Below are positions 1-49,578 of a stretch of 49,578 nucleotides of DNA, in pieces; the stretch's first letter is position 1, and each line of letters opens with the position of its first letter. The notes under the pieces are model-generated. The model was given only the letters and a program-made list of their open reading frames with translations. It did no database searches and was not told where the DNA came from. The stretch comes from an uncultured Alphaproteobacteria bacterium (GTDB lineage: Bacteria; Pseudomonadota; Alphaproteobacteria; Bin95). The stretch lies in contig CALKDI010000019.1 in NCBI GenBank assembly GCA_938084065.1, positions 1-49,578 on the forward strand, in the 5' to 3' direction. Position numbers and translations under genes: made by a program.

Positions 1-79
1 TAGTTGTTGACTGAGGGCGGCACATGCTTTTCTGAGCACAGGATCATCCCTTTCCCGAGGAAGAATCCGTCAGAAAACC

Positions 80-865
80 ATGATTTGCCGTCCTCAGCTA
101 CCGCTGTCGTGTAGTGTGCAGGAGTTCAGTGCTGCCCTGTACCGGTTCAGCCACTCCATGGTGCAAGACCAGTTTCTCGTGGTGAACCCCGACCACTCGT
201 TCCGTACTGTGCCGCTGGCCGAATGCTTCTTCAATCCGAGCTGTATCACGTCCAGCTTTGACGTGGAGAGCTTTTTGGCGGGCCTGGGCATGCAGCCATC
301 GCAAGCGTTGGATGGCAAGATCGTCGATGCGTTGCGCAATATGCTGTTTGTCGATTTCGGAGCGTTTGGAATTGACCTGCTGGCGATTAATCTGCAACGG
401 GGCCGCGACCACGGGCTGCCGGGCTATTTGGAGTTGCGGGAAGCCCTCGGGCTAGGACCGCTTTCTCTCCCTGTCGCGTTGACGGATGCCTATGGCGGCA
501 CTGATATCGACCTGTTGATGGGGGCGTTGATGGAAGAGCCATACCGCGATTCCATCGTTGGCGAGACGATGCATTGGGTATTGTCCGACCAATTTGAGCG
601 GCTGCGCAGTGGTGACCGTTTCTGGTATGAAAACCAGGACTTTGACATGGCAGGCACCCCGGTATTCGGAGCAAACCTTGTTGACTGGCTAAACCAACAA
701 ACCCTCGGCGATTTGATCCATCGCAACACCGGGATCAGCGCGATGCCAGCAAGCGTATTTTCCACCGAAGGCGCCAGCGTCATGGCCGCATCTGTACCTG
801 GCCCGGCACCGTTAGCTCTGCTGCTGCCGGCTATCGTAGCGTTGGCGCGCCGACGAACGGCTTAA
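80..865 (+). CDS. Animal-type haem peroxidase, C-terminal half only, with PEP-CTERM/VPLPA-CTERM-like sorting tail (likely 5'-truncated remnant)
   Basis: Motifs QEFSAALYRFSHSM (proximal-His region), LAINLQRGRDHGLPGY and RFWYEN match the second half of the haem peroxidase domain. The distal-His half is absent, and all three forward frames have stops within nt 1-14. The tail VPGPAPLALLLPAIVALARRRTA is a short motif, a hydrophobic helix and an Arg cluster. Confidence 0.6.
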   Translation: MICRPQLPLSCSVQEFSAALYRFSHSMVQDQFLVVNPDHSFRTVPLAECFFNPSCITSSFDVESFLAGLGMQPSQALDGKIVDALRNMLFVDFGAFGIDLLAINLQRGRDHGLPGYLELREALGLGPLSLPVALTDAYGGTDIDLLMGALMEEPYRDSIVGETMHWVLSDQFERLRSGDRFWYENQDFDMAGTPVFGANLVDWLNQQTLGDLIHRNTGISAMPASVFSTEGASVMAASVPGPAPLALLLPAIVALARRRTA

Positions 866-880
866 GGCCTTTCGGGTCCG

Positions 881-2050
881 CTAGGACAGCTCTGCGATTT
901 CGGCCTCACTGAACCCTGCCTCGCGCAACACATCCGCCGTGTGTTCACCCGGCGATGGCGGCAGGCGGTTGAAATGAGGGCCGCCATGCGCGAAGGCATA
1001 GCCGGCCCCCATTAGCTTCACACCCTCGACTTCATGCATGCCGGATGGGCGATAGGCGTGCTGCGGGTGCTCAACGGCTTCTGGGATGTTCCAGATCTTG
1101 GAGCAGGGGCAGCCAGCCGTGTTGAGCCGCTCGTCCCACTCGGCAGCCGTGCCAGTCGCAAACACCTCGTTCAGGATGGCGCGAAGGGCTGTGGCATTGT
1201 CCCTCCGGGCATCCCAGTCAATGAACCGGGGGTCGGTGAGCAGGTCGGGGCGGTCCAGCACTTTGGCCAAAATTTCATATTGACCGTTGGTGTTGCAGGC
1301 CAACAGGAAGTGGCCGTCCTTGGCCTGGAACAAATCAGCGGTGGCTCTGCGGCTGACGGCCATGTTGCCGTACTGGACCGGGCGAAACCCCGTAAACGTC
1401 CAGTCCGCAACTGCTGGCGAGAGAAAGCTCAGCGCAGAATCCAGCATGGAGACGTCGACTAATTGGCCCTTGCCGGTCTGGCCGCGTTGGAACAGGGCCG
1501 AGGCCACGGCAAACGCAGCGGTCATGCCAGCGGCAGCATCTACCACGGCAAATCCTGCGCGGGTCGGGCCATTTTCAGGGTAGCCGGTGACCGACATGAT
1601 GCCGCTAACCGCTTGGATCTTGCCGTCATAGGCCGGCGTTTTTGCCTCTGGCCCGACCCGGCCAAAGCCAGAGACCGCGGCATAGATCAGGTTTGGGTTG
1701 ATCTGGCTGAGCGCATCCCAGCCAATGCCCAGGCGATCCATCACGCCGGGGCGAAAGTTCTCCATGACCACATCGACATTCGCTGCCAACCGTTTAACCG
1801 CAGCAATGGCTTTCGGATCTTTCAGATCCAGGCAGATGCCGCGCTTGTTGCCGTTTGCGGCCATAAACATCGGCGATGTCTGGTCACCTTTCGGGCCGAT
1901 CTTACCGTTGTTCATGCGCATTTCCTCACCACCAGGCTTCTCCACCTTGATGACGTCGGCGCCCAGCATTGCCAGTTGGAAGCTGGCATAGGGGCCGGCG
2001 AAAACTTGCGTGAAATCCAGGATACGTATGCCGGTAAAGGGTTGAGTCAT
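881..2050 (-). CDS. Family III CoA-transferase (CaiB/BaiF family)
   Basis: 389 aa. N-terminus GIRILDFTQVFAGPYASFQLAMLGADVIKVE is the typical family III CoA-transferase Rossmann-like start. Confidence 0.85.
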   Translation of the reverse strand: MTQPFTGIRILDFTQVFAGPYASFQLAMLGADVIKVEKPGGEEMRMNNGKIGPKGDQTSPMFMAANGNKRGICLDLKDPKAIAAVKRLAANVDVVMENFRPGVMDRLGIGWDALSQINPNLIYAAVSGFGRVGPEAKTPAYDGKIQAVSGIMSVTGYPENGPTRAGFAVVDAAAGMTAAFAVASALFQRGQTGKGQLVDVSMLDSALSFLSPAVADWTFTGFRPVQYGNMAVSRRATADLFQAKDGHFLLACNTNGQYEILAKVLDRPDLLTDPRFIDWDARRDNATALRAILNEVFATGTAAEWDERLNTAGCPCSKIWNIPEAVEHPQHAYRPSGMHEVEGVKLMGAGYAFAHGGPHFNRLPPSPGEHTADVLREAGFSEAEIAELS

Positions 2051-2147
2051 GGCTTGGCCGCGCCTCTCGCGTTGAACGGTTTGAAACTCGCGCTATGCTG
2101 CCTGTCACACTTCCCTAATACGTTCCCAAATACAAGGCGAGGAAAGC

Positions 2148-3299
2148 ATGAGTGGTCCACTAACAGGCGTGAAAGTCGTAGAATTTGCAGGTATCGGGCC
2201 GGGCCCGTTCGCCTGCATGATGCTGGCCGATATGGGTGCGGAGGTTATCCGTGTCGACCGAGCCATGAATGTCGGTAAGGAAGGGTCGGTCGACCCGAAG
2301 TATAACAATCTGCTGCGTGGCCGGAAAAACATTGCCATCGACCTGAAAAACCCAGCAGGCGTCGAGCTGGCGCTGCAATTGTGCGAGAAAGCCGACATCT
2401 TGATCGAGGGGTTCCGCCCTGGTGTGATGGAGCGTCTGGGCCTCGGCCCGGATGTGGTATTCGCGCGCAACAAAAAAATCGTCTTTGGCCGTATGACCGG
2501 CTGGGGTCAGGATGGGCCGATAGCGCACACTGCCGGCCATGACATCAACTACATCTCGCTGTCGGGCGCGCTACACTCTATCGGCCCGATTGACGGCCCG
2601 CCAGTGCCACCACTGAACCTGGTCGGCGACTTCGGCGGCGGCGCGCTGTACATGGTCGTGGGGGCGCTCGCAGCCTATATTGAGGCGCAGAAATCGGGCC
2701 AAGGCCAGGTGGTTGACACCTCCATGGTGGAAGGCTCTGCCAGCTTGATGAGCAGCATGTACGGCGTTTTTGCTGCTGGTCTTTGGGACGACCGACGCGG
2801 CTACAACCGCCTGGATGGCGGCGCGCACTATTACGGACCCTATGAGTGCAAGGACGGCAAGTACGTCTCCATCGGGTCGATTGAGCCGCAATTCTATGCG
2901 TTGTTGCTGGAGAAAACTGGGTTGAAGGGCAAGGACATTCCTGATCAGCTCGATCGTTCGTCCTGGCCGATCAACCGGGATACCTTGACGGAAGTGTTCC
3001 TGACCAAGACCCGCGCTGAATGGACGGAGCTGATGGAGGATTCAGACATCTGCTTTGGCCAGGTGCTATCTATGGGCGAGGCGATGGAGCACCCGCACAA
3101 CGTGGCCCGCGGCACCTTTATCGAGGTGGATGGCATTAAGCAGCCGGGCCCAGCGCCAAAGTTCCAGCGCACTCCATCGAAAGTACCGATGGGTGTGGCC
3201 TATGCCGGTGAGCACTCGAAAGATGGTTTGACCGATTGGGGCTACAGCGCAGCCGAAGTGGCCAAGCTAGAGGCTGACGGCGCGATCAAGCAGCGCTAA
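2148..3299 (+). CDS. Alpha-methylacyl-CoA racemase-like family III CoA-transferase
   Basis: MSGPLTGVKVVEFAGIGPGPFACMMLADMGAEVIRVDR closely resembles Mcr/AMACR N-termini. 383 aa, with SD GAGGAAAG just upstream of the ATG. Confidence 0.8.
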   Translation: MSGPLTGVKVVEFAGIGPGPFACMMLADMGAEVIRVDRAMNVGKEGSVDPKYNNLLRGRKNIAIDLKNPAGVELALQLCEKADILIEGFRPGVMERLGLGPDVVFARNKKIVFGRMTGWGQDGPIAHTAGHDINYISLSGALHSIGPIDGPPVPPLNLVGDFGGGALYMVVGALAAYIEAQKSGQGQVVDTSMVEGSASLMSSMYGVFAAGLWDDRRGYNRLDGGAHYYGPYECKDGKYVSIGSIEPQFYALLLEKTGLKGKDIPDQLDRSSWPINRDTLTEVFLTKTRAEWTELMEDSDICFGQVLSMGEAMEHPHNVARGTFIEVDGIKQPGPAPKFQRTPSKVPMGVAYAGEHSKDGLTDWGYSAAEVAKLEADGAIKQR

Positions 3300-3368
3300 C
3301 GAGAAACGCCGCCGCCACCGGAGCATATGCTTACTCTGGCGGCTGCGGCGCGATCTCGACGTTACGCG

Positions 3369-3806
3369 TTATTGGTGGGGGATTTTGCCGTCGCGCAAGC
3401 CTTGCATGCGCTGGGTCACAGGGTCATCCGGCTTGGTTTGCACGACGATCTGAGTCTGGGTGACCTCCGCGCATTTCTTGCCATTGGCGTCGGTCACGAC
3501 CGTGCGCCAAACTTGCGTCGTACGGCCCACATGTACCGGAGTGCAGTCGCCAACCAACTTGCCGACAGAAGCGCCGCGCAGGAAATTGGTCTTGGATTCC
3601 AACGTGCTGGTACGGCAGTTGTCCGGCAAATTCATGATGGCGCCGCGTGCGCCCAGCGTGTCGGCGAAGGCCATGTAGATGCCGCCATGGACGGCGCCGT
3701 TGCCGTTGGAGTGTTCCGGCCCGGCATCCATCTCTGCCAGAACGCGGGTCTTGGAGACCTCGACAAAGCGAATGCCGAGGGCCTTGATAAAGTTATCCGC
3801 GGTCAT
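3369..3806 (-). CDS. PaaI-family hotdog-fold acyl-CoA thioesterase
   Basis: 145 aa. NGNGAVHGGIYMAFADTLGA matches the PaaI/4HBT-II motif. Its ATG overlaps the hemY stop (ATGA). Confidence 0.8.
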   Translation of the reverse strand: MTADNFIKALGIRFVEVSKTRVLAEMDAGPEHSNGNGAVHGGIYMAFADTLGARGAIMNLPDNCRTSTLESKTNFLRGASVGKLVGDCTPVHVGRTTQVWRTVVTDANGKKCAEVTQTQIVVQTKPDDPVTQRMQGLRDGKIPHQ

Positions 3807-5251
3807 GACTGGGCCTCTTTCTTCGCTTCGCCAACAGGCTCTGCGATTGCCTCCACGACGATCGGAGCTGATGCCGTCGTGTCATTTGCGACAACCGCTG
3901 GAGCTAAAGCTGTACTGCTAGCCGATGCAGAGGCCTCCAACACCCTCGGTGCGTGCTGCTCCACATGGTAGGGAACGCGCCAGTCCAGCGTGCCGAACAA
4001 CTGGCTGGCCTGGCACACCGTCGACCAATCCGACTGCACAGCGCCGGTTTCGACGCAAACCCAGGCCTCATCCGGTGCGGCGGATGCTGCTCTGGCCAGC
4101 CAATCCCGTGCTGCCTCACGATTGTTGCGGCCCTCAGCCTCGATCTGCGCCATCAGATGACAGACGCGAACCGATGGATCGCGGCGGGTCAACGGGGCCA
4201 GAGCGGCCTCCGCATCGTTCCAGCGATCTGCTGCGATGGCGAACCGGGCCACTAAGATATGGCTGTCAGCAGCGTTCGGGTTGAGGCCGGCGAGGCCACG
4301 AGCAAGGTCCAGCTGCTTTTCTGGTGAGACCGTGTCGACGACGCCGCGGAAGGAATCGACCAGCATGGGATGCGGTGTGGACCGCCAGGCATCCTTCAGC
4401 ACTTTTTCCGCGCGGCCACGGCGATTGTTGGCAATTTGCATCAGTGCCAGTTGCGCCACAGCGGGCACCAAAGCCGGGTTGGCCTTGTAGGCCACGAGGG
4501 CGGCATCCAAGCCGGCTATGGTATCGCCGGCAGCAGCGGCTGTCCGGCTGCGCTCCACATTGATCAGGGCGCGGGCCTCTTTCGCTTGTTCCGGCGTGCG
4601 CAGTTTGCGTTTGGCCAGCGTTTCTAGCGACTGGTTAGCGGCATCCCATTGGCCTAGGCGGGCCTGCAACGTCAATTGCGCTTCTAGCACCCAGGCGGCA
4701 TTTGGCTGTTCAGCATGTGCTTGGTCAACGAAGTGCAGGGCCTCGCGAGTGCGGCCGTCCTTCATGGCCTGCATCCATAGGCCACGCAGGCCTAGGAACG
4801 CCGTATCGGGAGTTTCCGCCAACTTGGTGAAATAGGAGTGTGCGGCTTGCTCATCGCCTTCCAATTGCGCGGTCTGCGCAGCCAGCAGGGTCGCGAGCGG
4901 TTGGTTGGGGACCAGTTGCGCGGCACGCTTTGATTGCCTGCGCGCTTCCTCCCGGTCGCCAGCGGCAATCGCTACCAAACCCATAGAGATCGCGTGTTGG
5001 CCACGCTCACGGCGGGATCGGCTTTGGCGAGCCGCGATTTTCCAGGGCGCACGAAGCACCAATCCCAGCAGCCAGATACCGACCACGATGATCAGCACCA
5101 GTAGCGCCACCATTGCGACGCCCCAGGCTACGGACTCATTGATGTCCAGCCCTTGCCATGAAATGGCGATGGTGCCGTTGTTGTCCATAAGCCAATTGGC
5201 GGCGAAGATGATCGCACCAAAGACGACGAAGATGAAGATAGCGCGAATCAT
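3803..5251 (-). CDS. hemY: HemY-like haem-biosynthesis-associated TPR membrane protein
   Basis: Two N-terminal TM helices followed by a basic stretch (PWKIAARQSRSRRERG) and Ala-rich TPR-like repeats. It sits last in the hemC-hemD-Mic60-like-hemY order typical of alphaproteobacteria. Confidence 0.8.
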   Translation of the reverse strand: MIRAIFIFVVFGAIIFAANWLMDNNGTIAISWQGLDINESVAWGVAMVALLVLIIVVGIWLLGLVLRAPWKIAARQSRSRRERGQHAISMGLVAIAAGDREEARRQSKRAAQLVPNQPLATLLAAQTAQLEGDEQAAHSYFTKLAETPDTAFLGLRGLWMQAMKDGRTREALHFVDQAHAEQPNAAWVLEAQLTLQARLGQWDAANQSLETLAKRKLRTPEQAKEARALINVERSRTAAAAGDTIAGLDAALVAYKANPALVPAVAQLALMQIANNRRGRAEKVLKDAWRSTPHPMLVDSFRGVVDTVSPEKQLDLARGLAGLNPNAADSHILVARFAIAADRWNDAEAALAPLTRRDPSVRVCHLMAQIEAEGRNNREAARDWLARAASAAPDEAWVCVETGAVQSDWSTVCQASQLFGTLDWRVPYHVEQHAPRVLEASASASSTALAPAVVANDTTASAPIVVEAIAEPVGEAKKEAQS

Positions 5252-6453
5252 TGCGAAGCCTCGCTAATACCGGCAAGCACGGATTGGTCCCAAGTCGCCA
5301 CAGCGGCGGTAGCATCACGGCGCGCGGTCAGCGCCTTGCGCCATTCCACTACAGCCGGCACCTGTTCGGCAATTGGCGCAACCGCCGCGTCTGCCGCCTC
5401 CAAGTCGCCCGCAGCCAGTGCTTTTTGGGCGGCACGCAGAGCATCGGCAACGGGATCAGTTCCCAAAACAGGTTTATCGTCCAGTCGAACTCCCTTTAAC
5501 AGCGAATTGACGGCGCTGTCGGCCCACTTGCTGCCAGTTTCTACGGTGCTGGCCTGACGATGGTTCTTCTGGATAGCCGTCATGGACTGGCTAAGCGCAG
5601 TCGCTGTCGGAATGCCAGTGCTGGCATAAGCAGCCCAGCCGGTATCTGTTGGTAGGTTGGCAGCCCCTTGGACACTGGCCTGCACTCGCTTCAACGGGCC
5701 AGAGAACGCGCTGCCTGCATCGATCAGGCGGCGCAGTTCCGCCAGAGCCACCAATTGTTCTGCCACACGAGCTGGTTGGGCCCGCTTAATCCAGGTTTCG
5801 ATCTTGGTGAGACGTTGATCCAGGCCTGCCACCTGACCATCAAGCGTCCCGAGCCGATCCGATGCTGCGGCGGCGTCCTGCGTCTGCTTTGTTGTCAGGG
5901 AGCCTAGCGCTGTGTCGGTGGCGGCAGCTTGGCCTGTCACAGAGGCGATGGCTTGATCAGCCGTGTCAATCCGCTCCGATAAGGCAGCTGTCGATTGCGT
6001 CACCTGCTCGGTCAATGCTGCTTGCTTGTCCGCCTGGCTGCTCAGCCGCGCATCAACGGTGGTCACGCGCACCGCCACTTGCTGACCAATCGCAGCGACA
6101 CCGGCGGCGTTCTCTGACATGCGGCTGTTGAGTTCGGCGGTGTCTGCTTCCAAACGGTCGACGGTGGCAGGATCAGCAAATGTCGGGATCTTGGCCAATT
6201 CCTCGACGCGGTTGGCTAGGGCTGTCATGCGCTCGCTTTGGCCAGCGCGTTCAATGGCACCTGGATCGCGGTCGCGAACTTGCTGCCATAGCCACAGCAG
6301 GCCGACGCCAAAGACAACAACCACCGCGATCAAGGCAATCCAAACGGGCTTAAACTGGCGACCGTCTGACTGACTATCGGGCGATTCTGGCTGTGGCTTG
6401 GCAGCATTATCAGCAGCGGCACTAACAGCAGACGAGGGTGAAGGACTGGTCAT
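5248..6453 (-). CDS. Mitofilin/Mic60-like inner-membrane protein (COG4223-type)
   Basis: N-terminal TM helix (WIALIAVVVVFGVGLLWLW), a long Ala/Gln-rich coiled-coil region and a conserved C-terminal domain. It lies between hemD and hemY, with an ATGA overlap with the hemY start. Confidence 0.7.
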   Translation of the reverse strand: MTSPSPSSAVSAAADNAAKPQPESPDSQSDGRQFKPVWIALIAVVVVFGVGLLWLWQQVRDRDPGAIERAGQSERMTALANRVEELAKIPTFADPATVDRLEADTAELNSRMSENAAGVAAIGQQVAVRVTTVDARLSSQADKQAALTEQVTQSTAALSERIDTADQAIASVTGQAAATDTALGSLTTKQTQDAAAASDRLGTLDGQVAGLDQRLTKIETWIKRAQPARVAEQLVALAELRRLIDAGSAFSGPLKRVQASVQGAANLPTDTGWAAYASTGIPTATALSQSMTAIQKNHRQASTVETGSKWADSAVNSLLKGVRLDDKPVLGTDPVADALRAAQKALAAGDLEAADAAVAPIAEQVPAVVEWRKALTARRDATAAVATWDQSVLAGISEASQ

Positions 6454-6462
6454 CGCCTCTTC

Positions 6463-7251
6463 TCAGGTTGGCTTCAGGGTATCGGCGTTGACCGATGTGG
6501 TGGCAGGCACGGCAGATTGCCAACGGGGGGTGACTCGCCTGCCGACGAGCCGTCCTGTCAAGCGATCTGCCTGCGGCAACGGCGCGCCCCATGCGCGGCG
6601 CCAACCATTGGCTTGGAGTATGGCAGCAATACGACGGCTCATACATAGGGCATGCGCCCGCCGTGCCTGTGGCAAGACGTCGGCAGCACGGCACGCGGCC
6701 ACAAAGGCCTTAGCAGCCCGCGCTGAATGCAGGGTGATATGCGACACCTGCTCAGCCGCGATGGCCTGACGGACTGCAGGTGCTAAGCGACGATTCGGCT
6801 CTGCTGCATAGACCGGAATCACGCGCACATCGTGTTGCGGTAACATCCGTGCGAGGTCGCGTGCGCGGTCTCGTCCGGCGCGGTACAGCAGCGGGCCTTC
6901 GGTTGCGGCGCAGGTGGCGCGCACGATTTCGGCTAGATGTCTGGCGTCGCGGGCGACCTTAATATTTTGGCAGCCAGCGGCCTTTGCCGCGCGGGCCGCG
7001 GCCTGACCAACCACAAACACCAGCAGCAATGGCGGCGGTGGCGAAACTCGAGTGAATGCGCGGGGGCTGGTCGCTAGCAAGGCTTGCACGCCGGACCAAT
7101 GCTGCGGACCTGATGTGAGTAGCACAGTGCGCAACAACGGCTGCACGAGTATGCGACGGCCACGGGCTTGTAACGCCAAGCGCAGAGCATTGTCGTCAAC
7201 GCTTTCCGGGCGGGTCAGGACGGTAATCGGGCGTCGCTGGGATTTGTGCAC
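6463..7251 (-). CDS. hemD: Uroporphyrinogen-III synthase
   Basis: Immediately downstream of hemC. ITVLTRPE...LLATSPRAF...VIPVYAAEP is consistent with the HEM4 two-lobe fold. The start is uncertain: GTG at 7251 is chosen here, while the ORF-track ATG at 7329 would overlap hemC by 49 nt. Confidence 0.7.
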   Translation of the reverse strand: MHKSQRRPITVLTRPESVDDNALRLALQARGRRILVQPLLRTVLLTSGPQHWSGVQALLATSPRAFTRVSPPPPLLLVFVVGQAAARAAKAAGCQNIKVARDARHLAEIVRATCAATEGPLLYRAGRDRARDLARMLPQHDVRVIPVYAAEPNRRLAPAVRQAIAAEQVSHITLHSARAAKAFVAACRAADVLPQARRAHALCMSRRIAAILQANGWRRAWGAPLPQADRLTGRLVGRRVTPRWQSAVPATTSVNADTLKPT

Positions 7252-7280
7252 GGAGCGCGCCGGTGACAACCGCAATGGTC

Positions 7281-8240
7281 TTATCCGGTCGAAGCGTCGC
7301 CCGGTCCTATGAGCACGTCGGGATCGCATTGGCGGCTTAGGCTCGCCCCTATGTCACGTCCAAGTTGGATGCCATCCGACCAGGTGCCGCTTCCTTCAGC
7401 CTGCCAGCTTGCAGAGCCATCAGGGCGAAGCACGCGAGCGCGAATGTGCAGCCGGCCAGAGATATCGGCGCGGGCTAACGCTGCGATGGGGGTATGGCAT
7501 GAACCGCCCAACTCAGCCAGCAAAGCGCGTTCGGCGCGCACCTCTGCCGCAGCCGATGGATCGTTCATCATGCAAAGTATGGCGAGGGCCACCATGTCAT
7601 CATCGCGGCATTGTACAGCGATGGCACCCTGTCCAGCGGCGGGCAACATTTCATCCGGGTCTAGCAGGGCGTCGATGACGTCCGCCTTGCCCAGGCGGTT
7701 CAATCCGGCGGCAGCCAGGAATGTGGCCTGAACGTCACCTGCGGCCAGTTTAGCCAGGCGGGTTTCGACATTGCCGCGCATCAGCTGAACCTGCACATCT
7801 GGCCGGGCTCGCAGCAATTGCGATTGCCGGCGCAGCGAAGCCGTGCCGATGATCGCGCCGCGCGGCAGGTCAGCGAGGGAGTTGCAGCCGGGTGCAATCA
7901 ACGCATCCCGCACATCCTCCCGCGGCAGGGTGGATGCCAATACGGTGCCAGGTGCCAGCGTGGTTTCCAGATCCTTGGCGCTGTGCACTGCCATATCGAT
8001 CTCGTTATCGACCAGCGCCCGCTCTATTTCTTTGGTGAACAGGGCTTTGCCGCCAATATCAGCCAGGCGACGATCCTGGATCTTATCGCCGGACGTGCGG
8101 ATGATGACGATTTGTGGCGCATCAGCACCGGTTAATCGCGGATCGGTTTGCGTCAGCATCGCGGCAACGGTATGAGCTTGCATCAATGCAAGCGGGCTAC
8201 CTCTGGTGCCGATGCGAAATGGTGGGCGTTCGGATGTCAT
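7281..8240 (-). CDS. hemC: Hydroxymethylbilane synthase (porphobilinogen deaminase)
   Basis: FRIGTRGSPLALMQA N-terminal signature and the LGGSCHTPIA cofactor-Cys region. Internal ATG at 8240 (MTSERPPFRIGTRGS) is preferred over the longer ORF. Confidence 0.9.
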   Translation of the reverse strand: MTSERPPFRIGTRGSPLALMQAHTVAAMLTQTDPRLTGADAPQIVIIRTSGDKIQDRRLADIGGKALFTKEIERALVDNEIDMAVHSAKDLETTLAPGTVLASTLPREDVRDALIAPGCNSLADLPRGAIIGTASLRRQSQLLRARPDVQVQLMRGNVETRLAKLAAGDVQATFLAAAGLNRLGKADVIDALLDPDEMLPAAGQGAIAVQCRDDDMVALAILCMMNDPSAAAEVRAERALLAELGGSCHTPIAALARADISGRLHIRARVLRPDGSASWQAEGSGTWSDGIQLGRDIGASLSRQCDPDVLIGPGDASTG

Positions 8241-8306
8241 GCCATCATGTGTATACGAGAGTTGCGGTGACGCAAGCGTTTCGATCAGACCAGTAGGTGC
8301 CAAAAT

Positions 8307-9386
8307 ATGGCTGTTTTAAAGGATTTGAACGTGAGCCAGATCGTGCTCGGCATCGAAACCAGCTGCGATGAGACTGCCGTTGCCTGTGTGCACAGTGATC
8401 GGACGATCCTTGCGCAAACAATCCACAGCCAACTGGATGAGCATGCGGCGTTCGGGGGCGTGGTGCCGGAAATTGCAGCGCGGGCGCACCTGCAACGGCT
8501 GCGGCCCCTGTTGGAAAAGACCTTGGCCGATGCCGCAATTCGGCCCGAGGGGTTGAGCGCTATTGCGGCAACCACTGGCCCCGGCCTGATCGGCGGGGTG
8601 ATCGTCGGCGCGACAATGGCTAAGGCCTTGGCGTTTGCCTGGGACAAACCTTTCATCGCGGTCAACCATCTGGAGGGGCACGCGCTGTCAGCCCGCCTGT
8701 CGGACGACGTCGCGTTTCCGTACCTGTTGCTGTTGGTGTCCGGCGGGCATTGCCAGTTGTTGGCCGTCGCCGGTGTTGGCGACTATCGGGTCTATGGCAC
8801 CACCTTAGACGATGCGTTGGGTGAGGCGTTTGACAAGACCGCGCGGGTGATGGGGCTAGGATATCCCGGTGGGCCGGCTGTTGAGCGTCTGGCGCTAGGC
8901 GGTGACTCGACCCGTTTCGCCCTGCCTCGACCACTGTCTGGCCGGGCCGGCTGTGACTTTTCCTTCGCCGGGCTCAAAACCGCCGTCCGTCAGGCGGTCG
9001 AGCGGCTGCCAGCGGGCGCGGCGGATGATCAGGACGCCGCCGATCTCTGTGCCAGTTTCCAGGCAGCCTGTGGCGATATTTTGGCGGAGCGGTGTGGCCA
9101 CGCGATGGAGCGCTTTGCTCATGAATTTGGTACGTGTGAGCGGCTTGTGGTTGCTGGCGGCGTCGCAGCAAACCAAGCGCTTCGCGGCCGCCTGCGGGAT
9201 ACGGCGGAAGCATTCGGTGCCGATCTGATCGCGCCGCCGCCAGCGCTCTGCACTGACAATGCAGCGATGATTGCCTGGGCGGGGCTAGAGCGTTTTCAAG
9301 CAGGGCAGCGCGACAGCTTGGACGTTTCGCCACGACCGCGCTGGCCACTGGACGGTGCCGACATGCGGCTGGTAACACCCGTCTAA
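8307..9386 (+). CDS. tsaD: tRNA N6-adenosine threonylcarbamoyltransferase
   Basis: [13 protein letters not shown] and VNHLEGHAL motifs of Kae1/TsaD. Divergent from hemC, as in many alphaproteobacteria. Confidence 0.92.
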
Positions 9387-11401
9387 GGCGCAATCCAAGG
9401 CCGCGCCGGCCAGCGGGAGGAGGCGCGGGTGATCGCCTTTTCGTCCAGATACAGCAACACTGTCTCATCAAATCCTGACCACCAATCGCAAGCCGCCACC
9501 TTGAAGCGGCTGATGCCGTAGTCCGTGGCTAGGCAATCCGCCGCCGCGGAGGGGTCTTCCACCAAAGCAATCTGGCCATCGCTCGACGACCAGATACAGG
9601 CCTGCCCATCGCAGCCGAAACGCACACCGCCGGCACTATCGGTGATGCCCGAGGGCCAGGGCAGGGGGTCGGCCCCGGTTTCCTTGAGCCATTGCTTGCG
9701 CACGAACCCACCGCGGCCCTGCATCCAATAATGGCCATCGCGGTCGCTCACGGCCAAAAGGTCTCGGGCGACGATGATATCTGGCGGGCGGGCGGTCAGT
9801 GGCGCCAGTAATCCGACCAGTACGATCGGTACGCCCCACCAGCGCCATCGCTCCTGCCAGATCGCCCACCAGAGGCCGCCCACAGCCGCACAACCGATGC
9901 CCCAGAACGGCACCGGCCCGACCCGCCCCACCGCTCCATCGACCGAACCCAGGGCGTAGGCAACGGTCAGAATCACCTCGACCCCTATGCCAGCAACCGG
10001 CCAGATCAGGGTCTCGCCGCCGACTGGTGCCAGCAACAGGCCCACCACCAAAGCGGGCATCACCCAGAAGGCGAACACCGGGACAGCTACCAGATTGGCG
10101 AAGACACTCAGCAAGGCGATCTGGTGAAAATGGAAGGCGGCGAACGGCATGGTCGCAAACGTCGCCACCACGGTCGTCGCCGCGACGCCGACCACATACC
10201 GGACCACCCAGGGCCATTTCTGCCCAATCTTGCCATGCAGCCGCCTATGCCGCCGCCATGTTTCGAACACCGCGACCAGCCCAATTACCGCAGCGAACGA
10301 CAGTTGAAAGCTGGGGGAGAGGATCGACTCCGGCGCAAAGGCCAGCACGATAACAACCGCCCACGCGACCGGGCGCATTGACAACTCAACCCGGTCAAGC
10401 AGCAAGGCGATCAGCACCAGCCCCAGCATGATCATCGCGCGCTGGGTTGGTACGCTGCCGCCGGAAAATAAGAGATATCCCATGCCAGCGATCAAGCCTG
10501 CCGCCGCCGCCCATTTGTGGATCGGATAGCGCAGTGCCAAGTAGGGCACCAATGCCAGCCCGGCCCGGGTCGCCACCAGGATCAGCCCAACGACCAGCCC
10601 CACATGCAGGCCCGAAATGGCCAGCAAATGGCCCAACCCGGAATTGCGCATAGCCTCAGCATCTTCTCGGGAAATATCGCCACGCCAGCCTGTGGTGACG
10701 CCGACCAGAACGCCGCCGGCCCGATCTGGCACCAGGGCTAGCAAACGCTTGCGTAACCAGGCTCGAGCATCGGCGAGTGGGCCTGCCTCTCGACATTGTC
10801 CGGCCAAGGTTGTCGTGCGACCCAGCCAGCCCTCGGCACCTACCCGGTCGAAAAACGCGATGCGTCTGGGGTCATAGCTGTTCGGGTAAATCGCGCCGCT
10901 GACTGGAAACAGGCGCGCATTGACGGCCAGCCGATGCCCCGGCCCCAGTCCCTCCGGTGGATTGCGCCAGCGGAACCGGGCACGCAGACCATCGGGCAAG
11001 GGCGTGCCTGCACTCCATCCACCAACGATGATTTCGGTGTAGGAACTGCGTGGTGTCACCCGGCGGACGCATGCTTCGGCCTCGAACTTAGCGGTTGGTT
11101 GTTGCAGGCGCGGAGCCTCCGCCATTGCTACCCGCAACTGGCCGGCAGCAAAGCCCGCAGCCAGCATCAGGCCAACCAATGCCATCGCACGAATTGCAGG
11201 ATGGGGGGCCAAGAACATCAACAGGATGGCTGGGCCGGCCGCGACTGCCGCAGTCAAAGCCGGTGGTTCAGCGGGCAGTAGGAAATAGGTAGCAACGCCG
11301 GCAGCGAATGCGGCGGCGAGCCAGAGCGGCCTACGGCGGGTCTCCGCCAGCCAGGTTTCAGCCAGCCATTCCGCAGCGCTTCGCCCTAGCCGGTCTAGCA
11401 C
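9383..11401 (-). CDS. comEC: ComEC/Rec2-family DNA internalisation channel protein
   Basis: 672 aa polytopic membrane protein with DUF4131-like N-terminal TMs and a competence-domain core ([14 protein letters not shown]). GTG start. Conserved comEC-gltX-gltA neighbourhood. Confidence 0.85.
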
Positions 11402-11488
11402 TTTGGCCTGCTGCTATTGACGCTGGTCCGACCCATGCCGATAAACCCGTTCGGTGATTGCGCATTCCGCAATTCAGCCGATCTATTG

Positions 11489-11503
11489 GTTAACACTCTC
11501 TTA
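11489..11503 (-). promoter_or_regulatory. Full CtrA-type box TTAA-N7-TTAA(C) in the comEC/gltX divergent intergenic region
   Basis: Plus strand gGTTAAcactctcTTAAg, which reads TTAAgagagtgTTAAC on the comEC strand. Its near edge is 88 nt from the comEC GTG and its far edge 22 nt from the gltX ATG. Confidence 0.5.
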
Positions 11504-11524
11504 AGTCGTTAGGGCTCTATTGCC

Positions 11525-12922
11525 ATGTCAGTCGTGACCCGCTTCGCCCCGTCGCCGACGGGTTTCCTCCACATTGGCGGCGCTCGCACCGCGTTGTTCA
11601 ACTGGCTGTTCACGCAGCATCATGGCGGCAAATTCCTGCTGCGGATCGAGGACACAGACCGCAAGCGCTCGTCCCAAGAGGCGGTCGATGCGATTCTGGA
11701 CGGCCTGCGCTGGCTGGAACTCGGTTGGGACGGCGAACCGGTCTATCAGTTTGCCCAACAGGCCCGGCACGCGGAAGTCGCCCATGCCATGCTGGAGGCG
11801 GGGCACGCCTATCGCTGCTATTGCTCACCAGACGAGCTGACAGCGATGCGTGAGAAGGCCAAGGCCGAGAAGCGCCCGATCCGCTATGACGGCACTTGGC
11901 GTGACCGCGATCCATCGCAGGCGCCCGCAGGCGTCGATCCGGTGATCCGCCTGAAGGCGCCGCAAGACGGCGAGACAGTGATTGACGATCTGGTGCAGGG
12001 CCGCGTCACCGTCCAGAACGCCGAACTGGACGACATGGTGTTGCTGCGCGCCGACGGCACGCCGACCTATATGCTGAGCGTCGTGGTAGACGATCACGAC
12101 ATGGGCTGCACCCACGTGATCCGCGGCGACGACCATCTGAACAACGCCTTCCGCCAGGCGCAGGTGTTCATGGCGATGGGCTGGGACCTGCCGGTGTTCG
12201 CGCATATTCCGCTGATCCATGGTGCCGATGGTGCCAAGCTCTCAAAGCGACACGGTGCGCTGGGCGTCGATGCCTACCGCGACATGGGCTTTTTGCCGGA
12301 GGCGGTGCGCAATTATCTGTTGCGCCTGGGTTGGGGGCATGGCGATGACGAGATCATCTCCACCGCGCAAGCCATTGAATGGTTCGATATGGATGGCGTC
12401 GGCCGGTCCGCCTCACGCTTTGACATGGCCAAGCTGACCAACTTGAATGGCCACTATCTGCGGAACACAGATGACGCCCGGCTGGTTGATCTGGTGGTGC
12501 CACTCCTGGCCGATGCCCACGACTCCGTGGTTGATGAGGCTGGCCGCGCCCGTCTGCTGGCTGGCATGGCTGGGCTGAAAGAGCGCGCCAAGGATTTGAA
12601 TGAACTGGCAGCCAACAGCGTCTTCTACGTCCGGGATGGCGCGCAACCGTTAAACGACAAGGCGGAAAAGCTGCTGGCCGGCGATGCACGTGCGCACCTG
12701 GCCAACATGGCAAACACGTTTGCGACTCTGGAACCCTGGACAGATGATGCGCTAGAGGCTGCCGTGCGTGAGGCTGCAGAGGCTGCCGATGTGAAACTGG
12801 GCAAGATGGCCCAGCCATTACGGGCCGCGCTGACCGGCTCCAACGCCTCACCCAGCCTGTTCGAGGTGATGCGCATTTTGGGACGGGATGAAACCTTGGC
12901 GCGGCTGCGTGGCCAAACGTAA
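11525..12922 (+). CDS. gltX: Glutamate--tRNA ligase
   Basis: Class I signatures [13 protein letters not shown] (HIGH) and AKLSKRHG (KMSKS). 465 aa. Confidence 0.95.
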
Positions 12923-13116
12923 ACCCGTTCTTATGTCAAGCGCTTGCAAAAGGGTTCGGGAAAGCAGTATCAATCATTGATCAAAACGAGAGATAGGCAG
13001 GTGGCAGCCAGATTGAATTGCCAAACTTGGCGCCCACGTTTATGCTGCAGTGCAATGAATTATATCCTGACCGTCGGTACAGGCCCGGTCAGGGCCCGCA
13101 GAAGATGAGGAATACA

Positions 13117-14421
13117 ATGACAAATTCCGGAACCAATCACACCGTCACTGTCACCGACAGCGCGACAGGCAAAGAGACGATCTTGCCAGTGTTGCATGGC
13201 TCCGCCGGCGCTCCGGTCATCGACATTCGGTCCTTGTATAAGGAAACTGGCCTGTTCACGTTCGATCCCGGTTATACCGCCACGGGCGCATGTGAATCGA
13301 AAGTCACCTATATCGACGGCGATAACGGGGTTCTGCAGTACCGGGGCTATCCGATTGAGCAATTGGCCGAACATTCCAACTACATGGAAGTCTGCTACCT
13401 GCTGATGAATGGCGAGTTGCCGAACGCAGCCGAATACAAGAATTTCGAGCACACCATCACCAATCACACGATGGTGCACGATCAGCTGGCGAATTTCTTC
13501 CGTGGCTTCCGTCGCGATGCCCACCCGATGGCCATTCTGTGCGGTGTCGTTGGTGCGCTATCCGCGTTCTATCATGACTCGACCGACATCGAAGACCCAC
13601 ACCACCGCATGGTTGCCAGCCATCGCCTGATCGCGAAAATGCCGACGATCGCCGCCATGGCGCATAAATACTCCATCGGCCAGCCGTTCATGTATCCGAA
13701 GAACGATCTGGGTTATGCCGCCAACTTCCTGCACATGTGCCATGCGGTGCCGGCAGAAGACTACAAGGTTGACCCGATTGTCGCCAAGGCGCTGGACCTG
13801 ATCTTCATCCTGCACGCCGATCACGAGCAGAACGCCGGCACCTCCACCGTGCGTCTGGCCGGCTCCACCGGTGCCAACCCGTTCGCCTGTATCGCTGCCG
13901 GTTGTGCTGCGCTGTGGGGTCCGTCCCATGGCGGCGCGAACGAAGAAGTGCTGAAAATGCTCACCGAAATCGGCACGAAAGAGAACGTGCCGGCGATGGT
14001 GAAGAAAGCCAAAGACCCGGACGACCCGTTCCGCCTGTTCGGCTTCGGCCACCGCGTCTACAAAAACTTTGACCCGCGCGCGACCGTTATCCAGAAGGCC
14101 GCGCACGACATGCTCAACGTGCTGGGGCTCACCGATCCGCTGATGGAAGTGGCGTTGGAGCTGGAGCGGGTTGCGTTGGAGGATGAGTATTTCATCAAAC
14201 GCCGCCTGTACCCGAACGTCGATTTCTATTCCGGCTTTATGCTGAAGGCGATGGGCTTCCCAGTGCCGATGTTCACCGCGCTGTTCGCTATCGGTCGCAC
14301 CGTCGGCTGGATCAGCCAGTGGAACGAGCTGATTGAAGACCCGAGCCAGAAAATCAACCGCCCGCGCCAGCTCTACACCGGCGTCATTGACCGGGCCTAC
14401 GTGCCGATGGCTAACCGATAA
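13117..14421 (+). CDS. gltA: Citrate synthase
   Basis: [14 protein letters not shown] and [13 protein letters not shown] signatures. ATG at 13117 with SD GAGGA 5-10 nt upstream is preferred over the TTG at 13018. Confidence 0.93.
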
Positions 14422-14475
14422 CGGCTTTGGCTGCGTCTCGGACTTGATCTGAGCGCGCCATACGGCTCTGATAGA

Positions 14476-14513
14476 GGCTCTTGAGTTTTAACGCTCCAGA
14501 GCCTTTTTCTTTT
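14476..14513 (+). terminator. Rho-independent terminator of gltA
   Basis: GGCTCTTGAG-ttttaacg-CTCCAGAGCC (10-bp stem, one mismatch) followed by TTTTTCTTTT. Confidence 0.7.
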
Positions 14514-14534
14514 GCCACCAGGAGCCGCCCCGCA

Positions 14535-16163
14535 ATGCTTGAAGCTACGCCCGACGCTATGATCGTCGCCGCCCAACCCGAAGCCGCGGAGGCCGGCGCT
14601 CGTGTGTTGAAGGCCGGCGGCAACGCTATTGATGCGGCAATGGCTGCGGCTCTGGTGCAAGGCGTGGTCGATCCACAGATGTGTGGCATTGGTGGCTTTG
14701 GCAATTGCCAGATCTATATGCCGGGCAAGGGCGTGCACACCTGCCTGGATTTCCACGGCAAGACCCCTTTAGCCGCCAAGCCGGACATGTGGCACAACCT
14801 GCTGATTGAGGAGACGCGGGACGGCTTTGGCTTTGTCCTGAAGGATAACGTCAACGACCTCGGCTATGGCTCCATCACTACGCCCGGCTCGCTCATGGCC
14901 TATTATGAGGCGGTGCGCGATTTCGGCACCTGGGACTGGTCCGATGTGGTCGCCCCCGCCATCGTTCAGGCAGACCAGGGCTTTGCCGTCCGCCCGCACG
15001 TTTATTTCTGGTGGACCCATGGCGCAGCCCTTGGCCGGGTGCAGGTGGACGAGCGGCTGGCATTCTCTGCCACTGGCCGCCAGGTCTATTTCACCGATGA
15101 TGGCAAGGGTGGCCGCCGGTTGCGGCGTATCGGCGAGCGGGTGCATAACCCGGACTTGGCGCAGACCCTGCGCACGCTCCAGCGCGACGGCATCGATACT
15201 TTCTATCGTGGCGAGATCGCCGACCGGATTGATGCGGATATGCAGGCCGGCGGCGGCCTGATGCGCAAGGCCGACCTGGAGGCCTACAAGGTTGGCCGTT
15301 CCGATCCGATTGAGACGCTGTATCGGGGCCTGCGGGTTGCCTCCTGCCACCCGCCAGGCGGCGGTGTGATGCTGCTGGAAATGCTCAATATTCTGGAGAA
15401 TTTTGATCTGAAAGGCATGGGCCACAACGCAACCGATTATATCCGCGTGGTTTCCGAGGCGATGAAGATCGCGACGGCGGACAAGGAAATGCATGTGGGC
15501 GACCCGGCCTTCGTCAACGTGCCGCTCGACCGGCTCACCGGCAAAGACTACGCCGCCGAGTGCGCCGCCCGCATCAAGGCCGGCGAGCGTGCCCATGTTG
15601 AGCGCGTGACCGCCGAATCGCCGCAAACCACGCACATCGCGGTCGTCGACAAGGACGGCAATTGCGTGACCATGACCCATTCGCTCGGCATGCCATCCGG
15701 CGTGATCACCGATGGCCTGGGCTTCATGTACAATGGCTGCATGAGCGTGTTCGACCCGCGGCCAGGCCGCGCTGGCTCCGTCGCGCCCGGCAAGAGCCGC
15801 TTTTCCAGCCTCTGCCCGACCATCGTGTTTGAGGGCGAGCGGCCCAAGATCGTCATCGGTGCACCCGGCGGTACGCAGATAGCTATGGGAATTTTGCAAG
15901 CCCTACTCAACGTCATCGACCACGACATGCCCATCGACCGGGCGGTGAGCGCGCCGCGCTTTTCCTCCACCTCCAATGCCATCGACATCACCAACCGCAT
16001 TCCCGATTATACCGTCGAGCCGTTGCGCGACGCTGGCTATGAGGTCATCCGCTCCGCACTGACGTTCCACATCGCGGCGGTGCACGGAATTACCATTGGT
16101 GCCGATGGGGCTATGGAAGGTGGTGCCGACCCTGGCCATGATGGCGTGGCGCTGGCAGTCTAG
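14535..16163 (+). CDS. ggt: Gamma-glutamyltransferase family protein (no signal peptide)
   Basis: Autoprocessing/nucleophile region PQTTHIAVVDKDGNCVTMTHSLG. ATG at 14535 is preceded by AGGAG. The ORF-track TTG at 14481 lies inside the gltA terminator stem. Confidence 0.85.
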   Translation: MLEATPDAMIVAAQPEAAEAGARVLKAGGNAIDAAMAAALVQGVVDPQMCGIGGFGNCQIYMPGKGVHTCLDFHGKTPLAAKPDMWHNLLIEETRDGFGFVLKDNVNDLGYGSITTPGSLMAYYEAVRDFGTWDWSDVVAPAIVQADQGFAVRPHVYFWWTHGAALGRVQVDERLAFSATGRQVYFTDDGKGGRRLRRIGERVHNPDLAQTLRTLQRDGIDTFYRGEIADRIDADMQAGGGLMRKADLEAYKVGRSDPIETLYRGLRVASCHPPGGGVMLLEMLNILENFDLKGMGHNATDYIRVVSEAMKIATADKEMHVGDPAFVNVPLDRLTGKDYAAECAARIKAGERAHVERVTAESPQTTHIAVVDKDGNCVTMTHSLGMPSGVITDGLGFMYNGCMSVFDPRPGRAGSVAPGKSRFSSLCPTIVFEGERPKIVIGAPGGTQIAMGILQALLNVIDHDMPIDRAVSAPRFSSTSNAIDITNRIPDYTVEPLRDAGYEVIRSALTFHIAAVHGITIGADGAMEGGADPGHDGVALAV

Positions 16164-16245
16164 CGCTCTTGACCTAGCGCAATGGGCCGGGCTGCGGAAT
16201 ATGCTGTAGTGCCGGTCACACCGCTTTTGGGACAGGCTATCGCAG

Positions 16246-17511
16246 ATGACACCACCTGACCTACTGCCCGTCACCCGGCCAAAGTTGCGCCGACGCCTGT
16301 CGCTGACGCTGGTGATCCTTTATGGCCTGGGTGTCACCATCGGCGCAGGCATCTATGTCTTGATTGGAGCGACGGCCGGGCGAGCAGGCATCCATGCGCC
16401 GGTGGCGTTTGTGCTGGCCGCCGTGGTCATGGGCTTTTCCGCCGCCACGTTCTGTGAGTTTGTCGTTCGCTTCCCCGTAAGCGCTGGCGAAGCTGCCTAT
16501 GTGCGGGCCGGGTTTGGCTCGCAAAGCGTGGCGTTGCTGGTCGGAATGGCTGTCATGGTGGGCGGGGTGGTTTCGTCCGCGACTATCAGCCTGGGAGCAG
16601 CGGGCTATATAGGCGCGTTTCTGTATCCGATTGTTACGATGGAACGCAGCACTCTGACCGTCGTGGTGATTGTCGTGGTCGCGGCGGTGGCATGCGTTGG
16701 TATCCTCGAGTCGGTGGCTTTTGCGGGATTGATGACCCTGATTGAGATGGGCGGCCTACTCGCCATCATAGTTGGCGGCGTCGTTGGCACGCCAGATCTG
16801 CTGGCGCGACTACCGGAGGTGGTGCCGACCTCGTTCGATACCATCGTGTGGAGCGGTATTATCGGCGCGACGCTTTTGGCCTTCTTCGCCTTTATCGGGT
16901 TCGAGGACATGGTCAACGTCGCCGAAGAAGTGCGCGAGCCAGAGCGCACCATGCCACGCGCAATCTTCATCACTCTAGGGCTGGCGACGCTGTTGTATTT
17001 CTTGGTGACGACCATTGCCGTGTTGAACGTCCCAATAGCCGAACTCGGCGGGTCGGCCGCACCGTTGGGGCTGGTGTTTGGTGCTGTCACATCTCTGCCG
17101 CCGGCCTTGATTGCTGCCATTGCCACCATCGCCACGGTCAACGGTATTATCATCCAGGTGATTATGGCCTCCCGCGTGCTGTTCGGCTTGTGCGATCAGG
17201 GCACGATCCGCGGCGCGGTTGGCCGTTTTCTCGGCCAGGTGAACAGCCGAACCGGCACGCCGGTTGTCGCCACATTGGCCATCGCCATCGTCGTGGGCGT
17301 GCTGGCCGTATCCTTCCCAATCGAACGACTGGCGGATGCGACGTCTCAAATTATTCTGGTGATTTTCATCGTGGTCAATCTGGCGCTGATCGCGCTGAAA
17401 TTGCGTGAGCGAGGTCAGTTGCAGCCGCCCAATCCCGGCTTTCGCGTGCCGCTATGGGTTCCATTCGCAGGTGCAGTTCTCAGCCTGGCTTTGATAGTTT
17501 TCGGCGGATAG
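16246..17511 (+). CDS. APC-superfamily amino acid permease
   Basis: 421 aa with about 12 predicted TM helices. N-terminal LSLTLVILYGLGVTIGAGIYVLIG is typical of APC transporters. Confidence 0.8.
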   Translation: MTPPDLLPVTRPKLRRRLSLTLVILYGLGVTIGAGIYVLIGATAGRAGIHAPVAFVLAAVVMGFSAATFCEFVVRFPVSAGEAAYVRAGFGSQSVALLVGMAVMVGGVVSSATISLGAAGYIGAFLYPIVTMERSTLTVVVIVVVAAVACVGILESVAFAGLMTLIEMGGLLAIIVGGVVGTPDLLARLPEVVPTSFDTIVWSGIIGATLLAFFAFIGFEDMVNVAEEVREPERTMPRAIFITLGLATLLYFLVTTIAVLNVPIAELGGSAAPLGLVFGAVTSLPPALIAAIATIATVNGIIIQVIMASRVLFGLCDQGTIRGAVGRFLGQVNSRTGTPVVATLAIAIVVGVLAVSFPIERLADATSQIILVIFIVVNLALIALKLRERGQLQPPNPGFRVPLWVPFAGAVLSLALIVFGG

Positions 17512-17552
17512 CAGGGCTGTGTTGCTGGAAGGGCTGTAGATTGGACTTAGTC

Positions 17553-17587
17553 AAGGCCTTCTGCCGCGACATGGGGCAGAAGGCCTT
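17553..17587. terminator. Bidirectional stem-loop between the convergent permease and radC-like genes
   Basis: Perfect 13-bp inverted repeat AAGGCCTTCTGCC-gcgacatgg-GGCAGAAGGCCTT. There is no strong U-tract on either side. Confidence 0.55.
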
Positions 17588-17625
17588 TGAAGGCTTTAGG
17601 AGCAACAGGCCAAACAAACTGCATC

Positions 17626-19200
17626 TCATCGCTGATGCCGGTTTCTCCCAGCTACATGACGGGCAGTTGCCGAACCTGCTGTTGATTTTGGACTCGCCCA
17701 ATCAGCAGCGAGCCGTGGCATCCGTCCCGCTTCGGCGAGGCTGGCATGACCGGTCTCAGCAATAACGATATGATCCACCACCCGGATGCCTACAGAATGG
17801 CAAGCCTGATCTACCTGGAGCGTCATCGCCACGTCGGCTTGTGATGGCTCCGGGTCGCCCGTCGGGTGATTGTGAACCAGCACGATGTATTGAGCGCCTA
17901 ACCGCAACCCCCGGCTCGCGATTTCTCGTGGTTGTACCGGAGCGGTGTTCACCGTGCCGCGACTGAGAACCTCATCCCATAGCAGGCGATGGTCTGCTGC
18001 CAGGAATAGCGCATGCAGGTGTTCCACCTCTCCATAAGCAAGCGCAGCCCGGCAATAGCGCACGAGGGCGGGCATATCCTCCAGTGGTGGTGCAGCGAGT
18101 ATTTGCGCCCGCAGCAGGCGTTGTGCGGCCTCACCGATGACGGCCAGTTGGACTGCCGCGCTTTCGATATTGTCTGGTCGGATTGCAGCGTCTCGGGTTT
18201 GCAACACATAGAGCAGTTCATCGATTGGTGTTGATAACAGCCGACCCAGATTGCCGAAGCGCGAAATCAGATCGGCGGCGAGTTGGGCGCGAGTGTTCTC
18301 TGAAGCGGCTCTGCGCAGCAGCAGCGACAGCAACTCAGCGTCTGGTAGTTGACCAACCTTACCAGCCGCTACCCGCTCTTGCAGTGCGGCGAGGCTACCC
18401 TCTGGTTCTGCATACCAGCCATTGAACCCAGGGTCGGGAGCAGCGACACGCTCAGCCTCGTAGGCTGGTGCGACCTCCAGGACGCCCATGCTGCGTAGGC
18501 TCATATAGTTGTCAGCTGCGATGATGATGTAGTCATGCATAAGCACCGACACTGGCGCGCCGGCGTCACGGATGCTGCGGGCGAGGGCGTGGTCAGCCTG
18601 CGTATCCGTTAACTGGCCATCAGGACTAAGCCGGACCACGATCAAGCCGGAGGCGCCATGCCGTAAAGCGGTGGTAATGCCTGTGTGGGTGATCGTGGTG
18701 ATATCCTGCGTGTCGGCGAACAATACCGGATCCGTCAAAAGGCGATGGCGGTAGTCCAATAACAGCAAGGCTACCGCGGGTTGATCAAAGCCGGTGAATT
18801 GCTGCCGGCAATAGGCGCCAACTGCGTTCCAACTGCCGAGGAGTGGTGCGTCTGAATGGCTGGTTTGGGCGATGCGCGATGCGGCCTCGCGGACCGCTTC
18901 CATGTGGACAGCCATACCGCCACCAAAGCCAGATACGAGCTTGCTTGCATATATCGACAGCGGGTCGCGCATCACTGCGGCCACGCCAGCGCCGAGGAGA
19001 GGGCGTGCCGAGTTGGTCTTCTGGGGCGGGCAGGTAGCGGCAATTAGGGCATGGGCCAGGGCTTTGGTATCGCCCCTTGGCTGGACGTGACCCAGCAGCA
19101 TCTCAATGATTTCATGATCCAAGAAAGCGCGTGCACCCCCCACGAGAAACCGTTGGCGTAACCTTGCGCGATGCCCACTAGCCGAAGCGGGTGCCGTCAT
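17626..19200 (-). CDS. Tandem-duplicated RadC-family protein (degenerate JAB/MPN module plus intact JAMM module)
   Basis: Residues 1-240 form a complete RadC-like unit (GHRARLRQRFLVGG...), but its JAMM position reads VRLSPDGQLTDTQAD. Residues about 270-490 form a second unit with PREI...HNHPTGDPEPSQAD intact. Confidence 0.8.
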   Translation of the reverse strand: MTAPASASGHRARLRQRFLVGGARAFLDHEIIEMLLGHVQPRGDTKALAHALIAATCPPQKTNSARPLLGAGVAAVMRDPLSIYASKLVSGFGGGMAVHMEAVREAASRIAQTSHSDAPLLGSWNAVGAYCRQQFTGFDQPAVALLLLDYRHRLLTDPVLFADTQDITTITHTGITTALRHGASGLIVVRLSPDGQLTDTQADHALARSIRDAGAPVSVLMHDYIIIAADNYMSLRSMGVLEVAPAYEAERVAAPDPGFNGWYAEPEGSLAALQERVAAGKVGQLPDAELLSLLLRRAASENTRAQLAADLISRFGNLGRLLSTPIDELLYVLQTRDAAIRPDNIESAAVQLAVIGEAAQRLLRAQILAAPPLEDMPALVRYCRAALAYGEVEHLHALFLAADHRLLWDEVLSRGTVNTAPVQPREIASRGLRLGAQYIVLVHNHPTGDPEPSQADVAMTLQVDQACHSVGIRVVDHIVIAETGHASLAEAGRMPRLAADWASPKSTAGSATARHVAGRNRHQR

Positions 19201-19256
19201 CAGTTGTATCCGCGCGTGTTGCGTCGCTGCATATCAGCAGGAGAGCGCGAGTCGGA

Positions 19257-19271
19257 TTAACGACTGGTTAA
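19257..19271 (-). promoter_or_regulatory. Full CtrA-type box TTAA-N7-TTAA upstream of the tandem radC-like gene
   Basis: TTAAcgactggTTAA, with its near edge 57 nt upstream of the ATG at 19200. A GANTC (GAGTC) site lies at 19249-19253, and further TTAA half-sites lie at 19288 and 19315. Confidence 0.5.
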
Positions 19272-19331
19272 TGCAAGGTGGATTTGGTTAAGTTTTGGTA
19301 GGGAGTTCGGCGAATTAACCAGGAGGCTTTG

Positions 19332-19580
19332 TCACCCACCCGCAATTTTCGGAATTAAATGAACTTCGCTGTCAGGCCCGATGGGATCTATGAGGGTGTC
19401 CTGAAAGATCTCCCCATCAACGGCGACAGCCATACTCTCTTCAATCTGATTACCAAGGCCTGGGAAAAGGGCATCCAGCTCCTTGATCATCCGTCCGATG
19501 GTGAGGGCTTTCACCTCCACCACGCGGATATCACCGCAATAGGTGCGGCAGAGCGTGGCGCCCAGATGGACTGTTGCCAT
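19332..19580 (-). CDS. MoaD/ThiS-family ubiquitin-like beta-grasp protein ending in Gly-Gly
   Basis: 82 aa. The C-terminus PDSEVHLIPKIAGG-stop parallels the MoaD ending (DGDEVAFFPPVTGG). It starts 23 nt after the stop of the Mo subunit, on the same strand. Confidence 0.75.
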   Translation of the reverse strand: MATVHLGATLCRTYCGDIRVVEVKALTIGRMIKELDALFPGLGNQIEESMAVAVDGEIFQDTLIDPIGPDSEVHLIPKIAGG

Positions 19581-19603
19581 TACTCTGCCGCTATCCCTAT
19601 CGG

Positions 19604-21880
19604 CTACTTGCCAGCCGCGTCGAGGGCCGCACGCACTTTTGGCGGCGACATCGGCAGGCTGGTCATGCGCACACCAGTGGCGTCAAAGATCGCGTTAGCG
19701 ATCGCAGCCATAGGCGGCACAATCGGCACCTCGCCAACGCCTTTGGCGCCGAACGGATGCCGTGGGTTCGGCACTTCGACCAGAGCGACGTCGATCTTGG
19801 GCAGATCACTGGCTACCGGTACGCGGTAATCCAGGAACCCGCCATTATCGAGGCGACCGTCTTTGTCGTAGATGTACTCTTCATTCAGCGCCCAGCCGAT
19901 GCCCTGAACGGCACCGCCCTGCACTTGGCCCTCAACATAGGACGGGTGGATGGCCCGACCGACATCTTGAGCAGCAGTGTAGCGCAGAATTTTGACGTGA
20001 CCGGTCTCTTTATCGACCTCCACATCAACGACGTGTACACCCCAGCCAGGGCCTGCGCCCTGAGCATTGACCGTGGCTTTCGCCGCAATCGGGCCACCGG
20101 TCCGGCCAGACTTGACTGCAATATCAGCCAAGCTCAACGGCTCGAACTTGCCGGCGTTGTCGCCCGCCGGATAGGCTGAGCCATCACGCCATTCGACCGC
20201 CTCAACATCAATCTCCCAGAGCTTGGCCGCACGGCCGCGCAACTGCTTGACGATGTCGTCGGAGGCGTCGCAAACGGCGGTGCCGGTTGCGAAGGTCACG
20301 CGGCTGCCGCCTGTGACGAAGGTGAAGCCGACGGATGCTGTGTCGCCGATGATCGGGCGGACCCGCTCAACGTTCACACCCAGAACCTCTGCCGCCATCA
20401 TCGCCATGGAGGCGCGAGAGCCGCCGATGTCTGGGCTGCCGGAGACGAGCGCGATCGTGCCGTCCTCGTTGACCGCCAGTGAGGCAGAGCTTTCACCGCC
20501 GATGTTGAACCAGAAACCAGCAGCAACACCGCGACCCTGGTTCGGGCCCAGCTTGGCTTGCAGATTCGGATGGTTCTTGGCAGCTTCCAGGGTCTCGACA
20601 TAGCCGATATTCTGGAAGGTCGGGCCGTACAGGGCCTTGGTGCCGTCTTTTGCAGCGTTTTTCAGGCGCAGCTCGATCGGGTCCATGCCAATGGCACGGG
20701 ACAACTCGTCCACCGCACTTTCGGTCGCGTAGGTCGAGATTGGAGCACCTGGGGCGCGGTAAGCCGCAACCTTCGGACGGTTCGACACGACGTCGAAACC
20801 AACCGCACTGGCGTTCTCAATATCGTACATCGCCCAGCAGGTCATTAGGGCGGGGCCGATGGGAGAGCCCGGGTATGCGCCGGCCTGCAGGATGACCTCA
20901 GCGTGGGCAGCAGTAATAGTGCCGTCCATCTTGGCGCCGACTTTGACGTTGATCGTGCCGCCAGAGGTTGGGCCAGAGCCACGGAAAACCTCTTCACGGG
21001 TCATGACCATGCGCACCGGACGACCGGCCTTGCGCGACAGCGCCAGTGCCAGCGGCTCCAGATACACGAGGGTCTTGCCGCCGAAGCCGCCGCCGATTTC
21101 AGCAGGCGTCACGCGGATTTCGGAAATGTCGATGCCCAACAGCTTGGCGCAATAAGCGCGCACCATGAAATGCCCCTGACTGGAGCAGATCACCTGGCAT
21201 TGGCCATCTGGGTTGAACGCAGCGACGCATGCGTGCGGCTCAATATAAGCCTGATGCACCGGCGCAGTGGTGTAGGTGCGTTCGACGATCTTGTCTGCAG
21301 CGGCAAAGCCGGCTTCGAGGTCGCCTTTGGCGAACTCCATCCGCTTCACAACGTTCGACGGGGTCGTCGGTTTCGGGTCTACACCGCTGGTGAAGATGTC
21401 GTCATGCAGGACTGGCGCGCCCGGCTGCATGGCTTCCATCTCGTTGATGACGTGCGGCAGCACCTCGTACTCAACCTTGATCGCTTCGGCGGCTGCGCGG
21501 GCGATGCTGGTGGAGGTGGCGGCAACCGCGGCAACTACATGGCCATCATACAGGACTTTGTCCCGCGCCATCAGGTTGCAGGACAGGTCACGGAAGTTCA
21601 TCGGGCCTTCGCCGACGAAGGCTTCCTCGGAGGTGATGTTGGGGAGATCGGCTGCGGTCACGACCGCGCGCACACCCTTCATCGCCTCAGCGGCGGATGT
21701 ATCGATCTTTATGATCCGGGCGTGCGCGTGCGGCGAGCGCACGGTTGACCCGAAGATCATGCCCGGCATGACGGCATCGCCGCCAAACTGAGCACGGCCC
21801 ATCACTTTGTCGACGCCATCCGGACGAACCGGACGGGTGCCGACAACCTTCAAGGCGTCTTTTAGAGAGATATCATTCAT
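19604..21880 (-). CDS. Xanthine dehydrogenase-family molybdopterin-binding large subunit
   Basis: 758 aa, with EIGGGFGGK and AAYRAPGAP motifs of aldehyde oxidase/XDH-type hydroxylases. It lacks the CODH VAYRCSFR loop. Confidence 0.88.
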   Translation of the reverse strand: MNDISLKDALKVVGTRPVRPDGVDKVMGRAQFGGDAVMPGMIFGSTVRSPHAHARIIKIDTSAAEAMKGVRAVVTAADLPNITSEEAFVGEGPMNFRDLSCNLMARDKVLYDGHVVAAVAATSTSIARAAAEAIKVEYEVLPHVINEMEAMQPGAPVLHDDIFTSGVDPKPTTPSNVVKRMEFAKGDLEAGFAAADKIVERTYTTAPVHQAYIEPHACVAAFNPDGQCQVICSSQGHFMVRAYCAKLLGIDISEIRVTPAEIGGGFGGKTLVYLEPLALALSRKAGRPVRMVMTREEVFRGSGPTSGGTINVKVGAKMDGTITAAHAEVILQAGAYPGSPIGPALMTCWAMYDIENASAVGFDVVSNRPKVAAYRAPGAPISTYATESAVDELSRAIGMDPIELRLKNAAKDGTKALYGPTFQNIGYVETLEAAKNHPNLQAKLGPNQGRGVAAGFWFNIGGESSASLAVNEDGTIALVSGSPDIGGSRASMAMMAAEVLGVNVERVRPIIGDTASVGFTFVTGGSRVTFATGTAVCDASDDIVKQLRGRAAKLWEIDVEAVEWRDGSAYPAGDNAGKFEPLSLADIAVKSGRTGGPIAAKATVNAQGAGPGWGVHVVDVEVDKETGHVKILRYTAAQDVGRAIHPSYVEGQVQGGAVQGIGWALNEEYIYDKDGRLDNGGFLDYRVPVASDLPKIDVALVEVPNPRHPFGAKGVGEVPIVPPMAAIANAIFDATGVRMTSLPMSPPKVRAALDAAGK

Positions 21881-22362
21881 TAAGCAGACTCCCCTCTCAG
21901 CTCAGCGGCTGCAGCGTGGACAGCGTTCATGATCTTGTCATAGCCGGTGCAACGGCAAAGGTTGCCCGCCAGCCAGTAGCGCGCTTCCTCGTCGGTTGGG
22001 CTCGGATTGGCGTCTAGCAGTGCCTTGGTCGCAACGATCAAGCCTGGCGTGCAGAAACCGCACTGCAGTGCGGCGTGCTTCAGGAACTGAGATTGCACGG
22101 GGTGCAGGTTCTCACCGTCGGCAATGCCTTCAATCGTTGTGATGCTTGTGCCTTCAGCTTCAGAGCCGAACATCAGGCAGGAGCATACCAGGCGACCGTC
22201 GACCAGGACGCTACATGCGCCACAGTCGCCAGAGCCGCAGCCCTCTTTCGAGCCGGTCAGGCCCAGATCTTCGCGCAATACGTCCAGAACGGTCTGGTTC
22301 GAATCGCAAAGGAACTCAGTCTCTTCACCATTGACGGTGCAGGTGACGTGCGTTTTTGACAT
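21880..22362 (-). CDS. (2Fe-2S)-binding small subunit of the XDH-family enzyme
   Basis: GCGSGDCGACSV and CGFCTPG / CRCTGY cysteine clusters. Internal ATG at 22362 (MSKTHVTCTVNGEE) is preferred. A 1-nt overlap (ATGA-type junction) links it to the large subunit. Confidence 0.88.
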   Translation of the reverse strand: MSKTHVTCTVNGEETEFLCDSNQTVLDVLREDLGLTGSKEGCGSGDCGACSVLVDGRLVCSCLMFGSEAEGTSITTIEGIADGENLHPVQSQFLKHAALQCGFCTPGLIVATKALLDANPSPTDEEARYWLAGNLCRCTGYDKIMNAVHAAAAELRGESA

Positions 22363-22384
22363 GTGTCTTGTCCCCGCTTCTTGT

Positions 22385-23254
22385 TTAGCGCGCTGCTGCG
22401 CGTTCAAAGGCGATAGCCGCGACTCGACGGGCGAGTACACCGGCAACTTTGGTGCGGAACTCAATGGTACCGCGCTTGTCGTCGATTGGCTTGCACGCGG
22501 CCTGTGCGGCTGCATCCAGTTTGGCCAGTGTCGCGTCGTCCAGCTTGTTGCCAATCAGGATCTTGGCGGCATCGTCCAACACCAGGATGGTCGGGGCTAC
22601 GGCGCCCAAGCACACCTTAGCCGCGGTGCAGGTGCCGCTGGCATCGAGCGTGACAGTGATACCGCAACCGACAACAGCGATGTCCATTTCCGTGCGCGGA
22701 ATAAAGCGCAGGTAGGCATCGGAGGTCTTGCCGGAGGCCTTCGGAATGATGAACTCATAGACGAACTCATCCGCCGCCAGGCTGGTACGGCCCGGAGACA
22801 CTGGCACGTCTTCCACTGGAACAGTGCGTTTGCCGTTCTTGCCGACAATCACTGCCAGCGCGCCAGCAGCGACCAAACCTGGAACACTATCACCAGCCGG
22901 CGATGCGTTGCAGAGGTTGCCAGCAAACGAGGCGCGGCCCTGAACCTGGGTCGAGCCGATCAGCTGAACCGCCTCGGTGACACCCGGCCATGCGGCGCAC
23001 AGGCCGGCATGTTCGCCGATCTCCGCACCCGGCGTCGCGGCACCAATGTGCCAGCCGTCGGCTTCTTCACGGATTCCGATGGTACCGGCGATCTTTTTGA
23101 TATCGACGATCACTTCCGGGCGAAGACGGCCGGAACGCATCTGGATGATAAGGTCTGTGCCGCCGGATAACACCCGAGCAGCGCCGGACGCATTGGCAAG
23201 CAGCCCTACGGCTTCGTCCACCGTAGTAGGGGCAGCATAAGTGGGCGAGTACAT
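22385..23254 (-). CDS. FAD-binding (CoxM-like) medium subunit of the XDH-family enzyme
   Basis: VLSGGTDLIIQM FAD-binding PCMH motif. ATG at 23254 is preceded by GGGAG. 289 aa. Confidence 0.85.
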   Translation of the reverse strand: MYSPTYAAPTTVDEAVGLLANASGAARVLSGGTDLIIQMRSGRLRPEVIVDIKKIAGTIGIREEADGWHIGAATPGAEIGEHAGLCAAWPGVTEAVQLIGSTQVQGRASFAGNLCNASPAGDSVPGLVAAGALAVIVGKNGKRTVPVEDVPVSPGRTSLAADEFVYEFIIPKASGKTSDAYLRFIPRTEMDIAVVGCGITVTLDASGTCTAAKVCLGAVAPTILVLDDAAKILIGNKLDDATLAKLDAAAQAACKPIDDKRGTIEFRTKVAGVLARRVAAIAFERAAAR

Positions 23255-23341
23255 CGTCACTCCCTGGCTTTGGATAAGGCTATGGGTGGGCCGCATAACT
23301 GCGGGTTCACCCTTCGGAACTTCTACGTTAGACTTTCGCCC

Positions 23342-24145
23342 ATGACGAACAAAACTGCAAGCCCCGCTCACGAGCAGGTGGGTCACCGTTTCGCGCCATG
23401 GAAGACCAGCGTCACCGCTGCGCGTCAACATGGATACCATGATCCCGCCGGAATTGATAGCAAACGCTTCGGCGATTGGGTCGATGTTTCGCTGCTGGGC
23501 AATGACTGTTTGAAGGGCGCCCGCTCGCCAGATGACCTTGGGAACCCGCGGCTGCACTATGGCGTGCGAGTTCGCCAGACCATGCCGTTAGCGCTGGGTA
23601 CAGGGCTGGTTGTGCAGGCTGTGGTAACAGCAGTGGAGCCAGTCCGGCGAGGCCGGTTGATCCGGATCACCTTCGCGTTTCTGGCGGAATCTGGTCAGAT
23701 TCCGGTGGAGATCGAGCATCAAAGTTTGATCCTAGATCCCGATCCGATTGGCACAGATCCCGCCCCGGCGGTCGATCGCAGTTGGTCCAAGGCTGAGGCG
23801 ATTCGGGATGTGCCAATGTCACTGGCGTCGGTCAGCGGCTACAGCCATGAATTCCCGTATCTGGAAGGCCATCACAACCAGGCCGCAGCCGAGGCCATCG
23901 GCATGCGCGCGCCAATTGCGCAGGGCCTGCACGGCTTCACCTTGCTGATGAGCGAGATCGCTGCAGACCGCGGTGCCCCTTCAGCCTGCGACATTCAGGC
24001 CGAGTTCCGCAGGCCGATTTTTTGTGACGAGACCGTGCGGCTGGTTGGCCAGCGGGGAGCGGACGACCAGTGGGATGATCTCGCGGTTCTGAAGGGCGAT
24101 GGAAAGCCAACAACACAGGTACACGTGTTTAGCGCAACATGGTAA
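23342..24145 (+). CDS. MaoC-like (double hotdog) enoyl-CoA hydratase/dehydratase family protein
   Basis: The C-terminal half carries HNQAAAEAIGMRAPIAQGLHGFTLL, resembling the MaoC hydratase motif. The N-terminal half looks like a degenerate hotdog. The start is uncertain (ATG 23342 versus TTG 23270). Confidence 0.6.
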   Translation: MTNKTASPAHEQVGHRFAPWKTSVTAARQHGYHDPAGIDSKRFGDWVDVSLLGNDCLKGARSPDDLGNPRLHYGVRVRQTMPLALGTGLVVQAVVTAVEPVRRGRLIRITFAFLAESGQIPVEIEHQSLILDPDPIGTDPAPAVDRSWSKAEAIRDVPMSLASVSGYSHEFPYLEGHHNQAAAEAIGMRAPIAQGLHGFTLLMSEIAADRGAPSACDIQAEFRRPIFCDETVRLVGQRGADDQWDDLAVLKGDGKPTTQVHVFSATW

Positions 24146-25338
24146 CCCAAACCTCTCCCATGCTGCCCTTTAAAGGGCTCCGTGTCGTCGACATGACCCA
24201 AGGCCTGGCCGGTCCGTTCTGCGCTATGCTGTTGGGCCATTACGGTGCGACCGTCATTAAGGTTGAGCCACCGGAGGGTGATTGGTCACGCACACTCGGT
24301 GCAACCAAAGGCGACCGCACGCCAGCCTACACTACGTGCAATCGTGGCAAGCAAGCATTGGTGGTCGATCTCAAGCAAAAAGCCGGCCTGGAGGTCGTGC
24401 TGAAACTGGCCGAAGATTGCGACGTGTTCCTGGAGAGCAATCGCCAGGGCGTGGCCGACCGGCTGGGCATCGGCTATGAGGCGATCCGCGCTGTATCGCC
24501 GGATGTTGTTTATGGCTCTGTCACTGGCTTTGGGCAGTCAGGCGCGTATGCAAGCCGGCCCGCGACAGATGCGATCCTGCAGGCTTTTACCGGCCTGATG
24601 AGCCGTAACCGCGGTGCCGATGGCCAACCGCGCCGGATTGGGTACGCTGTTCCTGACTACACGACCGGGCTAATGGCCTACCAAAGTGTTTCGACAGCGC
24701 TTTATGCCAAAGCCGTGGGGCAGGGCGGTCGGCATTTGGATATCAGCCTGATGCGCTCCATGCTGTTCTACCAACAACATGGCCTCGTACAGGAAGCAGT
24801 CGAACCCGGATCCTCGCGCGCACCAGTGGAGCAATCGCCATTGCCGCCGACCGGTACGTTCCAAACCGCCGATGGGCCAATCAATATTTCCATCGTGCGG
24901 GAGAAGTTTTTCCAGTCGTTGTGTGCTGTTTTGGACCTGCCGGAGGTCGCCAGCGACCCACGCTTTACCACTTTGGCCACCCGGCGGGACCATGAAGAGG
25001 TGCTGCGGGTGGTGCTGGCAGATGCCATCATATCCCGTGGACGGGATGAGCTGTGCGCGGCCTTCGCAGCGGCGGACGTGCCTCATGCGCCGGTCCATGA
25101 TTATGCGAGCGTCGTTCAGGATAGCCATGTGCAGGAGACAGGGACGCTCGCTTGGCTAGAAGACGCCGCACTAGGATCGGTGCCGATTGTCAATTTGCCA
25201 GGCACCGCTCCGTTAGCAGCCGGCGATCCGAGGGGAATTGCGCCACGTCAGGGTGAGCATACGGCTTCGTTGTTGGGAGAGCTGGGCTATGACCCGGAGG
25301 CGCTTGCAGCGCTATTGGAGACGGGGGCGGTGGCCTAG
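24139..25338 (+). CDS. Family III CoA-transferase (CaiB/BaiF family)
   Basis: FKGLRVVDMTQGLAGPFCAMLLGHYGATVIKVEPPEGD. Its ATG overlaps the MaoC-like stop (ATGGTAA). Confidence 0.85.
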   Translation: MVTQTSPMLPFKGLRVVDMTQGLAGPFCAMLLGHYGATVIKVEPPEGDWSRTLGATKGDRTPAYTTCNRGKQALVVDLKQKAGLEVVLKLAEDCDVFLESNRQGVADRLGIGYEAIRAVSPDVVYGSVTGFGQSGAYASRPATDAILQAFTGLMSRNRGADGQPRRIGYAVPDYTTGLMAYQSVSTALYAKAVGQGGRHLDISLMRSMLFYQQHGLVQEAVEPGSSRAPVEQSPLPPTGTFQTADGPINISIVREKFFQSLCAVLDLPEVASDPRFTTLATRRDHEEVLRVVLADAIISRGRDELCAAFAAADVPHAPVHDYASVVQDSHVQETGTLAWLEDAALGSVPIVNLPGTAPLAAGDPRGIAPRQGEHTASLLGELGYDPEALAALLETGAVA

Positions 25339-25346
25339 ATCTCAAA

Positions 25347-25820
25347 TTAACCCGCAACGCCCGGCACGATCCGCTTTGCCCGTTGGATCAAAAGCTCCAG
25401 CCCATTCAAAAAGCGGGAGCGGTCAGCTTTCGAGAAACTCTTGCCACTGCCGCCGGCAGCAAGCGGATTGGCGGCACGGATATCGGCCATCAGGTCGCGC
25501 ATTGCCATGCGCTGGCCGATATTGGACTTCGAGAAAAGCTCGCCGTTGTGGTTGATCGCCTGGGCCCCGGCATCGATGCAGCGCAATGCCAGTTGGATAT
25601 CGCCAGTCACGCAAATATCGCCGGTGCCGGTCCTATCGGCGATCCACTGATCGGCAACGTCCGCGCCATGCCCCACAACCACTGTCTCCACCAGTGGATG
25701 TGGGTTCGGGCGGATGCCGCCGTTGGAGACCACGCGCACTTTCAGCTTGTGCCGTTCGGCAACACGCAGAGTTTCGTCTTTGACCGGGCAGGCGTCGGCG
25801 TCGATGTAGATGATTGTCAT
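25347..25820 (-). CDS. YaiI/YqxD-family protein (UPF0178)
   Basis: 157 aa. N-terminus MTIIYIDADACPVKDE is the characteristic UPF0178 start. Confidence 0.75.
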   Translation of the reverse strand: MTIIYIDADACPVKDETLRVAERHKLKVRVVSNGGIRPNPHPLVETVVVGHGADVADQWIADRTGTGDICVTGDIQLALRCIDAGAQAINHNGELFSKSNIGQRMAMRDLMADIRAANPLAAGGSGKSFSKADRSRFLNGLELLIQRAKRIVPGVAG

Positions 25821-25842
25821 TGTTCAACGAGGCCTCCGCGCC

Positions 25843-27039
25843 TCAAAGACCGAGCACCGCCTTGGCGATGATGTTCTTCTGCACCTCATGGCTCCCACCA
25901 GCGATGCTCATGGCGCGGGCTTCAAAATAGTCTGGGGCCATGCGGAACAGATAGTCGGGGCCGATGGGCTCTTCATTCCAGCCGTGGCGGATGGCTTCCG
26001 GCACGTAAGGCGCGATGGCATAGCCGCCGGCCTCCATCATCAACTCGTGGATGCGTTGGAACACGTCGCCAGTGCGCATTTTCAGGACTGATGCCTCCGC
26101 GCCGACAGGCTTATCCGCACTGGCGTTGGCCAGCTGGCGAAGTGACGTGATCGACAACGTCTCCAATGAAACCTCGGCCTCCGCGATCAGACGTTTGAAA
26201 TCAGCTGTCTCGCCAAGCGGCCCACCATCGACCATCTGGTCGGCGGCGATGCTTTTGAGTTTGGCCAAGTTGCGTTTGTTGATCGAGACATAGCTGGCGT
26301 TGGAGCGCTCATGCCCTAGCAGGTATTTTGCGATGCTCCACCCTTGGCCCTCTTTGCCGATTCGGTCTTCCACCGGCACCCGGACGTTATCGAAGAACTC
26401 CTGGTTGAACACATGGCGGCCATCCAGCGTAATGATCGGGCGGACGGTGACACCCGGCGCCTTCATGTCGATCAGCAGGCAGGTGATGCCTTCTTGCTTC
26501 TTGCCGGTGTTGTCGGTGCGCACCAAGGCGAACATGCGGTCAGCACAATGGGCATAACTGGTCCAGATTTTGGTACCATTCACCACATAATGGTCACCAT
26601 CCAAAACCGCTGAGGTTTTCAGAGAGGCAAGATCAGAGCCGGACCCTGGCTCGCTATAGCCTTGGCACCAGATTTCCTCGCTGGTCAGAATTTTTGGCAG
26701 ATATTTCTGGCGTTGCTCTGGCGTGCCATAGGCCAGCAGTACCGGCCCAACCATGCGGGTGCCGAAATGCACGGTACGCGGGGCGTGGGCGGCGAACAAC
26801 TCTTCCTCGAAGATGTATTTCTCGGCCAGCGAGAACCCGGGGCCGCCATCCTTGGCCTCCCAGTTTGGCGCGATCCAGCCCTCGCCAGAGAGGATTTTCA
26901 TCCAGCGGGAGAAGTCCTCCCGCTCCAGCTCAATGCCGCGATCCACTTTGTTGCGGATGTCGGTGGGCAGGTTGGCGGCGGTCCATTCACGGATTTTGGT
27001 GCGGAAGGCTTGCTCTTCGGCGGTGAAACTCAAGTCCAT
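25843..27039 (-). CDS. Acyl-CoA dehydrogenase (PimC-like large-subunit type)
   Basis: QGYSEPGSGSDLASLKT, QEGITCLLIDMKAPGVTVRPI and C-terminal SIAGGSHEVQKNIIAKAVLGL. Internal ATG at 27039 (MDLSFTAEEQAF). Confidence 0.85.
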   Translation of the reverse strand: MDLSFTAEEQAFRTKIREWTAANLPTDIRNKVDRGIELEREDFSRWMKILSGEGWIAPNWEAKDGGPGFSLAEKYIFEEELFAAHAPRTVHFGTRMVGPVLLAYGTPEQRQKYLPKILTSEEIWCQGYSEPGSGSDLASLKTSAVLDGDHYVVNGTKIWTSYAHCADRMFALVRTDNTGKKQEGITCLLIDMKAPGVTVRPIITLDGRHVFNQEFFDNVRVPVEDRIGKEGQGWSIAKYLLGHERSNASYVSINKRNLAKLKSIAADQMVDGGPLGETADFKRLIAEAEVSLETLSITSLRQLANASADKPVGAEASVLKMRTGDVFQRIHELMMEAGGYAIAPYVPEAIRHGWNEEPIGPDYLFRMAPDYFEARAMSIAGGSHEVQKNIIAKAVLGL

Positions 27040-27042
27040 AAC

Positions 27043-27081
27043 AAAAAAGGCTCCGGAGATGCGATGTGCGTCTCCGGAGCC
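27043..27081 (-). terminator. Rho-independent terminator after dctM, abutting the downstream ACAD start
   Basis: Minus strand: GGCTCCGGAGA-cgcacatcgca-TCTCCGGAGCC followed by TTTTTT, then GTT and the ATG (27039). Confidence 0.7.
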
Positions 27082-27115
27082 TAAGCCAGCTAGAAGCTGG
27101 AAGCTAGTCTGAGCG

Positions 27116-28483
27116 TCAATCCAGCAGAGTATTTGGCAGCCACAGTGCGATTGCCGGGAAGGCAATGACTAGGGACAAACCGATAACCTGCAGCGACACA
27201 AACGGGATGATGCCCGAGTAGATGTCCTGGATTTTCACCGAGGATGGCGCCACGCCCTTCATATAGAACAGCGCGAACCCGAATGGCGGCGTCAGGAATG
27301 ACGTCTGCAAATTGACCGCCACCAACAGGGCGAACCAATAGGCCACATCCCGGCCTTCAACGTGGGTGCCAAAATCGAGCAGAGCGACAACCGGGGCGAA
27401 CACCGGCAGCACGATCAGCGTGATCTCAATGAAGTCAAAGAAGAAGCCCAGGATAAAGATGGTCGTCATCAGCACGATGAGAATGCCCCAAGCACCAAAG
27501 CCCAGTGCCTCAATCCCGTGGATGATCAGGTCCTCGCCACCAAGGGAGCGGAAGACGTAGCTAAACGCCGTCGCGCCCATGAAGATGAAGAAGATCATGC
27601 CGCAAATGATGGCGGTGCGCTCGCACACCTCACGCATTACGCCACCGGTCATGCGGCCGTTGAAGATTGTCAGCAGGATTGCACCAAACGCGCCAACGCC
27701 CGCAGCCTCTGTCGGTGTCGCCCAACCAGCAAAGATGGAGCCCAGCACCAGGGCCATCAGGAACACCGGCGGCACGAAACCTTTGATGACCATTTTCAAC
27801 TTAGAGCCATGGTCAGCGACTGTGGTGTTGTCTTCCTTCACCCGCGGCGCAATGCTCGGCTTCAGGTTTGCAATGATGCCAATATAGACCAGATACAGAC
27901 CGGATAAGAGCAGGCCGGGGAAGATCGCGCCCAGGAACAGATTGCCCACGGACAGTGCCAGCAGGTCGGCCATGATCACCAGCATAATGCTGGGTGGTAT
28001 CAAAATGCCGAGCGTTGCCGACGCTGCGATAGTGCCGGTCGCCAAACCTTTCGAATAGCCAGCGCGCAGCATGGTGGGCAGCGCCATCAGTGTCATCATG
28101 ACAACCGAGGCACCGATAATGCCGGTTGTTGCCGCCATGATCGTGCCCATCAATGTCACCGACATGGCAAGGCCACCCGGGACCCGCCGCAGCAGGACGT
28201 CAAGGATTTCCAGCAAATCCTGGGCGACGCCGGAGCGCTCCAGCATCGTACCCATAAAGATGAAGCACGGTACGGCCACCAGCACCAGATTCTCTACCGC
28301 GCCGCCCCAAATGCGGACAGGGATGTTGAAGAATTCCTGGAAGGCGAACATGTCGAAGAACATGCCGATAAAGCCGAACAGCAAGCCGACGCCGCCAACG
28401 ACGAAGGCAACGGGGATGCCCGAGAACAAGCCAAAAGCCAATCCCAGGAACATAAACACCGGGAGATAATCTTCCCAATACAT
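27116..28483 (-). CDS. dctM: TRAP transporter large permease subunit
   Basis: 455 aa polytopic protein with a typical DctM N-terminus (FMFLGLAFGLFSGIPVAFVVGG). Adjacent to dctQ and dctP. Confidence 0.9.
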   Translation of the reverse strand: MYWEDYLPVFMFLGLAFGLFSGIPVAFVVGGVGLLFGFIGMFFDMFAFQEFFNIPVRIWGGAVENLVLVAVPCFIFMGTMLERSGVAQDLLEILDVLLRRVPGGLAMSVTLMGTIMAATTGIIGASVVMMTLMALPTMLRAGYSKGLATGTIAASATLGILIPPSIMLVIMADLLALSVGNLFLGAIFPGLLLSGLYLVYIGIIANLKPSIAPRVKEDNTTVADHGSKLKMVIKGFVPPVFLMALVLGSIFAGWATPTEAAGVGAFGAILLTIFNGRMTGGVMREVCERTAIICGMIFFIFMGATAFSYVFRSLGGEDLIIHGIEALGFGAWGILIVLMTTIFILGFFFDFIEITLIVLPVFAPVVALLDFGTHVEGRDVAYWFALLVAVNLQTSFLTPPFGFALFYMKGVAPSSVKIQDIYSGIIPFVSLQVIGLSLVIAFPAIALWLPNTLLD

Positions 28484-28513
28484 GGGTGCGTAATCCTTCT
28501 ACGACGGCGGTCG

Positions 28514-29245
28514 TTAGTATTTGATTTCGGGATGAGGCGTGTTGTCAGCCTGGGGATCAGCATTCGCCAAATCCTCTTCCAGGGTGTGGCCGGGGCCGTA
28601 CACGTCTTCATCAGAAAGGTTGGGTAAGTGCTCTGCCACGGCAGATGACAGCATATTCATCTTGACGTCGCCGCGCAGGTGTTCCGGACCAAATAGGTAA
28701 ACCCATTGCCGCAACAACGTACAGAGGCCGGCGAACAACACCAAAATCAGACAGACCAGCAGGAATGACTTGATGATCCAGCGATGGGACAGGCCGGTCA
28801 TGGCGGCAGACGCTTCGTTTGAGTCGTATGCCCGCCAGATGAAGTTCAAGCAGAGATAGCCAATGACGAGGAGATAGGGCAGCAGGAAAATGATGATGCC
28901 GAGCATCTCAATCCATGCCTGCTTGCGGTCGCTGACCTTCTCGCGCAGCACATCAACGCGAACATGTGCGTTCATCGTGTAGGAAAAGCCGATTGCCAGC
29001 AGGAATACCAGGGCGTGCAGGTGCCACTCCGACTCTTGCAGCTTGGTGGGGGACAGCACGTGATAGAGCGGTGTCTCTTGAATCCACTGCTGAATCGCAC
29101 CGCCAAACAGCTTGCGTGTCAGCACGTCAAACATGATGACGCCAATCAGCGGCAGTATCAGCCAGGACCCTAACCGGCCGAAAAATTGAGGGACCTTTTC
29201 AAGGCGGTCCGCAAGGTCGAGCATTTGACGCATGGCGTTTCCCAC
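28514..29245 (-). CDS. dctQ: TRAP transporter small permease subunit with acidic C-terminal extension
   Basis: Four TM helices in the first 190 aa or so, positioned between dctP and dctM. GTG start. An extra tail of about 50 aa (…EDLANADPQADNTPHPEIKY). Confidence 0.8.
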   Translation of the reverse strand: MGNAMRQMLDLADRLEKVPQFFGRLGSWLILPLIGVIMFDVLTRKLFGGAIQQWIQETPLYHVLSPTKLQESEWHLHALVFLLAIGFSYTMNAHVRVDVLREKVSDRKQAWIEMLGIIIFLLPYLLVIGYLCLNFIWRAYDSNEASAAMTGLSHRWIIKSFLLVCLILVLFAGLCTLLRQWVYLFGPEHLRGDVKMNMLSSAVAEHLPNLSDEDVYGPGHTLEEDLANADPQADNTPHPEIKY

Positions 29246-29365
29246 TTCAAAGCACAGGCCATCTTATATGGCTCAGATGTGCAGCGCTTAACGTTCAGAA
29301 GATAAAGTGCAAAACCGCACCGAGGCCTCCAGCCTAAATAGGCCAGCGCCTCGGCGCAATGGAAT

Positions 29366-29395
29366 GGGTTGGCCGCGCCGAAACGCCGCCAACCC
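29366..29395 (-). promoter_or_regulatory. Intercistronic stem-loop between dctP and dctQ
   Basis: GGGTTGGCCGCG-ccgaaa-CGCCGCCAACCC, a 12-bp stem with one mismatch, 16 nt after the dctP stop. No U-tract. Confidence 0.4.
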
Positions 29396-29410
29396 GGTAG
29401 CTAAATCCGC

Positions 29411-30460
29411 TTATTTGAGGTAGCCGTGCTCGCCCCAAATTTTGTACTCATCGCGGAACTTGGACATGCTCTCCCAGATCTTAGCAGCGTCTTCGCTGAC
29501 TTTGATCTCTTCGACAATGACCTCTTTCCAAGCACCCTCGAGCTCGTCGAGGATCTCTTGCGGCCAACGGTGTGTGGTCACACCCTTGGACGTGTGGAAT
29601 GCCATAGCGGCACCCTGCTTGGCTTCGGTCTCAGCAAATGATGTCACAACCTGCGATTTGCAGGACTCCTCAATCATTGTCTGCTGGCCTTCGCTCAGCT
29701 TGTTGTGGACGTCCATGTTGAACAGCATCTCGCCCAGGGTGGACTGCTGATGCCAGCCGGGGAAATAGTTGTGCTTGGCGATCTGATAGAAGCCCAGATC
29801 CTTGTCAATCGCGGGCATGGAGAACTCGGTCGCGTCGATCGAGCCCAGCTCCAGCGCCGGATAGATGTCGCCGCCAGCCAGCAGTTGAGTGGAAACGCCA
29901 AACTTCTCCATGACCTTTGCGCCCAGGCCGAAGAAGCGCATTTTCAGGCCCTTCAGGTCAGCGGTGGACTTGATCTCTTTGCGGAACCAACCTGAGGATT
30001 CCGGCGCGATCAAGTTGCAGAGGTACATTTTGATGTTGTCGCGGGCGTACATTTCGTCGGCCAATTCCTTGCCGCCGCCATGGTACCACCATGCAATGTA
30101 CTCACCGGCGCGCGGGCCAAACGGAACGGCAGAGAAGAACGCATAAGCGAAGTTCTTGTGCACGTTGTAGCCCGGGGTGCCCCAGGCGCCGTCGATCGAA
30201 CCTGTGGAAACCGGGTCAAAGTATTTCGTTCCCGGAACCAACGCGCCCGGCTCGAAAATCTTCATGTCGACTTCGCCGTCAGACATCGACTTCACGGCTT
30301 TGGCCACGTTGTATGGGCCTGGGCCGATGACGAAAATGTTCCGACCGAAGGCGGAGTGGATTTTCATTTTGACGCGAGCTTCTGCTTCGCCGACTGCCGA
30401 TACGGCAACCAGGGCGACTGCAGCAGCAGCGACGCCTTTCATGAGTGTGTTGAGACGCAT
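29411..30460 (-). CDS. dctP: TRAP transporter substrate-binding protein (DctP family)
   Basis: Signal peptide MRLNTLMKGVAAAAVALVAVSAVGEAEA. The mature domain has SGWFRKEIKSTADLKGLKMR, typical of DctP-type SBPs. ATG at 30460 is preceded by GGGAGGAA. Confidence 0.85.
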   Translation of the reverse strand: MRLNTLMKGVAAAAVALVAVSAVGEAEARVKMKIHSAFGRNIFVIGPGPYNVAKAVKSMSDGEVDMKIFEPGALVPGTKYFDPVSTGSIDGAWGTPGYNVHKNFAYAFFSAVPFGPRAGEYIAWWYHGGGKELADEMYARDNIKMYLCNLIAPESSGWFRKEIKSTADLKGLKMRFFGLGAKVMEKFGVSTQLLAGGDIYPALELGSIDATEFSMPAIDKDLGFYQIAKHNYFPGWHQQSTLGEMLFNMDVHNKLSEGQQTMIEESCKSQVVTSFAETEAKQGAAMAFHTSKGVTTHRWPQEILDELEGAWKEVIVEEIKVSEDAAKIWESMSKFRDEYKIWGEHGYLK

Positions 30461-30630
30461 GATTCCTCCCAAGGAAACAAAAATGAGCGGGCTAAGGGCG
30501 AGCATCCCACCACATGAGGGGTGCTCGTTAGCGTTGCGTCCAGCGCATAGCAGCTACGCGTTGGACGCTGTGACTAAGCATGTTTCAACAGCTCGCTCAA
30601 GCACCGATTGAAACGTGCCATCCATAAAGT

Positions 30631-31839
30631 CTAGAGACCCAGCACCCGTTTGGCGATGATATTGTGCTGAATTTCGTTGGAGCCGGCAAAGATTGAGTGC
30701 TTGCGGTTGTTGAAATACTGCGCCGCCAGCGCGTTGATGTAATCAGAGCCGCCGATTGGTTCCTCGTTCCAGCCCTGCTCCAGCGCGCCGAGTACGAAGG
30801 GATTGGCGTAATAGCCGACGGCGTCCATTTTTAGCTCGCTCAGCCGTTGGATGATTTCCGACCGGCGAATCTTAATCATGGAAGCTTCCAGGCCCATCTC
30901 CGAGTCCGCGCTCATTTTTGAGAGCAGGCGAAGCATCTGAACTTCCAGCGTCATCAGCTCGATCTCCACCTCGGAAATCTTGCTGGAGAAGTCCGACTGG
31001 TCGGCCAGGCAGCTGCCCATGCCATCGGGTTCCTCGCGTGCGATCATCTTGAGCTGTTCCACGGACTTTTTCAGCCCGCCCAGTGCGCCACCGCCCATAC
31101 GCTCATGGCCCAGCAGGTATTTGGCAACGCTCCAGCCATCATCAACTTCGCCGATAACGTTGGAGGCCGGCACGCGGACGTCGGTGAAGAACACCTCGTT
31201 GACTTCGCGGGTGCCCTCAATGGTGATCAGTGGCTTCACCTCGAGGCCTGGCGTGTTCATGTCGACCAGGATGAAGGTGATACCCTCCTGCCGCACGCCG
31301 GTGTTGGAGGTGCGGACCAGGCAGAAAATCCAGTCGGCCATGTGTGCCGATGTGGTCCAGATTTTCTGGCCGTTCAGCACGAAGTCATCGCCGTCCCGCT
31401 CTGCCTTCATTTTCAGGCTGGCCAGATCGGAACCGCTTCCCGGCTCTGAATAGCCTTGGCAGAAAGTTCGTTCGCCTGAGACGATTTTGGGCAGGAAATC
31501 GTTCTTCTGCTCCTCGGTGCCATAGCGCATCAGCACGGGGCCGCACATGGTGATGCCAAATGCGATGATCCGCGGCGCGCCGGCCAGTGAGGCTTCTTCG
31601 TCGTAAATGTACTTCTGATTGACCGACCATTTGGGATCGGGGCCACCCCATTCCGGCGGCCAGTTCGGCGCGACCCAATGCTTTCCGTGGAGTTTGGTGT
31701 GCCAGTCGCGGATTTCTTCGCGGCTGACGGCAAAGCCGTTGTGCACCTTGTGCGCCACGGTTGGCGGCAGATTCTCGCGCATGAACGTGCGCACTTCCTC
31801 GCGCCAGGCTTCGTCTTCTGCGGTGAAGGCCATATCCAT
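30631..31839 (-). CDS. Acyl-CoA dehydrogenase (PimC-like large-subunit type), paralogue of 25843..27039
   Basis: QGYSEPGSGSDLASLKM, QEGITFILVDMNTPGLEVKPL, YFNNRKHSIFAGSNEIQHNIIAKRVLGL. 402 aa. Confidence 0.85.
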   Translation of the reverse strand: MDMAFTAEDEAWREEVRTFMRENLPPTVAHKVHNGFAVSREEIRDWHTKLHGKHWVAPNWPPEWGGPDPKWSVNQKYIYDEEASLAGAPRIIAFGITMCGPVLMRYGTEEQKNDFLPKIVSGERTFCQGYSEPGSGSDLASLKMKAERDGDDFVLNGQKIWTTSAHMADWIFCLVRTSNTGVRQEGITFILVDMNTPGLEVKPLITIEGTREVNEVFFTDVRVPASNVIGEVDDGWSVAKYLLGHERMGGGALGGLKKSVEQLKMIAREEPDGMGSCLADQSDFSSKISEVEIELMTLEVQMLRLLSKMSADSEMGLEASMIKIRRSEIIQRLSELKMDAVGYYANPFVLGALEQGWNEEPIGGSDYINALAAQYFNNRKHSIFAGSNEIQHNIIAKRVLGL

Positions 31840-31933
31840 GGTGAGGGCTCCTTAAACGATTGCATCAGGTTATTGCATCGGGACAGCGTTTCCGGTCAGT
31901 TGTACCGACGATAGCGCCAGAGGGAAAGATCAG

Positions 31934-32644
31934 ATGAACCACGAACAACTCGTCGCGACATTGAAGCAGGTGTCCACCGCCACGCTGACCATGCAGCTGC
32001 TAAAGCGCGGTATCCGTCAGGTGTGGATGTATGGGCCAAAGCCCTTGGACGAGGGGCAGGAGCGCATTGCCGGCCCGGCCTACACCCTGCGCTTCATCCC
32101 CGGCCGCGAGGATTTGAGTGGGCCGGAGATCCTGAAACGCACCGACCTGGCGCAGCGCCGGGCTATCGAGGAATGCCCGCCGGGCCACATCCTGGTGGTG
32201 GATTGCCTGGGCAAGGCGGATGGTGCGGCCATCGGTGACATCCTGGCGACGCGCATGCGGGTGCGCGGCGTTGCCGGCCTGGTGAGCGACGCCTGCGTGC
32301 GCGATGCGGACGGCGTCAAGGCCAGCCAATTGCCGGTCTGGTGCCCGGGAGCGGCGGCTCCGGCCAGCGTGGCCAGCCTCTCCGACGGGGACTTGAATGT
32401 GCCGATTGGCTGCGGCGGCGTCGCGGTTATTCCTGGCGATTGGGTGGTTTGCGACAATGACGGCGTGGTGGTGATCCCGCTGGCGCTGGTGCAGGAGGTG
32501 GCCGAAGGCGGCCTGGAGCAGGAGCTGCACGAGCAGTTCATCCTGGAGCAGGTCAAAGCCGGCGCCCACATCCCCGGCACCTACCCCCCGAATGCGGAGA
32601 ACCTGGCGAAATACCAGGAATGGAAGGCGCAGAAGGGCGGTTGA
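31934..32644 (+). CDS. RraA-family protein (putative 4-hydroxy-2-oxoacid aldolase / oxaloacetate decarboxylase type)
   Basis: 236 aa. VVDCLGKADGAAIGDILATRMRVRGVAGLVSDACVRD fits the RraA/demethylmenaquinone-methyltransferase-like fold motif. Confidence 0.7.
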   Translation: MNHEQLVATLKQVSTATLTMQLLKRGIRQVWMYGPKPLDEGQERIAGPAYTLRFIPGREDLSGPEILKRTDLAQRRAIEECPPGHILVVDCLGKADGAAIGDILATRMRVRGVAGLVSDACVRDADGVKASQLPVWCPGAAAPASVASLSDGDLNVPIGCGGVAVIPGDWVVCDNDGVVVIPLALVQEVAEGGLEQELHEQFILEQVKAGAHIPGTYPPNAENLAKYQEWKAQKGG

Positions 32645-32678
32645 GGAATGATGGGGCGTGTGTTGAGGTTTGTTGCGG

Positions 32679-32752
32679 AACGTTAAGGTTGCGCACATTG
32701 AAATGTAATTATTTCAATGTGTTATGGAGGTGGGCGTCAAAACCTTAACATT
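32679..32752. repeat. AT-rich nested inverted repeat between convergent genes
   Basis: Inner perfect 11-bp arms CACATTGAAAT (32694-32704) / ATTTCAATGTG (32711-32721). Outer arms AACGTTAAGGTT (32679-32690) / AACCTTAACaTT (32741-32752). Confidence 0.6.
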
Positions 32753-32893
32753 TGTGAACATTGGTTCGCATTACGGCCGTACAATTGGGACGGTCGGCGT
32801 GGTTCAGACCATGTGGGGATGGAATGGGACGAGACAAGGCATGGCCGCAGCGGTTGAGCCGGGTGTCTAGCACGCCACCTGTCGCCGCCGGCT

Positions 32894-34534
32894 TCAATCC
32901 ATTGAAAGTTCCTGATAGCCGCCCTGGGAAACGGCTTCGCAGCGCCGCCGGAATGCCGGATGTCCGCCGCTGTAGCGCATGATCCGCCGTACGTCTTTAC
33001 CGTCCACATTTCGGTTGATGCCGGTCATCCAGGAATCAACTTCCGTAAACAGCAAGCCATCATTCAATTCAACGACATGGTCGGTCCAGGCATTGGCCGC
33101 GTCGGCTGTCGCGTCGATGCGTGTGACATTGCGGGTGTTCGCATGGCCGATCAGCTCAGCCACCCAGTCGGCAGTGTACTCTACCGCGCGTGGGAAGTTG
33201 CCGAGGCCGGCATGTGGGCCCATCACCATCATGAAATTGGGGAAGCCATCGACCATGATGCCCAGGAACGTGACAGGCTGGTCCGCCCATTTGTCCTTCA
33301 AGGATGTGCCGCCCACGCCTCGGATATCGATGCGGTCGAAGGCACCGGTAATCGCATCAAAACCGGTGGCGTAGATGATGATGTCGAACCCGTAATCAGC
33401 GTCTGAGGTCTGAATGCCGTCCGGTGTGACGCACTTAATGGGGTTTTCGTTCACGTCGACCAGCTTCACATTTGGCTGATTGAAAACCTCGAAATAGCCG
33501 CTTTCCAACGGCACGCGGCGCGTACCGAAACCGTGGTTTTTGGGGATCAACATCTCAGCCACAGCCGGATCTGTGACGCGCTCGCGGATTTTGCGGGCGA
33601 GGAAATCCGACATGAGCTGGTTGGCCTCGGCGTCGACCAATACATCCTTGAAATTGCCCATCCAGATGCCGAACCCGGGCTCACTATAGCGCTGTTCCCA
33701 GAAGGCCTCGCGCTCTTCTTCGGAGACCTCAAGCGCTGCTCGCGGGTCGGCGGCGTGGATAAAGCAGCCGACGGTCTCCTGACAGCGGGCAAAAATATCG
33801 GTGTAGTTCTTACGAATGTCCGCCATTTCCTCTGGCGTCACCTTGGAGTTGTGCAACGGGGCGGACCATTGCGCCGTACGCTGAAAGACGGTGAGGTGGC
33901 CAGCAGTCTTGGCGATCTCGGTGATGGCCTGAATGCCGGTGGCACCGGTGCCGATCACGGCAACGCGCTTGCCCTCGAAACTGACCGGCTCGGTGGGCCA
34001 ATTGTGCGTGTGGCAGGATTGCCCCTTAAAGCTGTCGGTGCCGGAAATACGCGGCATCACCGCCGCAGACAGCACACCCACCGCGGTAATCAGAAACCGC
34101 GCCGTGCAATGAGAGCCGTCGTCGAGGGTAATCTTCCAGCTGTGGTTATCGTCCTGGTAGTGGGCCGCAGCGACAACCGCATTGAACTGGATATCCCGGC
34201 GCAGATCGAACTTGTCAGCGACGTAGTTCAAATACCGCTCGGTCTCCGGTTGGCCTGCAAAATGCTCCTCCCAATCCCATTCATCGAGCAATTCCTGAGA
34301 GAATGAGTAGCCGTAGGACCAGCTTTCCGAGTCAAAGCGTGCGCCTGGGTAACGGTTCCAATACCACGTGCCGCCAACGTTCGGTCCAGCCTCGAACACT
34401 CGCGTTCTGAGGCCTAGTTCGCGGGCGCGGTACAATTGATAGAGGCCGGAAACGCCGGCACCAATGATGATTGCATCGAAATCAACGTCCGACTGAGTAG
34501 CCGATGGTGTATCCATTTTCACGGCGTCATTCAT
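32894..34534 (-). CDS. Type I Baeyer-Villiger monooxygenase (cyclohexanone-monooxygenase-like flavoprotein)
   Basis: GAGVSGL FAD motif, BVMO fingerprint FKGQSCHTHNWP (FxGxxxHxxxWP) and a second Rossmann motif VIGTGATG. ATG at 34534 is preceded by AAGGAG. Confidence 0.88.
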   Translation of the reverse strand: MNDAVKMDTPSATQSDVDFDAIIIGAGVSGLYQLYRARELGLRTRVFEAGPNVGGTWYWNRYPGARFDSESWSYGYSFSQELLDEWDWEEHFAGQPETERYLNYVADKFDLRRDIQFNAVVAAAHYQDDNHSWKITLDDGSHCTARFLITAVGVLSAAVMPRISGTDSFKGQSCHTHNWPTEPVSFEGKRVAVIGTGATGIQAITEIAKTAGHLTVFQRTAQWSAPLHNSKVTPEEMADIRKNYTDIFARCQETVGCFIHAADPRAALEVSEEEREAFWEQRYSEPGFGIWMGNFKDVLVDAEANQLMSDFLARKIRERVTDPAVAEMLIPKNHGFGTRRVPLESGYFEVFNQPNVKLVDVNENPIKCVTPDGIQTSDADYGFDIIIYATGFDAITGAFDRIDIRGVGGTSLKDKWADQPVTFLGIMVDGFPNFMMVMGPHAGLGNFPRAVEYTADWVAELIGHANTRNVTRIDATADAANAWTDHVVELNDGLLFTEVDSWMTGINRNVDGKDVRRIMRYSGGHPAFRRRCEAVSQGGYQELSMD

Positions 34535-34780
34535 GTGGTCCCACTCCTTGGGCAATTGCACTGGCCTTTATTGTAGACTGGCTGTCGATGGTAATGGCTG
34601 CTGGCTGCGAGCGCTAGCCGTCTTGGCGCGGAAAACCCTCTGAATTGCGGTTCGCGCCATGCAGGTGGTGGTGTTTGGGATGGTCTCCTAGAGGCGCGGC
34701 TGCATATCTCCTCTTGGCATTGGTGACAGATTGCAGCGACAATGCGGGTAACAACCAATTCTCCGGAGGACTCACCGCCA

Positions 34781-35719
34781 ATGCCAGCCCAAATCGGCTA
34801 TCTCATCCCTACCCGTGAAGCGATCATGGAGGGCCGGCCGGAGGCCGCGCCGCTGCTCGATCTTGCCGAACAGGCCGAAGACCTCGGCTATGACTCGGTT
34901 TGGATCGGTGACTCGATCACCGCCCGGCCCCGGCACGAGCCGCTGACCTTGCTGGCCGCCATCGCTGGCCGTACGCGCCGTGTTAAGCTGGGCACTGCTG
35001 TCTTGCTACCAGCCTTGCGCAACCCGGTGGTGCTGGCTCACGTCGTTTCCACCCTGGACCAGGCGAGCGATGGGCGGGTGATCCTCGGCTATGGCATCGC
35101 CGGCGACGTGCCGAACATCCGTGCGGAGTTCGAGGCCGCTGGCGTGCCGTTCGACAAGCGCATTGGCCGGATGATTGAAGGCCTGCAACTCTGCCGCGCG
35201 CTGTGGACTGGCGACAAGGTCGATTGGGACGGGCGGTGGAAGCTGTCAGGCCAGCAGATTGGCCCGGTTCCTGTTCAGAAGGGCGGCCCGCCGGTCTGGA
35301 TCGGTGGCTCTCACCCCAACGCCTTGAAGCGCGCTGCCAAGCACTTCGATGGCTGGTTCCCGACCGGCCCCGGCGCGGACGAGTGCGGCCAGCAATGGCA
35401 GGAAGTCCAAGCGCATGCCGAGACTGAGGGCCGCGCGCCCGGCGACATGACTTTTGCGGTCTACCTGACGCTGGCCATCGACGACAGCCACGAGAACGGC
35501 ATCGCCCGCATCGACAAGTTCCTGGAGGCCTATTACGGCGTCCCCGGCCATATCCTGCGCCGGCGCATGGCCAGCTTTGGCGGCCCGGCGGAGGAGGCGG
35601 CGGCCTTCGTCAAATCCTACGTCGACCAGGGTGCCAGCCATATCTGCATCCGCTTTGCCGGCGATCACGAGAATTCACTGAAAACCATGGCGGCGCTCCG
35701 CCAGCAGATGGGAGGGTAG
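34781..35719 (+). CDS. LLM-class (luciferase-like) flavin-dependent oxidoreductase
   Basis: YDSVWIGDSITARPRHEPLTLLAAIA and LGTAVLLPALRNPVVLAH are typical of the LLM family. ATG at 34781 is preceded by GGAGGA. Confidence 0.8.
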   Translation: MPAQIGYLIPTREAIMEGRPEAAPLLDLAEQAEDLGYDSVWIGDSITARPRHEPLTLLAAIAGRTRRVKLGTAVLLPALRNPVVLAHVVSTLDQASDGRVILGYGIAGDVPNIRAEFEAAGVPFDKRIGRMIEGLQLCRALWTGDKVDWDGRWKLSGQQIGPVPVQKGGPPVWIGGSHPNALKRAAKHFDGWFPTGPGADECGQQWQEVQAHAETEGRAPGDMTFAVYLTLAIDDSHENGIARIDKFLEAYYGVPGHILRRRMASFGGPAEEAAAFVKSYVDQGASHICIRFAGDHENSLKTMAALRQQMGG

Positions 35720-35726
35720 AAGACCC

Positions 35727-36494
35727 ATGCGTTTCGAAGGAAAAATAGCGCTGATCACCGCCGCCGGCGCCGGCATCGGCAAGGCCACGACGGAAATCAT
35801 GGTGCGCGAGGGCGCTACCGTGATTGCGGTCGAGAACCAGCAGGACCGGCTCGACAAGCTGGTAGCGGCGCTGGACAACCAGCCGGGCAAGGTTGTGCCG
35901 AAATGCATTGACGCCATGGACGAGGCCCAGGCCCGCCAGACGGTCGCCGATGTCGAGGCCGAGTTCGGGCGTATCGATATTCTGGTGAACGCCGTCGGCG
36001 GCTCCACCATTATCGAGAAGCCGAACGTCGATATCGACCAGATGCCACTCGACGATTGGGAGAAAATCCTCGACTTCAATCTGAAGGCGACATTCCTCTT
36101 CACCAACGCCGTCGTGCCGGTGATGAAGAAGAACCAGTACGGCAAGGTGGTGAACCTGGCCTCGATCGCCGGGCGCGGCGTCAGCTTCGAAAGCTCCAGC
36201 CCTTATGCTGTCGCCAAGGGCGGCATCATCGCCATGACCCGCCGGCTGTCGTTCGAGCTTGGCCCGCACGGCATCTGCATCAACGCCATCGCGCCATCGC
36301 TGACCCTGACCGAGCGCATCACCCCCCATTGGGAAAAACGCTCTGACGAGAACAAGGCGGCTGAGCTGAAACGCTTCCCGCTTGGCCGTGTCGCCGTGGC
36401 GGAGGATCAGGCCAAGGTCATCGCCTTCCTCGCGTCTTCTGACGCCGATTTCGTCACCGGCGTCACCATCGACGTGAACGGAGGCCAGCTATGA
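35727..36494 (+). CDS. SDR-family oxidoreductase
   Basis: ITAAGAGIGKAT cofactor motif and YAVAKGGIIAMTR catalytic YxxxK. 255 aa. Confidence 0.88.
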   Translation: MRFEGKIALITAAGAGIGKATTEIMVREGATVIAVENQQDRLDKLVAALDNQPGKVVPKCIDAMDEAQARQTVADVEAEFGRIDILVNAVGGSTIIEKPNVDIDQMPLDDWEKILDFNLKATFLFTNAVVPVMKKNQYGKVVNLASIAGRGVSFESSSPYAVAKGGIIAMTRRLSFELGPHGICINAIAPSLTLTERITPHWEKRSDENKAAELKRFPLGRVAVAEDQAKVIAFLASSDADFVTGVTIDVNGGQL

Positions 36495-37408
36495 GCCAGA
36501 TGCCAGATCGCAAGGATACCCTCGGCATTGTCGGCGTTGGCGTCATGGGCGGCGGCATCGCCGAGAACCTGCTGAAAGGCGGCGCTAATCTGGTCGTCTA
36601 TGATAAGAACCCAGCCCGCGTGCAGTATTTCGCCAGCCTTGGCGCCTATGCCGCCTCCAGCCCCGCAGATGTGGCGAAGCAGGCCTCCACCCTCATCAGC
36701 ATGGTGGAGACTACTGCCCAGTCGGAAGAGGTGATCATGGGCCCGAACGGCTTCCAATCGGAGGCGCAGGCCGGCGACGTCATCCTCTCCATGGCCACTA
36801 TCGACCCGTTGGCCGTGAAAAAATGGTACGCAGAGCTGAAACCGCGCGGCATCGATTTCGTCGACGCTCCGGTCTCAGGCGGGCAGGAGCGTGCGGAATC
36901 CGGTGATCTCTCCATTATCTGTGGTGGCGATGCGGATGTGGTGGAGCGGATCAAGCCGCTGCTCGATAGCTGCGCCCGCCAGGTGTTCCATATGGGCGAA
37001 GTAGGGCAGGGACTGGCGATGAAGCTCTGCAACAACATGCTGATCCAGGTCGGCACCGTCGCGGTGGCAGAGGCTATGGTGCTGGGCGCGAAAGCCGGCC
37101 TCGACCCGCAGCAGATGATCGACGTTATCCGCCAGAGCACAGGCCACTCCGTCGCGTTCGAGATGCGGGCGCCGCGCTATCTCTCCGGTGATTTTGAGCC
37201 GGGCGGTACGGTGGATATCACCTGGAAGGACCAGACCCTTCAGACCGATTTCGCCAATGCTTTGGGCGTGCCGCTATTCCTGGCCAACACCACCCGCCAG
37301 ATTTTCCAATGGGCGCGGGGTTTGGGCTACAATAAAAAAGACAGCTCCATCACGGTTACGATGTATGAGAAGGCCGCAGGCGTTCAGCTTGGGCCGCGGA
37401 AGGACTAG
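36491..37408 (+). CDS. NAD(P)-dependent oxidoreductase, 3-hydroxyisobutyrate dehydrogenase family
   Basis: LGIVGVGVMGGGIAENL Rossmann motif and DAPVSGGQERAESG. 4-nt overlap with the upstream SDR. Confidence 0.85.
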   Translation: MSQMPDRKDTLGIVGVGVMGGGIAENLLKGGANLVVYDKNPARVQYFASLGAYAASSPADVAKQASTLISMVETTAQSEEVIMGPNGFQSEAQAGDVILSMATIDPLAVKKWYAELKPRGIDFVDAPVSGGQERAESGDLSIICGGDADVVERIKPLLDSCARQVFHMGEVGQGLAMKLCNNMLIQVGTVAVAEAMVLGAKAGLDPQQMIDVIRQSTGHSVAFEMRAPRYLSGDFEPGGTVDITWKDQTLQTDFANALGVPLFLANTTRQIFQWARGLGYNKKDSSITVTMYEKAAGVQLGPRKD

Positions 37409-37411
37409 GGC

Positions 37412-38306
37412 ATGTTATCGAAAAATCCGGTGCCGGGTACGGAACCGGAGGCTGCGGACGCAGGTGATGTGCCGCCGCCAGCGAAGCAAGACCTCCAGGT
37501 GTCTTCAACCGTCGTGAAGGCGGAAGTCGTCGCCGATCTGCTCGAGCGGGCCGATTTGTTGCGCGCCCAGTTGCGCCGTGAATGTCTGGCTATGAGCGCC
37601 TATGCCTTATCGACGGGGAAAACGATCCCACCGGAAGCGGCGGAGGGTTTATCCTTGTTGGAGGTCAAATTCGGCAATGACCCTCTGACCAAATTGGTTG
37701 AGCTGCATGGTCAACTGACAGTGGCGGTGGCGCCGGCACTGCCAGGTTCTATCGCCGATCTCTATCGGCACGCGGCCCGAGCCAAGTTTGGGCAAAGGCT
37801 GGCACCCGTACCCATCGCCCGGTCCATGGCGCTGGTGGGCCTAATTTTTGTCGTTATTTTCTTCGGTATCGGCCTGTTTTCGGAGATCAATAATCAAAAT
37901 CTTAACGATGACATGCTCAAGAGTTCGGGCTGGAAATTGTTATTGGTTCAATTGTTTCTGCTGTCGGCTGTCGGCTGCCGGTGCTGGAGCGTGTTTTGCG
38001 AACCTGTTCGATATTCTGAAATCGGTCGGAAACATGACCTTTATGCCGACCTTTGCCAGTGAATATTGGGTAAAGTTGGCACTGGGCATTATTGCTGGTC
38101 TGTTGTTGGCCGAATTGATCCCGGTATCACAGGTGCCGATAGACCTGGCGAACGGCGCGTCAGAAACCACAACACAGAGCACGATGCAAAAGCCATTGAT
38201 TGCACTGGTAGGCGGTTTTTCGGCGAGCATTCTCTACACGATCTTGAATCGCTTGACCGAAACGCTGGAGAACCTGTTCGGCTCCAAGACGCCAGGGAAA
38301 CCCTAA
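37412..38306 (+). pseudogene. Hypothetical four-TM membrane protein split by a frameshift at a 7-bp tandem duplication
   Basis: ORFs 37412..38062 and 37848..38306 join into one ORF of about 295 aa if one copy of CTGTCGG (37961-37974) is removed (…LFLLSAAGAGACFANLFD…). The TM-encoding part is clearly AT-richer than the surroundings. Confidence 0.6.
37961..37974 (+). repeat. 7-bp perfect tandem duplication CTGTCGG x2
   Basis: ctgtcgg|ctgtcgg followed by ctgccgg. Read directly from the sequence. Confidence 0.9.
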
Positions 38307-38343
38307 TCGCCGGCGGCGGCGGGACGATTATACCAAGGGACGA

Positions 38344-39129
38344 TCACCCCAGGATCGAGTTGTTGTTGACCATGCCGCCATCGATGGTGACGACCGTGCC
38401 GGAGATATAGCTGGCGCGGTCGGAGGCCAGGAACACGATCAGGTCGGCGACTTCCTCCGGCTTGGCGAAGCGGTTCATTGGCCAATTGGCGTAGTATTCC
38501 CGCGACCGTGCTTCGTCGCCGAACTCGGCCTTTGCTCTCTGGCGCATGACAGTCTGGGCACGGTCGGTTTCCACCGGTCCGGGATTGACGCCGACCACTC
38601 GCACGCCGTCGTAGATGGACCGGCTGCCAATCGCCCGCGTGAAGGCCATCATCGAGGCATTGCCCGCGGCACCGGCGATATAGTCATAGTCCAGCTTTTC
38701 ACCGCCCGTGCCGATGTCGTTGACGATCACGCCGCTGCCGCGCGCTTTCATCTTTGCCAGAAATGCGCGGGTCATGTTGATATAGCCGAAGACCTTCAGA
38801 TCCCAGGCAGCTCGCCAGCGGGCCTCGTCGATCTCGTCGATCGGCCCGCCAGGAATGGCACCAGCGTTGTTCACCAGGATATCGACGTCGCCTGCAATTT
38901 CCACGAGCCGGTTTACGTTCGCGCTATCGCTCAGGTCCAGCGCGGAGGCGGTGACCTTAACTTGATACCGGCCCGCGATATCGGCCCGCGCCCGTTCCAA
39001 ATCCTCTGCCGTTCGCGCCACCAGGTGCACGTCACAGCCTTCCGCCGCAAAGGCGTGGGCACAGGCGAGGCCGATGCCCTTTGAACTGCCCGTAATCAAA
39101 ACTGAGCGGCCAGCGATTCCCAGGTCCAT
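38344..39129 (-). CDS. SDR-family oxidoreductase
   Basis: VLITGSSKGIGLA cofactor motif. ATG at 39129 is preceded by GGAAGGA. 261 aa. Confidence 0.85.
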   Translation of the reverse strand: MDLGIAGRSVLITGSSKGIGLACAHAFAAEGCDVHLVARTAEDLERARADIAGRYQVKVTASALDLSDSANVNRLVEIAGDVDILVNNAGAIPGGPIDEIDEARWRAAWDLKVFGYINMTRAFLAKMKARGSGVIVNDIGTGGEKLDYDYIAGAAGNASMMAFTRAIGSRSIYDGVRVVGVNPGPVETDRAQTVMRQRAKAEFGDEARSREYYANWPMNRFAKPEEVADLIVFLASDRASYISGTVVTIDGGMVNNNSILG

Positions 39130-39349
39130 GGTCCGTATCCTTCCAGAAAGTGAACGCGAACGCGCCGGCAAGTGTCGCCAGCCTTCGGCTTCGAAGCATA
39201 TCGGGCGTCTTTCCGATTGGCGAGCCATCTCACCAGTTTGTGCCTCCCCCGTAAACTGTTTCCCACCATAGACAGTCGCATGCCCTGGCCCGATGATAGG
39301 CCTATGCCGCACATCCCGCGGCCCGACCTCCAGGGAAGGAAAATCAACG

Positions 39350-39748
39350 ATGGCCAATTCAGACTGGTACGACAAAGGCGTTGCCATGCGTCGCTCGCTC
39401 TATGGCGAAGCCGCGATGCAGCGTTCCAACGCCGCCAATTACGACGACCCGATTATGGGCAAGTTCATCCATTACGCGCAGGAGGCGGTATTCGGCGGCC
39501 TATGGGCGCGGCCAGGGCTGGACCTGAAGACCCGCACCCTCATCTGCATCATCTCCGACACCACCATGGGCCGGGAGGATGAACTCGCTATTCATCTGCG
39601 CTTTGCCCTGGGCCAAGGCTGGACAGAGGATGAGTTGACAGAGGCTATGCTGCAGCTCGCCGGCTATATCGGCCTGCCGTTAGTGCGTGGAGCCATGCTA
39701 AAAGCGCGTGAAGTATTCGCGGAAATTAAGGCGGAAGCCGAAGCCTGA
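39350..39748 (+). CDS. Carboxymuconolactone decarboxylase (CMD/AhpD-like) family protein
   Basis: GLWARPGLDLKTRTLICIISDTTMGREDELAIHLRFAL matches PcaC-like CMD proteins. ATG at 39350 is preceded by GGGAAGGA. Confidence 0.8.
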   Translation: MANSDWYDKGVAMRRSLYGEAAMQRSNAANYDDPIMGKFIHYAQEAVFGGLWARPGLDLKTRTLICIISDTTMGREDELAIHLRFALGQGWTEDELTEAMLQLAGYIGLPLVRGAMLKAREVFAEIKAEAEA

Positions 39749-39780
39749 TCGGTCGCAACAGCTCTGCGGTGCGGCGGTTG

Positions 39781-40449
39781 CTACTCGGCGGCTGCCGCGA
39801 CGGCCTCTTCCTCCTGCGGCAGCGTGATGGCGACCACGACCTGATCTTGCGCCAGCGACCAGTCAACTGTGGCGCCAGCGTCGCCGATCTGCAGGTAGGC
39901 TAAGTGCGCCAGGATCACTCGGCTATCCAATTCACCCGGCGGGATCTTGCCTTGCACCGTATTCGCAACCCGCGGGTTCATGGTCGCGTTCGGGCCGTCG
40001 CCCGTCATTGAAACGGCAATTGCCGCACCTGCGCGTTTGACCCTTACCACCAATGCGCCGCCCCGCGGCATGGCCTCCGCCACCAGCAGTAGCAGGTTCA
40101 ACACCAGCTTGCCGCCGCGGCCCTGAAGCGCATCGATATCGTCGGCGACCTGCCAGTCGAGCGTGACCCGGCTATCGGTCAGCATGCCTTTTGCCAGCTT
40201 GCCCAGCTCTGTCGTGCCCCAACCACCGCGGCCGCCAGCATAGCCAAAGGCGACTCGAAAGAATTCCAGCCGGCGCCATGCGGTGCGGGCGCTGGCATCT
40301 GTCATGTCGATGATGTCGTCGGTCTGAGTCGTGCTCAGCTCCCGCAACAGCTCAATACCATTGGTTGCTGCGCCCACTGGCCCGACCACGTCATGGCACA
40401 GGCGTGAGCACACCAGTTCGAGGATCGATAAGTCCACCTGGATTGGCAT
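39781..40449 (-). CDS. chpT: Histidine phosphotransferase ChpT (CckA-ChpT-CtrA phosphorelay)
   Basis: LELVCSRLCHDVVGPVGAATNGIELL is the ChpT (DUF2328) phospho-His helix. 222 aa with a pseudo-HK fold length. Confidence 0.8.
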   Translation of the reverse strand: MPIQVDLSILELVCSRLCHDVVGPVGAATNGIELLRELSTTQTDDIIDMTDASARTAWRRLEFFRVAFGYAGGRGGWGTTELGKLAKGMLTDSRVTLDWQVADDIDALQGRGGKLVLNLLLLVAEAMPRGGALVVRVKRAGAAIAVSMTGDGPNATMNPRVANTVQGKIPPGELDSRVILAHLAYLQIGDAGATVDWSLAQDQVVVAITLPQEEEAVAAAAE

Positions 40450-40536
40450 AAGGTTACCTCTTCATCCGCCCCCGATGCTGGATTGCGCAATCGCACCCAA
40501 TATGGCGAAATCAATTCCTAATATGCAATCAGAGGT

Positions 40537-40551
40537 TTAAATCTGCGTTAA
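40537..40551 (-). promoter_or_regulatory. Full CtrA-type box TTAA-N7-TTAAC upstream of chpT, overlapping the mobA stop codon
   Basis: TTAAatctgcgTTAAC, with its near edge 88 nt upstream of the chpT ATG (40449). Confidence 0.5.
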
Positions 40552-41130
40552 CGTCCGTTCGAGTTGTGCCAGATCGTCTGGGGTGTTGATATTGTGGAAA
40601 GCGTCGGCCTGCGCAAAGCTCACGGTGGTGTATCCAACGGCCTGAACGGCCTCCTCCATGCGCCGTAGCCCGGCGTTGACTGGCTCTGCCAGGGCCAGTG
40701 CTGCTGCCAATGGCCAGCGGGCGACGGCCCATTGTCGGCGGCCATCGGCCTCTGCCACGACTATGTCGGCGGTTTGCGGCTGCGCTAGCCGCTCCACGAG
40801 ATCGGGCGGGGGGCGTGGCACGTCAACCGGAATTGTCACCAGCGCACGCAGGGTCGGCCAGCGGGTGGCGCAATAGGCCGCAGCCGCCGCGATCCCGGCC
40901 AGCGGCCCGGCGTCGGGCACGGGGTCTGCCACAACCGGTAGCCCGAACGCGGCGAACCGGGCGGGGGCTCCGTTCGCGCTGAGTACGATAAACTGGGCCT
41001 GTGGTCGAAGACGCGCCAGACTGTGCGCAAGGAGGGGCTGGCCGGCCGCCATCACCAACGCTTTATCCACATTACCCAGCCGTCGGCCTTCGCCGCCCGC
41101 CAGGATCACCACTGCACAAGTCTCTTGCAC
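40537..41130 (-). CDS. mobA: Molybdenum cofactor guanylyltransferase
   Basis: [18 protein letters not shown] matches the MobA LAGGxxxRMG-type motif. GTG at 41130 is preceded by GGAG and gives a typical 198 aa. The 281-aa ORF would overlap the moaA leader. Confidence 0.8.
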
Positions 41131-41287
41131 GCTTAGTCTCCGCCAACCATCTGGTGTTGAGGGCCTTTCCTCGCTATGGTGCCGATCTGGTAACCGCCGA
41201 GAATTGGTCGGTGATTGTTGGGCTGTCATCGACGAGGCAGCCTTTAGCACCGTTAGCATCGAAACCGTAAGATTGGGCGCATGCATC

Positions 41288-42322
41288 ATGGCCGCGACCA
41301 CGACACTGTCTAACACACCCGCCACCGACCCGGTGATTGATCCGTTCGGTCGCTCTATCACGTATTTGCGCGTGTCGGTCACGGACCGATGCGATTTCCG
41401 CTGCGTCTATTGCATGGCGGAGGATATGACCTTCCTGCCGAAGAAGGACATCCTCACCCTGGATGAGCTGGATCGGGTCTGCAGCGCCTTCGTCCGCATG
41501 GGCGTGCGCAAACTGCGCCTGACCGGTGGTGAACCGCTGGTGCGCCGCGGCATCATGAACCTGATCAATGGTCTGGGCCGGCATCTGGAGTCTGGCCTGC
41601 TGGATGAGTTGACGCTGACCACCAATGGCAGCCAGCTGGAGCGCTTTGCCGACCAGCTTTATGCGGCTGGCATGCGCCGGATCAATGTGTCGTTGGATAC
41701 ACTGGATCCCGACCTGTTCAAAAAGCTGACCCGCTGGGGCCGGCTCGATCAGGTGTTGCGCGGCATTCAGGCGGCTAAAGATGCGGGCCTGAAGATCAAG
41801 ATTAACGCCGTTGCGCTGAAGGGCGTGAACGATGGCGAACTCGATCGCTTGATTGCCTGGTGCGGCGATGAGGGCTTCGACCTGACCCTGATCGAAGTCA
41901 TGCCCATGGGCGACATTGGCGAGCAGCGGGTCGATCAGTACTGGCCGCTGTCCATGGTTCGCGCTGACCTAGCCCAGCGCTGGACGCTGGAGGAAAGCGA
42001 CCACAAGACTGGCGGGCCTGCGCGCTATTTTGATGTGAAGGAAACAGGCGGTCGCCTGGGCTTCATCACGCCGATGACCCACAATTTCTGCGAAAGCTGC
42101 AACCGTGTCCGCCTGACCTGCACCGGCATGCTGTATCTGTGCCTTGGCCAGAACGATAGCGCTGACCTGAAGGAAGTTGTGCGGGCAGCGGAAAGCGATG
42201 GCCCGCTTGAGGATGCTATTCGCGCCGCCATCGCGCTAAAGCCAAAGGGCCATGACTTCATCATCGACCGCCGCCGTCGCCCGGCGGCAGTGCCACGGCA
42301 TATGTCGACGACTGGCGGCTGA
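41288..42322 (+). CDS. moaA: GTP 3',8-cyclase (radical SAM)
   Basis: [14 protein letters not shown] radical-SAM CxxxCxxC and a C-terminal [13 protein letters not shown] second cluster. ATG at 41288. Confidence 0.93.
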
Positions 42323-42330
42323 GAGAGGCG

Positions 42331-43110
42331 ATGAATGCGCCGGTGAGTTTGCCAACGATTGCGTTCGTTGCGTCGTCAGCTGATGCGGCGCAGCACGCTT
42401 TGGCGGAGTTACAGCGCCAATACGTGTCTGTATCGCCCGAACATGCAGAGGTGATCGTTGCCCTCGGCGGTGACGGCTTCATGCTGGAGACGTTGCATCG
42501 CTTCATTGGCCGTGGCGTGCCGATTTTCGGCATGCACCGTGGCACCGTCGGCTTTTTGATGAACCATTTTGAGCCTGCTGGCTTGGTGGAGCGCATCGCC
42601 AAGGCCGTCAGTGTCGAGCTGACGCCGTTGATCATGCGGGTCGAAACCATGGAAGGCCGGCATTTCGAGGCGCGGGCGATCAATGAGGTCTCGCTGTTGC
42701 GTGAGACCCGGCAGACGGCGCATTTGCGCATCACCATCGACGACGTTGTGCGGATCGAAGAGTTGATGTGCGACGGCATCATCGTTGCTACGCCTGCCGG
42801 CTCAACCGCCTACAACCTCTCCGCCCATGGTCCGGTCGTGCCGCTATCGGCAGAGGTATTGTGCCTGACACCGATCAGCGCCTTCCGGCCACGTCGCTGG
42901 CGCGGCGCCATCCTGCCCCGCAATGCGGTGGTGCGATTTGAGGTGCAAGACCCGATCAAACGCCCGGTCAGCGCCGTTGCCGACTTCACCGAGGTGCGCG
43001 ACGTTCGTTGGGTCGAGGTTGAAGAAGACACCGGCGTGGCTTTCACGCTGTTGTTCGATCCGGACCACGATCTGGAGGAGCGGGTGCTCAAGGAGCAGTT
43101 CGTGTCGTGA
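42331..43110 (+). CDS. nadK: NAD kinase
   Basis: [14 protein letters not shown] (GGDG motif) and [16 protein letters not shown]. 259 aa. Confidence 0.9.
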
Positions 43111-44198
43111 CTGCCGCCGCCGGTCAGCCCGGTTCTTCCCCGTTCTCGCGCACCAAAATCCTGCTGATGGCACAAACGCTGGCGATAGGCGCCTGCGGTG
43201 GCGCTGTGTTTGCCTATTTGGGCACGCCGCTGCCGTGGATGTTGGGCGCGCTGTTTACCACCATGATCGCGTCGATGAGCGGCCTGACCCTGTTCATCCC
43301 GCAGATGTTCCGGCGGCTGTGGATCATCGTGCTTGGCGTGACGCTTGGGTCGTCCTTTACGCCAGACGTGCTGGACCATATCCACCTGTGGATCACCAGC
43401 TTTATCGGAATGTGTGCCTTCGTGATCTTTGGCACCTGGGTCAGCTATCAGATATTTATCCGTTTGGGGAAGATCGACCGGATCACAGCGTTATTTTGTG
43501 CTGCTCCCGGCGGTCTCGGTGAAATGATCATTTTGGGGCCTGCCTTAGGCGGCAATGAGCGCACGATTGTGCTGATCCATGCGACGCGTGTGGTGATGGT
43601 GATGGCGATCATCCCGCCGGCCTACAGCATCATTGCCGGCTATGTGCCGCCGGCTGACCTTGGCGGCAGTGGCTATTTCTGGGAATTGCCGGTGCGCGAT
43701 CTGGCGGTGTTGGCGATTACCGGCGTGATCGGCGCTGTGGTGGCCAAGAAATTGCGGCTGCCGGCCTGGCAGATGATCGGGCCGATGATAGCCAGCGCTA
43801 TCGTGCACATGGGTGGCATTTCCGATTCCCGGCCCCCCAGCGACTTCATCGCCATTGCCCAATTGGTGATGGGGTCAGGTGCCGGCGCGCGGTTCAGCGG
43901 CGTTCGCGTGCATGAGTTGGCGCGCCCGATGCTGGTATCGGGCATGGCCACGATCTGCCTGCTGATCCTGGCAGCCAGCGCTGCTGTTGGCCTCGCAGCC
44001 GCGACCGGTCTGGATTTCCGTGCCATCCACCTTGCCTACTCGCCCGGCGGTTTTGCTGAAATGAGCCTGATCGCGCTCTCGCTGGGCATTGAGGTGCCGT
44101 TCGTATCGTTGCACCACCTTGGCCGTATGATCATCGTCGTCACCGGAGCCACTCTGGTGTCGCGCTGGGCGACGAAGCATTGGCTGCTGCCCAAGTAG
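43107..44198 (+). CDS. AbrB-family duplicated membrane protein (putative transporter)
   Basis: 363 aa, about 10 TM helices with an internal two-fold repeat. GTGA overlap with the nadK stop. The start could instead be ATG 43167. Confidence 0.6.
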
Positions 44199-44286
44199 CA
44201 AAAACCGTTGAGGGCCCTCTGGCCTATTCCCGCGGCGCTGCTAAGCTTGGCGCAAATACCGCAAAGACTATCCCAGAGGAACGCCC

Positions 44287-45486
44287 ATGCCCGGCCCATT
44301 TCAAGGCCTGAAAGTCGTCGACCTGACCACTGTCGTGGTCGGTCCCTACACCACCCAATTGCTCGCCGATATGGGCGCTGACGTGACCAAGGTCGAGGCG
44401 CCGGAAGGCGACATGACCCGCATGGGTACGCCGCACCGCAACGCCGGCATGGGCAATATGTTTCTGCAGCTGAACCGCAACAAGCGCGCTATCTCACTGG
44501 ACCTCAAGTCTGAGGCCGGGGCGGAGGCTATGCGCAAGCTGATCCAAGGTGCCGATATTTTCATCCACAACATGCGCCCAGAGCCCCTGGCTCGCCTGGG
44601 TTTCGACTATGCCAGCGTGCGCGATCTGAACCCCAGCCTGGTCTATTGCAACATCTGGGGCTTTGGCCGTGAGGGCCGCTATGCCGGCCGCGCCGCGTTT
44701 GACGACGTGATTCAAGGCACCAGCGGCCTGGTGGCGCTTGAGGCGCACAACGGTCGCGAGGCGCGCTTTGTGCCTATGCTGATCGCCGATAAGACCACAG
44801 CCCTGTTCGCTGCCTACGCCATCTCCGCTGCCGCCTATCACAAGCTCGCGACGGGGGAGGGGCAGGAGGTCGAGGTGCCGATGTTCGAAAGCATGACCAG
44901 CTTCACCATGATCGAGCATCTGGCCGGTAATACCTTCGATCCGTCGCTTGGCCCCTCAGGCTCAGAACGACACGCAACACCGCTGCGCTGGCCGTTTCAG
45001 ACCAAGGATGGCCATGTCTGCATTCTGCCATCCAGCGACAAGCATTGGGCCGCGGTGCTAAAAATCATTGGCCGAGAGGACTTGCTGTCCGACCCGCGCT
45101 TCAAAGACCGCGCCGCTCGCCTCGCGCATCGTGGGGAGTTGACGCAAATGCTCTCTGACCTCGCCGCCACAAAGACCACAAAAGAGTGGGTGGATGCGTT
45201 GGCGGAGGCCGGCGTGCCCGGCATGCACATCAACTCGCTGGAGGAGGTCGTCAGCGATCCGCACCTGGCCGACGTTGGCTTCTGGGTCGAGACCGACCAC
45301 CCGACTGAGGGCCGCATCCGCATCATGCGTCCGCCCTACACCCTTTCGAAAACGCCGCCGGACATTCGCACTCACGCGCCGAGCTTCGGCCAACACACGG
45401 CGGAGGTGCTGACCGAACTCGGCTATTCCGAAGCCCAAATCGCTGCGATGCTGGAGGCTGGTGCGGCGATGGGAGTGAAGTCTTAG
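44287..45486 (+). CDS. Family III CoA-transferase (CaiB/BaiF family)
   Basis: FQGLKVVDLTTVVVGPYTTQLLADMGADVTKVEAPEGD. 399 aa. Confidence 0.85.
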   Translation: MPGPFQGLKVVDLTTVVVGPYTTQLLADMGADVTKVEAPEGDMTRMGTPHRNAGMGNMFLQLNRNKRAISLDLKSEAGAEAMRKLIQGADIFIHNMRPEPLARLGFDYASVRDLNPSLVYCNIWGFGREGRYAGRAAFDDVIQGTSGLVALEAHNGREARFVPMLIADKTTALFAAYAISAAAYHKLATGEGQEVEVPMFESMTSFTMIEHLAGNTFDPSLGPSGSERHATPLRWPFQTKDGHVCILPSSDKHWAAVLKIIGREDLLSDPRFKDRAARLAHRGELTQMLSDLAATKTTKEWVDALAEAGVPGMHINSLEEVVSDPHLADVGFWVETDHPTEGRIRIMRPPYTLSKTPPDIRTHAPSFGQHTAEVLTELGYSEAQIAAMLEAGAAMGVKS

Positions 45487-45526
45487 CGTTTGCTGGTGAG
45501 ATAAAGGCGCCTTGTCCCGCCCACCA

Positions 45527-45599
45527 TCTTCACCCTGAGCCTGTCGAAGTGGGACGGTGACGCGATGGAAGGGACCCTTCGACAGGCTCAGGGTGAAGA
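45527..45599. repeat. REP-like palindromic intergenic element / bidirectional terminator
   Basis: Perfect 23-bp arms TCTTCACCCTGAGCCTGTCGAAG (45527-45549) and CTTCGACAGGCTCAGGGTGAAGA (45577-45599) with a 27-nt loop, between convergent genes. Confidence 0.7.
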
Positions 45600-45622
45600 G
45601 ACGGGATTGGGCAGGGTTCTCC

Positions 45623-46978
45623 CTAGTCCGCCTCTTTCGTCCGCATGGTGACGAATTCTTCCGCTGCGGTCGGGTGGATGCCGATCGTGGCGTCGAACTG
45701 CGCCTTGGTCGCGCCGCACGTCAGCGCGATGCCGAGGCCCTGAGCGATCTCCGCAGAGTCGTCGCCTAGCATGTGACAGCCAATGACCTTATCCGTCGCG
45801 GGATCGACGATCATCTTCATAAAGCTGAAATGGTCACGTTTGGTCAGCGTGTGCTTTAGTGGGCGGAAGCGGCTTTTGTAGATATCAACCTTGCCGTACT
45901 TCGCACGCGCCTGCTCTTCCGTCAGGCCGACCGTGCCGATGGGCGGGCTGGAGAACACTGCTGTGGCGATGTTGTCATAGGTCGGCGCTGTCGGCTCGCC
46001 CTTAAAGATCGTGCGCAGCAAACACATGGCCTCGTACAGGGCGACCGGTGTCAGGTTCATGCGGTCGGTGACGTCGCCAATGGCCCAAATGCTGGGAATA
46101 TTGGTCTGCGAGTACGCATCGACCAACACCTCGCCGCCCTTGCCGAGCGCGACACCAACATCCTCCAAACCCATATTGCGGGAGTTCGGGAAGCGGCCCG
46201 TGGCATACATAAAGGCGTCGGCCTCCATGGTAGAGCCGTCATCCATGGTCGCGACCAGGCCGCTGGCGGTCTTCTCAATCGCCGTGATGGTCCGGCCATA
46301 GGCCATTGTCGTGCCTTCGCGTTCCAGCGCTTCGCCCAGTTCCTTGGCCACGTCGTCGTCAAAGCCACGCAGCAGCTTGGAGCGCACGACCATGGTCAGA
46401 TCACTGCCGAGCCCGGCAAAGACACCTGCGAACTCCACCGCGATATAGCCACCGCCGACAATGACGATCCGCTGTGGCCGCTCGGCCAGGTCGAGCGCTT
46501 CGTTTGAGGTGATGGCGTACTCTTTGCCGGGGATGTCCGGCACAAATGGCCAGCCGCCGGTGGCGATCAGGATATGCTCGGCGGTGACGGTTTGGTCGCC
46601 GATCTGCACCGTATTTGGCCCGGTGATGACGCCGCGACCATCATAGGTTTTGACGCCCGGGCCGTTCAGCAGGTTGATGTAGATGCCATTCAACCGGTCG
46701 GTTTCGACATTTTTGGCGGCAATCAGCTTGCCCCAATCATGCTCCGGGCTGACCTTGTCCCAGCCATAGGCGACAGCGTCGTGATAGTCGTGGGCATAGT
46801 GGGCTGCGTAGACCAGCAGCTTTTTCGGGATACAGCCGCGCAGCACGCAGGTGCCGCCGATCCTCAGATCCTCGCAAATACCGACCCGCTTGCCATCCTG
46901 CGCCGCAAACCGCGCCGCCCGCACTCCGCCAGAGCCGGCGCCAATCACAAACAGATCATAATCATAGGAAGCGGTCAT
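45623..46978 (-). CDS. gor: Glutathione-disulfide reductase
   Basis: DLFVIGAGSGG, redox-active GGTCVLRGCIPKK and C-terminal HPTAAEEFVTM. ATG at 46978. Confidence 0.88.
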   Translation of the reverse strand: MTASYDYDLFVIGAGSGGVRAARFAAQDGKRVGICEDLRIGGTCVLRGCIPKKLLVYAAHYAHDYHDAVAYGWDKVSPEHDWGKLIAAKNVETDRLNGIYINLLNGPGVKTYDGRGVITGPNTVQIGDQTVTAEHILIATGGWPFVPDIPGKEYAITSNEALDLAERPQRIVIVGGGYIAVEFAGVFAGLGSDLTMVVRSKLLRGFDDDVAKELGEALEREGTTMAYGRTITAIEKTASGLVATMDDGSTMEADAFMYATGRFPNSRNMGLEDVGVALGKGGEVLVDAYSQTNIPSIWAIGDVTDRMNLTPVALYEAMCLLRTIFKGEPTAPTYDNIATAVFSSPPIGTVGLTEEQARAKYGKVDIYKSRFRPLKHTLTKRDHFSFMKMIVDPATDKVIGCHMLGDDSAEIAQGLGIALTCGATKAQFDATIGIHPTAAEEFVTMRTKEAD

Positions 46979-47078
46979 AGGCGCAGGGACTCCAGTCGGT
47001 TTTGAGCGTGTTCCTCTATCTAGGCCAGTTTGGCCTGATTTCGAAGCCTGTTTCTGAAATACACCGTGTCGTGACGGC

Positions 47079-47837
47079 CTAAACCGCCAACGCCAAAGCA
47101 TCGCGCAGAATCGCCTCAGCAGCCTGGGTATAGCCTCCGTCCGGGTGGTGCAGCACCAATCCGGGCGCTAGGCGAAACGGGCTGCGGTCGCCTTTGCGTA
47201 GGCGGATGATGACGCGATGGGCCGCCTGATCAGGCTTTGGCCAGATGGGCAAGACTGCCAGCCCTCCGCTTTGCTGCTGGCGGCAGGCGGCAATGATCTC
47301 ATCCAAGCGGTCGGCGCGGTGGATCAGGCTGATGGTGCCGCCTGCGCGCACCAAATCCCACGCTCGTGCGATCCAGACGGGGAGGGTGGCTGATCCCTCC
47401 ACCGCAGCCACTCGGCGCAACCGGTTGGCTGGCTCGGTCGCTGTGCCGGCTGCCAGATAAGGTGGGTTCATTGCGACGTGATCCAGGCTTGCCGCCGCTA
47501 AGGGGAGGGAGGCGATATCCGCCTGTATCAAGTGGAGCGCGCCGCTGATTCCGTTGGTCGATGCATTGGCCTGGACCAGTCGTGAGAGGTCACCCTCCCG
47601 CTCCACAGCGACAATCCGACAGCCTGCCACGCGGGTTGCCAGACAGAGGCCCACAGCGCCGCTGCCAGCGCCCAGGTCGGCAATCGTCTCACCCGGTTGG
47701 GCTGGAACAGCGGCAGCCAGCAGAATCGGATCGACAGCAACCCGATAGCCATCCGCCGGCTGCGCGATCTGCATCCGCCCGCCCAGCAATCGGTCTTCGG
47801 TCAGGCCGTTGGGGAAAACCGCGTCAAGAATCGGCAT
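47079..47837 (-). CDS. SAM-dependent N6-adenine methyltransferase (TrmN6/YfiC-like)
   Basis: DLGAGSGAVGL (motif I) and VAMNPPYL (NPPY motif IV). 252 aa. Confidence 0.75.
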   Translation of the reverse strand: MPILDAVFPNGLTEDRLLGGRMQIAQPADGYRVAVDPILLAAAVPAQPGETIADLGAGSGAVGLCLATRVAGCRIVAVEREGDLSRLVQANASTNGISGALHLIQADIASLPLAAASLDHVAMNPPYLAAGTATEPANRLRRVAAVEGSATLPVWIARAWDLVRAGGTISLIHRADRLDEIIAACRQQQSGGLAVLPIWPKPDQAAHRVIIRLRKGDRSPFRLAPGLVLHHPDGGYTQAAEAILRDALALAV

Positions 47838-48054
47838 CAGGGGTATCCAGCGCCGCCCGGGCCGCCGCTAGAACGCGTTCTGCCTTGGCCATATCCTTAT
47901 CCGTCACCATCAACCTGCGCGGGATGGCGCCGATGCTGCCCTCAACGATACTGGCGTGGCGGTCGAACACCTCCGACTTGATCTCAGCTTCGGCGAGTAC
48001 CGATTGGGCCCAACCCATCTCCACCCAATTGTTGGTCTTGAGGACGACTTTCAT
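47824..48054 (-). CDS. DUF2007-like small protein
   Basis: 76 aa from ATG 48054 (SD AAGGA). 14-nt overlap with the downstream methyltransferase. The assignment rests on size and context and is weak. Confidence 0.5.
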   Translation of the reverse strand: MKVVLKTNNWVEMGWAQSVLAEAEIKSEVFDRHASIVEGSIGAIPRRLMVTDKDMAKAERVLAAARAALDTPDADS

Positions 48055-48165
48055 CTCAATCCTTCGGTTTTGCATCGGTTTGCCACAACCCGGCGGCCGT
48101 GCCGCGTGTTGACCGAAAACCCGTCCGGCCTATGGTGTGCCCCTGACCTAGCTGAGAGAGGCGCC

Positions 48166-49203
48166 GTGACACCACCGGAATCTGTACAAGCCGTCCCACC
48201 GGCTGCTCAACCAACCGATGCGCCGCCCGATGCACTCGTCGCGTTGCGCGGCCTGCTGGCCGATGACATGGCCGAGGTTAATCGCCTGATCCTGGAGTAT
48301 ATGCAAAGCCCCGTCGCTCTGATTCCAGAGCTGGCGAAGTATATCGTCGCCGCCGGTGGTAAGCGCCTGCGGCCACTGCTGACCCTGGGTGCTGCGCGCA
48401 TGTGCGGCTATGAAGGCGAGGCCCATTGGGGCCTGGCGGCGTGCGTTGAGTTCATCCACACCGCCACCTTGCTGCACGACGATGTTGTCGACGAGAGCGA
48501 TCTGCGCCGCGGCAACGCCACAGCCAATGCGGTTTGGGGCAATCAAGCCAGCGTGCTGGTCGGCGATTTCCTGTTCAGTCGCTCGTTCCAATTGATGGTG
48601 GAGTCCGGCTCGCTCGACGTTTTGCGCATCCTGGCCAACGCTTCTGCTACTATTGCCGAGGGCGAGGTGCTGCAATTGACCACCGCTGGCGATCCGGCGA
48701 CCGAGATCGAGGCGTATATGCGTGTGATCGAGGGCAAGACCGCTGCCCTGTTCGCCGCCGCCGCCGAGGTTGGTGGTGTTCTGGCTGGGCGCCCGACAGC
48801 AGAGACGGACGCGCTGCGCACCTATGGCCAATCGCTCGGCATCGCGTTTCAGCTGGTGGATGATCAACTGGACTATGCCTCAAACGCAGCAGCGATGGGC
48901 AAATCCGTCGGTGATGATTTCCGTGAGCGTAAGGTGACCCTGCCGGTCATTCTCGCCTACCAAAAGGGTTCCACCGACGAACGCGCCTTTTGGGAGCGCA
49001 CTATCGGCGAGGGCGAGCAGGTGGGGACAGATCTGGATGAGGCGCAGCGGCTGTTGGTGCTTCACGATTCGTTGGCGGAGACAGGCCGCATCGCGCGTCA
49101 GCATGCAGAGGCGGCAGCGGAGGCGCTCGCCGGCTTTCCGGATAGCCCGCATCGCCGAGCCCTACAGGACGTCGCTGCCTTTTGTGTCGCGCGGACATAT
49201 TAA
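48166..49203 (+). CDS. ispB: Polyprenyl (octaprenyl-type) diphosphate synthase
   Basis: First and second Asp-rich motifs LLHDDVVDES and FQLVDDQLDY. GTG at 48166 is preceded by GAGAGAGG. Chain length is not determinable from the sequence. Confidence 0.85.
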   Translation: MTPPESVQAVPPAAQPTDAPPDALVALRGLLADDMAEVNRLILEYMQSPVALIPELAKYIVAAGGKRLRPLLTLGAARMCGYEGEAHWGLAACVEFIHTATLLHDDVVDESDLRRGNATANAVWGNQASVLVGDFLFSRSFQLMVESGSLDVLRILANASATIAEGEVLQLTTAGDPATEIEAYMRVIEGKTAALFAAAAEVGGVLAGRPTAETDALRTYGQSLGIAFQLVDDQLDYASNAAAMGKSVGDDFRERKVTLPVILAYQKGSTDERAFWERTIGEGEQVGTDLDEAQRLLVLHDSLAETGRIARQHAEAAAEALAGFPDSPHRRALQDVAAFCVARTY

Positions 49204-49287
49204 AGGCGATTGAGCCACCGGATGCGCCCGCAATAGGCCTTGCAATAGCAAGGGCACATCGGTATGAAACCCTGCTTGCGTGCGACA

Positions 49288-49364
49288 CGGAGTGTAGCTC
49301 AGCCTGGTAGAGCACTGTCTTCGGGAGGCAGGGGCCGGAGGTTCGAATCCTCTCACTCCGACCA
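49288..49364 (+). tRNA. tRNA-Pro (anticodon CGG)
   Basis: Cloverleaf read by hand: acceptor CGGAGTG/CACTCCG, D-arm GCTC-AGCCTGGTA-GAGC, anticodon arm CTGTC-TTCGGGA-GGCAG, T-arm GGAGG-TTCGAAT-CCTCT, encoded ACCA end. 77 nt. Confidence 0.9.
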
Positions 49365-49578
49365 ATTAAATCAAAGACTTAGATCGGTCCCGATTTTATT
49401 TTTGTCTCGGATTTGTCTCAGAATTGATCTGGTTTTGAGCGACACCCATCCTGCGGGGCAAAAGTCCTCCTTGGCAGAGGAGGGGTGGCCGCAGCTTTGG
49501 AATCAAAGTGGTCATGGCTTCGAATGCTTTGGCGGGCACCGCGGTACACGACTCAAGCTGATTGGATCTGCGTTAGGG

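What the first reader, a model, noticed from the sequence alone, without database searches (positions are those of the whole stretch)
17626..19200. Tandem-duplicated RadC: a fused inactive-JAB / active-JAB pseudo-heterodimer
Ordinary RadC proteins are roughly 220-250 aa, but this ORF is 524 aa and reads as two complete RadC units in one chain. Unit 1 (aa 1-240) keeps the RadC N-terminus (GHRARLRQRFLVGG.. DHEIIEMLLG) and the JAB-fold spacing. Its metal site is lost, though: the JAMM position reads VRLSPDGQLTDTQAD (nt 18592-18636) and the upstream catalytic Glu is missing. Unit 2 (aa ~270-490) has an intact PREI...HNHPTGDPEPSQAD (nt 17833-17874). This MPN-minus plus MPN-plus arrangement mirrors the eukaryotic deubiquitinase pairs Rpn8/Rpn11, CSN6/CSN5 and Abraxas/BRCC36, here covalently fused. 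I do not know of a described function for this architecture, and RadC itself has no established substrate.
Basis: partly seen in the sequence, partly recalled or inferred. Interest (0 to 1): 0.75.

Follow-up and report, generated by a model that had tools for sequence, protein, structure and literature searches.

The report
Fused double RadC, one half inactive
This gene encodes two copies of the widespread but still mysterious bacterial RadC protein joined in one chain, with only the second copy keeping its metal-binding active site, a rare conserved variant that hints that RadC normally works as a pair.

Summary
ORF 17626-19200 (-) encodes 524 aa with two RadC units. Unit 1's JAB domain scores 66 bits against Pfam RadC and unit 2's 120 bits. 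Unit 2 has the full JAMM site (E426, H443, H445, S453, D456). Unit 1 has G174, R190, S192, T200, D203. Modelled alone, unit 1 best matches the RadC crystal structure 2qlc (TM 0.77-0.80). The halves share 31% protein identity and no DNA similarity, and about 20 homologs keep the fusion, so it is not an artefact. Both units are under purifying selection (JAB dN/dS about 0.1-0.25). New here: the units kept complementary motifs. Unit 1 keeps GHRxRLRQRF, RxDTK and the second HhH hairpin. Unit 2 keeps the first hairpin and the catalytic site. The family also adds a basic C-terminal tail. It is rare: 4 of 185,579 species genomes, all uncultured Alphaproteobacteria. Four other two-unit RadCs exist; at least two are independent duplications. 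An adjacent GG-ending ThiS-like gene belongs to the upstream Mo-hydroxylase operon, not to RadC. Best reading: a subfunctionalised, covalently fused RadC dimer with one active site. Domain packing, substrate and any deubiquitinase analogy remain untested. New variant of a known kind; moderate interest.

The parts
17626..19200 (-). Complete ORF, 524 aa plus stop: tandem RadC-RadC protein
   Evidence: conserved as a full-length fusion in about 20 homolog clusters
18916..19200 (-). Unit 1 N-terminal helical region (aa 1-95). It keeps the canonical RadC motifs GHRxRLRQRF (aa 9-18), R42-x-D44-T45-K46 and the second HhH hairpin G91-x-G93. The first hairpin (FGxL) is replaced by a 16-18 aa insert with invariant R66, P67, G70.
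   Evidence: alignment with single RadCs; invariant columns
18478..18915 (-). Unit 1 RadC-type JAB domain without a metal site (aa 96-241), a pseudo-enzyme domain
   Evidence: PF04002 66 bits; AF2 model pLDDT 78 with 2qlc as top hit, TM 0.77-0.80; dN/dS 0.11-0.23
18592..18636 (-). Degenerate JAMM segment of unit 1 (aa 189-203, VRLSPDGQLTDTQAD). R190 (invariant) replaces His1, S192 (variable) replaces His2, T200 replaces Ser, and D203 is retained (invariant).
18397..18477 (-). Inter-unit linker (aa 242-268), predicted disordered and variable in length and sequence
   Evidence: pLDDT about 31-45; alignment gaps; dN/dS variable, up to 0.63
18157..18396 (-). Unit 2 N-terminal helical region (aa 269-348). 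It keeps the first HhH hairpin RFGNLGR (aa 314-320). It has lost GHRxRLR, RxDTK and the G-x-G hairpin.
   Evidence: PF20582 UPF0758_N 29.6 bits
17719..18156 (-). Unit 2 RadC JAB domain with intact JAMM site (aa 349-494): E426 (nt 17923-17925), H443/H445/S453/D456 (within nt 17833-17874), all invariant in the family
   Evidence: PF04002 120 bits; 2qlc phmmer E 3.5e-16; Foldseek TM 0.84; invariant columns
17629..17718 (-). Arg/Lys-rich disordered C-terminal tail (aa 495-524), specific to this family
   Evidence: 6-11 K/R in 17-37 residues in all 18 members examined; single RadCs end about 19 residues after the DH motif against about 45 here; pLDDT about 30

Best explanation
The gene encodes a covalently fused, subfunctionalised RadC dimer. 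An ancestral RadC gene duplicated in tandem and fused. The second unit kept the Zn-binding JAMM hydrolase centre and the first HhH hairpin. The first unit kept the RadC-type JAB fold as a non-catalytic partner, with an invariant Arg at the first-His position. It also kept the other conserved RadC N-terminal motifs (GHRxRLRQRF, RxDTK, second HhH hairpin). The chain therefore holds exactly one copy of each conserved RadC element, plus a new basic tail. Shown: the architecture, the fold of both units, the loss of the metal site in unit 1, the complementary motif retention, purifying selection on both units, rarity, and the existence of similar fusions elsewhere. Inferred: (1) the two JAB domains pack intramolecularly as a canonical RadC homodimer would; (2) there is one active site per molecule, in unit 2, binding Zn; (3) the unit-1 N-terminal motifs and the basic tail bind the substrate, probably nucleic acid or a DNA-associated molecule, following the RadC-family hypothesis of Iyer et al. 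2011. The actual substrate is unknown, as it is for all RadC proteins.
For: Two PF04002 domains. Unit 1 alone models as a RadC JAB, and the secondary-structure order is identical in both units. JAMM residues are invariant in unit 2 and lost in unit 1 across 19 family members, with R190 and D203 invariant. dN/dS of the unit-1 JAB is 0.106 and 0.234, against 0.088 and 0.255 for the unit-2 JAB, in the two least saturated pairs. N-terminal motif retention is complementary compared with six single RadCs. Unit 2 is 40-52% identical to ordinary alphaproteobacterial RadCs, unit 1 only 24-32%. The basic tail is conserved in character. Other two-unit RadCs with one dead unit exist: P0029 and P0168 are inactive-then-active, P0083 is active-then-inactive. 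The order reversal in P0083 and the 57% unit-to-unit identity in P0130 show these at least are separate duplications, which is what is expected if RadC works as a homo-oligomer that tolerates loss of one site. P0168 sits in the canonical map-radC housekeeping slot. The context is core chromosome: uniform GC, metabolic neighbours, no PADLOC hit.
Against: No direct evidence that the two JAB domains contact each other: the tools give no coordinates or PAE, the full-length pTM is only 0.53, and the roughly 25-residue linker is predicted disordered. The oligomeric state of canonical RadC was not established here. Unit 1 has its own invariant residues (R190, D149, H152, R153, H222, D223), which could mean a new function rather than a scaffold role. 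It is unknown whether these genomes also keep a normal single radC. Only 19 sequences were available, so no co-evolution analysis was possible.
Confidence: 0.58

Rival explanations
1. Neo-functionalised first unit. Unit 1 is not a dimer partner but an independent module, joined to an ordinary RadC by a flexible linker, that has gained a new metal-independent role such as binding a ligand, nucleotide, nucleic acid or partner protein.
For: Unit 1 has its own invariant residues not explained by the fold alone (R190, D203, H222, D223, D149, H152, R153). The linker is long, variable and predicted disordered. Iyer et al. 2011 (PMC3239186) proposed that inactive RadC JAB domains may act as DNA-binding domains.
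Against: The complementary loss of N-terminal motifs between the two units is more simply explained by two halves sharing one job. Two-unit RadCs with one dead unit occur in both orders. No new domain or insertion that would suggest a new activity was detected.
Confidence: 0.22
2. Ubiquitin-like processing system. The live JAB domain acts as an isopeptidase or C-terminal peptidase on the GG-ending ThiS/MoaD-like protein encoded 131 nt upstream, as in prokaryotic JAB-Ubl systems (CysO/Mec+, archaeal SAMP/JAMM) and, by analogy, Rpn8/Rpn11.
For: An 82-aa ThiS-family protein ending in GG lies directly upstream on the same strand. The adjacency is kept in the close relatives L001, L003, L004, L008 and L091.
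Against: The ThiS-like gene is the last gene of a FAD / 2Fe-2S / Mo-hydroxylase / ThiS-like operon, starting about 24 nt after the large subunit. That operon occurs without an adjacent RadC in L092, in Dongia soli (L030, about 4 kb from an ordinary single radC), and in L090, on a 567,657-bp contig that is probably the one carrying a group-B double RadC more than 100 kb away. All six group-B loci lack it. No E1-like gene is present. RadC-type JABs are reported to lack the Ub-tail groove (PMC5512222).
Confidence: 0.03
3. Mobile-element, anti-restriction or defence-associated RadC-like protein, of the kind carried by ICEs and prophages.
For: RadC-like genes are common on conjugative elements and prophages (PMC5512222). 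The protein matches a PHROG 'DNA repair protein' family. In L008 an integrase and a DUF499/methyltransferase island lie just downstream.
Against: The window neighbourhood is metabolic (GGT, amino-acid permease, Mo-hydroxylase operon, CoA-transferase), GC content is uniform, and there is no integrase nearby. There is no PADLOC match. Unit 2 is closest to chromosomal alphaproteobacterial RadCs. The upstream context is stable within each subgroup.
Confidence: 0.03
4. Artefact: an assembly duplication, or a false fusion of two adjacent radC genes through a frameshift or sequencing error.
For: None beyond the unusual length.
Against: The halves share 31% protein identity and no DNA similarity. The fusion and the junction motif SLRSMGVLEV are conserved in about 20 clusters from independent samples and sources. 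Both halves are under purifying selection.
Confidence: 0.01

Closest known systems
Canonical single-unit RadC / YicR (UPF0758; PF04002 + PF20582; TIGR00608; crystal structure 2QLC of the Chlorobium tepidum JAB domain)
   Same: Unit 2 is an ordinary RadC in every measurable way. It scores 253 bits against the NCBIfam equivalog, has the full JAMM site, is 40-52% identical to alphaproteobacterial RadCs, and matches 2qlc at TM 0.84. Unit 1 has the same fold and the canonical N-terminal GHRxRLR and RxDTK motifs.
   Different: It has two units in one 524-aa chain instead of one unit of about 220-250 aa. Unit 1 lacks the metal site. The N-terminal motifs are split between the units. There is an added basic C-terminal tail. 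It is not in the sfsA-map-radC slot that holds radC in 44 of the single-RadC alphaproteobacterial loci examined.
Eukaryotic MPN-/MPN+ pairs (Rpn8/Rpn11, CSN6/CSN5, Abraxas or KIAA0157/BRCC36)
   Same: One catalytically dead and one live domain of the JAB/MPN superfamily acting, or presumed to act, together.
   Different: Those are separate polypeptides of the classical MPN clade, act on ubiquitin or Nedd8 and sit inside large complexes. Here both domains are of the RadC clade, which is reported to lack the Ub-tail groove, they are covalently linked, there is no Ubl linkage, and heterodimer-like packing is untested. Structural similarity is only at superfamily level (Foldseek E 0.04-0.9).
Inactive RadC-type JAB domains fused to DinG/Rad3-like helicases in fusobacteria (Iyer et al. 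2011, PMC3239186)
   Same: RadC-clade JAB domains that have lost their zinc ligands yet are retained. They were proposed to act as binding domains.
   Different: Those are fused to a helicase, not to a second, active RadC unit.
Other two-unit RadC proteins found here: P0168 (476 aa, in a map-radC slot), P0029 (520 aa), P0083 (558 aa), P0130 (514 aa, Christensenellaceae MAG)
   Same: They have two PF04002 units in one chain. P0029 and P0168 are also inactive-then-active, and P0168 also has Arg at the first-His position and keeps Thr...Asp.
   Different: Their first units are only 17-23% identical to the window's unit 1 and do not group with it. P0168's unit 2 lacks the catalytic Glu (LRA in place of PRE). 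P0083 has the reverse order. P0130 is a recent duplication (57% identity between units) with HNH kept in both units and the Glu replaced by Arg in both. P0083 and P0130 are separate events; P0029 and P0168 may be separate or too diverged to tell.
Prokaryotic JAB plus ThiS/MoaD-like sulfur-carrier systems (e.g. M. tuberculosis CysO/Mec+)
   Same: A JAB-superfamily metalloenzyme gene lies next to a GG-ending ThiS-family gene in the window.
   Different: The adjacency is clade-level synteny. The ThiS-like gene belongs to the Mo-hydroxylase operon, there is no E1-like gene, and the JAB is of the RadC clade.

Membership tests
RadC / UPF0758 family | RadC-like JAB domain (PF04002) above the gathering score | tested here: met
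   Unit 1 scores 66.3 bits and unit 2 120.4 bits against a cutoff of 22.1.
RadC / UPF0758 family | Match to the curated full-length RadC models (NF000642 cutoff 180; TIGR00608 cutoff 133.85) | tested here: met
   253.3 and 243 bits; best stretch aa 275-493.
RadC / UPF0758 family | Intact JAMM metal site E...HxH...S..D | tested here: met
   Unit 2: E426, H443, H445, S453 and D456 are all invariant in 19 members. Unit 1 does not meet it (G174, R190, S192, T200; only D203 kept).
RadC / UPF0758 family | N-terminal UPF0758_N / helix-hairpin-helix region | tested here: inconclusive
   PF20582 scores 29.6 bits (cutoff 27.1) for unit 2 in the full-length scan but 23.9 in the half scan, and gives no hit for unit 1. 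The motif-level alignment shows each unit keeps part of the region.
RadC / UPF0758 family | Fold match to the solved RadC JAB domain (2QLC) | tested here: met
   Full-length model: TM 0.82-0.86, rmsd 1.8-2.4. Unit 1 alone: TM 0.77-0.80, rmsd 2.3-2.4.
RadC / UPF0758 family | Single-unit architecture of about 220-250 aa | tested here: not met
   524 aa with two units. This is why it is filed as a variant rather than an ordinary member.
MPN-/MPN+ heterodimeric isopeptidase modules (Rpn8/Rpn11 type) | One degenerate and one catalytically intact JAB/MPN domain | tested here: met
MPN-/MPN+ heterodimeric isopeptidase modules (Rpn8/Rpn11 type) | The two MPN domains pack as a defined heterodimer | not testable with these tools
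   Structure prediction returns no coordinates or PAE. Full-length pTM is 0.53 and the linker is disordered.
MPN-/MPN+ heterodimeric isopeptidase modules (Rpn8/Rpn11 type) | Ubiquitin or Ubl substrate and a Ub-tail binding groove | not tested
   Not examined on the model. Iyer et al. 2017 (PMC5512222) state that the RadC clade is unlikely to have the groove.
MPN-/MPN+ heterodimeric isopeptidase modules (Rpn8/Rpn11 type) | Close structural or sequence relationship to classical MPN domains | tested here: not met
   Foldseek hits to Rpn8/Rpn11, CSN5 and BRCC36 chains have E 0.04-0.9 and target TM about 0.2-0.35, against 2qlc at E 1e-6 to 1e-8.
Prokaryotic JAB-Ubl (ThiS/MoaD) conjugation or sulfur-carrier systems | Conserved operonic linkage of the JAB gene with a Ubl gene (and usually an E1-like gene) | tested here: not met
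   The ThiS-like gene is adjacent only in group A. It is absent from all six group-B loci. It occurs with the Mo-hydroxylase operon and without an adjacent RadC in L090, L092 and L030. No E1-like gene is present.
Known anti-phage defence systems (PADLOC) | Match to a defence-system protein model | tested here: not met
   No PADLOC family at E <= 0.01.

The most novel reading that the evidence does not exclude
RadC proteins in general work as obligate dimers in which the N-terminal motif set (GHRxRLR, RxDTK, HhH hairpins) of one protomer cooperates with the JAMM site of the other. This family, and the separately arisen two-unit RadCs, would then be natural 'frozen' asymmetric dimers that show which elements are needed once per functional unit. 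That would give the first mechanistic handle on a near-universal bacterial protein whose function has been unknown for decades.
Probability: 0.3. Interest if true: 0.6.

Novelty: new variant of a known kind. Interest (0 to 1): 0.4.

Why it matters
RadC (UPF0758/YicR) is present across most bacterial lineages and belongs to several competence regulons, yet it had no established substrate or activity as of a 2025 review (PMC11981726). A conserved natural fusion in which one unit has lost catalysis, while the two units keep complementary motif sets, is a natural experiment. It suggests RadC acts as a pair with one active site sufficing. It also indicates which N-terminal motifs and which active site need be present only once per working unit. 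This leads to simple tests: oligomeric state, Zn stoichiometry, and trans-complementation of motif mutants in ordinary RadC. It does not reveal the substrate, and tandem duplication with one dead copy is a common evolutionary pattern, so the value is moderate.

Tried and rejected
(1) Assembly duplication or false fusion: rejected. There is no DNA similarity between the halves, the fusion is conserved in about 20 clusters from independent sources, and both halves are under purifying selection. (2) JAB-Ubl system with the adjacent GG-ending ThiS-like gene: followed up with a homolog search and five context look-ups. It was rejected because the ThiS-like gene travels with the Mo-hydroxylase operon, with or without RadC. 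(3) Defence or mobile-element role: no PADLOC hit, only a generic PHROG RadC hit, and core metabolic context. (4) Stand-alone inactive RadC units encoded next to active ones (an unfused ancestor): none scored above about 173 bits in the exhaustive profile search. All non-family top hits matched the unit-2 part of the profile. Weaker ones cannot be excluded. (5) Shared origin of the window family with P0029, P0168 and P0083: their first units are only 17-23% identical to the window's and do not group together, so this is unresolved for P0029 and P0168. (6) Promoter and terminator scan of the locus: nothing above the shuffled expectation. (7) Literature searches for tandem RadC/JAB, RadC+YicR, RadC+JAMM and RadC+pseudoenzyme returned nothing on this architecture. 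(9) I could not inspect inter-domain packing because no coordinates or PAE are returned.
Full report
OBSERVATION. The window carries an ATG-initiated ORF at 17626..19200 on the minus strand encoding 524 aa. Pfam's RadC-like JAB model (PF04002) matches twice. Scanned separately, the N-terminal half (aa 123-239) scores 66.3 bits (E 3e-18) and the C-terminal half (aa 378-492) 120.4 bits, against a gathering score of 22.1. The curated NCBIfam RadC equivalog scores 253 bits. The two halves align to each other at 31% identity over 144 residues (E 1e-12). In unit 2 the JAMM residues are E426, H443, H445, S453 and D456. The aligned positions in unit 1 are G174, R190, S192, T200 and D203. There is no nucleotide similarity between the halves (longest match 14 nt) and no other RadC-like sequence in the window.

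IS IT REAL AND CONSERVED? A search of 5.8 billion proteins returned about 20 full-length relatives of 470-530 aa, down to 42% identity. Three shorter gene calls (P0009, P0010, P0019) start at an internal Met. For P0009 and P0019 the DNA was read, and the upstream sequence in L008 and L002 encodes the missing GHRxRLRQRF N-terminus. The window protein's own 90% cluster has 11 members seen on several contigs from different sources. In the 19-sequence alignment all five JAMM residues of unit 2 are invariant. In unit 1 the Glu and second-His positions vary freely, but R190 (at the first-His position) and D203 are invariant, as are D149, H152, R153, H222, D223 and the canonical RadC C-terminal motif SLRSMG at the end of unit 1. 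Nei-Gojobori estimates on the two least saturated pairs give dN/dS of 0.106 and 0.234 for the unit-1 JAB domain, against 0.088 and 0.255 for the unit-2 JAB domain. The linker and tail are more variable. Many other pairs are saturated at synonymous sites and were not used. Unit 1 is therefore a maintained domain and not a decaying relic.

FOLD. The full-length AlphaFold2 model (19-sequence alignment) has mean pLDDT 69.6 and pTM 0.53. Both units show the same order of helices and strands. The linker (aa 237-266) and the tail (aa 498-524) are predicted disordered. Its best PDB matches are the chains of the RadC crystal structure 2qlc (target TM 0.82-0.86). Modelled alone, the N-terminal 250 residues give pLDDT 78.2 and pTM 0.67. 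The best PDB matches are again 2qlc (TM 0.77-0.80, rmsd 2.3-2.4 A, 16-18% identity). Classical MPN proteins (Rpn8, Rpn11, CSN5, BRCC36) appear only at superfamily level (E 0.04-0.9).

(a) Complementary motif retention. Unit 1 keeps GHRxRLRQRF, R-x-D-T-K and the second helix-hairpin-helix hairpin (G91-x-G93, invariant). It has replaced the first hairpin (FGxL) with a 16-18 residue insert. Unit 2 keeps the first hairpin (RFGNLGR) but has lost GHRxRLR, RxDTK and the G-x-G hairpin. Together with the JAMM pattern, the chain holds one copy of each conserved RadC element. (b) A basic tail. All 18 members examined end in a 17-37 residue tail with 6-11 Arg/Lys. Single RadCs end about 19 residues after the DH motif, against about 45 here. 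(c) Divergence. Unit 2 is 40-52% identical to ordinary alphaproteobacterial RadC JAB domains. Unit 1 is only 24-32% identical to them, but 38-58% identical among family members.

DISTRIBUTION. A scan of one genome per species (185,579 species) found the two-unit form in four genomes, all uncultured Alphaproteobacteria MAGs. All other confirmed hits were single RadCs. An exhaustive profile search of 1.84 billion representatives found 46,597 RadC-like proteins (E <= 0.001). At 50% clustering this family is one full-length representative (827 bits) plus fragments, after which scores drop to about 228 bits. Among the best 150 representatives, four other proteins have two RadC units. P0029 and P0168 are inactive-then-active. 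P0083 is active-then-inactive. P0130, from a Christensenellaceae MAG, is a recent duplication with 57% identity between units and HNH kept in both. P0168's unit 2 keeps HNH, Ser and Asp but has Ala at the catalytic Glu position. The first units of these proteins are only 17-23% identical to the window's unit 1 and do not group with it. P0083 and P0130 are clearly separate duplications. For P0029 and P0168 a shared origin with the window family cannot be excluded.

GENOMIC CONTEXT. The window neighbourhood is metabolic: gamma-glutamyltranspeptidase, an amino-acid permease (convergent), the double RadC, then upstream on the same strand a ThiS-family 82-aa protein ending in GG, a Mo-hydroxylase large subunit, a 2Fe-2S subunit and an FAD subunit. 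GC content is uniform. The ThiS-like gene was the one lead toward a ubiquitin-like connection, so I followed it. In relatives of at least 60% identity (group A: L001, L003, L004, L008, L091) the ThiS-like gene precedes the double RadC with a gap of about 130-250 nt, while the downstream genes differ. In relatives of 45-50% identity (group B: L002, L005, L006, L007, L012, L013) there is no ThiS-like gene or Mo-hydroxylase. Instead an Abhydrolase_3 esterase gene follows immediately. The ThiS-like gene itself always follows the Mo-hydroxylase large subunit by a few to about 25 nt. It does so without an adjacent RadC in L092, where LuxR/LuxI genes follow. It also does so in L090, on a 567,657-bp contig of the same length as, and presumably identical to, the one carrying a group-B double RadC more than 100 kb away. 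In the cultured Dongia soli it lies about 4 kb from an ordinary single radC. The ThiS-like gene is therefore part of the Mo-hydroxylase operon, and its adjacency to RadC is synteny.

HOUSEKEEPING SLOT. In 44 of the single-RadC alphaproteobacterial loci fetched, methionine aminopeptidase (map) ends just upstream of radC, often with sfsA nearby. The distant double RadC P0168 sits in that slot, with map overlapping its start by 4 nt. The window family is not next to map. I could not determine whether its host genomes also keep a map-linked single radC.

MECHANISM (best supported, confidence about 0.58). The protein is a covalently fused, subfunctionalised RadC dimer with a single catalytic centre in unit 2. 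Unit 1 is a non-catalytic JAB partner that also supplies the N-terminal motifs lost from unit 2, and the basic tail adds general polyanion affinity. The architecture, folds, motif partition, selection and the existence of other such fusions are shown. Intramolecular JAB-JAB packing, Zn stoichiometry, nucleic-acid binding and the substrate are inferred. The family-level hypothesis that RadC acts on nucleic acids or DNA-associated substrates comes from Iyer et al. 2011 (PMC3239186), who also noted inactive RadC JAB domains in helicase fusions. A 2025 review still lists RadC's function as unknown (PMC11981726). The main rival (about 0.22) is that unit 1 is an independent, neo-functionalised binding module on a flexible tether.

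COMPARISON AND NOVELTY. This is a member of the RadC family by every sequence and fold criterion except the single-unit architecture. It resembles MPN-/MPN+ pairs only in having one dead and one live domain. The defining features of those pairs (heterodimer packing, Ub or Ubl substrate, Ubl gene linkage) were untestable, untested or not met. Iyer et al. 2017 state that RadC-type JABs are unlikely to have the Ub-tail groove (PMC5512222). No description of tandem RadC proteins was found. I rate it a new variant of a known kind, of moderate interest. It is a rare, clade-restricted but clearly selected architecture that offers testable hints about how an enigmatic, near-universal protein is organised, but it does not reveal what that protein does.

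Noticed in passing
window 19332-23557 (-); also L001, L003, L090, L091, L092, L030: An 82-aa ThiS/MoaD-family protein ending in GG is the conserved last gene of a four-gene operon (FAD subunit, 2Fe-2S subunit, xanthine-dehydrogenase/CO-dehydrogenase-family Mo-hydroxylase large subunit, ThiS-like). It starts a few to about 25 nt after the large subunit. A sulfur-carrier-like Ubl tied to a Mo-hydroxylase might act in cofactor sulfuration or maturation; its role is unknown.
   Followed up: partly
L002 9513-10490, L005 9542-10528, L006 9605-10615, L007 9586-10551, L012, L013: In the divergent subgroup (45-50% identity) the double RadC is always followed on the same strand by an Abhydrolase_3/BD-FAE esterase gene, overlapping by 4 nt in L005. 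A YjbR-family gene follows that in L002, L007, L012 and L013. This may be an operon, and it is not present in the window.
   Followed up: partly
L014-L089 (44 loci), L093 4249-7149: Methionine aminopeptidase (map) lies immediately upstream of radC, often with sfsA nearby, in most single-RadC alphaproteobacterial loci. This looks like the canonical housekeeping arrangement. The distant double RadC P0168 occupies this slot; the window family does not.
   Followed up: partly
proteins P0039, P0049, P0063, P0127: Several RadC proteins of 416-512 aa carry an N-terminal ChlI-type (PF13541) domain fused to a complete RadC unit. From memory, this domain is the Lon-protease-like domain also found in ComM/YifB. 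It is another RadC architecture that may link RadC to recombination or competence machinery.
   Followed up: no
L008 3270-10960: Directly downstream of a group-A double RadC lies a tyrosine integrase, an HTH gene, a DUF499 protein and a large N6/N4 methyltransferase-like protein. This looks like an integrated island, possibly defence-related, inserted at this locus.
   Followed up: no
L094 1-6810: The distant two-unit RadC P0029/P0293 lies downstream of an SNF2/DEAD helicase gene and two genes without Pfam matches. This context differs from both the window family and P0168.
   Followed up: no
L001 28-7593 and L003 1-7576: Two consecutive Mo-hydroxylase gene sets (2Fe-2S subunit / large subunit / FAD subunit, then FAD subunit / 2Fe-2S subunit / large subunit / ThiS-like) lie upstream of the double RadC in group-A relatives. 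Only the second set carries the ThiS-like gene.
   Followed up: no
window 49288-49364 (+): tRNA-Pro (CGG) is the only RNA gene detected in the window by ARAGORN and Rfam.
   Followed up: yes
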